Assembly (NCBI RefSeq): GCF_000022265.1
Contig: NC_011979.1
Location: 30,001 to 62,000, forward strand
Length of the DNA stretch: 32,000 nt
Reading direction: 5' to 3'
Source: Geotalea daltonii FRC-32
GTDB taxonomy: Bacteria; Desulfobacterota; Desulfuromonadia; Geobacterales; Geobacteraceae
Positions 1 through 32,000 of the stretch are shown here, one piece after another; position 1 is the first letter of the stretch; every line of letters begins with the position of its first letter. A program made the position numbers and the translations under genes. The notes beneath the pieces were generated by a model. It saw only the letters and a program-made list of their open reading frames with translations. It had not been told where the DNA came from and made no database searches.

Positions 1-1061
1 ATGGTAAAGGCGCGGCCAGCCATATCGCTTTTGGGTTGTACCCGGATGCGGTCCCCCACGTGCAGCTTGTCCTTTGTTTCAAAGGTGATGCGGTTACCCT
101 GAATGGATTTGATGGCGCCGAGGAACCGGCCGGTAGCGCCTTTCAGGGAAGGGGTGGCGATATCGGTCGGCTGATGGGAGGCGAGAAAGCCCTTGGTTGG
201 CACCCGGCCGAAAGAGAGCTTCAGGAGTTCCTTGGCCGCGGCCACCGCCTCGGCTCGTTTCCGTTCAGGGGCATCCAGAACCTGCCGGTAAGCGCCGACG
301 ACACTGGCCACGTATTCGGCGGATTTCATCCTGCCTTCGATCTTCAGGGAAGAGACGCCTGCGTCCACGAGCTGGGGGAGCAAATCGATGCTGGAGAAAT
401 CGTTGGTGGAGAAGTAGTAGCCCTCCTTGCCACGGTAGGTATACTGACGGCGGCAAGGCTGGGCGCAACGTCCCCGGTTGCCGCTGTGGCCGCCAAGAAA
501 CGAAGAGAAGTAGCATTGCCCGGAGAAGGAGAAGCAGAGGGCACCGTGAATGAAGCATTCAATTTCTGCGGTGGTAGAGTCGGCGATGGCCCTGATCTCG
601 TCCAGGTGCAGCTCACGGGCCAGCACCACTCGCTGGAAACCGAATTTTTCCAGTTGCTTCACCCCCAGGGAATTGTGAATGGTCATCTGGGTGGAGGCAT
701 GGAGCGGAATGCCGGGGAAGAAATTCCTGATCAGGCGGGCCGTGGCCATATCCTGCAGGATGACCCCGTCGACCCGCATTTCTTCCAGGGAGGCAAGCAC
801 TTCCACCAGGCGCGGCAGCTCTGATTCCTTGACCAGGGTGTTGATGGTGACATAAACTCTGCGTCCCATGCTGTGGGCATAGGCAAGCATCCGCTCCATC
901 TGGGAAAGGGAAAAATTCTTCGCTTTGGCCCGGGCGGAAAAGTCTTGCAGCCCGGCATAAACGGCATCAGCGCCTTTTTCCATGGCGGCGAAAAATGCTT
1001 CCAGTGAGCCGGCGGGAGAGAGCAGCTCGGGCTTTTTTCTTGTTTTTTCTACAAAAGACAT
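1..1061 (-). CDS. Peptidase U32 family protein (collagenase-like). The N-terminal ~353 codons are present; the C-terminus runs off the left edge.
   Basis: Absent from the ORF track because it is open at the window edge. Reverse complement from the ATG (cat at 1059-1061) reads MSFVEKTRKKPELLSPAGSLEAFFAAMEKGADAVYAGL...AEIECFIHGALCFSFSGQCYFSSFLGGHSGNRGRCAQPCRRQY, with no stop down to nt 1. The E-x-F-x-HG-x-x-C...G-x-C-x-x-S pattern is the U32 signature. Plus-strand ORF 36..824 is its antisense shadow. Confidence 0.8.
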   Translation of the reverse strand, partial: MSFVEKTRKKPELLSPAGSLEAFFAAMEKGADAVYAGLQDFSARAKAKNFSLSQMERMLAYAHSMGRRVYVTINTLVKESELPRLVEVLASLEEMRVDGVILQDMATARLIRNFFPGIPLHASTQMTIHNSLGVKQLEKFGFQRVVLARELHLDEIRAIADSTTAEIECFIHGALCFSFSGQCYFSSFLGGHSGNRGRCAQPCRRQYTYRGKEGYYFSTNDFSSIDLLPQLVDAGVSSLKIEGRMKSAEYVASVVGAYRQVLDAPERKRAEAVAAAKELLKLSFGRVPTKGFLASHQPTDIATPSLKGATGRFLGAIKSIQGNRITFETKDKLHVGDRIRVQPKSDMAGRAFT

Positions 1062-1206
1062 CCGGTTAGACTACCCGAAGGGGGGAAAAGCGTCAAGTTG
1101 AATGAGCCAGTGCATGCCTTGTAATGAAAGGGAAATCTGGTAACCTTTTATACGGTTTTGCCGGAGCATTCCGGCAGGGAGTGCGGGAAGTGAACCCGGG
1201 GGATGC

Positions 1207-2643
1207 GTGCCTGAACAGATCCGCATACTGATACTGGAGGATTCGGAAGAAGATGCAGTCCTCCTGGTCCGTGAGCTCAAAAAGGGGGGCATGGACCTGT
1301 CCCATGAAAGGATCGACACCCCAACCGCCCTTGAAAGGGCGTTAGTGCAAAGGACCTGGGATATTATCATTGCCGATTACCGCATGCCCGGTTTCAATGC
1401 TGTCGAGGCCCTGGAAATCCTCAGGGGAACCGACATGGATATCCCCTTCATCATCCTGTCTGGCAAGATAGGTGAAGATCTGGCCGTTGCCGCCATGAAA
1501 GCTGGCGCCAACGATTATGTCATGAAGAGCAACCTGTCGCGGCTGGTGCCGGCTATCCAGCGGGAATTACGGGAAGCAGAGGAAAGGAAACGGCGGCGGG
1601 AAGCGGAAGAGGCACTTAAGAATCAGTTCCGGCAGATTACCGCCATTTTCGATTCGATGAATGCCATGGTTTCTGTGGCTGATATGGAAAGTCACGAACT
1701 GTTGTTCATGAACCGTTTCGGCGGCAAACTGGCAGGGGGGGAATGGAAAGGGAAGAAGAGCCATGAAGTCCTGAACTATGACCAGTCCCTCTGTACCAAG
1801 GAGACGCTTTTGCGGGACGGTGAGCCTCAGCCACCTTTTGTCTGGGAATACCAGAACCCCATCTCCGGCAGGTGGTATCAGTGTATAGACAAGGCGATTT
1901 ACTGGCCGGATGGCAGGCTGGTCAGGCTGCAGATAGCAGTGGATATCAGCGAGCGCAAAGAGATTGAACAGATGAAGGACGAGATGATATCGGCGGTAAG
2001 TCATGAAATGCGCACTCCCTTGACCGCCATGCTCGGCTTTACCGAATATCTGCTGGAAAATGAGGTCGATCCGTCGCAGCTGAAGAATTACCTGAATACC
2101 ATCTATAAGGAAACGGCCCGGCTTAAAGAGCTGATCGGCAACTTTCTCGACCTGCAGCAGATTAATGCCAGGATGACAACTTACCGGATGCACCCGCTGG
2201 ATGTCTGTCTTCTCATCAAGGATGCTGCCGGGCTGTTTGCACTGGATTATGACAGCGGGCGGCTGGTCGTCCAGTGCCCCCGGAATATTCCGCCACTTCA
2301 GGGTGACGAGGCGCGGCTTCACCAGGTACTGACCAACCTCATTTCCAATGGCCTGAAGTATTCCCAGGCACCAGCCAGGGTGACGGTCGGGGCTGAAGCG
2401 GAGGGAGACCAGGTTGTCGTGTGGGTGAAGGATGAGGGCTGTGGCATTCCGCCAGAGTTGCAGGAAAAGATTTTCGAGAAGTTTTACCGCATAGATAATA
2501 CTGACCGGCGCCACATAGGTGGCACCGGCCTTGGACTGGCATTGGTTCGGGAGATCGTCGCCGCCCATGGTGGACGGGTCTGGGTGACCAGCGAGGTAGG
2601 CAGGGGGAGCACCTTCTTCATCAGCCTTCCCACCGCCGGGTGA
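1207..2643 (+). CDS. Hybrid sensor histidine kinase (N-terminal receiver + PAS-like region + HisKA/HATPase_c)
   Basis: Track ORF with a GTG start. Receiver: RILILEDSEEDAVLL...IIIADYRMPGFNAVE...AGANDYVMK. H-box: EMISAVSHEMRTPLTAMLGF. N/G boxes: LISNGLKYS, VKDEGCGIP, GGTGLGLALV. Confidence 0.85.
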   Translation: MPEQIRILILEDSEEDAVLLVRELKKGGMDLSHERIDTPTALERALVQRTWDIIIADYRMPGFNAVEALEILRGTDMDIPFIILSGKIGEDLAVAAMKAGANDYVMKSNLSRLVPAIQRELREAEERKRRREAEEALKNQFRQITAIFDSMNAMVSVADMESHELLFMNRFGGKLAGGEWKGKKSHEVLNYDQSLCTKETLLRDGEPQPPFVWEYQNPISGRWYQCIDKAIYWPDGRLVRLQIAVDISERKEIEQMKDEMISAVSHEMRTPLTAMLGFTEYLLENEVDPSQLKNYLNTIYKETARLKELIGNFLDLQQINARMTTYRMHPLDVCLLIKDAAGLFALDYDSGRLVVQCPRNIPPLQGDEARLHQVLTNLISNGLKYSQAPARVTVGAEAEGDQVVVWVKDEGCGIPPELQEKIFEKFYRIDNTDRRHIGGTGLGLALVREIVAAHGGRVWVTSEVGRGSTFFISLPTAG

Positions 2644-2647
2644 TTAA

Positions 2648-3121
2648 TCAGTTGTTCTTGGCAGTCCTTTTTTTGCTCGTTTTTCTGCCTTCACCTGCCA
2701 GGGAGAAGATGTCGGCCTGGGAAATGCACCAGACCCCCTCTTCCTTTTGCAGCTTGAAGGATTTCGTTACATGGTCGGTGCCTGCCGCCTCCCCTTCCAT
2801 GCCTACCTTTGCTCTCAGGGTCACGGTATAATCATTTTTCACCGATACCTTTACCTCCTGCATCTTTTCCCAGCAACAGGCAGGTTTTTTGGCGGCTGTG
2901 GCGAGTTTGCGAACAAACTGTTCCTTGCTTCCCTTGCCGGCAACGGTTCGGTCGAAAAGCTGGTCATAGCGCCCATCGCGCCAAAGATCAAGGATTTCGC
3001 CGAAGCCTTTTTGCGCCTCGGCCTGCAATTCCTCGGCAGAGAGATAGGGTGTCTTTGCCGGGGCGGGACTGAAGCAGGCAAGTGAGAGTATCACAGTGAG
3101 CATAAGGATGAATGGCCGCAT
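2648..3121 (-). CDS. Secreted/periplasmic hypothetical protein with an N-terminal signal peptide
   Basis: Start taken at Met20 of track ORF 2648..3178. The ATG at 3119-3121 lies 5 nt downstream of GGAGG (revcomp of 3127-3131). MRPFILMLTVILSLACFSPAPAK is a hydrophobic signal sequence. No catalytic motifs recognised. Confidence 0.6.
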   Translation of the reverse strand: MRPFILMLTVILSLACFSPAPAKTPYLSAEELQAEAQKGFGEILDLWRDGRYDQLFDRTVAGKGSKEQFVRKLATAAKKPACCWEKMQEVKVSVKNDYTVTLRAKVGMEGEAAGTDHVTKSFKLQKEEGVWCISQADIFSLAGEGRKTSKKRTAKNN

Positions 3122-3149
3122 GGGCACCTCCTCAGGTAAAATTTCGCCA

Positions 3150-3178
3150 ATAATAGAAGAACGGTGGGCACAGGGCAA
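3150..3178 (-). promoter_or_regulatory. Candidate sigma70 promoter for the secreted-protein gene
   Basis: Minus strand reads TTGCCC (3178-3173), a 17-nt spacer, then TATTAT (3155-3150), about 20 nt upstream of the GGAGG RBS. Confidence 0.35.
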
Positions 3179-3200
3179 GGGGAAAAATCGGTCGGCGGAC

Positions 3201-3221
3201 GGAAGACGGAAGACGGAAGAC
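3201..3221. repeat. Heptad tandem repeat, ggaagac x3
   Basis: Direct reading: ggac-ggaagac-ggaagac-ggaagac-ggcgg. Lies in the intergenic gap between two minus-strand genes. Confidence 0.9.
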
Positions 3222-3244
3222 GGCGGTCAGGCGGGAAAAGAGCT

Positions 3245-3307
3245 CCACCGACCACCGACTGCCGACCACCGACCACCGACTGCCGACCACCGACCACCGA
3301 CTGCCGA
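3245..3307. repeat. Perfect 21-bp tandem repeat x3 (ccaccgaccaccgactgccga). Each unit is made of three heptads.
   Basis: Three identical head-to-tail copies read directly. Each unit is ccaccga-ccaccga-ctgccga. The block is flanked by an imperfect inverted repeat: cggtcggcggacgg (3188-3201) and ccgactgccgaccg (3297-3310). Confidence 0.95.
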
Positions 3308-3314
3308 CCGTTTT

Positions 3315-4334
3315 TTAAAGCCGTCTATCTGCTGCTTCGGCAAAAAGCTTCAGCTGGGCCATCATCCTGGCGAACTTTTTCGGTTTCAGGGATTGGGGAC
3401 CGTCGGACGAAGCACGCTCCGGGTCAGGGTGCACTTCGATGATCAGCCCGTCTGCACCGGAGGCCACAGCGGCATAGGCCATGGGGGCCACATACTGGTA
3501 GTGGCCGGTGCCGTGGGAAGGATCGACAATAACCGGCAGATGGGTTTTTTCTTTGAGAACCGGAATAGCGGACAGGTCCAGAGTATTGCGGGTCGCCGTT
3601 TCGAAGGTGCGGATGCCTCGCTCGCAGAGGATGACCTTCTGGTTCCCTTCGCTGAGGATGTACTCGGCACTCATGAGGAACTCCTGGATGGTCATGGACA
3701 TGCCCCGTTTGAGAAGCACGGGCCTGGAGAGCTGGCCGACCTTTTTCAGCAGGGCGAAGTTCTGGGCGTTGCGGGCGCCGATCTGCAGAATATCCGAATA
3801 CTCAGCGACGAGGTCGGCAGTCTCAGGATTAACTACTTCGGTAACGATCGGCAGACCGGTCAGGTCGCGGGCCTTTGCCAGGAGTTTCAGTCCTTCCTCT
3901 TCAAGGCCCTGGAAGGAATAGGGGGACGTGCGGGGCTTGAAGGCGCCGCCGCGCAGCACGTGGGCACCGGCTTCCTTCACTGCCAAGGCTGAAGAGATGA
4001 TCTGTTCCTCGCTTTCGACGGAACAGGGGCCGGCCATGACCACTATTTCCTTGCCGCCGATACTGAGAGTATCAGTGATGGGAATGATGCTGGTTTCTTT
4101 TTTAACTTCCTTCGAGGCAAGCTTGTATGGCTGCAGGATTGGTACGACGCTTTCCACCCCGTGCATGGACTCGATAGACTGAAGCACTGTTTTCCCCCTT
4201 TCGTCGCCAACTGCGCCAATAACATCGCGGGTCGCACCATGGATGACATGGGGCTGGTATCCCAGCTCCCTGACCCGCTTCAACACTTCTTCTCTGTCCT
4301 TTTTAACTGCTCCGGATTTCATGACAATGATCAT
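3315..4334 (-). CDS. aroF: 3-deoxy-7-phosphoheptulonate (DAHP) synthase, type I-beta, with an N-terminal ferredoxin-like/ACT-type regulatory domain
   Basis: Start taken at Met36 of track ORF 3315..4439. The ATG at 4332-4334 is preceded by AGGAGAGG (revcomp of 4339-4346). The N-terminal ~65 aa ([33 protein letters not shown]...) is followed by the KDO8P/DAHP synthase barrel ([34 protein letters not shown]). This architecture is known from Thermotoga-type DAHPS. Confidence 0.85.
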
Positions 4335-4352
4335 TCTTCCTCTCCTTTTTCC

Positions 4353-4390
4353 CGAAAACAAAAAGGCCGGAGGATCGCCCCCCCGGCCTT
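4353..4390 (-). terminator. Leader terminator hairpin 2 (D:E), immediately upstream of the aroF RBS
   Basis: Minus strand: AAGGCCGGGGG (4390-4380) pairs with CCUCCGGCCUU (4373-4363), an ~11-bp GC-rich stem, followed by UUUGUUUUC. Confidence 0.6.
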
Positions 4391-4405
4391 GTAAAATGGT
4401 ACTGC

Positions 4406-4447
4406 AAATGAAAAAGCCGGGGGTCGGATTCCTGTCCACCCTCGGCT
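4406..4447 (-). terminator. Leader hairpin 1 (B:C), terminator-like
   Basis: Minus strand: AGCCGAGGGU (4447-4438) pairs with ACCCCCGGCU (4424-4415), with one mismatch and a 13-nt loop, followed by UUUUCAUUU. Confidence 0.5.
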
Positions 4448-4481
4448 TTCGGTTTTTATTAGTAAAGTTTACTGCTCTCGC

Positions 4482-4574
4482 CTAATTCGAACCTCTACCC
4501 TGGGCAGACGGCCTAAAGAAAAAGCCGCACCAAAAATAAAAGCTGAAAAAGGAAAAATAACTGGTCGTGAGCAT
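4482..4574 (-). CDS. Candidate leader peptide, 30 aa, Phe/Tyr/Trp-rich: MLTTSYFSFFSFYFWCGFFFRPSAQGRGSN
   Basis: Translated by hand from the reverse complement: atg ctc acg acc agt tat ttt tcc ttt ttc agc ttt tat ttt tgg tgc ggc ttt ttc ttt agg ccg tct gcc cag ggt aga ggt tcg aat tag. It is below the 60-aa cutoff of the track. It lies between a promoter-like site and two terminator hairpins upstream of DAHP synthase. No SD sequence is present, so it may be leaderless. Confidence 0.55.
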   Translation of the reverse strand: MLTTSYFSFFSFYFWCGFFFRPSAQGRGSN

Positions 4575-4577
4575 GGT

Positions 4578-4586
4578 TGCTATAAT
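4578..4586 (+). promoter_or_regulatory. Candidate extended -10 promoter element (TGcTATAAT) facing the 4752 gene
   Basis: Plus strand reads tgctataat at 4578-4586. The -35 is poor (taactg). It overlaps the minus-strand -10 and leader start in a back-to-back arrangement. Confidence 0.3.
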
Positions 4587-4611
4587 CGCTGAATCTTTTC
4601 CGTCATGTCAA
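4582..4611 (-). promoter_or_regulatory. Candidate sigma70 promoter for the leader/aroF transcript
   Basis: Minus strand reads TTGACA (4611-4606), an 18-nt spacer, then GATTAT (4587-4582). The leader ATG (4574) lies 7 nt after the -10, which implies a leaderless or nearly leaderless start. Confidence 0.4.
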
Positions 4612-4751
4612 GATTTTTTATTGTATAGGTGAAAAAATAGCGACACGGCGAGCTGACAGGCGCAGCTACTTATTTTTGCTGCGCCTTCAACAATTGCCAT
4701 GTTATAGTTGGACATTCTGTGGAAAGTATTCCAACCAACAAGGAGAGATTC

Positions 4752-5531
4752 ATGAAACAGCCATTGATTCTTGCCGCCGCCGTCCTGATTTCGCTTCTTC
4801 CACTTGCAGGGCAGGCAGATGAGGGGCAGAAGCCGATTCATCCTGTCATTTCATCGGCCCGTCCCGGAGCTGAAAAGCCCAAAGAGGCCGAACAGCCCAA
4901 GCAAGTTCAGGTGTCGGGAAAAGTCATGCAAACCATGAACGGCGGAGGGTACACCTATATCCTCGTGAAACAGGCTGACGGCAACAAGATCTGGCTGGCC
5001 ATTCCCCAGACCAGTGTCGAACTTGGCGCCCAGTTGACCTTCAAGCCGGGCATGGAGATGGTCAATCTGCCCAGCAAATCCTTGAATCGCACTTTTGACA
5101 GGATCATCTTCTCGGAAGGAATCGTCGATGAGGGGAAAAATGCGAAAAAGGGGACAAAAAAATCACCGGGCAGCAAGGGGGCAATCGCCGTTGCCGAAGG
5201 CAAGATAAAGGTGAAGAAGGCGACGGGTGCCAATGCTTACACAGTCGCTGAGCTTTACAAGCTGAAGGGCAAGCTGAACAAAAAGAACATTGTCGTCAGA
5301 GGGAAGGTGGTGAGGGTCTCTGCCAACATCATGGGCAAGAACTGGATCCATCTCCAGGACGGCAGTGGCGATCCGAAGAAAGGTACGCATAATCTGGTTG
5401 TCACGTCCCAGGCCATGCCGGTCATCGGGGAGGTCGTTACCGCCAAAGGCGTACTCTACGGTGACAAGGACTTCGGCGGCGGATATAAATATGTGGTAAT
5501 TGTCGAGAAAGCGGAGCTGGAAATCCAGTAA
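4752..5531 (+). CDS. Secreted protein with two OB-fold-like (BOF/tRNA_anti-like) repeats; function unknown
   Basis: Start taken at Met12 of track ORF 4719..5531. The ATG at 4752 is preceded by AGGAGA. Signal peptide: MKQPLILAAAVLISLLPLAGQA. Two related modules end in GGGYTYILVK and GGGYKYVVIVEK. The module KGKLNKKNIVVRGKVVRVSANIMGKNWIHLQDGSG resembles periplasmic OB-fold proteins. Confidence 0.6.
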   Translation: MKQPLILAAAVLISLLPLAGQADEGQKPIHPVISSARPGAEKPKEAEQPKQVQVSGKVMQTMNGGGYTYILVKQADGNKIWLAIPQTSVELGAQLTFKPGMEMVNLPSKSLNRTFDRIIFSEGIVDEGKNAKKGTKKSPGSKGAIAVAEGKIKVKKATGANAYTVAELYKLKGKLNKKNIVVRGKVVRVSANIMGKNWIHLQDGSGDPKKGTHNLVVTSQAMPVIGEVVTAKGVLYGDKDFGGGYKYVVIVEKAELEIQ

Positions 5532-5548
5532 CGGCGGTATTGTCGACC

Positions 5549-5580
5549 AAAGGCCCCCTGTGCTGCAGGGGGCCTTTTTT
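5549..5580 (+). terminator. Rho-independent terminator
   Basis: aaaggccccctg-tgc(t)g-cagggggccttt forms a ~12-bp stem, followed by a T6 run. It sits 18 nt after the stop codon at 5529-5531. Confidence 0.8.
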
Positions 5581-5674
5581 ATACAACTGCGGAAAATATA
5601 CTCATAAAGGGAGAGCCGGTTTTGCTGGAGCTTCCTTTTCTTCTCATGAGCCGAGTCAGATAAGGCCAAACTCT

Positions 5675-5703
5675 TTGACAATCAGCCCCCTTTCCGCTAC
5701 TTT
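5675..5703 (+). promoter_or_regulatory. Candidate sigma70 promoter directly abutting the yqaA-like start
   Basis: TTGACA (5675-5680), a 17-nt spacer, then TACTTT (5698-5703). The GTG start at 5710 is only 6 nt downstream. Confidence 0.35.
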
Positions 5704-5709
5704 GGCGGG

Positions 5710-6168
5710 GTGCAAGACATACTCCTCAGCCATGGTTATCCAGCCCTTTTCCTCCTTAGTTTCCTTGCCTCAACTCTGGTTCCGCTGGGTTCCGAATGGC
5801 TGCTGGCGATAATGCTCGTCAATCGACATGATCCGGTAGCTACAGTGGCAGTGGCCACTACCGGCAACCTGCTGGGTGCCTGCACCACCTATTGGCTCGG
5901 CATTTATGGGGGACCGTGGCTGATCCGCAGGGTGTTGCGGATTAATGAACAGGCAGAGGCGCGGGCAAAGGAATTCTACCGTCGCTATGGTTCCTGGTCG
6001 TTGCTTTTTTCCTGGCTGCCGGTAATCGGCGATCCCCTTTGTCTTGCAGGCGGGCTCTTAAGGATCGGCTTCGTCAGATTTTTCGGGTTGGTTTTCCTCG
6101 GCAAGTTTTGTCGATACGCTGCAGTGGCATGGCTGACGTTGCAGGGCTCAAAGATAATAACGGGTTAA
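5710..6168 (+). CDS. YqaA/DedA (SNARE-associated) family inner membrane protein
   Basis: Track ORF with a GTG start. Polytopic hydrophobic sequence with the typical LFSWLPVIGDPLCLAGG motif region. Confidence 0.7.
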   Translation: MQDILLSHGYPALFLLSFLASTLVPLGSEWLLAIMLVNRHDPVATVAVATTGNLLGACTTYWLGIYGGPWLIRRVLRINEQAEARAKEFYRRYGSWSLLFSWLPVIGDPLCLAGGLLRIGFVRFFGLVFLGKFCRYAAVAWLTLQGSKIITG

Positions 6169-6189
6169 ATGCCTGATTTTGGAGGTTAC

Positions 6190-7488
6190 ATGATAACCCG
6201 TCGCAAAAAAGTGCTGGCCAACGGCTTGCGGGTCGTGGCGGTGGAAATGCCACACCTGCATAGTGTGGAGATAGCCGTATATATCAGAGTTGGTGGACGT
6301 AATGATCCGCAGCAACAGGCAGGGCTGTCACATTTTCTCGAACACATGCTCTTTCGCGGTAATGAGGATTATCCTGCCGGCATAGATCTGGAGGTGGCCT
6401 TCGATGCCATCGGTGGTTCCGTCAATGCCGCAACCGATGAAGAGAGCACCTGCTATTTTTCACGGGTCCATCCCCGGCATGTGGAGAAGGGGTTGCAACT
6501 GTTCGCCTCCATGCTACTCCGGTCCACGTTGACGGGGCTCGATGTGGAAAAGCGTATCATCACCGAGGAAGCGCTGGAAGATATCAACGATCGCGGCGAA
6601 GAGACCAATCCCAGCAACCTGTCGAGCAAAATGATGTGGCCCGGTCATCCCTTGGGAATGCCGACCATCGGATATCTGGAAACCATCAATGCCATTACCG
6701 AACAGGACCTGCGTCGCCATCTGGCATCTTTCTATGTGCCGTCCAACAGTGTGGTGGTAGTGGCCGGGGATATCAAGGCAGATCGTATTTTTTCAGCATG
6801 TGAAGACGCTTTTGCCGACTGGAGCGGTCAGCCGCTCCCTGCCTTGTTGCGGGCCACTGGGGACCAACACCGGCCGCAGTCCCTGTTCGTCCGGGACGCG
6901 GACAGCCAGGTCAATCTACAGATCGCCTTTCGCGGCTTTGCCCGACCCGATCCACGAATCATGACCACAAGGCTGATTCGCCGGATTCTCTGCGGCGGCG
7001 GGAGCTCCAGATTGCACCTGCTTTTGCGGGAGAAATTGGGTATAGTCTACTCGGTGGATGCCTCCATATCGGCCTATGATGAAACGGGCTCTTTCGGCAT
7101 TGAACTGGCGACGGCACCGGAGAACCTGCCGCTGGCGGTACGGGAAATACTCAACCAGGTGAGAAGGCTTGCTGTGGAAGCTGTTGGGGATGAGGAATTG
7201 GCGCGAGTCAAGGATGGATACTTCTTCGATCTGGAATACAGCCGCGACTCCACCTATGAGATGCAGGTGCGCTACGGGTGGGGCGAGCTGATGGATATAG
7301 TCCGGGAACTTGAAGAGGACCATGCCGAGGCTGCCGCTATCGACGCTCACCAGCTTAAAGAGGCGGCTGCAGCACTGTTTGCCCCTTGCAACCTGAATCT
7401 GGTGGCAGTCGGTCCTTTGAAGGCAGGGCTCAAGCGTGAGGTGGAAAAGATACTGCTTGACTATGAGCAGGAATGCACACGGGAGTAG
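6190..7488 (+). CDS. M16 (pitrilysin) family zinc peptidase
   Basis: Start taken at Met8 of track ORF 6169..7488. The ATG at 6190 lies 5 nt after GGAGG. Inverted zinc motif HFLEH (HxxEH) followed by LFRG...E, and a typical two-domain length of 432 aa. Confidence 0.8.
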   Translation: MITRRKKVLANGLRVVAVEMPHLHSVEIAVYIRVGGRNDPQQQAGLSHFLEHMLFRGNEDYPAGIDLEVAFDAIGGSVNAATDEESTCYFSRVHPRHVEKGLQLFASMLLRSTLTGLDVEKRIITEEALEDINDRGEETNPSNLSSKMMWPGHPLGMPTIGYLETINAITEQDLRRHLASFYVPSNSVVVVAGDIKADRIFSACEDAFADWSGQPLPALLRATGDQHRPQSLFVRDADSQVNLQIAFRGFARPDPRIMTTRLIRRILCGGGSSRLHLLLREKLGIVYSVDASISAYDETGSFGIELATAPENLPLAVREILNQVRRLAVEAVGDEELARVKDGYFFDLEYSRDSTYEMQVRYGWGELMDIVRELEEDHAEAAAIDAHQLKEAAAALFAPCNLNLVAVGPLKAGLKREVEKILLDYEQECTRE

Positions 7489-7490
7489 TT

Positions 7491-7874
7491 ATGGAAACAG
7501 CGATTTTGATCATGGCCCATGGGAGCCGTATTCCCGACGCCAACCAGGCGGTGCATGAAATAGCCGGCATGGTGAAAAAGATGACCGGGTACGACATCGT
7601 CGAGGTCTCATTCCGCGAACAGCATGCCCCGAACATCCAGAAAGGGATCGATGCCTGCGTGGCCAGGGGGGCGGAGCGCATCCTGCTTCTTCCCTATTTT
7701 CTTTACCTGGGAGCCCACGTGTTGGAGGACCTGCCGGCTGAATTGGAGGAGGCCAGGCAGCGCCATCCCCAAGTGGAAATGGCCATGGGCAAACATCTGG
7801 GGGTTCACCACAAGCTGGCCGAGATAGTCGTGGAACGCATCGCCCAATCCCTTACCGAACAGAGGTGGTACTGA
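7491..7874 (+). CDS. cbiX: Small CbiX-type sirohydrochlorin cobaltochelatase
   Basis: Start taken at Met7 of track ORF 7473..7874. The ATG at 7491 is preceded by GGGAG and lies 2 nt after the M16 peptidase stop. 127 aa. ILIMAHGSR...LLLPYFLYLGAHV is typical of CbiX(S). Confidence 0.75.
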   Translation: METAILIMAHGSRIPDANQAVHEIAGMVKKMTGYDIVEVSFREQHAPNIQKGIDACVARGAERILLLPYFLYLGAHVLEDLPAELEEARQRHPQVEMAMGKHLGVHHKLAEIVVERIAQSLTEQRWY

Positions 7875-8515
7875 TGTCCACCCATCTGCGTCCGGAAGAG
7901 ATTGAAGCCGAATCTTTCCGCCTGATCGAGGCTGAGGTCGGCCCCCATTCCTGGTCCTTCGAGGAGTGGCAGGTGGTGCGGCGGGCAATCCATACCAGTG
8001 CCGACTTCGAGTATTCCAGAAACCTGTTCTTTTCGGCGGCAGCCGTCGTGCGTGGCGTTGCAGCGCTTCGTCGCGGGCTCGGCATCGTCACCGATACCAA
8101 CATGGCCCTTGCCGGCATCAATCGGGTAAGAAGGGAGCGATTCGGCAACAGGATTTCCTGTTTTGTCGCCGACGCCCAGGTGGCGCGGGCGGCCCAGGCC
8201 GAGGGAGTAACCCGTTCGATCCTTGCCATGCGCAAAGGGGCAGCCGATCCGGCCAACGGCATCTTCGTCATCGGCAATGCCCCCACCTCTCTTTTCGAAC
8301 TGCTGCGCCTGGTGCGGGAAGAAAATTTCAAACCGGCACTGGTTGTCGGCCTGCCGGTCGGTTTCGTCGGTGCCGCTGAAAGCAAGGAAGCTCTCCTTGC
8401 CCTGGAGGATGATTACCCGGGAATTCCATTCATTACCAACCGGGGGCGCAAGGGTGGGTCCAATGTGGCGGCGGCAGTGGTCAACGCTTTGCTGATAATG
8501 GCAGAGGGGGGTTGA
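7874..8515 (+). CDS. cbiC: Cobalt-precorrin-8 methylmutase
   Basis: Start taken at Met4 of the track ORF. The ATG at 7874 overlaps the cbiX TGA by 1 nt. Motifs IHTSADFEY and VIGNAPTSLFEL. Confidence 0.85.
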   Translation: MSTHLRPEEIEAESFRLIEAEVGPHSWSFEEWQVVRRAIHTSADFEYSRNLFFSAAAVVRGVAALRRGLGIVTDTNMALAGINRVRRERFGNRISCFVADAQVARAAQAEGVTRSILAMRKGAADPANGIFVIGNAPTSLFELLRLVREENFKPALVVGLPVGFVGAAESKEALLALEDDYPGIPFITNRGRKGGSNVAAAVVNALLIMAEGG

Positions 8516-8525
8516 TACTCTGATC

Positions 8526-9614
8526 ATGACGCGCGCCTTCCTCAGATCCGGCTATACTACAGGCGCCTGTGCAGCTGCTGCGGCTAAAGGTGCGGCGGAA
8601 ATGCTGCGTGACGGGCAGGTCATCGACCGGGTGGAAATTATCCTGCCCGGCGGGGAGCTGGTTCCATTCACCCTGCGGAACCAGCAGCTTGGTGACAAAT
8701 TCGCCTCCTGCTCAGTGATAAAAGATGCCGGTGACGATCCGGACATCACCAATGGCGCCGAAATAAACGTTTCGCTCACCATTGAGCCGGCGCCGCCGGG
8801 AACCAAAGGAGAGATTGCCGTTAGCGGCGGGACAGGCATCGGCAAGGTAACCAAGCCGGGACTGGCGGTACCGGTGGGGGAATGGGCCATCAACCCGGTG
8901 CCGCGAAAGATGATCCGGGTTGTCATCAACGAGGTTTTTGCCATCCGCTGCGTTCCTTCCCTGATGAAGGTGACAGTAAGTATCCCCAACGGGGAAGAGC
9001 TGGCGAAAAAGACACTAAATGCCCGTCTGGGCATTATCGGCGGCCTGTCCATCCTGGGGACCACCGGCATCGTCAAACCCATATCGGCCAAGGCCTGGAC
9101 CGATACCATCGATGCTGCCATCGATGTTGCCCTGGCCTGCGGCAGCAAAACCCTGATCCTTTCCACCGGGCGTACCAGCGAGCTGGTCGCGGAACGGCAC
9201 CTGCAGCTGGGAAAACTGACGCAAGAAGAAGCATTCATCATGATGGGGGACCACGTCGGCTATGCACTGAAGACCTGTGCGGCCAAGGGGGTCAGAGAGA
9301 TTGTCATCGCCGGCCAGTTCGCAAAACTCCTCAAGGTGGCCTGCGGTCACGAGCAGACCCACGTCTCCTCCTCGGAGCTTGACCTGCAGCAGCTGGTTTC
9401 ATGGCTTGGCCCTGATCCTCGGACCTCAGGGCTGGTACTCCTTGCCCGGCGGGCCAACACTGCCAGGCAAGTGCTTGAAGAATCCGGTAACGATCCCGTG
9501 CTGATGGCAGCAGTCTGTGAACGGGTTAAAGGTTTTGCTGCAAGGCTGGTTCAGGAATCGTCCATAAAGGTTTTACTGGCGGGCTACGGCCAGGAAGTGT
9601 TATATTTCGGCTGA
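8526..9614 (+). CDS. cbiD: Cobalt-precorrin-5B (C1)-methyltransferase
   Basis: Track ORF. RSGYTTGACAAAAAKGA N-terminus and GTTGIVKPIS motif characteristic of CbiD. Confidence 0.85.
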   Translation: MTRAFLRSGYTTGACAAAAAKGAAEMLRDGQVIDRVEIILPGGELVPFTLRNQQLGDKFASCSVIKDAGDDPDITNGAEINVSLTIEPAPPGTKGEIAVSGGTGIGKVTKPGLAVPVGEWAINPVPRKMIRVVINEVFAIRCVPSLMKVTVSIPNGEELAKKTLNARLGIIGGLSILGTTGIVKPISAKAWTDTIDAAIDVALACGSKTLILSTGRTSELVAERHLQLGKLTQEEAFIMMGDHVGYALKTCAAKGVREIVIAGQFAKLLKVACGHEQTHVSSSELDLQQLVSWLGPDPRTSGLVLLARRANTARQVLEESGNDPVLMAAVCERVKGFAARLVQESSIKVLLAGYGQEVLYFG

Positions 9615-9645
9615 TTTAACGAAGGAAAGTCAGCAAGGGGGGGCT

Positions 9646-10863
9646 ATGCCTCAAAGGGAAAAGATATATCTGATCGGGGCAGGCATCGAAGGGTGGGAAG
9701 GTTTCGGGGCTACGGCGCTGGAGACTATCAACAAGGCGGAAGTACTGATTGGCCATCAGCGGCTCTTGGACATTTTTCCGGACTTCAAAGGGGAAAAGCG
9801 GGTGCTGGAAGACCTCTCCATCATGCTCGAATACCTGAAGACCACGGAAAAGCGGACGGTGGTGCTGGGTTCCGGGGATCCGAACTTTTTCGGCGTGGCC
9901 CGGTTTATCCTGAGAAATCTGCCCAAGGAGCGGATCGAGATCTTCCCCAACGTGACCAGCGTTCAGTATGCCTTTGCCCGCATCAAGGAGCCGTGGGACG
10001 ACGCGGTGTTCATTTCCGTTCATGGCAGAGGGCTGAAGAGTGCCATTGATCGCATCATTGCCTCGGAAAAGGTGGCGGTCCTGACCGATGCCGTCAATTC
10101 CCCCGCGGCCATTGCCCGTGAACTTGCGGCGCGTGGCGCCGAAGGTTTTGAGGCTTGGCTGTGCGAGGATATGGGGCTGCCGGGGGAAAAATTCACCAAA
10201 ACCGATGTGAGAAGCCTGGTCAACATCAGCTGTTCACCGCTGAACATCCTTATCCTCATCAAGGCCTGGGAGCCGACCCTGGAGCATTACCCGCTGATCG
10301 GCATCAGGGATGAGGAATTCGCCACGGCCAAAAAGCTCATCACCAAGGAAGAAGTGAGGGCGGTGACCCTGGCCAAGCTGCGTCTGCAGGATGACCTGGT
10401 CATGTGGGATATCGGCGCCGGCAGCGGCTCGGTCTCCATCGAGGCCTCCAACCTGATGCCCAACGGCAAGATTTTTGCCCTGGAAAAGAATGCCCAGTAC
10501 CTCTCCTTCATCCGCGATAACCTGAAAAAGTTCGTTGCCCGCAATGTCACGCTCATCGAGGCATTTGCTCCCGAAGGGCTGGAGGACCTTCCAGATCCGG
10601 ACCGGGTTTTCATCGGCGGCTCCGGCGGCATGCTGGAAGATATCATCGAGGCGGTGGACCGGCGGCTCAAGCCTGAAGGTCAGATCGTCCTCAATGCCGT
10701 CACCCTCGATACCCTGACCAAGGCGGTGGAATTCCTCGAAGACCACGGCTACAGCGTGGAGATAACCTGCGTCAACATCTCCAGGACCAAGGGGCTGACC
10801 GAGTACAAGATGTTTGAGGCGCATAATCCAGTGTATATCATCGCAGCCACCAAAGACGACTAG
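9646..10863 (+). CDS. cbiET: Cobalt-precorrin-6B/7 C5,C15-methyltransferase/decarboxylase (fused CbiE-CbiT)
   Basis: Track ORF. The N-terminal half is a tetrapyrrole methylase (IYLIGAGIEG, VLGSGDPNFFG). The C-terminal half is a SAM methyltransferase (VMWDIGAGSGSVSIE). Confidence 0.85.
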   Translation: MPQREKIYLIGAGIEGWEGFGATALETINKAEVLIGHQRLLDIFPDFKGEKRVLEDLSIMLEYLKTTEKRTVVLGSGDPNFFGVARFILRNLPKERIEIFPNVTSVQYAFARIKEPWDDAVFISVHGRGLKSAIDRIIASEKVAVLTDAVNSPAAIARELAARGAEGFEAWLCEDMGLPGEKFTKTDVRSLVNISCSPLNILILIKAWEPTLEHYPLIGIRDEEFATAKKLITKEEVRAVTLAKLRLQDDLVMWDIGAGSGSVSIEASNLMPNGKIFALEKNAQYLSFIRDNLKKFVARNVTLIEAFAPEGLEDLPDPDRVFIGGSGGMLEDIIEAVDRRLKPEGQIVLNAVTLDTLTKAVEFLEDHGYSVEITCVNISRTKGLTEYKMFEAHNPVYIIAATKDD

Positions 10864-10867
10864 AAAA

Positions 10868-10988
10868 GCGAATTTGCCTTCAGGCGGATAGCGGCGTTGC
10901 CGCGTCGTCGCTCTCCTCGACGTAGCGCTGCTACGCCTGCGTCAGCTTCTCCTTGCGGCCTTGCTCTCCATCCTGAAATCGAATTCGC
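10868..10988. repeat. 121-bp imperfect palindrome in the cbiET-cbiL gap
   Basis: Outer arms are gcgaatttgccttcagg (10868-10884) and cctgaaatcgaattcgc (10972-10988), 14/17 complementary. A central mini-hairpin cgtagc-gct-gctacg (10921-10935) sits exactly on the same symmetry axis (10928). Confidence 0.7.
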
Positions 10989-11017
10989 AAAAAACAAAAC
11001 CGAAAAACCCAAAAAAT

Positions 11018-11743
11018 ATGCAAAATCCAAAACCAGGAAAAATTTATGCCGTCGGTGTCGGTCCCGGCGATCCGGAGCTGGTTACCCGCAAGGCGGAGCG
11101 AATCATCCGCTCGGTGCCGGTGATCTGCACCCCCACCGGGACTGTGGACGCTTCCAGCTATGCCCTTTCCATTGTCGAAGAATTTATCGACCGTAACCAT
11201 CAGGAGGTGCTGGTCCAGGTCTTCCCAATGAAGAGGGATCAGGAGGGGCTGGATACCTTCTGGGAAAAGGCTGCCGCCCAGGTTGCCGAACGTGTTGCCG
11301 CCGGCAAGGATGTGGCCTTTATAACCATCGGCGATCCCTTTCTCTATTCCACCTTTCTCTACCTCTACCGCATCTTCCGCGATAGGTATCCGCATCTCGA
11401 GATAGAGGTGGTGCCTGGTATTTCCAGCATCAACGCCGCTTCCATTGCCGCTGATCTTCCCCTCGGCATGGCCTCGGACCGCATCGCCATCCTTCCTACT
11501 ACCTACGAGGATGAAGAGCTGCGCCGCACTTTCGAAAATTTCGATACGATCGTCCTGATGAAGGTGAGCCGCGTATTCGACCGTGTTTACGCCCTGCTGC
11601 AGGAGATGGGACTGGAGAAACAGGCTGTTTTCGTCCGCCGTGTCGGTTCGGCAGACGAGGAGGTAGTGACTGAACTGGCCTCCCTGGTGGGACGGAAGCT
11701 GGACTATCTGTCGCTGCTGATCGTCAAAAAAAACCTATGGTGA
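11018..11743 (+). CDS. cbiL: Cobalt-factor II (precorrin-2) C20-methyltransferase
   Basis: Start taken at Met20 of track ORF 10961..11743, which otherwise extends into the palindrome. MQNPKPGKIYAVGVGPGDPELVT is a typical methylase N-terminus. The leader is A-rich with no SD sequence. Confidence 0.8.
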   Translation: MQNPKPGKIYAVGVGPGDPELVTRKAERIIRSVPVICTPTGTVDASSYALSIVEEFIDRNHQEVLVQVFPMKRDQEGLDTFWEKAAAQVAERVAAGKDVAFITIGDPFLYSTFLYLYRIFRDRYPHLEIEVVPGISSINAASIAADLPLGMASDRIAILPTTYEDEELRRTFENFDTIVLMKVSRVFDRVYALLQEMGLEKQAVFVRRVGSADEEVVTELASLVGRKLDYLSLLIVKKNLW

Positions 11744-11756
11744 AGGAATTTCATCA

Positions 11757-12548
11757 GTGAATGCTGCAACGGAAAACAGAATAGCTTTTGTCGGCGCTGG
11801 CCCGGGTGATGCGGAGCTGATCACGGTCAAGGGAGCGCGGCTATTGGGCGAGGCGGAGGTGGTGGTTTATGCCGGCAGTCTGGTGGACCGGGAACTGGTG
11901 CGGACCTATGCAGCCAATGCCCAGGTCTTCGATTCGGCCGGGATGACCCTGGAAGAGACGACGAGCGCCTTGTCCGAGGCGGTCTTTGCCGGAAAGAAGA
12001 CGGTGCGACTGCATACCGGAGACCCATCCATCTATGGAGCCATCCAGGAGCAGATGGTCGAGCTGGACAGGCTCGGCATCGGCTACGAGGTGGTGCCGGG
12101 GGTGACGAGTGCCTTTGCTGCTGCAGCCACCCTGAAACAGGAACTGACCCTGCCGGAGGTGACACAGACGGTGATCATTACCCGTTTGGCAGGCAGAACG
12201 CCGGTGCCGGAGCGGGAGACCCTGGCCCGCACCGCAGGCATCGGCGCCACCATGGTTATCTACCTCTCCGTGGCCATGATCGAACAGGTGGTGGCGGAAC
12301 TGCTTCAGGGCGCATATACGGAGCAGACCCCGGTGGCGGTGGTGGCCAGGGCAACCTGGCCCGATGAGCAGGTAGTGGAAGGGACTCTTGCCGATATTGC
12401 CGCCAGGGTCAAGGAAGCAGGCATCGGCAAACAGGCGCTGATCGTCGTCGGCGATGTGCTCAGTGCCCGACGGGAAGGGCTGAAAGCGAAGTCACTCCTG
12501 TACGATAAGGGTTTCAGCCATGAATTCCGTGACGGGATTGTCGGTTAG
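11757..12548 (+). CDS. cbiF: Cobalt-precorrin-4 C11-methyltransferase
   Basis: Track ORF with a GTG start. IAFVGAGPGDAELITVKG, RLHTGDPSIYGA and VVPGVTS motifs. Confidence 0.85.
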   Translation: MNAATENRIAFVGAGPGDAELITVKGARLLGEAEVVVYAGSLVDRELVRTYAANAQVFDSAGMTLEETTSALSEAVFAGKKTVRLHTGDPSIYGAIQEQMVELDRLGIGYEVVPGVTSAFAAAATLKQELTLPEVTQTVIITRLAGRTPVPERETLARTAGIGATMVIYLSVAMIEQVVAELLQGAYTEQTPVAVVARATWPDEQVVEGTLADIAARVKEAGIGKQALIVVGDVLSARREGLKAKSLLYDKGFSHEFRDGIVG

Positions 12549-13830
12549 GTATGTGGAACGAAGAATTGAAAACAGTGCTCGATTTTGCGGCCGATGGGAT
12601 ATCCACCAGAAATGATATATATCCCATGAATGTGCCATCTGCATTGACGGGCGTAAACGCAGGATTAATTTATCCCGATTCCATCAAGCGTGGTGATGAC
12701 ACAACAAGCAATTTTTCACATCCATAAAATTTCGTTGTCCTGGAATGCATTCGCGAGAGCAGTGAATCCGCGAATTCAAAGCTTCGGTTGCCGCGGCAGA
12801 AGGTAAGAAGCGGGCGATCCTGGAAAAGTATCTGAAGTAATGAAAGGTATCTCCCAAACTTGGGGAATTACCTGTACACATGAGGAAACAATGGCTGGAA
12901 AGATCGATGTGCAAGGCAAGGAAATAACCATCATTTCCCGAGAGCGGGAAGACTACATATCCTTGACCGACATCGCTCGATATCGGAATGCTGCGGAGCC
13001 GTTTGCCGTCATCAATAACTGGATGCGTGGCCGAAGTACGATTGAGCTATTGGGCCTGTGGGAAAAGCTGAGCAACCCTGATTTTAAACCTCTCGAATTC
13101 GAGAGGTTTAAAAATGAAGCCGGAAGTAATTATTTTGTGCTGTCTCCGCAACGGTGGATTGAGGCTACCAATGCCATAGGCCTAGTATCAAAATCTGGCA
13201 GATATGGTGGAACCTTCGCCCATAAAGACATTGCTTTTGAATTTGCTTCCTGGATTTCCGTAGAGTTCAAACTCTACCTCATCAAGGAATTTCAGCGTCT
13301 CAAGGAGGAAGAGGCCCGCTCCAAGACGCTGGAATGGAATCTTCAACGGACCCTTGCCAAGATTAACTATAAAATCCACACAGATGCAATCAAGGATCAC
13401 CTCATTCCCCGACGATTGACCAAAACCCAAATAACCACTATTTATGCAACAGAAGCCGACTTGCTGAATGTGGCATTGTTTGGGATGACTTCCGGCGAAT
13501 GGCGGCAGAACAACCCAAAGCAGACCGGTAATATGCGCGATTATGCTACTCTTGAGCAACTGGTTGTTCTTTCGAATCTTGAAAGTATTAACTCGGTCTT
13601 GATATATCAGGGATTGAGCCAGCAGGAACGGATACGGCAATTGAATGATGCGGCGATCACACAGATGAAGTCTCTGACAGGCAATGTCAATTTAAGGCAG
13701 TTAAAGGAATCGGATAATGGCTTATTGCCGAAGATCGTGGAATAAGAAAATCCATACCAAACATCGCAGGCAAGGCAATATGCATCCGTGAAATCGGTAT
13801 AATCTGTGGATTGATCTTAGTGGTGAACCA
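12549..13830. mobile_element. ~1.3 kb low-G+C insertion splitting cbiF from cbiG (KilA-N gene plus apparent non-coding or gene-remnant DNA). No integrase or transposase is visible.
   Basis: Spot counts of 60-nt lines give about 33-50% G+C here, against about 60-75% in the flanking cob genes. Other cob gene junctions are 0-30 nt. No terminal repeats found. Confidence 0.45.
12891..13745 (+). CDS. KilA-N (ORF6N) domain-containing DNA-binding protein
   Basis: Start taken at Met18 of track ORF 12840..13745. The ATG at 12891 is preceded by GAGGA. ITIISREREDYISLTDIARY...NNWMRGRSTIELLGLWEKLSNPDFKPLEFE...GRYGGTFAHKDIAFEFASWISVEFKLYLIKEFQRLKEEE matches the widespread KilA-N/ORF6N family as I remember it. 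Confidence 0.7.
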   Translation: MAGKIDVQGKEITIISREREDYISLTDIARYRNAAEPFAVINNWMRGRSTIELLGLWEKLSNPDFKPLEFERFKNEAGSNYFVLSPQRWIEATNAIGLVSKSGRYGGTFAHKDIAFEFASWISVEFKLYLIKEFQRLKEEEARSKTLEWNLQRTLAKINYKIHTDAIKDHLIPRRLTKTQITTIYATEADLLNVALFGMTSGEWRQNNPKQTGNMRDYATLEQLVVLSNLESINSVLIYQGLSQQERIRQLNDAAITQMKSLTGNVNLRQLKESDNGLLPKIVE

Positions 13831-14889
13831 ATGCGCATTGCCATTATCGCCATAACCCGCAACGGCGCCAGACTGGGAGCGCAGCTTAGGGATGGTTTTC
13901 CCAGGGCGGACCTGTTTGTTCTGCAGAAATATGCGGGGATGGCCGGCAAAAAGGCAGTTCCCTTTATCGGTGAGCTGAAAGAACTGGTGCGAAGGCTATG
14001 GCCGGAGACCCACGGCTTCATTTTCATCATGGCTACCGGCATTGTCGTGCGCATGATTGCCCCGCTCCTGGAAGCGAAGGACAAGGATCCGGCGGTGGTG
14101 GTCATGGATGATGCCGGTCGCTTTTCCATTCCGATTCTTTCCGGGCACCTGGGGGGCGCCAACGAGCTGGCCTGCAGATGCGCTTTTCTTACCGGTGCGC
14201 GGGAGGTGATCACCACAGCTACCGATGCCAACAATCTCCCTTCCTTTGATATGCTGGCTAAGGAGGAAGGTTGGGTTATAGACGACCTGTCACGGGTCAA
14301 GGTCCTCAACAGCCTGCTTCTGGACGACGCTGAAATAGCGGCTGTCGATGGAACGGGGCGGGTGCGCACCTGGTTCCATGGCCGCTGCAACCTTTCTTTT
14401 CATGATACCTTCATCGAGGCCCTGCAGAGCTCGGCGAAAGGATACCTGTTCGTCACCAACCGGCAACTGCCGCCGCAGGTGCAGTCGGAAAAGCTTCTCA
14501 TTCTCCGTCCCCGAAACCTGGTGCTGGGGATCGGTTGTAACAGCGGAACCAGTGCGGAAGAGATAGGGGCTCTGGTCAGTGCAAACATGAAGCGGCTGTT
14601 CCTGTCCATGAAGAGCCTGAAATGCATCGCCTCCGCCACCGCCAAGCGGGCGGAGCCGGGATTGCTGACATTTGCCGAACGGTTAGGCCTTTCAATCGCA
14701 TTTTACGAGAGTGAAGAACTGAATAGAGTTGCTTCACCGTCCCCCCCCTCCAACCATGCCCTCGCGGCCATAGGTGCGACCGGTGTTGCGGAGCCTGCTG
14801 CCTTGCTTGCTTCCGGAGGGGGAACCATGCTGCTGAAGAAGGTAAAAAGCGGCAACATAACCCTGGCCATAGCGGAATGTCAAAATTGA
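13831..14889 (+). CDS. cbiG: Cobalt-precorrin-5A hydrolase
   Basis: Track ORF. MRIAIIAITRNGARLG N-terminus, ATGIVVRMIAPLL and ILSGHLGGANELA motifs typical of CbiG. 352 aa. Confidence 0.75.
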   Translation: MRIAIIAITRNGARLGAQLRDGFPRADLFVLQKYAGMAGKKAVPFIGELKELVRRLWPETHGFIFIMATGIVVRMIAPLLEAKDKDPAVVVMDDAGRFSIPILSGHLGGANELACRCAFLTGAREVITTATDANNLPSFDMLAKEEGWVIDDLSRVKVLNSLLLDDAEIAAVDGTGRVRTWFHGRCNLSFHDTFIEALQSSAKGYLFVTNRQLPPQVQSEKLLILRPRNLVLGIGCNSGTSAEEIGALVSANMKRLFLSMKSLKCIASATAKRAEPGLLTFAERLGLSIAFYESEELNRVASPSPPSNHALAAIGATGVAEPAALLASGGGTMLLKKVKSGNITLAIAECQN

Positions 14890-14908
14890 TGAAGCAATGG
14901 AGGCCATT

Positions 14909-15436
14909 ATGAGACTGTCAGTGAAGACGATAGTTAGTTGCACCCTGGTTCTGGCATTTCTTGCTGCCAGCGCCCTGGCCAATGATCTTGCCTTTGAGGA
15001 AAGGGAACCTGACGGTTTCCGGGGTATCGCTTGGGGAGCACCGGTCTATGAGGTGGAAGGGCTGGAATTCAGCAAGGAAGGGACGGCAGCCCTGCGGGAG
15101 CTGTACACGCGTACCAACAAACAGGCTGCTGCACAGGTCACCGTCTATTCCCGCCCGGACGATCAGCTGAAGATCGGCGAGGCCACCGTAACCAGGATCT
15201 ACTACTATTTCTACAAGGATCTTTTCTACGGCGCCACCGCCTATTTCGCCGGCAAAGATAATTACAACAAGCTTCTGGCCGCCTGCCGGAAAAAGTTCGG
15301 CGAACCTGCCTTGATGGAGAATGACCGGGCGGAATGGAAAGGCAGCCAGGCTAGCGTTCTTCTGTTACCGACAGGGGTCCTCTCAATCGATTCGGAAGAG
15401 ATCAAGGCGCAAATGGAAGAACCGGAGGGTTTTTAG
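14909..15436 (+). CDS. Secreted hypothetical protein embedded in the cob operon
   Basis: Start taken at Met5 of track ORF 14897..15436. The ATG at 14909 lies 5 nt after GGAGG. Signal peptide: MRLSVKTIVSCTLVLAFLAASALA. No recognisable domain. Confidence 0.55.
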   Translation: MRLSVKTIVSCTLVLAFLAASALANDLAFEEREPDGFRGIAWGAPVYEVEGLEFSKEGTAALRELYTRTNKQAAAQVTVYSRPDDQLKIGEATVTRIYYYFYKDLFYGATAYFAGKDNYNKLLAACRKKFGEPALMENDRAEWKGSQASVLLLPTGVLSIDSEEIKAQMEEPEGF

Positions 15437-15442
15437 CAAGCA

Positions 15443-17785
15443 ATGGCGCAATCGGCACTATACATAGTCGGCATCGGCCCCGGCGGGCTCAACCACATGA
15501 CTTTCGAGGCCCGGGAGGCATTGGCCTCATCCGATGTGATCGTCGGTTACAAGACCTACCTGGACTTCATCACCCCACTTCTGGCAGGCAAGGAAGTGGT
15601 CTCCTCGGGCATGCTCAAGGAGGTGGAACGCTGCAACCAGGCCCTCTCCATCGCCTGTTCGGGCAAGTCGGTGGCGCTGGTTTCCAGCGGTGATGCGGGA
15701 GTCTACGGCATGGCCGGACTGGCCCTGGAGCTGGCAGAAAACCTGCCCGCACCGCCTGACATTATCATCATTCCAGGGGTTTCGGCAGTCCAGGCTGCAG
15801 CTGCAGTGCTCGGAGCGCCGCTGATGCACGATTTTGCCGTCATTTCCCTTTCCGACCTGCTCACCCCGTGGCCGGTCATCGAAAAGCGTGTTGCGGCGGC
15901 AGCTGCGGCAGATTTTGTCATCGCCCTCTACAATCCCAAGAGCAAGGGGCGGACCATGCAGATCGAAGCGGCACAGGCAATTATTGCCGCGCAGCGTGCT
16001 GCCGGCACCCCGGTGGGCATTGTGCGTAATGCCTGCCGCGAGGGTGAAGACATGGTTGTCACCACCCTTGACCAGATGCTGGATCATGACATAGATATGT
16101 TTTCCATCGTCATCATCGGCAACTCGGCCACCTTTGTCGATCAGAAAGGGCGGATGGTCACGCCGCGCGGGTATAAAACCGGTTCTAGGTTCGAAGTTCT
16201 AGGTTCGAAGTTAAAGACAGAAAACCTAGAACATAGAACCTCGAATTTAGAACCGGCCTTAAGCCGCGCCGTGATGATCTGCGGCACCGGTTCCGATGTG
16301 GGCAAATCGGTGTTGACCGCCGGCTTCTGCCGCATTCTGAAAAAAAGGGGAATAGGTGTCGCTCCCTTCAAATCCCAGAACATGGCACTCAATTCTGCGG
16401 TGACTCCCGAAGGGGGGGAGATCGGCCGGGCACAGGCGGTCCAGGCAGAAGCGTGCGGCATTGCTCCCCACGTGGACATGAATCCTGTTCTGCTCAAGCC
16501 GAACTCCGACGTGGGGAGCCAGGTCATCGTCCAGGGGAGGGTGATCGGCAACATGAAGGTGGCCGAATACAATGCCTACAAGCCGGAGGCCTTTGTCAGC
16601 GTCAAGGAGAGTTTCAGTCGCCTCAGGCAGTGCCATGATTTCATCGTCATCGAAGGAGCCGGCAGCATTGCCGAAATAAACCTGAAGCAGCACGATATTG
16701 CCAACCTGAAGGTGGCCGAAATGGCTGGTTGCCCGGTAATCCTGGTGGCGGACATCGATCGGGGGGGGGTCTTTGCCCAGATCGTCGGCACCATTGAGCT
16801 TCTCGAACCGGCCGAGCGGGCGATGGTCAAAGGTATCATCATCAATAAATTCAGGGGAGACGCTTCGCTCCTAAAGTCCGGGATAGATTTTGTGGAAGTA
16901 CGGACCGGGCTGCCGGTGCTCGGAGTCATCCCCTATTTCCAGGGTTTCCGCATTGCCGATGAGGACAGCGTCCCCCTGGAAAGCCGTGCGGCAGCCTCCC
17001 GCTCACGTCATGCGGCCGGAGACAAGCTGCAGATCGGTGTGATCAGGATGTCGCGCATGTCCAATTATACAGATTTCGACGCCCTGGAGAACGAGCCGGA
17101 CGTGGAACTCCGTTACATCGACAGCCCAAAGCAGATGAAGGGGCTGGATCTGATCATCCTTCCCGGCAGCAAATCGACCCTCACAGATCTTTACTTTCTT
17201 ATGGAGCGGGGCCTGTACAAGGCAATCCGCGAATTTGGCGGCGCCATTTTCGGTATCTGCGGCGGCTATCAAATGCTGGGGCGGCGGGTCCTGGACCCCT
17301 TCAATGTTGAATCGGACATCAAGGAGGCGGAAGGGCTGTCCCTGCTTGATGTGGAGACGGTGATGCTGATGCAGAAGGAGACCCACCAGGTGACAGGCCA
17401 TCTGCTGGCGGAGATGGATCTGGCAGATGGCGGCAGGGAGCTGACCGGCTACGAGATTCACATGGGGGAAACCACCCGTGGCGACAACGCCCTTCCCTTT
17501 GCCAGGATAAAGTGCCGCTCGGATCGGCTGGTGGACATTGAAGATGGTGCAGTATCAAGGGATGGCAGGATTCACGGCACTTACCTGCACGGCATCTTCG
17601 ACAATGCCGGGTTCAGAACCGCCTTCCTCAACGGCATCAGGCGCAGCAAAGGACTGCGCGAGCGGCACAAGGTCATCCCCATCAAGGACCCCTACGAACT
17701 GCTGGCCGATCATCTGGAGCGCCATCTGGACATGGACCGGCTGTTTGCCATCTGCGGGCTGAAATCTGCCAAAGCAGACCGTTAA
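15443..17785 (+). CDS. cbiH-cobQ: Fused cobalt-factor III/precorrin-3B C17-methyltransferase (CbiH, about aa 1-245) and cobyric acid synthase (CobQ/CbiP, about aa 274-780)
   Basis: Single uninterrupted 780-codon track ORF. The CbiH part has LYIVGIGPGG, VSSGDAGVYGMA and ends ...MVTPRGYK. The CobQ part has VMICGTGSDVGKSV, DIDRGGVFA, and a C-terminal GATase with GICGGYQMLG and YEIHMG. The linker is encoded by the palindromic element at 16179-16256. Confidence 0.8.
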   Translation: MAQSALYIVGIGPGGLNHMTFEAREALASSDVIVGYKTYLDFITPLLAGKEVVSSGMLKEVERCNQALSIACSGKSVALVSSGDAGVYGMAGLALELAENLPAPPDIIIIPGVSAVQAAAAVLGAPLMHDFAVISLSDLLTPWPVIEKRVAAAAAADFVIALYNPKSKGRTMQIEAAQAIIAAQRAAGTPVGIVRNACREGEDMVVTTLDQMLDHDIDMFSIVIIGNSATFVDQKGRMVTPRGYKTGSRFEVLGSKLKTENLEHRTSNLEPALSRAVMICGTGSDVGKSVLTAGFCRILKKRGIGVAPFKSQNMALNSAVTPEGGEIGRAQAVQAEACGIAPHVDMNPVLLKPNSDVGSQVIVQGRVIGNMKVAEYNAYKPEAFVSVKESFSRLRQCHDFIVIEGAGSIAEINLKQHDIANLKVAEMAGCPVILVADIDRGGVFAQIVGTIELLEPAERAMVKGIIINKFRGDASLLKSGIDFVEVRTGLPVLGVIPYFQGFRIADEDSVPLESRAAASRSRHAAGDKLQIGVIRMSRMSNYTDFDALENEPDVELRYIDSPKQMKGLDLIILPGSKSTLTDLYFLMERGLYKAIREFGGAIFGICGGYQMLGRRVLDPFNVESDIKEAEGLSLLDVETVMLMQKETHQVTGHLLAEMDLADGGRELTGYEIHMGETTRGDNALPFARIKCRSDRLVDIEDGAVSRDGRIHGTYLHGIFDNAGFRTAFLNGIRRSKGLRERHKVIPIKDPYELLADHLERHLDMDRLFAICGLKSAKADR
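16179..16256. repeat. 78-bp imperfect palindrome containing a 14-bp tandem direct repeat, lying inside the coding sequence
   Basis: Sequence: ccggttctaggttcgaagttctaggttcgaag / ttaaagacaga / aaacctagaacatagaacctcgaatttagaaccgg. gttctaggttcgaa occurs at 16182-16195 and again at 16196-16209. The arms are complementary with a few mismatches. Its length is exactly 26 codons. Confidence 0.85.
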
Positions 17786-17799
17786 AGAGCGGTTCTCTC

Positions 17800-18762
17800 G
17801 TGTCTGAGCCTTTCATCAATCACGTGTTTGTCGTTATTGTTGCAGTTATACTGGATCTGCTGCTGGGAGATCCTCCTGGTCTGCCCCATCCGGTGGTGGG
17901 CATCGGCAGGCTGATATTGTTTTTGGAGGCGCACCTGCGGCGGGTCTTTGCCGATGCGCGACGGGGCGGCATTGCCCTTCTCTGTATCACCGTCGGCATC
18001 ACCTGTCTATCGGCGGCCCTGCTGCTAAAAGTTGCCGCGCTGATTCATCCCATCTTTGCCACGGCTGTAGCCATTTATCTTTCCTGGACCTGTCTTGCCT
18101 CCCGTTCCCTTCATCGAGAGTCAATGCTGGTTGTGGATGCTCTGCGGAAGGGTGATCTGCCGGCGGCAAGGATTTGGTTGTCGCGCATTGTCGGCCGAGA
18201 TACCGGTGATCTTGATCAAACGGGGGTTATCCGCGGGGTGGTGGAAACTGTGGCGGAAAATACCTCAGACGGTGTCATCGCTCCGCTCGTTTGCCTGATG
18301 ATCGGCGGACCTGTGCTGGGACTGGCCTACAAGGCAGTCAACACCCTCGACTCCATGGTCGGCTATAAAAACGACCGCTATCTCCACTTTGGCTGGGCCT
18401 CGGCCCGTTTTGACGACCTGGCCAATTACCTGCCGGCCAGGCTCACCGGCCTGTTGTTGGTTCTCGCAGCGCCCTTTGCCGGGCTGTCGGCAGGGAGTGC
18501 CTGGCGCATCATGCGACGCGACGGGCGCAACCATTCTTCCCCCAACAGTGGCATTCCCGAAGCGGCAGCAGCCGGTGCCCTGGGCGTGCAGCTGGGAGGG
18601 GTAAATTACTATTTCGGCAAACCTGTGGCCAAGCCGACCATTGGCGACCACGTCTATCCCTTGTCATTGGCAGCCTGCCATGGTGCCGTACGCCTCATGT
18701 ACGGGGCAGAGGTGCTGCTTTTGGCTGGATTCGTTGTCTTTGCAACGGTCATTTACAGATAG
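17800..18762 (+). CDS. cbiB: Adenosylcobinamide-phosphate synthase (membrane protein)
   Basis: Track ORF with a GTG start. LLLGDPPGLPHPVVGIG, ENTSDGVIAPL and SPNSGIPEAA motifs typical of CbiB/CobD. Confidence 0.85.
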   Translation: MSEPFINHVFVVIVAVILDLLLGDPPGLPHPVVGIGRLILFLEAHLRRVFADARRGGIALLCITVGITCLSAALLLKVAALIHPIFATAVAIYLSWTCLASRSLHRESMLVVDALRKGDLPAARIWLSRIVGRDTGDLDQTGVIRGVVETVAENTSDGVIAPLVCLMIGGPVLGLAYKAVNTLDSMVGYKNDRYLHFGWASARFDDLANYLPARLTGLLLVLAAPFAGLSAGSAWRIMRRDGRNHSSPNSGIPEAAAAGALGVQLGGVNYYFGKPVAKPTIGDHVYPLSLAACHGAVRLMYGAEVLLLAGFVVFATVIYR

Positions 18763-18770
18763 GAATAAGG

Positions 18771-19862
18771 ATGAAGACTACATTCGATCATGGCGGAAAT
18801 GTCTTCAGCGTGGCCCGCAGCCTGGGGATAAAGCCGGAAGACATCGCGGATTTTTCTGCCAGCATCAACCCTCTTGGCATTTCGACAGCGGTGAAGGAAG
18901 CGCTTATATCCTCCTTCGACCGCTACACCCATTACCCGGATTCCGATGCCGTCGAGCTTTCCTCCGGGCTGGCTGCTTTCCATGGCCTTGATCGCAATTC
19001 GGTCTGTGTGGCCAACGGTTCAACAGAGTTGATTTACCTGATGCCACGTTTTCTAAAGGGAAGGAGGGCGCTGGTCATTGCCCCCGCCTTTTCCGAATAT
19101 GCCAGGGCCCTGGACCGGGCAGGATGGGATGTGGCCTATCTGGAGCTCGACGCCGAGAATGGCTTTTCCCTGTCGGTCCCGTTGTTGGAAGAGAAGTTAT
19201 CCGGCGGCTTCGATGCGCTCTTCCTCTGCAATCCCGGCAATCCCACCGGAAAGATGCTCCCTCTGGGGACCATCAAGGTGGTTTACCGCCTCTGCCGTGC
19301 TTCCGGCACCTTTCTGGTGTTGGACGAGGCATTCATGGATTTCTGTGAGGCAGAATCGGCCAAGCATCTGCTCCTGGACGGCGGCGGGGTGGTACTCAGA
19401 TCCATGACCAAGTTCTTCGCCATCCCCGGCCTACGCCTGGGTTATGCCATGGGGTCACCGGAGATCATTCCTGAACTGGTATCTCTGCGGGAACCATGGA
19501 GCGTCAACACGCCGGCCCAGATTGCCGGCCTTGCAGCCATTGCCGATACGGACTACCGTCTTCGGACCTTGCAGACAATCGCCGAGGAGCGAGCCCTGCT
19601 TGCCGCGCAGCTGGCAACGCTGAATGGCTTGACGGTCTACCCGTCTGCAGCCAACTATCTGCTTGTCAGGTTGGATGAAGGTCCTACGGCAGCTGAGCTG
19701 AGGCAAAGGCTTCTTGCCCGTGGCTTACTGATAAGGGATTGCTCAAACTTCCAAGGGTTAGACACCCGCTTTTTCCGGGTTGCGGTACGCAGGCGCCGGG
19801 AAAATGAGCTGTTGGTCAGGGAGATGGAGAAGACGCTGGGGGATGCTGGGAAGCTAGTTTGA
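18771..19862 (+). CDS. cobD: L-threonine-O-3-phosphate decarboxylase (PLP-dependent, class I/II aminotransferase fold)
   Basis: Track ORF. HGGNVF N-terminus, NPGNPTG, and the PLP-lysine context RSMTKFFAIPGLRLGY. Position directly after cbiB. Confidence 0.8.
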   Translation: MKTTFDHGGNVFSVARSLGIKPEDIADFSASINPLGISTAVKEALISSFDRYTHYPDSDAVELSSGLAAFHGLDRNSVCVANGSTELIYLMPRFLKGRRALVIAPAFSEYARALDRAGWDVAYLELDAENGFSLSVPLLEEKLSGGFDALFLCNPGNPTGKMLPLGTIKVVYRLCRASGTFLVLDEAFMDFCEAESAKHLLLDGGGVVLRSMTKFFAIPGLRLGYAMGSPEIIPELVSLREPWSVNTPAQIAGLAAIADTDYRLRTLQTIAEERALLAAQLATLNGLTVYPSAANYLLVRLDEGPTAAELRQRLLARGLLIRDCSNFQGLDTRFFRVAVRRRRENELLVREMEKTLGDAGKLV

Positions 19863-20681
19863 GGCCATGGAATGAAAATTCTTGTTGCAGTTCCTGATTT
19901 TTTTGATTTCTTCACTGCAGACGAATTTTATGATGCTGTCCCGGCTGCGCTCATTGATTTTCAGGTATCTCATGCCGGTGGAGAAGCTGGTACTGGTATG
20001 CCACACGGAAGCGAGCGGCTGGCAGTAGATTACCTCGGCCAGGGTCTGAACCTGATGGGGCTGGCTGTTGGGCAGGTGAAAAGCGAGGTTGAACACTGAT
20101 CCGACCTGGATTTCTTCCACCGTTTGTGCTCTCAGTCCGCCACCACTAATATTGACGATGATGGGCTGGGCAGCATGTTTTTCGCCGTTTCCCTTGTCAT
20201 TGCACATTTCCATGAGTCTGGATCGCTGAAAGTTCCACTGCTGTGATGACGGTTTTGCACAGCCTGTTCCGGTGCCGATAATGCAGCGATTGCCGGGCAG
20301 TTCCCAGGTTTCTTCCTTGCCGGCAGGAGAATAGTTAAACTCCAGCAGTGTATCCAGGCGGAAATAAGCCCTCAGTTCATCGGGGATTACCGAGCCGCTC
20401 AATCTCAAGGTCACCTTTTCCAGCTCCACATCTTCTATAACGGCATGGCAACGGTAGCCCTGGCCGCCGCTTCCTGCCCTGACCGACACCGGTTCCCCCT
20501 TTGCCAGCAGGAGGTCGTGGGGGAGCACATCCCTTGACAACCGGAGGCTTATGAGATCTCCATGTGCAGAGCTGATAACGGCCCACTCGTGGAAGAAACG
20601 GCCGTTGCCTAGCGGCAGGTCGACCCTGGCTCTCTGGTTGACATGGAAATAATCCCGGTAATAAAGGTTTTGCTCCGACAT
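19854..20681 (-). CDS. PilZ domain protein (predicted c-di-GMP receptor)
   Basis: Track ORF 19854..20744. I prefer Met22 (ATG at 20679-20681), but the GTG at 20744 is not excluded and neither has a clear RBS. RxxxR (LRAYFRLD) and N-x-S-x-x-G (VNISGGGL) motifs. The 3' end overlaps the cobD stop by 9 nt, convergently. Confidence 0.65.
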   Translation of the reverse strand: MSEQNLYYRDYFHVNQRARVDLPLGNGRFFHEWAVISSAHGDLISLRLSRDVLPHDLLLAKGEPVSVRAGSGGQGYRCHAVIEDVELEKVTLRLSGSVIPDELRAYFRLDTLLEFNYSPAGKEETWELPGNRCIIGTGTGCAKPSSQQWNFQRSRLMEMCNDKGNGEKHAAQPIIVNISGGGLRAQTVEEIQVGSVFNLAFHLPNSQPHQVQTLAEVIYCQPLASVWHTSTSFSTGMRYLKINERSRDSIIKFVCSEEIKKIRNCNKNFHSMASN

Positions 20682-20943
20682 TGGCAGGATCCAATTTGCT
20701 TGTGGAATGGTCTTAATTAGCAAGATATTTGCCAGATCCTTCACTCATCAAAGTCGCCATTGTCTCCAACGGCGTTTCCGTGGGGTGGAGAAGACAAGCT
20801 CCCGGTTCTTGCTTTTTCTGCCATTACCCCGCAGCTACCCCGGTTGCCGCCAAACCCCATTATTGAATGGTCAAATGCCTGCCTCGATACACACTTACTT
20901 CATTTTCCCCATCTGGGCCAGAAACCTGCAGCCGGATAAAACC

Positions 20944-20971
20944 TTGACAGTGGGCAAAATTGGGGTATTCT
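20944..20971 (+). promoter_or_regulatory. Candidate sigma70 promoter of the zur-znuACB operon
   Basis: TTGACA (20944-20949), a 16-nt spacer, then TATTCT (20966-20971). Confidence 0.45.
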
Positions 20972-20975
20972 AAAA

Positions 20976-20988
20976 AGAAATGATTTCT
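20976..20988. promoter_or_regulatory. Candidate Zur/Fur-family operator (AT-rich perfect palindrome agaaat-g-atttct)
   Basis: agaaatgatttct read directly. It lies 5 nt downstream of the -10 and 34 nt upstream of the zur ATG. Flanking bases extend the imperfect symmetry (aaaaagaaatgatttctattt). Confidence 0.55.
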
Positions 20989-21021
20989 ATTTAGATCAGG
21001 CACCATCTATCACGGAGCAAT

Positions 21022-21447
21022 ATGTCCGACAAATTTAATCAGGACCTGAAAGAGCTGAAGCTGAAGGTAACACCGAAAAGGCTGGCGATCCTCTCCCTGC
21101 TGGCTGAGGAATTATCCTATGCAAGCCCGGAAGAGGTCTGGCGCAAGCTGCAAAAGAATTTCGACAGCATCGGCTTGCCAACCGTCTATCGCAATCTGGA
21201 AGAACTGGCCAATGGCGGTCTCATCACCAAGGTCATTCATCCAAACAGGCAACTCTATTACTATTTCTGCCCCAACGGCCACCATCACCACCACTTCGTC
21301 TGTCTTTCCTGTCGCAAGGTGGAGGATATCAATTTCTGCGGTATGGAAGAGATCGAAAAGAAGGTCAGCGGTACCGTCCTCTCCCATATCGTCCAGGTAA
21401 ACGGCCTCTGCCGCGAATGTTCGGAAAGCCAGGGAGGAGCCATATGA
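21022..21447 (+). CDS. zur: Fur family transcriptional regulator, probable zinc uptake regulator
   Basis: Track ORF. Winged-helix N-terminus (PKRLAILSLL...SPEEVW...GLPTVYRNLEEL). CxxC pairs CLSC and CREC. Unusual His5 run (NGHHHHHF). The stop overlaps the znuA start (ATGA). Confidence 0.7.
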   Translation: MSDKFNQDLKELKLKVTPKRLAILSLLAEELSYASPEEVWRKLQKNFDSIGLPTVYRNLEELANGGLITKVIHPNRQLYYYFCPNGHHHHHFVCLSCRKVEDINFCGMEEIEKKVSGTVLSHIVQVNGLCRECSESQGGAI

Positions 21448-22373
21448 AAAAATTTCTTTTCCTGTTCATGCTCCTGCTTGTGCCGGCACTTCTTTCCTGC
21501 GAAAAAAGGGAGCAGCACAATTCGGGTAAGCTGAAAGTGGTAACGACGCTTTTCCCCCTCTTCGACTTTGCCAGGCAGATCGGCGGTGACAAAATCGATG
21601 TGACTCTGTTGTTGCCCCCCGGCATGGAACCCCACAGCTTCGAGCCGAAACCGGACGATATTATCCGTGTCAGCCGGGCCGATATCTTCATCTTCACCAA
21701 CAGGTACATGGAGCCCTGGGCGGCGCAAATAGCCGAAGCTGCGGCTCAAAAGGGGCTGACGGTGGATGCCAGCCGGGGAGTGAACCTGTACAAGGCGGGG
21801 GAAGAAAAGGCTGAGGAGGATGGGCATGGTCATCGCGCCGGGAGGGTGGATCCCCACGTCTGGCTTGATTTTGACAATGATCGGATCATGGTCGACAACA
21901 TTCTTGCTGCTTTTGTGGCAAAGGATCCGGCAAACCGCCAGTATTACACGGCCAACGCGGTTGCCTACAAGGCAAAGCTGGCCGATCTGGACGGGCGATT
22001 CAAGGTTGGCCTGTCCCGGTGCGCGACCAGGGATTTCCTCCACGGGGGACATTTTGCTTTTGGTTACATGGCTCGTCGCTATAACCTCCACTACCAATCA
22101 GCCTATGCCCTGAATGCTGAGGCCGAGCCGACCGCCGGCAAGCTCACCTCCCTTATCAGGCAGATGCGAAGCAGCGGGCTCAAGTATATTTATACCGAGG
22201 AGCTGCTCAATCCCCGCGTTGCCGAGACCATTGCCCGGGAAACAGGAGCACAGCTGCTCAGACTGCACGGCGCCCACAATATCGGCAAGGCGGACTTTGA
22301 CCGGGGAGTAACCTTCATCTCCCTTATGGAAGAAAATCTCAAGAACCTGAGGACGGGGCTACAATGTCCATAG
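21444..22373 (+). CDS. znuA: Metal ABC transporter substrate-binding lipoprotein (TroA/ZnuA family), probably zinc
   Basis: Start taken at Met10 of track ORF 21417..22373. The ATG at 21444 follows GGGAGGAG. Signal/lipobox-like MKKFLFLFMLLLVPALLSC. His/acidic loop EEKAEEDGHGHRAGRVDPH. The DPHVWLD motif is typical of ZnuA. Confidence 0.7.
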   Translation: MKKFLFLFMLLLVPALLSCEKREQHNSGKLKVVTTLFPLFDFARQIGGDKIDVTLLLPPGMEPHSFEPKPDDIIRVSRADIFIFTNRYMEPWAAQIAEAAAQKGLTVDASRGVNLYKAGEEKAEEDGHGHRAGRVDPHVWLDFDNDRIMVDNILAAFVAKDPANRQYYTANAVAYKAKLADLDGRFKVGLSRCATRDFLHGGHFAFGYMARRYNLHYQSAYALNAEAEPTAGKLTSLIRQMRSSGLKYIYTEELLNPRVAETIARETGAQLLRLHGAHNIGKADFDRGVTFISLMEENLKNLRTGLQCP

Positions 22374-23116
22374 AAGCGCTTTCCGTGAAAGGTCTCTGCT
22401 CGGGCTATCAGGGGGCCGATGTACTGCAGGATCTGACCTTTGCCGTTCACTCCGGTGATTACGTGGGGGTGGTCGGTCCCAACGGGTCGGGCAAAAGCAC
22501 CTTGGTCAAATCGATCCTCGGCCTGATCAAGCCTGAGAGGGGAGCCATATCCCTGTTCGGCACCCCTTTTGCCCAGTTTCGCGATTGGAATCGCATCGGC
22601 TATCTGCCCCAAGGGTTGCAGTTCTTTAATCCAAACTTCCCTGCCACTGTTGCGGAGGTGGTTCGTCTGGGCCGTCTTGCCGCAAAGAGTTTTCCCCGGC
22701 GCTTTGACAGAAATGATGCGGCAGCGGTGGCAAAGACGCTGCAGTGGATGGATATCGCACACATCAGGGACAAGATGATCGGCGAGCTTTCGGGGGGGCT
22801 CAGGCAACGGGTTCTGCTGGCACGGGCGCTGGTCAATGAGCCTGAGCTGTTGGTTCTGGACGAACCGACTACGGCACTTGACCCGGAAACCAGGGAGCAT
22901 TTTTACCAGTTGCTCGCCGATATGAACCGGGAGCGAAACACCACCGTCATCCTCATCACCCACGATACCGGCACCATCGGCCGCTATGCGACAAAGCTGC
23001 TCTATCTGGACAAGCGGGTGATATTTTACGGTGGTTTTGACGAGTTCTGCAAATCGGCGGAAATGACAGGTTTTTTCGGCGAAAAGGCCCAGCATGTGGT
23101 CTGCCATCGGCACTGA
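22364..23116 (+). CDS. znuC: Metal ABC transporter ATP-binding protein
   Basis: Walker A GPNGSGKST, signature LSGGLRQR, Walker B LLVLDEPT. Overlaps znuA by 10 nt. Confidence 0.8.
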   Translation: MSIEALSVKGLCSGYQGADVLQDLTFAVHSGDYVGVVGPNGSGKSTLVKSILGLIKPERGAISLFGTPFAQFRDWNRIGYLPQGLQFFNPNFPATVAEVVRLGRLAAKSFPRRFDRNDAAAVAKTLQWMDIAHIRDKMIGELSGGLRQRVLLARALVNEPELLVLDEPTTALDPETREHFYQLLADMNRERNTTVILITHDTGTIGRYATKLLYLDKRVIFYGGFDEFCKSAEMTGFFGEKAQHVVCHRH

Positions 23117-23213
23117 GTTGGCCCCCCTGCTCACGGTGTTCGCTTCCCCCTATGGAACAGGGGGGATTGAGGGGGTAAACGGTCGGCTAAAACTAAGGTT
23201 GTATAGGAAACTC

Positions 23214-24035
23214 ATGGATCTGGCGGAAATACTCAGCTATGGATTTTTGCAGCGTGCCCTGGTCGGGGGGTCGCTGATTGCCGTACTCTGCTCTACTTTG
23301 GGAATCTTTCTCGTCCTGCGTCGTTTTTCCCTTATCGGTGACGGGCTTGCCCATGTGACCTTCGGCAGCGTCGCCCTGGCGCTATTTCTGGGGTTCCAGT
23401 CAGTTTTGATGACCGTGGCTGCCATCCCGGTGGTGCTCCTTGCCTCCATCGGGATATTGAAGCTGACCGACAAGGCGAAAATCTACGGTGATACTGCCAT
23501 CGGCATCGTCTCCTCCCTGGGCATCGCCGTCGGTGTAATGCTGGCGAGCAAAGCTGGCGGCTTCAATGTTGATCTTTTCAGCTACCTGTTCGGCAATATC
23601 CTTTCCATCAGTATGACCGAGCTTATGCTTGCCGCAGTGTTGTTCCTGGTGGTCCTCATATCCATCTTTTTCTTTTACAACGAACTTTTTGCCACCACTT
23701 TCGATGAAGACCTGGCCAGGAGTGCCGGCATACAGACCAGCCGCATCAATATGGTCCTGGTGCTTTTGACTGCCCTGACCGTGGTGTTGGCCATGAAAGT
23801 GGTAGGAATCATGCTCATCTCCGCACTCCTCATCCTGCCCGCCGTATCCGCCCTGCAACTGGCACGCAGTTTCAAGGGGGCAATATTCTCTTCAGCCCTG
23901 ATAGGCATGGGTACGGTCATGATCAGCATCTGTCTCTCCCTTGTCCTCAATCTCCCCGCCGGTGCCACCATCGTCCTCTTCAACTTCGTCATCTTTGCTG
24001 CCTCGTTCTGCTTCAGATTGCTCCGCCGGCGCTAG
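23214..24035 (+). CDS. znuB: Metal ABC transporter permease
   Basis: Start taken at Met41 of track ORF 23094..24035 (MDLAEILSYGFLQRALVGG...). Polytopic ABC-3 type permease. The upstream 40 codons overlap znuC and look non-coding. Confidence 0.75.
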   Translation: MDLAEILSYGFLQRALVGGSLIAVLCSTLGIFLVLRRFSLIGDGLAHVTFGSVALALFLGFQSVLMTVAAIPVVLLASIGILKLTDKAKIYGDTAIGIVSSLGIAVGVMLASKAGGFNVDLFSYLFGNILSISMTELMLAAVLFLVVLISIFFFYNELFATTFDEDLARSAGIQTSRINMVLVLLTALTVVLAMKVVGIMLISALLILPAVSALQLARSFKGAIFSSALIGMGTVMISICLSLVLNLPAGATIVLFNFVIFAASFCFRLLRRR

Positions 24036-24168
24036 GAGTCTGTCGGACTTAGAATGAATCGGCTGCGAAAATGGCAAATAGGTCCACTATTCGCTCTCAA
24101 ATTTCCAAATATCCGTCCTCGATTTTCCATTCTCTCGCTTCGATCCCTAAGTTCGACAGACTCCTAGC
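24031..24168. repeat. 138-bp rod-like imperfect palindrome (MITE/REP-like or large terminator) overlapping the znuB stop codon
   Basis: Terminal arms are gctaggagtctgtcggacttag (24031-24052) and ctaagttcgacagactcctagc (24147-24168), 21/22 complementary. Interior segments also pair (gaatcg/cgatcc, gcga/tcgc, aatgg/ccatt, aaatagg/cctcgattt). The znuB TAG (24033-24035) lies inside the left arm. Confidence 0.8.
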
Positions 24169-24299
24169 CCTCCGTCTCTCCGCCAAGCAAGAACCAGCCA
24201 TCCTTTAGTTCTCTCATTAATTTTTGAGGTTACCTTAAGCTTTCAGGCAAGCTGCCGATAAGGCATATGAAATGCCAACAACAAAGGCGAGGGAGACCT

Positions 24300-24743
24300 A
24301 TGTCCAGTCATCAAAGCGTAACCATCCTTCTGGTGGAGGATGACGCGGGCCATGCACGGCTTATCGAAAAGAACCTGCGCCGCGCAGGAGTGGCCAACGA
24401 AATAATACATCTGGATAATGGCCAGAAAGCGATTGATTTTCTGTTCAATGAGGGAGAGTTCACCGGTCATGAAAACAGGGTGCCGTTTCTGATCCTTCTC
24501 GACCTGAACATGCCGGTGCTGGATGGCTATCAGGTGCTGAGCAGAATCAAGGCAAATGAGCGCACCCGAAACATTCCGGTGGTCATGCTCACCACCACCG
24601 AAAATCCCCGGGAAATCAGCCGATGTTACAGTCTGGGGTGCAATATCTATGTAACCAAGCCGGTTGACTACGACAGCTTTTCACAAGCCATCCGCAATCT
24701 GGGGCTGTTTCTCTCCATCGTCAAGGTTCCCGACGACCTGTGA
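24300..24743 (+). CDS. Stand-alone CheY-like response regulator receiver protein
   Basis: Start taken at Met12 of track ORF 24267..24743. The ATG at 24300 follows GGGAG. ILLVEDDAGHARLI...LILLDLNMPVLDG...CNIYVTKP. Confidence 0.8.
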   Translation: MSSHQSVTILLVEDDAGHARLIEKNLRRAGVANEIIHLDNGQKAIDFLFNEGEFTGHENRVPFLILLDLNMPVLDGYQVLSRIKANERTRNIPVVMLTTTENPREISRCYSLGCNIYVTKPVDYDSFSQAIRNLGLFLSIVKVPDDL

Positions 24744-26101
24744 CAACAATAACGGCATCCTGTTCAGAAAGGGACGATCCGGTGGCGGCCAAAAACTCAG
24801 TGAGCATTCTCTATATGGAAGATGATGCGGGTCTGGCTCGGCTTTTACAGCGAAACCTGCAGCGGCTCGGCTATGTGGTGGACGTTGTCGACAATGGCGA
24901 GAAGGGTCTGGCGATGCTTGAAGGTGGAGGATACGACCTGGTGCTCCTGGATTACCATATGCCGGTCTGCGGGGGGATGGAGGTCTTAAGGGCCATGACC
25001 GCCAGAGGACTGCCGCCGGTGATAATGGTAACCGGCAATGGCAACGAAAAGATTGCGGTGGAGGCGTTGAAGCTGGGGGCCAACGATTACGTGGTTAAAG
25101 ATGTGGAAATGGGTTACCTGGAGCTGTTGCCCATGATCATTGAGCAGGTGCTGGAGAAGGAGCAGCTGGTCCGGGAGCGTGAACAGATGCTCCATGCCGT
25201 CAGGGAGAGCGAAGAGCGATACCGGAAGCTGGTGGAGCTTTCTCCGGACGGCATCGCCATTCATCAGCATGGGAAACTGGTCTTCATCAACCCCAATGGG
25301 CTGGAAATACTGGGGGCAAGGGAAGAACAAGAGCTTCTCGGAAAGGACTTGGCTGGAATTATCCAGCCGGCCTTCCGCGACCGGCATCTTCCTGGGCTGG
25401 GACTGCTGGTGGAGGAGCAGGAGGACTTCCCTGTAATTGAAGAGAAATTTCTGCGTCTCGACCAGACCGAGGTGGATGTGGAGGTGACAACGCTTCCTTT
25501 CACTTTCAATAACGAGCCGGCCTTTCAACTGATATTCCGCGATATCAGCGAACGGAAACAGGCCTATGACCGCCTCCAGTACATGGCCAATTTCGACCCT
25601 CTCACTTCTCTTCCCAACCGGATCCTCTTCTTTGACCGCCTTGGCCAGACTGTCTCCCATGCCAGGCGATACAACCAGATGTTTGCCCTCCTTTATGTGG
25701 ATCTGGATCGTTTCAAACCCGTTAATGATAACCTGGGACACGACGTGGGGGATATGCTGCTCCGGGAAGTGGCCGGCAGAATGACCGGTTGCATACGTGA
25801 TGCGGATACGGTGGCGCGCATGGGTGGGGATGAGTTTTGCATAATCCTGTCGAAAATCGCCGGGAAGGGTGATGCAGAAACAGTGGCAGGAAAAATCATC
25901 GCCGCCCTCGATGTTGATTTCTGTTTGCGTGGGCACCAATGTTCGATAGGGGCCAGTATTGGTATCAGTATCTTCCCTGCGGACAGCGATGATCCGCAGT
26001 TGCTGCTGAAGATGGCGGACATGGCCATGTACAATGCCAAGGAAAACGGGCGCAACAGGTTCTGCCTTTTTGCCGATCAATCCCTGATGGTGGACCAATG
26101 A
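24740..26101 (+). CDS. Response regulator-PAS-GGDEF diguanylate cyclase (paralog 1)
   Basis: Track ORF. Its GTG start overlaps the upstream stop (GTGA). REC (ILYMEDDAGLARLL...LVLLDYHMP...ANDYVVK), PAS (RYRKLVELSPDGIAIH), GGDEF active site RMGGDEFCIIL with I-site RDAD five residues upstream. Confidence 0.85.
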   Translation: MTTITASCSERDDPVAAKNSVSILYMEDDAGLARLLQRNLQRLGYVVDVVDNGEKGLAMLEGGGYDLVLLDYHMPVCGGMEVLRAMTARGLPPVIMVTGNGNEKIAVEALKLGANDYVVKDVEMGYLELLPMIIEQVLEKEQLVREREQMLHAVRESEERYRKLVELSPDGIAIHQHGKLVFINPNGLEILGAREEQELLGKDLAGIIQPAFRDRHLPGLGLLVEEQEDFPVIEEKFLRLDQTEVDVEVTTLPFTFNNEPAFQLIFRDISERKQAYDRLQYMANFDPLTSLPNRILFFDRLGQTVSHARRYNQMFALLYVDLDRFKPVNDNLGHDVGDMLLREVAGRMTGCIRDADTVARMGGDEFCIILSKIAGKGDAETVAGKIIAALDVDFCLRGHQCSIGASIGISIFPADSDDPQLLLKMADMAMYNAKENGRNRFCLFADQSLMVDQ

Positions 26102-28059
26102 AGATTCGCGGCAAGCTGCTTACGGGATATTTTCTGGTCGCCCTGTTCACCGCTGTGGTTGGCTGGTTCGGCATGCGCATCGTAAACACGGTCAGTGAAG
26201 AGTTCAAGCGCCAGGCCGAGGATGAAATCCCCCTCGGTCGCTCCCTGCAGGAGCTGAAATATGCCGGCTTGCGGATTGTTTCCTCCACGGTTGAGTATGG
26301 GTTTCTCTGGCAGCAAGGGGACAGAGAACTATTCCAGGGTGAACTGGCAGAGGAGAAGAAATTTATTGCTGAGGGAATCAGCTCTTACTACAAGGCGCTG
26401 GGCCGCTACGAAAAGGATCTGCTGAGACATCACCGCGGTGTACGGGACCAAGGACACGACAGGATAAATGAGAGCGGGGAAGCGTTGATAAAAACAGCCG
26501 CGGCCATCGTCAGCGCTCTGGAAAAGAGCCGTCCTGCCAGAGAATTGGTCGAACTGAAGGAGAAGAACGAAAGGGCAGAACGGCAGTTTCTGCAGGCGGT
26601 AGAGCAGGAATCCCAGGAAAACGCCAGGGATTTTGCCGAAATCAAACAGTTTACTTACCGGACAATGCAGGGGGCACTGCAAAATATCGTCATGGTTACC
26701 GGCGCCACTTTCGCCCTTGCCATTCTGTCCGGCATGGTCATCTCAGCTTCCTTTTCCCGGCGACTTCGAACCCTGCAAAACGCCGTCCGGAAAATGGGAG
26801 AGGGAGATTTGAAAGCGGCCATCCACATCGGCCCGGAGGATGAAATCGGGGCGCTGGCCAAATCGTTCCAGGGCATGGCGCAAGCCCTCCATCGCTCCAC
26901 TCAGGAGATTATCGCCGGCAAGGACTATTTCAGCGAAGTCATCCACTCCATGATGGACGCCCTCATCGTCGTCTCGCCCGATGGGGCGATACAGCAAGTC
27001 AATGGTGCAGCCTGTGCCATGCTCGGTTATGACGACGAGCCGGTTGGCAGACCTTTAAAAGAAGTATTGCCCTATTGTTCCCTGGAAGAACTGGTCAACC
27101 TGGGCTACCTGAGCGATGAGGAAAGGACCTTGGTCGCCAGGGACGGCAGAAAAATTCCCGTGGCCCTTTCCATCTCCATTATCTGGAATCCTGATAACAG
27201 CATGCGAAGCCTGGTTTGCGTGGCCCATGATATCACCGGCCGCAAGCAGTGGGAGGCAATGCAGAGACGCTACAACCGGGAGCTAAAGGACAGCAACGAT
27301 GAACTGAGGGGGTTCGTCTACACCATTTCCCATGATCTGAGGACGCCGTTGGTGAACATCCGGGGCTTTGCAGGTGAGTTGGCCGACAATCTCAAGGAAC
27401 TGTCCGCGGTGCTTGAGGAAGCCATGCCCCATGTGGGAGAAGCAGCCAGGGGACGAATGGTGGAAATAGTCAGAAGTGAAGTGCCGGAGGCCCTGCATTT
27501 CATCACAGATTCTGTGCGGAAGATGGACGGGATGCTTTCCTCCGTCCTCAGGCTGTCCCATCTGGGGCAGCGCAAGATGACGGTTGAGCCGGTGAATGTG
27601 AGCGAGCTGGTGAAGGGTATAGGGGCACGGCTAGGGAAAACCATTGATGGGGCAGAGGCTGAGGTGATAATTGGCGATCTGCCGGATTTGGAAACGGATA
27701 GAGCTGCGCTGGAGGAGATAATGGGCGGACTTCTGGATAATGCAGTCAAGTACCGCGCCCATGGACGCAGGGCCAAGGTCGAGGTAAGTGCCGAGAATTC
27801 GGACGAGGGCTGGCTGTTCCATGTCCGCGACAATGGGGTCGGCATCAGCGAAGAGGATATTGGCAAGATATTCGATCCGTTTCGCCGTGCCGGCAAACAG
27901 GAGTCTACGGGAGAGGGGATGGGGCTGGCATATGTACGGGCACTGGTAAAACAATGCCATGGCCGCATATGGTGTTCCTCTGAAGTGGGCACAGGAAGTA
28001 CTTTTTCTTTCACCATAGGGGAAGAATGGCTAACTACAGCGCAGGGAGGCAGAGCATGA
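26098..28059 (+). CDS. Sensor histidine kinase (TM, ~170-aa helical sensor region, TM, HAMP, PAS, HisKA, HATPase_c)
   Basis: The ATG overlaps the upstream TGA (ATGA). HAMP: RRLRTLQNAVRKMGEGDL...EIGALAKSFQGMAQAL. H-box: FVYTISHDLRTPLVNIRGF. N/G boxes: LLDNAVKY, RDNGVGI, GEGMGLAYV. Confidence 0.85.
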   Translation: MKIRGKLLTGYFLVALFTAVVGWFGMRIVNTVSEEFKRQAEDEIPLGRSLQELKYAGLRIVSSTVEYGFLWQQGDRELFQGELAEEKKFIAEGISSYYKALGRYEKDLLRHHRGVRDQGHDRINESGEALIKTAAAIVSALEKSRPARELVELKEKNERAERQFLQAVEQESQENARDFAEIKQFTYRTMQGALQNIVMVTGATFALAILSGMVISASFSRRLRTLQNAVRKMGEGDLKAAIHIGPEDEIGALAKSFQGMAQALHRSTQEIIAGKDYFSEVIHSMMDALIVVSPDGAIQQVNGAACAMLGYDDEPVGRPLKEVLPYCSLEELVNLGYLSDEERTLVARDGRKIPVALSISIIWNPDNSMRSLVCVAHDITGRKQWEAMQRRYNRELKDSNDELRGFVYTISHDLRTPLVNIRGFAGELADNLKELSAVLEEAMPHVGEAARGRMVEIVRSEVPEALHFITDSVRKMDGMLSSVLRLSHLGQRKMTVEPVNVSELVKGIGARLGKTIDGAEAEVIIGDLPDLETDRAALEEIMGGLLDNAVKYRAHGRRAKVEVSAENSDEGWLFHVRDNGVGISEEDIGKIFDPFRRAGKQESTGEGMGLAYVRALVKQCHGRIWCSSEVGTGSTFSFTIGEEWLTTAQGGRA

Positions 28060-28877
28060 AAAGAGATCTTATTTTCAAAAGGGCCATGGTCTGCTTGATC
28101 GTGGCGGGGTTTCTGACAGCCACAGCGGCATCGGCAGAAACAGTGATAAAAGTCGGGGGCTCGGGGGGGCCTCTGGGCTCGGCGAAGCTCTTGGCCAAAG
28201 CATACATGAAGATCCATAAGGGAGTGTCCATCAAGGTACTGCCGAGCCTTGGCAGTTCGGGAGGGATAAAGGCGGTGATCGGGGGGGCAGTTGACATTGC
28301 CCTCAGTGGCCGGCCGCTGAAAGCAGAAGAAAAATCCAGGGGCGCCGTGGAGACGAAATATGCCAGATCGCCGTATGTTTTCATAACCCATCGGCAAGTC
28401 AACAAAGAGTCAACAACCATCAGAGAGGTGGAACAGTTATACGGCGGCAAGATCAGGGAATGGCCGGACGGCAAGCAGGTTCGCCTGGTAATGAGGCCGG
28501 AAAGCGATTCCGATACCAAGCTGCTGCGCAGCCTCTCTCCTGGTATGGATCAGGCCGTTTTGTCAGCGATCCGCCAGCCGGAAATGAATTTTGCCGTCAC
28601 CGATCAGGATAGCATCGACATGGTGATGAAGATTCCCGGCAGTTTTGGCGGAGCCACACTGACACAGGTTTTGACAGAAAAATTGCCGGTAAAGGTGTTA
28701 GCCCTTGATGGCGTGCAGCCCAAGGCCAAGACGATGAAGGAAGCCTATCCGGTCTGGAAGGAGTTTTACATAGTAACCCTGGGCAACTCATCGGAAGCGG
28801 CCAAGGAATTTGCCGCTTTTTTCTCTTCGCCGGCCGGCAGGAAAATTCTTGCAGCAAACGGCAATCAACCGCTCTAA
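28056..28877 (+). CDS. Periplasmic substrate-binding protein (type 2 PBP, PstS/phosphate-binding-like). No cognate ABC permease or ATPase is nearby.
   Basis: Start taken at Met11 of track ORF 28026..28877. The ATG at 28056 follows GGGAGG and overlaps the HK stop (ATGA). Signal peptide: MKRDLIFKRAMVCLIVAGFLTATAASA. IKVGGSGGPLGS and GSSGGIKAVIGGAVDIALSGRPL resemble PBP_like_2 proteins. The family call is from memory. Confidence 0.6.
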   Translation: MKRDLIFKRAMVCLIVAGFLTATAASAETVIKVGGSGGPLGSAKLLAKAYMKIHKGVSIKVLPSLGSSGGIKAVIGGAVDIALSGRPLKAEEKSRGAVETKYARSPYVFITHRQVNKESTTIREVEQLYGGKIREWPDGKQVRLVMRPESDSDTKLLRSLSPGMDQAVLSAIRQPEMNFAVTDQDSIDMVMKIPGSFGGATLTQVLTEKLPVKVLALDGVQPKAKTMKEAYPVWKEFYIVTLGNSSEAAKEFAAFFSSPAGRKILAANGNQPL

Positions 28878-28901
28878 AAACCAATTTGACTGGTACCGAC
28901 C

Positions 28902-30212
28902 ATGAGTTCTGAACACAACAAATTGATAAGAATTACCAGCTGCATTGCCGGAACGGTTGCAATTGCCATAACGGTTGCTTTGCCCCTCATCTACTTCCTG
29001 GTTTCCTATAAATATACGATGGGAGGTCTGGAAACAGAGGCTGAAATAAACGCCCGCAATATAGCCTCCATCATCAGAAGTAATCCCGATTTATGGAAAT
29101 ATGAAACGCCCAGGCTTTATGAACTCCTGGCAAGAAGACCACGGGCAGGGCACGCCGAGACAAGGCGGATATTCGACAAGGGTGGAGAGCTGGTGGCGGA
29201 AAGCACCGACAGGCTGAATCCCCCGGTGGTCAGCAGCACCTATCCCCTGAAAGATTCAGGGGTGGAGGTAGGAAAAATAGAAATCAGCCGTTCACTTGCT
29301 CCCCTTTTGCTGCGCGTCGGTCTGGTGGCGCTGATAGGTATATTCTTGGGGACCGCTGTTTTCATTTCGCTGTTGATGATGCCAAAAAAGGCGCTCAATG
29401 AGTTGAAACGGGCTGAAGAGAGGCTGCAGCACTTTGCCCAGAACCTTCAGGAGGTCAATGAGGAGCTTAAGAACTTTGCCTATATCATTTCCCACGACCT
29501 CCGGGCGCCTTTGGTAAATGTCAAAGGCTTTACCGGCGAGTTGCAGGCCTGCATGCAGGAGCTGGATTCCATCACGAGAAGAAGGGAATGCGATTTAGAC
29601 GGCAATGACGGCAAAAGACTCACCGAGATTCTTGAAACCGATGTCCCTGAGGCGATCGGGTTCATCACCTCATCGGTGAGCCGTATGGATACACTGATCG
29701 GCCTGGTTCTGAAGCTGTCCCGCCTTGGGCACCGCGAGTTGAAACCGGAGCCGGTCGATCTCAACGAGCTGGTGGACGGTATCCTGAAAACGCTGACCCA
29801 TCAGCTGGAGCAGAAAAATGCCCAGGTGAGCGTCGGAATGCTGCCAGAGGTAGTCCAGGACAGAGTTGCCCTGGAGCAGATTATAGGTAATCTGCTGGAT
29901 AACGCCGTCAAGTACCTTGACCCGGAGCGACCGGGCAGGCTTGAGATCTCGGCGGAAAAGACGCATGAGGGATACATCTTCAACTTTCGCGACAATGGCA
30001 GGGGAATTTCCCTTGATGACCAGAACAAGGTGTTCGACATTTTTCGCCGGGCAGGCAAACAGGATGTCCAGGGGGATGGGATGGGACTTGCCTACGTAAA
30101 GGCTCTGGTGCGGCGACTCGACGGCCAGATCTGGTGTGCTTCGGAATTCGGTGAAGGGAGCACCTTCAGTTTTAGCCTGCCATTGACAGAAGACGGCATG
30201 GGAAGAGTATAA
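28902..30212 (+). CDS. Sensor histidine kinase (TM, ~115-aa periplasmic loop, TM, coiled coil, HisKA, HATPase_c), paralog of the 26098 kinase core
   Basis: Track ORF. H-box: FAYIISHDLRAPLVNVKGF. N/G boxes: LLDNAVKY, RDNGRGI, GDGMGLAYV. The C-terminal 240 aa align residue-by-residue with the 26098..28059 product. Confidence 0.85.
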   Translation: MSSEHNKLIRITSCIAGTVAIAITVALPLIYFLVSYKYTMGGLETEAEINARNIASIIRSNPDLWKYETPRLYELLARRPRAGHAETRRIFDKGGELVAESTDRLNPPVVSSTYPLKDSGVEVGKIEISRSLAPLLLRVGLVALIGIFLGTAVFISLLMMPKKALNELKRAEERLQHFAQNLQEVNEELKNFAYIISHDLRAPLVNVKGFTGELQACMQELDSITRRRECDLDGNDGKRLTEILETDVPEAIGFITSSVSRMDTLIGLVLKLSRLGHRELKPEPVDLNELVDGILKTLTHQLEQKNAQVSVGMLPEVVQDRVALEQIIGNLLDNAVKYLDPERPGRLEISAEKTHEGYIFNFRDNGRGISLDDQNKVFDIFRRAGKQDVQGDGMGLAYVKALVRRLDGQIWCASEFGEGSTFSFSLPLTEDGMGRV

Positions 30213-30229
30213 ACCACGGGAGAAGAACA

Positions 30230-31570
30230 ATGGTCGACGAAATGGGTGCAGTTGACGGCAAAGCCGATGGCGCTCGTATTTTATATATGGAAGATGATGC
30301 CGGGCTGGCCCGGCTGCTCCAAAGGACCCTGCAGCGGCTTGGGCACGTGATAGACCTGGCGGAGAATGGCGAGCTGGGGCTGGCCATGTCGGAAAAGGTG
30401 GAATACGATGTAATCCTGGTCGACTACAACATGCCTCTGTGCGGCGGTATAGATGTGCTGCGCATCCTGACCGCGCGGGAAAAACATCCACCAGTGATCA
30501 TGGTAACGGGCAGCGGCAATGAAAAGGTAGCTGTGGAAGCACTGAAGCTGGGCGCCACGGACTATATCGTCAAAGATGTGGAGATGGGCTATCTGGAGCT
30601 GCTTCCACTGGTTATTGATCAGGTATTGCAGAAACAACAGCTTGTTGCCGAGCGGCAGCAAATGCTCACCGCCATCCACGAGAGCGAATGGCGATACAGA
30701 AAGCTGGTTGAACTGTCTCCCGACGGGATCGTGATCTGCTCCGCCGGGAAATTCGTCTTCATCAATCCCGCAGGTGTGAGCCTTTTGGGTGCGCCGGAGG
30801 CGAAGGACCTGCTGGGAATGGCCATGCTCGACTTCGTCCATCCCGACTTCAAGGAAATATTCAAGGCACAGCTGAGGCAGATGGAAGATTCGGGATATAA
30901 CGTCCCCTGGATTGAGGAACGGTTTATCCGTTTTGACATGGCCGACATAGATGTTGAGGTCTCAGGCGTTCCCTTTACCTTCAACGGCGAACCAGCCGTG
31001 CAAATCATCTTTCGCGACATCACCGAACGCACCCTGGCCAAGCGCCGCCTGGAACAGTTGGCCCATTACGATATGCTCACTTCATTGCCCAACCGGACGC
31101 TGTTTTTCGACCGCTTCAATACCAATCTGGAACAGGGCAAAAGGTACGGCATTGCTTTTGCCCTGCTGTTTCTTGATCTGGATCGATTCAAGCAGATCAA
31201 TGACCAGGACGGGCATGATGTGGGAGACCTGCTGCTGCAGAAAGTTGCGGAGAGGCTGAAAGGATGTCTGCGTAAATCCGATACGGTAGCACGTATGGGG
31301 GGAGACGAATTCGCCGTAGTTCTCTCCCGGATCAGCGAGAGAAAGGATGCCGCAACTGTAGCGAAAAAGATTATCGGCGAGCTCTCCGTGCCCTTTCAAC
31401 TTAAGGGGAAGGAGGGTTCGATCGGCGTCAGTATCGGCATAAGTATCTTCCCTGATGACGGCACCGATTTGGAAAGCCTGCTGAAACACGCCGACACGGC
31501 CATGTATCGTGCCAAGCAGGGTGGCAGCCGGTTCGAATTTTACCAGGCAGGAGAGGGTAATTTAACTTGA
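30230..31570 (+). CDS. Response regulator-PAS-GGDEF diguanylate cyclase (paralog 2)
   Basis: Track ORF. ILYMEDDAGLARLLQRTLQRLG, VILVDYNMP, RYRKLVELSPDGIVI, RMGGDEFAVVL with I-site RKSD. By eye about two-thirds identical to the 24740..26101 product. Confidence 0.85.
   Translation: MVDEMGAVDGKADGARILYMEDDAGLARLLQRTLQRLGHVIDLAENGELGLAMSEKVEYDVILVDYNMPLCGGIDVLRILTAREKHPPVIMVTGSGNEKVAVEALKLGATDYIVKDVEMGYLELLPLVIDQVLQKQQLVAERQQMLTAIHESEWRYRKLVELSPDGIVICSAGKFVFINPAGVSLLGAPEAKDLLGMAMLDFVHPDFKEIFKAQLRQMEDSGYNVPWIEERFIRFDMADIDVEVSGVPFTFNGEPAVQIIFRDITERTLAKRRLEQLAHYDMLTSLPNRTLFFDRFNTNLEQGKRYGIAFALLFLDLDRFKQINDQDGHDVGDLLLQKVAERLKGCLRKSDTVARMGGDEFAVVLSRISERKDAATVAKKIIGELSVPFQLKGKEGSIGVSIGISIFPDDGTDLESLLKHADTAMYRAKQGGSRFEFYQAGEGNLT

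Positions 31571-32000
<430 letters not shown>

Follow-up and report, generated by a model that had tools for sequence, protein, structure and literature searches.

A probable leader-peptide transcription attenuator upstream of a DAHP synthase gene in Geotalea daltonii

In the E. coli pheL-pheA system (Rfam Phe_leader, RF01859) and in the enteric trp, his and thr leaders, a short open reading frame (ORF) rich in codons for the end product is combined with competing 1:2, 2:3 and 3:4 pairings and an intrinsic terminator upstream of the structural gene. The enteric his leader employs more than four segments in a relay. A second kind of attenuator is represented in Actinobacteria by the mycobacterial polycysteine uORFs, which respond to amino acid supply, are leaderless, lack a Shine-Dalgarno (SD) sequence and are rich in codons for a single amino acid. 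They act mainly through translation or operon polarity and are not known to use a classic terminator/antiterminator switch.

For DAHP synthase, the closest functional precedent is aroR of C. glutamicum, a Phe-Tyr-Phe leader peptide located before the aroF DAHP synthase operon, for which there is evidence of attenuation (Neshat et al. 2014, summarised in PMC11802643); it responds to phenylalanine limitation by ribosome stalling (PMC11802643). In Acholeplasma, a uORF containing Phe codons, uORFC-13-1, has been predicted beside an intrinsic terminator, and aroF is the only gene that it was found to precede (Brewer et al. 2021, PMC8632094). Within the Geobacteraceae, a "predicted short RNA element" was annotated 5′ of aroG-2 (Gmet_0346, equivalent to GSU3142) in G. 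metallireducens and G. sulfurreducens as Gmet_R0069 and GSUR082, respectively (Aklujkar et al. 2009, PMC2700814). It was described as 192-272 nt conserved in "several Geobacteraceae" before a Thermotoga-type DAHP synthase and was suggested to regulate the isoenzyme (PMC2700814). That paper gives no ORF, structure or mechanism for the element, and the stem "attenuat" is absent from its text.

Here we analysed a window of 32,000 nucleotides from Geotalea daltonii FRC-32 (contig NC_011979.1, positions 30,001 to 62,000), and all coordinates below refer to this window. The sequence upstream of its aroF gene very probably encodes a ribosome-mediated (leader-peptide) transcription attenuator for DAHP synthase. 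Sequence comparison supports translation of the leader, the hairpins and the competition between them, and we infer the start site, ribosome stalling, termination and the regulatory response. The element resembles the enteric leaders in its end-product codons, competing segments, terminator and extended relay; it differs from them in lying before the gene for the first common step and not before a terminal branch, in mixing Phe, Tyr and Trp codons, in its probably leaderless, SD-less initiation and in carrying two tandem U-run terminators. It is not a homologue of Phe_leader RF01859, which scored 16.7 bits (E = 4.8) against a gathering score of 55. Compared by functional description only, C. 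glutamicum aroR likewise places a DAHP synthase operon under an aromatic-codon leader peptide, but belongs to another phylum and has three aromatic codons where the leaders described here have 8-12, with no Trp codon reported; we know of no tandem-terminator relay in that system. The Acholeplasma uORF shares the Phe codons and the intrinsic terminator at aroF, but it is limited to Acholeplasma and environmental sequences, has a ribosome binding site and is a prediction only, and its kinship with the present element is unsupported. The polycysteine uORFs share the SD-less regulatory ORF at the transcript 5′ end, but in another phylum and for another amino acid.

With aroR (PMC11802643) and uORFC-13-1 (PMC8632094) as precedents, an earlier note on this DNA, made from its letters, overstated the novelty of an aromatic-codon leader controlling this type of enzyme. 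The mechanism is textbook, and what is conserved across several phyla is a leader family for which no published mechanism was found; literature searches returned no published description of the attenuator described here. Judged by gene context and size, Gmet_R0069/GSUR082 is probably the same element, as it matches in the type of gene, its position, its size (192-272 nt) and the taxon. The attenuator model proposes a mechanism for that 2009 annotation.

The gene that the leader would regulate (3315..4334; this and all following features lie on the minus strand unless stated) encodes an aroF/aroG-type DAHP synthase of type I-beta, whose N-terminus carries a ferredoxin-like regulatory domain. 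Domain matches agree with the earlier assignment (DAHP_synth_1, E 7e-86; N-terminal DAHP_snth_FXD, E 4e-20), and its SD region, AGGAGAGG, can be read directly at 4339..4346. The neighbouring gene begins at 4752 on the plus strand and is divergent, and the hairpins described below were rejected as its terminators.

A promoter scan recovered the promoter-like site noted previously, TTGACA-18-GATTAT (4611..4582). It comprises a -35 hexamer TTGACA (4606..4611), of which TTGAC is found in every Geobacteraceae relative, and a -10-like hexamer GATTAT (4582..4587) that lies 7 nt before the A of the leader ATG. This ATG follows TTGACA by 31±1 nt: across 29 leaders (the window plus 28 Geobacteraceae) the TTGAC copy nearest the ATG ends 30-32 nt before it in 27. 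No SD-like motif was present upstream of the ATG in any of these 29 leaders. Among other Desulfuromonadales, where the ORF lies away from the predicted transcript start, an SD-like GGAG, GAGG or AAGG was found upstream in five of eight leaders. Because of the promoter-to-ATG spacing and the lack of an SD motif, the Geobacteraceae leader is probably leaderless, its transcript beginning at the leader ATG or no more than 2 nt from it. With no SD on the ORF, its translation would therefore depend on leaderless initiation, which we infer only from the promoter spacing. A literature search yielded no usable Geobacter transcription start sites for GSU3142/GSUR082. The element makes it possible to test whether, outside Actinobacteria, a regulatory leader peptide can be translated from a leaderless transcript.

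The leader ORF itself (4482..4574) comprises 30 codons and a stop, and its direct translation, MLTTSYFSFFSFYFWCGFFFRPSAQGRGSN, is identical to the peptide reported in the earlier note. Codons 6-20 (4515..4559) form the putative regulatory run, identified by composition and aligned-codon comparison, and 11 of these 15 residues are aromatic (8 Phe, 2 Tyr, 1 Trp), as had been counted. This composition is an extreme outlier: the runner-up among the 507 ORFs of the window has 8 aromatic residues in a 15-residue stretch, and only one of approximately 44,000 stop-free 15-residue stretches in the six frames of the window reaches 11. When upstream regions were aligned, all 28 Geobacteraceae orthologue loci shared the arrangement, each with an intact ORF of 26-30 codons at the same position, and the motif F.FYFW.GFYFRPSA recurred in the Geobacteraceae leader peptides. 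Aligned codons swap among TTT, TTC, TAT and TAC yet remain aromatic. Despite nucleotide change, the ORF keeps its start, its stop, its reading frame and the aromatic character of its codons. Aromatic content is 27-43% in frame compared to 4-28% in the other two frames, which contain stops in most leaders. Taken together, this comparative evidence supports translation of the leader ORF.

That the attenuator in practice responds to phenylalanine only, with the Tyr and Trp codons tolerated or structural, is a rather unlikely reading. Phe is by far the commonest residue (4-10 per leader), Tyr is missing altogether from leaders L031, L032, L036, L037 and L040, and the single Trp codon, an invariant UGG, sits in region 1, where it forms part of the region 1:2 helix described below. 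Moreover, tyrosine availability had no effect on transcription under the Phe-Tyr-Phe leader of C. glutamicum aroR (PMC11802643). Against phenylalanine as the sole signal, Phe and Tyr interchange at several aligned positions from which other residues are excluded, and the YYY or YYYY runs of Syntrophales leaders, together with WWW in the Thermodesulfovibrio leader L031, are hard to explain without selection on the codons.

Downstream of the aromatic codons, conservation shifts to RNA. Presented with the alignment unprompted, RNAalifold selected a helix between region 2 (AGGCCGUCUGCCC, 4502..4514), the putative 5′ strand of the antiterminator, and region 3 (AAAGCCGAGGGUGGA, 4435..4449), the 5′ arm of the first terminator hairpin, T1. 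The pairing joins the covarying core GUCUGCCC of region 2 (4509..4502; codons Ser23-Ala24 and flanking bases) to the core GGGUGGAC of region 3 (4441..4434). RNAalifold, pair counts and duplex energies support both strands, in combination with the comparison of reading frames for region 2 and folds for region 3. When the 2:3 and second-hairpin (H2) helices were counted together, 92.7% of cells were paired and nine pairs had changed on both sides, a result that none of 500 shuffles equalled; slid controls were 39-58% paired. The duplex energy of 2:3 against shuffles gave z = -2.6 in the window and values down to -6.8 in relatives. Compensatory versions of the helix were found as GUCCACCC:GGGUGGAC in L023, CCGUCUAUC:GAUAGACG in Thermodesulfovibrio, CAUCGACCCG:CGGGUUGAUG in L032 and L036, GGUCCGCCC:GGGCGGACC in L047 and GUCUGUCCG:CGGACAGAC in L050. 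Across lineages GUCUGCCC is read in all three frames, as PSA, VCP or RLP, and its conservation therefore reflects a constraint at the RNA level; for the same reason, the part of the peptide 3′ of the aromatic run is without conservation as protein. The lineage-dependent reading also led us to reject a nascent-peptide arrest motif, "RPSA", as the conserved entity. The antiterminator helix and T1 overlap at 4441..4434 and are mutually exclusive.

In minimum-energy folds region 2 has an upstream partner, region 1 (GGUGCGGCUU, 4522..4531), which covers codons Trp15-Cys16-Gly17 and the start of Phe18. The region 1:2 helix had 88.6% of cells paired across the 29 leaders, and it offers little covariation evidence because its pairs are almost invariant within the family. 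A pairing like that of regions 1 and 2, with different sequence, occurs in L032, L047 and L050.

Folding of the window sequence with masked ribosome footprints gave three states: one with no ribosome, one with a ribosome stalled at codons 13-15 and one with the ribosome at codon 20 or the stop. In the window's clade the antiterminator core contains two G-U pairs, and the terminator fold has the lowest free energy as soon as region 4 (or region 6) has been made, even under masked ribosome footprints; the antiterminator is the minimum only in co-transcriptional snapshots. Read-through in this clade must therefore rest on kinetics, as in many attenuators.

The segment that had been proposed previously to compete with the first hairpin is a different one. 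CGGCUUU within the ORF is indeed complementary to AAAGCCG in the window, but AAAGCCG is found in only 8 of 29 leaders and AAGCCG in 12 of 29. Column-based counts on alignment A1 were dropped for this pairing and for T1, as the register differs between clades, and both were assessed by alignment-free duplex energies and motif searches. We rejected CGGCUUU:AAAGCCG as the antiterminator: it is unconserved, a ribosome stalled at codons 13-15 would cover it, and in combination with the conserved 2:3 helix it would make a pseudoknot. Its upstream strand falls inside region 1, the predicted partner of region 2 in a leader free of ribosomes.

Between the leader ORF and aroF lie two predicted intrinsic terminators, each a GC-rich hairpin followed by a U-run. 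T1 (4449..4413, -19.7 kcal/mol, then UUUUU) pairs region 3 with region 4 (UCCGACCCCCGGCUUU and U-run, 4411..4428), and H2 (4390..4363, 12 pairs, -22.0 kcal/mol, then UUUUUGUUUU) pairs region 5 (AAGGCCGGGGGG, 4379..4390) with region 6. The latter strand, UCCUCCGGCCUU, together with its U-run occupies 4355..4374 and belongs to the second predicted terminator; region 5 was placed by folding, alignment and pair counts. Both hairpins had been described in the earlier note, as had the complementarity between the 3′ arm of the first and the 5′ arm of the second, which here corresponds to an 11-bp duplex of regions 4 and 5 (-23.0 kcal/mol) that none of 300 shuffles equalled. By the energies of T1 and 4:5, region 4 has two alternative partners. 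Compensatory GC-to-AU changes among relatives were observed in the H2 stem.

The comparative data support coupling of the second hairpin to the first through this 4:5 pairing. We think rather unlikely a reading in which the leader ORF regulates T1 only, H2 is constitutive (marking a pause site, stabilising the mRNA or serving as a leaky fail-safe terminator) and 4:5 is a by-product of adjacent GC-rich A-tract/U-tract hairpins. Consistent with such a simpler arrangement, H2 is followed by only a weak U-tract, UUUGUGGG, in most Geobacteraceae relatives, and 4:5 complementarity is modest (family mean z = -1.9), being near zero and no better than shuffles in L004, L007 and L027; the Rokubacteria leaders L053 and L054 have one hairpin only. 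However, the first hairpin of L047, L058, L060, L069 and L073 has no U-run, and in Rokubacteria-type leaders of this form the sole U-run terminator is the next hairpin, so the ribosome signal can reach it only via 4:5 pairing. There, the 3′ arm of the first hairpin, CCCGCGGC, is the exact complement of the terminator's 5′ arm, GCCGCGGG. The equivalent in Syntrophales is CCAUGGC(C):(G)GCCAUGG. Different lineages retain the 4:5 complementarity although the sequences involved (CCGGGG, CCGCGGG, CCAUGG) are unrelated. Furthermore, an efficient, unregulated H2 with 12 bp and UUUUUGUUUU would block aroF permanently. The family also makes testable a two-terminator relay whose intermediate hairpin would terminate transcription in some lineages and only pass on the signal in others.

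The comparative evidence bears out the logic of leader-peptide attenuation put forward in the earlier note, with ribosome occupancy selecting terminator or antiterminator. In the model we propose, transcription would begin at or next to the leader AUG (4574), and a ribosome would read the 30-codon ORF while the polymerase makes the rest of the leader. Scarcity of charged tRNA-Phe, tRNA-Tyr or tRNA-Trp would stall the ribosome in the aromatic run, most effectively at around codons 6-15; at Phe codons 18-20, which lie very close to region 2, a stalled ribosome would mask that region. The stalled ribosome would cover region 1, leaving region 2 (GUCUGCCC, 4509..4502) free to pair with region 3 (GGGUGGAC, 4441..4434) before region 4 is synthesised, and T1 (3:4) would not form. 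Region 4 (CCCCCGGCUUU), thereby freed, would pair with region 5 (AAGGCCGGGGG) and preclude H2 (5:6), such that the polymerase, meeting neither hairpin, would continue into aroF. With plentiful aromatic amino acids the ribosome would pass region 2 and reach the stop codon inside the antiterminator domain; T1 and H2 would form, and transcripts would end near 4411 or 4355. Were the leader not translated, regions 1 and 2 would pair and both terminators would again form. The ferredoxin-like N-terminal domain of the enzyme would add allosteric feedback as a second layer. The model implies probable RNA-level control of the entry to aromatic amino acid synthesis in metal-reducing bacteria on top of this feedback, and makes the leader an obvious target for deregulation in Geobacter engineering or in the production of aromatic compounds.

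The arrangement extends well beyond the Geobacteraceae. A short aromatic-rich ORF was found within 350 nt upstream in 56 of 77 homologue loci, compared to 22 of 2406 control windows (0.9%); Nitrospirota, Methylomirabilota/Rokubacteria and Syntrophales are represented among the homologue loci. The switch helix GUCUGCCC:GGGCAGAC is common to lineages of Desulfobacterota (Geobacteraceae, other Desulfuromonadales and Syntrophales), Nitrospirota and Methylomirabilota/Rokubacteria. A covariance model of this leader family would improve genome annotation and regulon reconstruction, since the family is present in several phyla and absent from Rfam.

The distribution also bears on whether the leader might be an independent small gene, encoding a hydrophobic micropeptide with its own function or a trans-acting small RNA of about 165 nt ending at T1, and unrelated to aroF control. 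Attenuated leader transcripts can act in trans elsewhere, as rnTrpL does in Sinorhizobium, and a short transcript bounded by a promoter and a strong terminator would amount to a discrete small RNA. Independence from aroF is nevertheless very improbable, as at every locus examined, in several phyla, the element directly precedes a DAHP synthase homologue in the same orientation, and the peptide past the aromatic run is not conserved as a protein. A role in trans would be an addition to attenuation and not an alternative.

That the leader instead regulates by binding a ligand or protein, as a riboswitch-like RNA, a T-box or a protein-dependent antiterminator, with the short ORF incidental, is barely credible: the leader is strongly structured (whole-leader fold z = -3.55, with none of 200 shuffles as stable) and the 2009 genome paper lists its element among "possible promoters and riboswitches" (PMC2700814), but the coding features described above are conserved despite nucleotide change, the ORF is maintained across phyla while the remaining sequence diverges, deep conservation of the RNA is confined to the switch helices, and in the Rfam scan suggested earlier no family reached its gathering score, either in the window or in 15 related loci. 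A T-box was absent both from the gathering-score scan of the window and among the cmscan matches listed to E = 10 for 4200..4800. The best weak hits, to BSR0739 (27 bits versus 191), SdsR and Spy1186876, were judged to be chance matches that align only the two terminator hairpins.

A wider reading, speculative and on balance rather improbable when taken as a whole, would join these observations: an ancient attenuator family may have travelled with the DAHP synthase carrying the ferredoxin-like domain through Geobacteraceae, other Desulfuromonadales, Syntrophales, Nitrospirota and Methylomirabilota/Rokubacteria, and may combine three unusual features in the Geobacteraceae. The leader peptide may be made from a leaderless transcript, a six-segment relay may drive two successive terminators, and one leader may integrate the charging of tRNA-Phe, -Tyr and -Trp into a graded, multi-input control at the entry to the shikimate pathway. 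The leader RNA of about 165 nt left by termination might have a further role in trans.

Two further structures were considered and rejected. The sequence GGUUCGAAU at approximately 4494..4486 resembles a T-loop, but ARAGORN detected no tRNA, and the motif is confined to the window, apart from a variant in L019. In the minimum-energy fold of the window the U-rich part of the ORF sequesters the aroF SD, but the folds of its relatives lack this pairing. Within the interior of the antiterminator domain (4442..4501), alignment and folds place the leader stop codon (4484..4482) in a small covarying hairpin, for which most relatives have GUGUAA..UUACAC and the window's clade has AUUUAG..CUAAAU.

Upstream of aroF, the minus-strand DAHP synthase gene (4334..3315), lies a 30-codon ORF (ATG at 4574, TAG stop at 4484..4482, minus strand) encoding MLTTSYFSFFSFYFWCGFFFRPSAQGRGSN. 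Residues 6-20 comprise eight Phe, two Tyr and one Trp. These 11 aromatics compare with eight in the runner-up among the 507 window ORFs of at least 15 codons, and across the six frames 11 is reached just once in ~44,000 stretches of 15 residues free of stops. A promoter scan placed a promoter-like TTGACA-18-GATTAT at 4611..4582 on the same strand, and the Shine-Dalgarno (SD) sequence AGGAGAGG (4346..4339) precedes the aroF ATG at 4334. The 339-residue aroF product matches DAHP_synth_1 (E 7e-86) and carries an N-terminal ferredoxin-like DAHP synthase domain (E 4e-20). The gene appears monocistronic, since the ORF that follows on the minus strand comes with a separate promoter-like site (3178..3150). 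The sequence features listed in an earlier note were all real on re-examination of the window, and its interpretation of the leader as a transcription attenuator was essentially right: the ORF, both hairpins and the complementarity between them stand, while the antiterminator strand has changed. From the sequence we infer a transcript start, ribosome stalling, termination and a response to amino acids.

The aroF product shares 78-90% identity with proteins from Geobacteraceae genomes and MAGs (including Geomonas, Oryzomonas, Geomobilimonas and Geobacter), and in 28/28 such loci the region upstream of the orthologue retains an intact, aromatic-rich ORF of 26-30 codons at the same distance (consensus approximately MNSNRFY.AFSFYFW[FY]GFYFRPSAR). 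Aromatic-rich leader ORFs are also present in other Desulfuromonadales, in Thermodesulfovibrio of the Nitrospirota (for example MRKFAVNNFNFNWWWSFFFMPSITGLWLN), in Methylomirabilota/Rokubacteria (MGTIHRRHGFFGFWFYFAGVCPPALRM) and in Syntrophales (MGKRIFSFNFWYYFYYYFLPVCPSLRSH). A single rule was applied throughout: a short ORF no more than 350 nt upstream had to contain six or more aromatics within 12 residues. By this rule 56/77 loci were positive, compared with 22/2406 control windows from the same loci. A tRNA T-loop-like sequence, GGUUCGAAU (4486..4494, minus strand), lies in the last codons of the leader ORF, shortly before the stop codon; ARAGORN found no tRNA there, relatives do not keep the sequence save for a variant in one locus (L019), and it is probably due to chance.

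Unguided RNAalifold analysis of 29 aligned leaders (the window and 28 Geobacteraceae relatives) returned three elements: a small ORF-internal hairpin, a long-range helix GUCUGCCC:GGGYRGAC and a downstream hairpin, H2. The long-range helix joins the (P)SA codons (4509..4502; region 2) to an inner stretch of the T1 5′ arm (4441..4434; region 3), T1 being the first hairpin. Because it is mutually exclusive with T1, it is the predicted antiterminator. Together, the helix and H2 have 92.7% of cells paired and nine pairs changed on both sides, matched by 0/500 shuffles; sliding the partner columns by 1-3 positions lowered pairing to 39-58%. Alignment-free duplex energies between the 3′ part of the ORF and the T1 5′ arm were better than those of shuffles in almost all loci (region 2:3 z of -2.6 for the window and as low as -6.8 in relatives). 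Pairing is maintained by compensation between regions 2 and 3, which read CCGUCUGCCC and GGGCAGACGG in most Geobacteraceae, GUCCACCC and GGGUGGAC in L023, CCGUCUAUC and GAUAGACG in Thermodesulfovibrio, CAUCGACCCG and CGGGUUGAUG in L032 and L036, GGUCCGCCC and GGGCGGACC in L047, and GUCUGUCCG and CGGACAGAC in L050. The leader stop codon falls in a small hairpin enclosed by the antiterminator, and this hairpin also covaries (GUGUAA..UUACAC versus AUUUAG..CUAAAU).

A peptide signal was considered as the reason for the conserved 'RPSA' residues. The underlying GUCUGCCC is read in all three frames: Geobacter uses offset 2 (..PSA..), Syntrophales share offset 0 (..VCP..) with many Rokubacteria, and further Rokubacteria read it at offset 1 (..RLP..); this excludes a peptide signal, and the conservation therefore reflects an RNA constraint. 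The switch strand, as GUCUGCCC/GUCCGCCC, is common to aromatic-rich leaders of other phyla in different frames (VCP, VRP, RLP), namely L047, L058, L060, L069 and L073 of the Methylomirabilota/Rokubacteria and L059, L065-L067, L072 and L077 of the Syntrophales/Thermodesulfobacteriota. This distribution suggests either one old family of leaders or co-transfer with the gene.

In the minimum-energy fold, AGGCCGU..GCC of region 2 is the partner of region 1, GGUGCGGCUU (4531..4522; Trp15-Cys16-Gly17). Over the family as a whole, pairing in this 1:2 helix amounts to 88.6% with nearly invariant pairs, and similar pairings arise from different sequences in L032, L047 and L050. The antiterminator strand chosen in the earlier note, CGGCUUU (4527..4521), falls inside region 1. 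Its pairing with AAAGCCG (4449..4443) is present in the window, but AAAGCCG is kept in only 8/29 leaders and AAGCCG in 12/29. This strand was also rejected on position, as a ribosome that stalls on the aromatic codons would cover it. On the comparative evidence, GUCUGCCC of region 2 takes its place as the putative antiterminator strand.

Both hairpins described in the earlier note fold as proposed on the minus strand: T1 (regions 3:4; 4449..4413) at -19.7 kcal/mol, followed by UUUUU, and H2 (regions 5:6; 4390..4363) at -22.0 kcal/mol with 12 pairs, followed by UUUUUGUUUU. Neither can be a terminator of the preceding gene, which starts at 4752 on the plus strand and runs away from the leader. 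H2 is conserved, with GC-to-AU compensations within the stem; in most Geobacteraceae only UUUGUGGG follows it, and H2 is a candidate terminator there. The complementarity noted between the T1 3′ arm (region 4, CCCCCGGCUUU) and the H2 5′ arm (region 5, AAGGCCGGGGG) was likewise borne out, the 4:5 duplex reaching -23.0 kcal/mol, a match for either hairpin, with 0/300 shuffles as good. Family-wide the complementarity is less marked on average (mean z = -1.9), and L004, L007 and L027 lack it.

The strongest support for a relay through 4:5 pairing comes from other phyla. In the Rokubacteria-type leaders L047, L058, L060, L069 and L073, the 3′ arm of the first hairpin, CCCGCGGC, is perfectly complementary to GCCGCGGG, the second-hairpin 5′ arm, and a U-run follows the second hairpin but not the first. 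The first hairpin would act there purely as a relay toward the second, and because the U-run is confined to the latter, the ribosome signal would reach the terminator solely through 2:3 and 4:5 versus 3:4 and 5:6. The Syntrophales equivalent of 4:5 is CCAUGGC(C):(G)GCCAUGG. Our reading is that Geobacter has this six-segment relay too, and that its middle hairpin would additionally be a terminator. When a ribosome was masked at a stall site in L034 (a Desulfuromonadaceae MAG), the second-hairpin 3′ arm UCCGGCGG paired with GCGCCGCCGGGA farther downstream, which hints at a still longer relay (6:7) in that lineage.

The whole window leader folds better than shuffles (z = -3.55). As a consistency check, the growing transcript was folded with the ribosome footprint masked, and three states were recovered. 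Without a ribosome, 1:2 forms, followed by T1 and H2. With the A site at codons 13-15, the minimum-energy fold is 2:3 when polymerase is just beyond region 3, and 2:3 plus 4:5 before region 6 is made. Moving the A site to codon 20 or the stop codon yields T1 and H2. In this folding model the last three Phe codons would be too near region 2 to serve as inducing stall sites. Terminator folds are thermodynamically favoured once region 4 or 6 is present, so read-through must rely on kinetics, which is also the case for other attenuators. The minimum-energy structure of the free leader has the U/C-rich beginning of the aromatic run (4545..4557) base-paired to the purine-rich SD region of aroF (4336..4352, minus strand); this pairing is absent from folds of relatives and is probably a composition effect.

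Three lines of evidence agree that the leader ORF would be translated. Aligned Geobacteraceae codons interchange TTT, TTC, TAT and TAC, changes that are synonymous or Phe-Tyr and retain aromatic identity. Aromatic content is 27-43% in the ORF frame and 4-28% in the other two, which are interrupted by stops in most of these leaders. TTGAC occurs in every Geobacteraceae leader, and in 27/29 the distance from the end of the closest copy to the ATG is 30-32 nt; in L001 and L009 the nearest copy is off-spacing, and a more upstream TTGACA, read by eye, has the same spacing. Given a spacer of 17-18 nt followed by a -10 element of 6 nt, transcription would be expected to start at the A of the leader ATG or 1-2 nt earlier. 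An SD-like motif before this ATG is absent from all Geobacteraceae leaders. The promoter spacing and the missing motif together suggest that the leader peptide is probably translated from leaderless mRNA. In the eight other Desulfuromonadales leaders this promoter spacing is absent, and five have GGAG, GAGG or AAGG upstream of the ATG. The constant feature across lineages is a translatable ORF rather than any one upstream sequence.

The proposed mechanism belongs to the classic leader-peptide attenuation class (pheL, trpL, hisL), and the attenuator is a well-supported candidate for a new addition to that class rather than a new kind of system. It scored 16.7 bits against a threshold of 55 for Rfam Phe_leader, gave no T-box match, and is covered by no Rfam 15 family in the window or 15 related loci. 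In C. glutamicum, aroR likewise encodes a leader peptide (Phe-Tyr-Phe) before a DAHP synthase operon, whose transcription answers Phe limitation and not Tyr (reviewed in PMC11802643), and a Phe-coding uORF is predicted upstream of aroF in Acholeplasma (PMC8632094). Our literature search found no paper on the leader ORF or its switch; most subscription journals lay outside it and an earlier description is possible. A short RNA element 5′ of Geobacter aroG-2 that 'may participate in regulation' (Aklujkar et al. 2009, PMC2700814), a paper that never mentions attenuation, is very probably the same element, judged by gene context and size. Noteworthy points are that the leader mixes Phe, Tyr and Trp codons at the pathway's entry enzyme, that initiation in Geobacteraceae is probably leaderless, that a two-terminator six-segment relay is proposed, and that several phyla have the switch helix in common.

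Directly 3′ of the aroF stop codon (3317..3315) lie two tandem heptanucleotide-type repeat blocks (3190..3312, minus strand), the first of about nine GGTCGGC/AGTCGGT/GGTCGGT units and the second of three to four CGTCTTC units. Plus-strand genes nearby encode a hybrid histidine kinase with an N-terminal receiver domain (1207..2643), a protein without a Pfam match whose N-terminus MKQPLILAAAVLISLL resembles a signal peptide (4752..5531), and CbiD of cobalamin synthesis (8526..9614).

Follow-up and report, generated by a model that had tools for sequence, protein, structure and literature searches.

A palindrome read in frame between CbiH and CobQ in Geotalea daltonii is probably a translated copy of a modular heptanucleotide repeat of Geobacteraceae

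The gene for the CbiH-CobQ fusion protein of Geotalea daltonii FRC-32 carries, at the boundary between its two domains, an imperfect palindrome of 78 nucleotides. The reading that best explains it as a whole, to which we assign a probability of about 0.7, is that one copy of a small modular repeat scattered through the genomes of Geobacteraceae is translated here. The module begins with an A-rich flank and about four tandem heptanucleotides, which an A-rich loop separates from about four inverse ones. It usually fills short spacers between co-directional genes of operons and also occurs in frame within disordered stretches of proteins; in this family-conserved fusion it fills the predicted disordered tether, where CbiH meets CobQ. 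This kind of element is already known, having been listed inside the orthologous gene by Aklujkar et al. (2009). New are the conservation of the hairpin at 12 junctions, the swaps of heptamers between lineages, the covariation of the arms and the variation by heptamer phase, together with a pattern of in-frame TAG avoidance (in a small sample), a copy between znuC and znuB in a relative, and the predicted disorder of the tether.

In the 32-kb stretch of DNA that was analysed (the window), the fusion is encoded on the forward strand, which also holds all features described here unless stated otherwise, by an open frame of 780 amino acids (15443–17785) with Pfam matches to TP_methylase, CbiA/AAA_26 and GATase_3 and with NCBIfam support. 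The CbiH (precorrin-3B C17-methyltransferase) domain comprises residues 6–245 (15458–16177; TIGR01466, CbiH/CobJ, 323.9 bits) and terminates in an invariant TPRGY, and the CobQ (cobyric acid synthase) domain comprises residues 276–771 (16268–17755; NF001989, 638.7 bits); these limits match the domain ends given in a first-pass annotation of the window. The interdomain tether between them (residues 246–275, 16178–16267) is predicted by AlphaFold2 to be disordered, with pLDDT below 50 over residues 242–272 and no secondary structure, and its sequence TGSRFEVLGSKLKTENLEHRTSNLEPA covers residues 246–272, approximately 27 amino acids. The first-pass annotation had described an imperfect palindrome of 78 nt, or 26 codons, at 16179–16256, with its reading frame open and with a 14-bp tandem duplication inside it, all of which was borne out, the duplication being an exact repeat of GTTCTAGGTTCGAA at 16182–16209, equivalent to two copies of GTTCTAG/GTTCGAA. 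What had been overlooked is that the 14-mer is itself two 7-mers and that both arms of the palindrome are period-7 arrays. The left arm (16180–16211) reads GGTTCTA GGTTCGA AGTTCTA GGTTCGA AGTT, the A-rich loop (..AAAGACAGAAA..) occupies 16212–16222, and the right arm (16223–16254) reads AACCTAG AACATAG AACCTCG AATTTAG AACC, so that four heptamers are followed by a loop and four inverse heptamers. As inverted repeats the arms extend over 16174–16212 and 16223–16261, are 79% complementary and lie 10 nt apart, and no local inverted repeat in the window is longer. The minimum-energy fold of 16170–16270 has a free energy of -42.7 kcal/mol (z = -7.2), a value matched by none of 200 dinucleotide shuffles. 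When tandem periods of 4–15 were searched at a strict threshold, arrays were found across the window only at period 7 and its double, 14. The 78-nt element was found only once in the 32-kb window, and the Rfam 15 covariance models gave no match at gathering score anywhere in it.

Both domains are present in all 120 listed homologues, which are 681–913 amino acids long (mostly 760–820), and the fusion is read through in more than 100 independent assemblies, contradicting an earlier worry that resequencing might reveal a hidden stop or frameshift between two genes. The closest full relative (L207) has a fusion protein 86% identical to that of the window, and the closest among named genomes is Geotalea sp. 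SG265, with 85% identity. A metagenome scan with protein alignment recovered mostly stand-alone CobQ and returned eight informative junctions, which were used as outgroups. Since more distant lineages (L123, L125, L126, L131) have cbiH, with its stop, and cobQ, with its start, as separate neighbouring genes, the fusion is accounted for by adjacency; it is a family-wide trait that follows the gene order of the outgroups. The remark that CbiH and CobQ are not an obvious channeling pair was fair, and gene adjacency explains their fusion.

The DNA of the junction was compared in 12 sequences, those of the window and of 11 relatives (L201–L211). A hairpin of 4+4 heptamers lies between TPRGY and GTGSDVGKS in all 12, at a spacing of 108 nt in six of them. 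The hairpins have minimum free energies of -34 to -128 and z scores of -2 to -10, except at the degenerate junction of L202, which folds no better than its shuffles; significant arm pairing is common to 11 of the 12. The heptamers themselves (GGTTCKA, GGCGCGA, GGGACCR, GGCAAAG and AGTTCCG) differ between lineages and are patchily distributed when the proteins are ordered by a rough neighbour-joining analysis; L211, for example, whose protein is 76% identical to that of the window, has a GGGACCR-type tether amid relatives with GTTCKA- and GCGCGA-type tethers. The loop of L207 is identical in its letters to that of the window, and those of other relatives are rich in A or purines. When the window was aligned with seven relatives, on a structure that was itself taken from one of the aligned sequences, 80% of cells were paired, compared with 67% in shuffles, none of 500 of which reached the observed level; both sides had changed in 16 of 29 pairs, and slid controls paired 23–49% of cells. 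Such covariation could also arise with no selection for structure, if palindromic cassettes are replaced as units or repaired on a hairpin template. Between the window and L207 the arms carry substitutions without visible compensation and the stem is weaker (z = -3.3), so selection for pairing is not evident over short time scales.

The position of the variable sites is informative about the level at which the element evolves. In the coding sequences that flank it, 35 of 50 and 30 of 50 columns vary at codon position 3, and 5–11 of 50 at positions 1 and 2, whereas in the arms the distribution by codon phase is flat (4/11, 5/11 and 3/10) and that by heptamer phase is sharp, with 5/5 and 4/4 variable at two positions and 0/5 at each of two more. 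Variation in the arms thus tracks the heptamer and not the codon, with complementarity kept and the frame open, which argues against selection at the protein level and sustains the earlier proposal that translation runs through a nucleotide-level repeat element to make the linker. That the tether is a common protein linker, or that a sequencing artefact masks a stop or frameshift, has next to no likelihood. The length of the tether is conserved at approximately 36 residues (the mode among the 120 listed proteins), and peptide motifs such as NLEPRTSNLEP recur among these homologues, as a protein linker would have it; yet the missing codon-phase signal, the heptamer-phase signal, the strength of the fold, the presence of the same DNA between genes in relatives and the number of assemblies that read through all speak against it. 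GSRFEVR and SNLEPRT are peptides that such heptamers encode.

The window heptamers that could place a TAG in frame do not do so. That of the left arm (16193–16195) reads GAA directly in the sequence, and that of the right arm (16241–16243) reads TCG, with CAG at the same position in L207. TAG is kept by none of two in-frame heptamers versus five of six off-frame ones, a sample that is small and descriptive only; the two potential in-frame heptamers are among the three that lack TAG. The arms of the window retain TAG in both non-coding frames. Arrays of GGTTCGA, GGCGCGA, AGTTCCG and GGCAAAG have no stops in any frame. The off-frame TAGs, an AAAA run (TAT AAA ACC) immediately 5' of the stem and a GTG-ATG after it could together be taken for a switch of recoding or expression, in which frameshifting, termination at an off-frame TAG or re-initiation would yield separate CbiH and CobQ besides the fusion. 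We consider this highly improbable, given that neither the AAAA run nor the off-frame TAGs are conserved, most relatives having stop-free heptamers and GAG ACA instead of AAA ACC. For the same reason a +1/-1 frameshift at TAT-AAA-ACC with termination at an off-frame TAG, considered as a candidate, was dropped. The GTG-ATG at 16271–16276, in which a separate CobQ start had been suspected, is indeed in frame and encodes V277-M278, but it has no Shine-Dalgarno sequence upstream, and its methionine is an internal conserved residue of CobQ: stand-alone CobQs begin six codons upstream of it (MKYRPLM). An internal start at this site was rejected on these grounds.

Arrays of the same kind occur at other loci; the first-pass annotation had asked whether further copies lie between genes. 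The window itself has a second element, composed of other heptamers, on the reverse strand in the spacer that follows the gene for DAHP synthase (3183–3316), detected by TRF at periods 7 and 21; its RNA would fold with -75.3 kcal/mol (z = -4.7) and is followed by AUUUUU, so the host carries this kind of element between genes. In L211 a complete GTTCTAT/GTTCTAG hairpin of 4+4 units spans the znuC-znuB spacer from the znuC stop to the znuB ribosome-binding site. Two genomes with GTTCKA-type heptamers in the cobQ tether have such arrays at a further locus, Geotalea sp. SG265 at L034 (tether locus L201) and MAG DATDNF01 at L045 (tether locus L203). Matches to arrays in Geobacterales lie nearly all between co-directional genes, and in 162 kb there are 18 period-7 arrays, compared with 0–6 for each of the remaining periods in the range 4–12. 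Arrays also lie in frame within the internal interdomain loop of CobQ and within cbiD. Neither place was ever a boundary between genes, so in-frame colonisation demonstrably occurs. Some two thirds of the arrays examined between genes do not form inverted pairs, and the hairpin is therefore not universal in the class. Different heptamer families occupy different sites of one operon (L205, L210, L211). The notion that the tether heptamer tracks a single genome-specific family was set aside as too simple, as genomes hold several families and sites within an operon differ. CCCCAGT arrays, the reverse complement of the GGGGACT of Rehm et al., were found at two Geobacterales loci (L073, L120). A scan of a genome collection for three successive GTTCKAR units, a permissive pattern, gave at least 120 matches, including Pseudoalteromonas, Shewanella, Vibrio, Desulfosporosinus and Acidobacteriota.

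This diversity bears on the idea, proposed by Aklujkar et al., that the arrays are DNA-level binding sites for an IHF/HU-like protein, another global regulator or a nucleoid protein, their coding being incidental. Repetition of short units, arrangement in inverted pairs and dispersal through the genome were what brought those authors to the idea, and DNA recognition would account equally well for the heptamer-phase constraint. The reading is nevertheless improbable: no cognate protein is known, and heptamers differ within one operon (L210, L211) and between close relatives, so that many specificities would be needed; the preference for co-directional spacers, moreover, fits a role at the transcript level better than one at promoters.

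Several labels that had been suggested for the element do not apply. REP, BIME and REPIN elements are small palindromes scattered over the spacers of operons; REPINs are inverted doublets that form a hairpin, and the known roles of these elements include stabilisation of the upstream mRNA segment. REP units are small palindromes, linked to RAYT transposases and extragenic by definition, whereas the arms of the window element are tandem direct heptamers without internal palindrome and the element lies, translated, inside the frame 15443–17785. A MITE is not supported by the flanks (TATAAAACC ... GGCCTTAAG), which show no target-site duplication and merely extend the palindrome. The terminator label fails because the stem is followed by GGCCTTAAGCCGCGCC rather than by a T-run, and a terminator scan was empty at the element; a promoter scan likewise gave nothing at 16179–16256. 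Ogata et al. in 2000 reportedly described the Rickettsia palindromic elements (RPEs) as in-frame, translated palindromic elements of Rickettsia genes. RPEs lie in frame inside unrelated metabolic genes and are translated in a manner judged compatible with the protein fold (PMC10969869). The element of the window behaves similarly, as a palindromic repeat translated in frame at a permissive site (pLDDT <50), a likeness of behaviour only: RPEs are approximately 100–150 bp long, form conserved sequence families, have no tandem heptamers and belong to an unrelated taxon, so homology is not implied.

The element, neither a common linker nor a REP, MITE or terminator, belongs with the '4 x heptanucleotide' arrays of Geobacteraceae. 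Among these are the Gmet_H4## elements of G. metallireducens, four tandem GGGACCG heptanucleotides in 49 copies, of which Gmet_H411–H413 lie inside the orthologous gene and H411/H412 in the cbiH-cobQ tether (Aklujkar et al. 2009, PMC2700814); the authors proposed, as a hypothesis only, a 'regulatory RNA / global regulatory element', and the paper contains no cross-species comparison. Both arms of the window element share with Gmet_H4 the number of approximately four tandem heptamers per array (four units each), and the element shares the frequent arrangement in inverted pairs, the occurrence both in spacers of co-directional genes and, in frame, inside genes, and the position orthologous to H411/H412. 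In contrast, its heptamers are GGTTCTA/GGTTCGA and not the consensus GGGACCG, which makes it a sister family, without canonical G4 potential, rather than a member of the H4 sequence family. The flanks agree in part, in A-rich stretches and GGCC: the H4 consensus AAAGGCC-(GGGACCR)4-GGAAAAC compares with TTAAGGCC-(4 heptamers)-GGTTTTC in the reverse-complemented right arm, and H4 AAAGGCC ... GGAAAAC with ATAAAACC and GTTAAAGAC around the left arm. Aklujkar et al. (2010, PMC2996986) described a multicopy family of G. bemidjiensis with insertions in protein-coding genes; it is another sequence family in another species.

Heptamer repeats are also known from other lineages. Rehm et al. (2015, PMC4692102) described G-rich heptamer repeats (SSRs) in Xanthomonas and Nostoc (GGGAATC, GGGGAYT) that have four units, lie between aligned ORFs and form G-quadruplexes in vitro. 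These SSRs and the cyanobacterial STRR heptamers resemble the window element in their 7-nt unit and strong preference for four units, and they are found between aligned ORFs, are transcribed and vary among close relatives at conserved positions; they are, however, under-represented in coding DNA and are explained by the G-quadruplex, whereas the window element is coding, has paired arms and lacks four G-tracts. That the arrays as a class are such quadruplexes, with four G-tracts explaining the four units, is scarcely plausible. The GGGACCR, GGGGACT and GGGCAAA arrays of relatives do fit a G3N4 x4 pattern, but the arms of the window have only three GG tracts each and no GGG, an arm of L203 (CGTTCGA x4) has no GG tract, and the property common to 11 of the 12 junctions is arm pairing, not G-tracts. 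In marine Beggiatoaceae, TAACTGA direct repeats are concentrated just upstream of start codons; the stop codons of the unit restrict its entry into ORFs, and the repeats on their own are predicted to have little secondary structure (MacGregor 2015, PMC4679880). They share with the window element the length of the unit; heptamer and lineage differ. Surveys summarised in PMC4679880 reportedly place heptanucleotide arrays first in abundance among the long simple repeats of most bacterial genomes covered.

If the window element is indeed a translated copy of the dispersed module, such arrays would be generated and homogenised at the DNA level, by slippage on 7-nt units and by templated conversion or replacement from other genomic copies, which would explain how heptamers are swapped at a fixed position with orientation and the 4+4 layout persisting. 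In the cob mRNA the element would fold into the long stem-loop that its intergenic siblings also form, and its most likely role would be that of an intra-operon RNA structure, either a decay barrier or processing point or a translation pause between the domains; it is probably neither a terminator nor a start site nor a G-quadruplex, and the peptide would be a passive flexible tether and nothing more. Catalogues of heptamer arrays exist for Geobacter, Xanthomonas, cyanobacteria and Beggiatoaceae. The CbiH-CobQ tether offers a natural experiment of a rare kind, as an array is held in frame at one fixed, orthologous and alignable site between invariant motifs, so that constrained features (heptamer phase, arm pairing, unit number), free features (peptide sequence, heptamer identity) and the rate of cassette replacement can be read from sequence. 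It makes testable the question of whether the arrays are selfish products of slippage or RNA/DNA signals. For annotators, it is a warning that translated repeat DNA may be what encodes 'linker' peptides in the fusion proteins of Geobacteraceae.

Two histories had been considered, loss of the stop at an intergenic hairpin and insertion into an existing fusion, and the evidence leans toward the second without being decisive. In the first, an intercistronic 4+4 hairpin between cbiH and cobQ lost its stop and read-through made the fusion. In intercistronic spacers the module does occupy the stretch between the stop codon and the next ribosome-binding site, distant lineages have the two genes separate and adjacent, several heptamer types are free of stops in every frame, and Gmet_H403 is described as a 'linker between fused proteins' in a Ddl-FtsQ fusion (PMC2700814 Table S4, Fig. 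S2). We nonetheless regard this order of events as rather unlikely, if a serious contender, in view of the arrays in the CobQ loop and cbiD and of fusions whose ordinary tethers contain no array, both in more divergent fused sequences (L121, L122, L127) and among the 120 homologues (Geomonas sp. RF6, P0066; P0058; the group of P0085, P0104, P0114 and P0116). The existence of such array-less fusions favours colonisation of an already fused tether, and the arrays probably did not create the fusion. A bolder and doubtful proposal is that some active mechanism of Geobacteraceae, templated or enzyme-driven, writes or copies cassettes of approximately four heptamers, often in inverted pairs, at fixed permissive sites (operon spacers, disordered tethers) and repeatedly overwrites one family with another there, with position, orientation and the 4+4 hairpin retained, that the hairpin is selected as an RNA signal within coding sequence, and that cassettes sometimes weld genes together (Ddl-FtsQ, possibly CbiH-CobQ).

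Four relatives (L203, L205, L206 and L210) have a further hairpin, short and GC-rich, that covers the A-V/L-M codons (z = -3.3 to -8.6); being absent from the clade of the window, it was dropped as part of the finding.

The ORF at 15443-17785 on the forward strand contains 780 open codons and joins a CbiH/CobJ methyltransferase domain (residues 6-245; TIGR01466) to a complete CobQ cobyric acid synthase (residues 276-771; NF001989). An imperfect palindrome on the same strand encodes the intervening tether of about 27 residues (TGSRFEVLGSKLKTENLEHRTSNLEPA); the palindrome's arms (16174-16212 and 16223-16261) are 79% complementary, and its stem (16179-16256) lies inside the fusion ORF. Among the local inverted repeats of the 32-kb window it is the longest, and its RNA is predicted to fold at -42.7 kcal/mol (z = -7.2), a value equalled by none of 200 shuffles. 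The first-pass annotation described the ORF, domains and palindrome accurately to the base, and the 14-nt tandem duplication that it reported is exact at 16182-16209. It missed that the duplicated 14-mer comprises two heptamers and that both arms are period-7 arrays, GGTTCTA GGTTCGA AGTTCTA GGTTCGA on the left and AACCTAG AACATAG AACCTCG AATTTAG on the right. When tandem periods of 4-15 were searched over the 32 kb with a strict threshold, only 7 and its double, 14, yielded arrays, at this element and at a second site, 3183-3316. A repeat element is read through in frame, as had been proposed, but its assignment as a REP, MITE or terminator does not hold. A terminator scan found no terminator-like features at the element. 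The whole window (1-32000) gave no Rfam match at the gathering score; the cobalamin riboswitch is among the families absent, although the window holds most of a cob operon. In an AlphaFold2 model based on 55 homologues, residues 242-272 have pLDDT below 50 and lack secondary structure, which places the hairpin in a segment predicted to be disordered; the same is true of residues 504-524, the junction between the ATPase and amidotransferase parts of CobQ.

Junction DNA was compared among 11 relatives (loci L201-L211), making 12 junctions with the window. Between the motifs TPRGY and GTGSDVGKS, all 11 relatives carry about four tandem heptamers, an A- or purine-rich loop and about four inverse heptamers, and the spacing between the motifs is exactly 108 nt in half of the junctions (6/12), with expanded tethers in L208 (192 nt) and L209 (282 nt, containing two nested arrays). 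Predicted folding energies range from -34 to -128 kcal/mol (z -2 to -10), except in L202, where the junction is degenerate (z -0.5). The heptamer itself differs between lineages: GGTTCTA/GGTTCGA in the window, L207, L208, L201 and L209; CGTTCGA in L203; GGTTCAA in L210; GGCGCGA in L204; AGTTCCG in L205; GGCAAAG in L206; GGGACCR in L211; and a degenerate GGGACCG-like unit in L202. Tether peptides of the best 120 homologues, with a modal length of 36 residues, sort into the same few types. On a rough neighbor-joining tree built without the tether, these types are patchily distributed; the GGGACCR tether of P0007 (the L211 protein, 76% identical) falls in the same clade as the window, among tethers of the GTTCKA and GCGCGA types. 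Sequence comparison shows that the position and four-plus-four layout of the hairpin are conserved across the family. In L208, a Logan assembly that is the closest relative among the matches listed (92% identical in protein sequence where aligned), the CbiH part is broken up into a number of short calls that precede a 681-residue product (3969-6926); the split could reflect misassembly or genuine decay in the CbiH half.

In an eight-sequence alignment of the window's stem, scored on a structure taken from one of the aligned sequences, pairing is found in 80% of cells compared with 67% in shuffles, and none of 500 shuffles reached 80%, a contrast inflated by the relatedness of the sequences. 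Both sides have changed in 16 of the 29 stem pairs, and sliding the partners lowers pairing to 23-49%. Phase was analyzed in four GTTC-type junctions of equal length, with 150 nt each of CbiH and CobQ coding sequence as flanks. Third codon positions account for most of the variation in the flanks (35 of 50 and 30 of 50 columns, versus 5-11 of 50 at positions 1 and 2); codon phase is flat in the arms (4/11, 5/11 and 3/10 on the left; 4/11, 4/10 and 6/11 on the right), and heptamer phase is sharp, as two positions of the left-arm unit vary in all repeats (5/5 and 4/4) and two are invariant. These patterns show that the element is constrained in heptamer phase and arm pairing, and not as a peptide. 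The window's consensus heptamer includes TAG, which is kept in five of six off-frame heptamers, whereas the would-be in-frame TAGs at 16193-16195 and 16241-16243 are replaced by GAA and TCG; at the right-arm position L207 has CAG, unlike the window's TCG, and the heptamers of most other lineages are stop-free in all frames. In this small sample, the absence of in-frame TAG is the pattern expected where a repeat containing stops has to remain open within an ORF.

Over the (G)xA(V/L)M codons where the CobQ domain begins, L203 (6430-6455), L205 (10822-10846), L206 (10802-10820) and L210 (10845-10873) have a second, shorter hairpin, which is GC-rich and has a 3-nt loop. Its z-scores range from -3.3 to -8.6, covariation is seen in its stems (CATCACGGC/GCCGTGATG, CACCATGAGGGC/GCCCTCATGGTG and GGGCTCT/AGAGCCC), and its 5' arm, borne by the tether, appears tailored to pair with the constrained CobQ codons. 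It is absent from the window's clade, and 16255-16270 is not significant in the window.

A scan of a genome collection for three consecutive GTTCKAR units returned at least 120 loci, nine Geobacterales among the matches listed, and nearly all of the Geobacterales arrays listed fill short spacers between co-directional genes. Geotalea sp. SG265 has the same heptamers in its cobQ tether (L201) and on another scaffold (L034), as does the metagenome-assembled genome DATDNF01 in its tether (L203) and at L045. The znuC-znuB spacer of L211 reads TGA-AAAAAC-(GTTCTAT GTTCTAG)x2-loop and then (TTAGAAC GTAGAAC)x2-ATATTTT-AAGAGGGG-ATG; by sequence it is a sibling of the window's element that lies between genes and keeps its TAGs. 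Period 7 accounts for 18 arrays over 162 kb of cob loci, whereas each of the other periods between 4 and 12 has 0-6. Several relatives have further in-frame arrays, in cbiD and between the ATPase and amidotransferase parts of CobQ (L203 816-856 and 7157-7205; L205 4770-5035; L206 856-965 and 11536-11571; L210 5170-5434 and 11579-11617; L211 2045-2082, 3843-4106 and 11542-11571); in the window, neither site has one. These data show that the tether is translated from one member of a class of dispersed heptamer-array hairpins.

The second array site of the window (3183-3316, reverse strand) occupies the spacer between a DAHP synthase gene (3315-4439, reverse strand) and the next gene. On the mRNA strand it consists of nine TCGGTGG/TCGGCAG units with a perfect 21-nt super-period, adjacent to 3.7 copies of TCTTCCG; the outer ends CGGTCGGC and GCCGACCG pair, AUUUUU follows, and the predicted fold (-75.3 kcal/mol, z -4.7) resembles a terminator or attenuator filled with repeats. 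Among the matches listed, GTTCKAR arrays also occur in Pseudoalteromonas, Shewanella, Vibrio, Halomonas, Desulfosporosinus (several genomes more than once), Acidobacteriota and others, and reach at least 21 units. Geobacterales also carry arrays of a CCCCAGT/GGGGACT heptamer, matching the cyanobacterial STRR1 unit, at L073 6150-6165, L120 about 7300-7330, L205 4770-4810 and L211 2045-2082. These match the Nostoc GGGGA(C/T)T repeat of Rehm et al. (PMC4692102), so that the same heptamers recur in distant phyla.

The class is known. The G. metallireducens genome paper listed 49 elements, Gmet_H4##, each with four GGGACCG repeats, inside and between genes (PMC2700814), with the consensus AAAGGCC-(GGGACCR)4-GGAAAAC (PMC2700814 Fig. 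S2), to be compared with TTAAGGCC-(4 heptamers)-GGTTTTC for the reverse-complemented right arm of the window. The cbiD and CobQ-junction sites of the relatives are those of Gmet_H409/H410 and Gmet_H413, and the present case is not unprecedented, as the orthologous G. metallireducens gene was annotated with such elements in 2009; the literature library searched yielded no later work on the Geobacter elements. Four-unit G-rich heptamer arrays between aligned ORFs of Xanthomonas and Nostoc have been attributed to G-quadruplexes (Rehm et al., PMC4692102), a role that does not fit the window's copy, in which each arm has three GG tracts. MacGregor, who described arrays of TAACTGA, cites earlier work in which heptamers are the commonest long simple repeats, possibly derived from polymerase slippage (PMC4679880). 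The classic case of palindromic repeats with in-frame translation is that of the Rickettsia RPEs (PMC10969869).

The best 120 homologues, from Geobacter, Geotalea, Geomonas, Geomobilimonas and related metagenome-assembled genomes, are all two-domain proteins, 64-92% identical to that of the window. In more distant metagenome sequences, the junction comparison proposed by the first-pass annotation, which in the 11 relatives had returned the element, gave genes separated by a stop or array-free fusions: cbiH and cobQ are separate neighbors in L123, L125, L126 and L131, where a stop and a short spacer precede a Shine-Dalgarno sequence and the start MKYRPLM; in L121, L122 and L127 they are fused through an ordinary repeat-free tether. 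From these junctions the fusion is judged to be old and to track gene order. CbiH and CobQ had been noted as a non-obvious channeling pair, and the outgroups indicate that their pairing reflects operon adjacency, not substrate channeling. The suggested separate CobQ start at GTG-ATG is not supported, as no Shine-Dalgarno sequence precedes it and the conserved Met 3' of the stem is internal to CobQ, not a vestigial start.

We infer that arrays arise and homogenize by slippage on 7-nt units and may be replaced from other genomic copies, which would produce the patchy heptamer types. They would have colonized an already existing tether, since array-less fusions exist and arrays occur in loops that were never gene boundaries. 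In the mRNA, the stem may share the role of its intercistronic siblings, as a barrier to decay, a processing point or a translation pause. This RNA role is the weakest step: where the arms of the window and L207 differ, no compensatory changes are visible; inverted pairs make up only about one in three of the intergenic arrays seen; and an appearance of covariation could also result from the replacement of cassettes or from hairpin-templated repair. As far as we found, the cross-species picture of a fixed site, swapped heptamers and preserved pairing is new, as are the heptamer-phased constraint and, in a small sample, the avoidance of in-frame stops. The CbiH-CobQ tether offers a clean handle on the nature of bacterial heptamer arrays.

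The spacers of the cob operon are a hotspot of small unrelated inserts: KilA-N genes (window 12840-13745, forward strand; L208 1952-2323), a Bro-N gene (L206 12558-13418), two MNT/HepT toxin-antitoxin pairs (L211 4294-4942 and 7043-7673) and, in several relatives, GxxExxY/PD-(D/E)XK genes (TIGR04256), with inserts at L203 5177-5551, L204 9589-9963, L205 9594-9956 and L210 624-1043. Between cbiG and cbiH-cobQ the window has a 179-residue ORF (14897-15436, forward strand) with no Pfam or NCBIfam match, kept in position and size in L201 (175 residues) and L207 (174 residues); other relatives have a GxxExxY gene there. Directly past an ORF ending at 24035, probably znuB by synteny with relatives, 22-nt inverted repeats (GCTAGGAGTCTGTCGGACTTAG ... 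CTAAGTTCGACAGACTCCTAGC; 24031-24168), 95% complementary and 94 nt apart, form a MITE-like palindrome of a different kind from the heptamer element. A perfect 32-nt palindrome, TTTTAAACCTCTCGAATTCGAGAGGTTTAAAA (13082-13113), lies inside the KilA-N ORF of the window.
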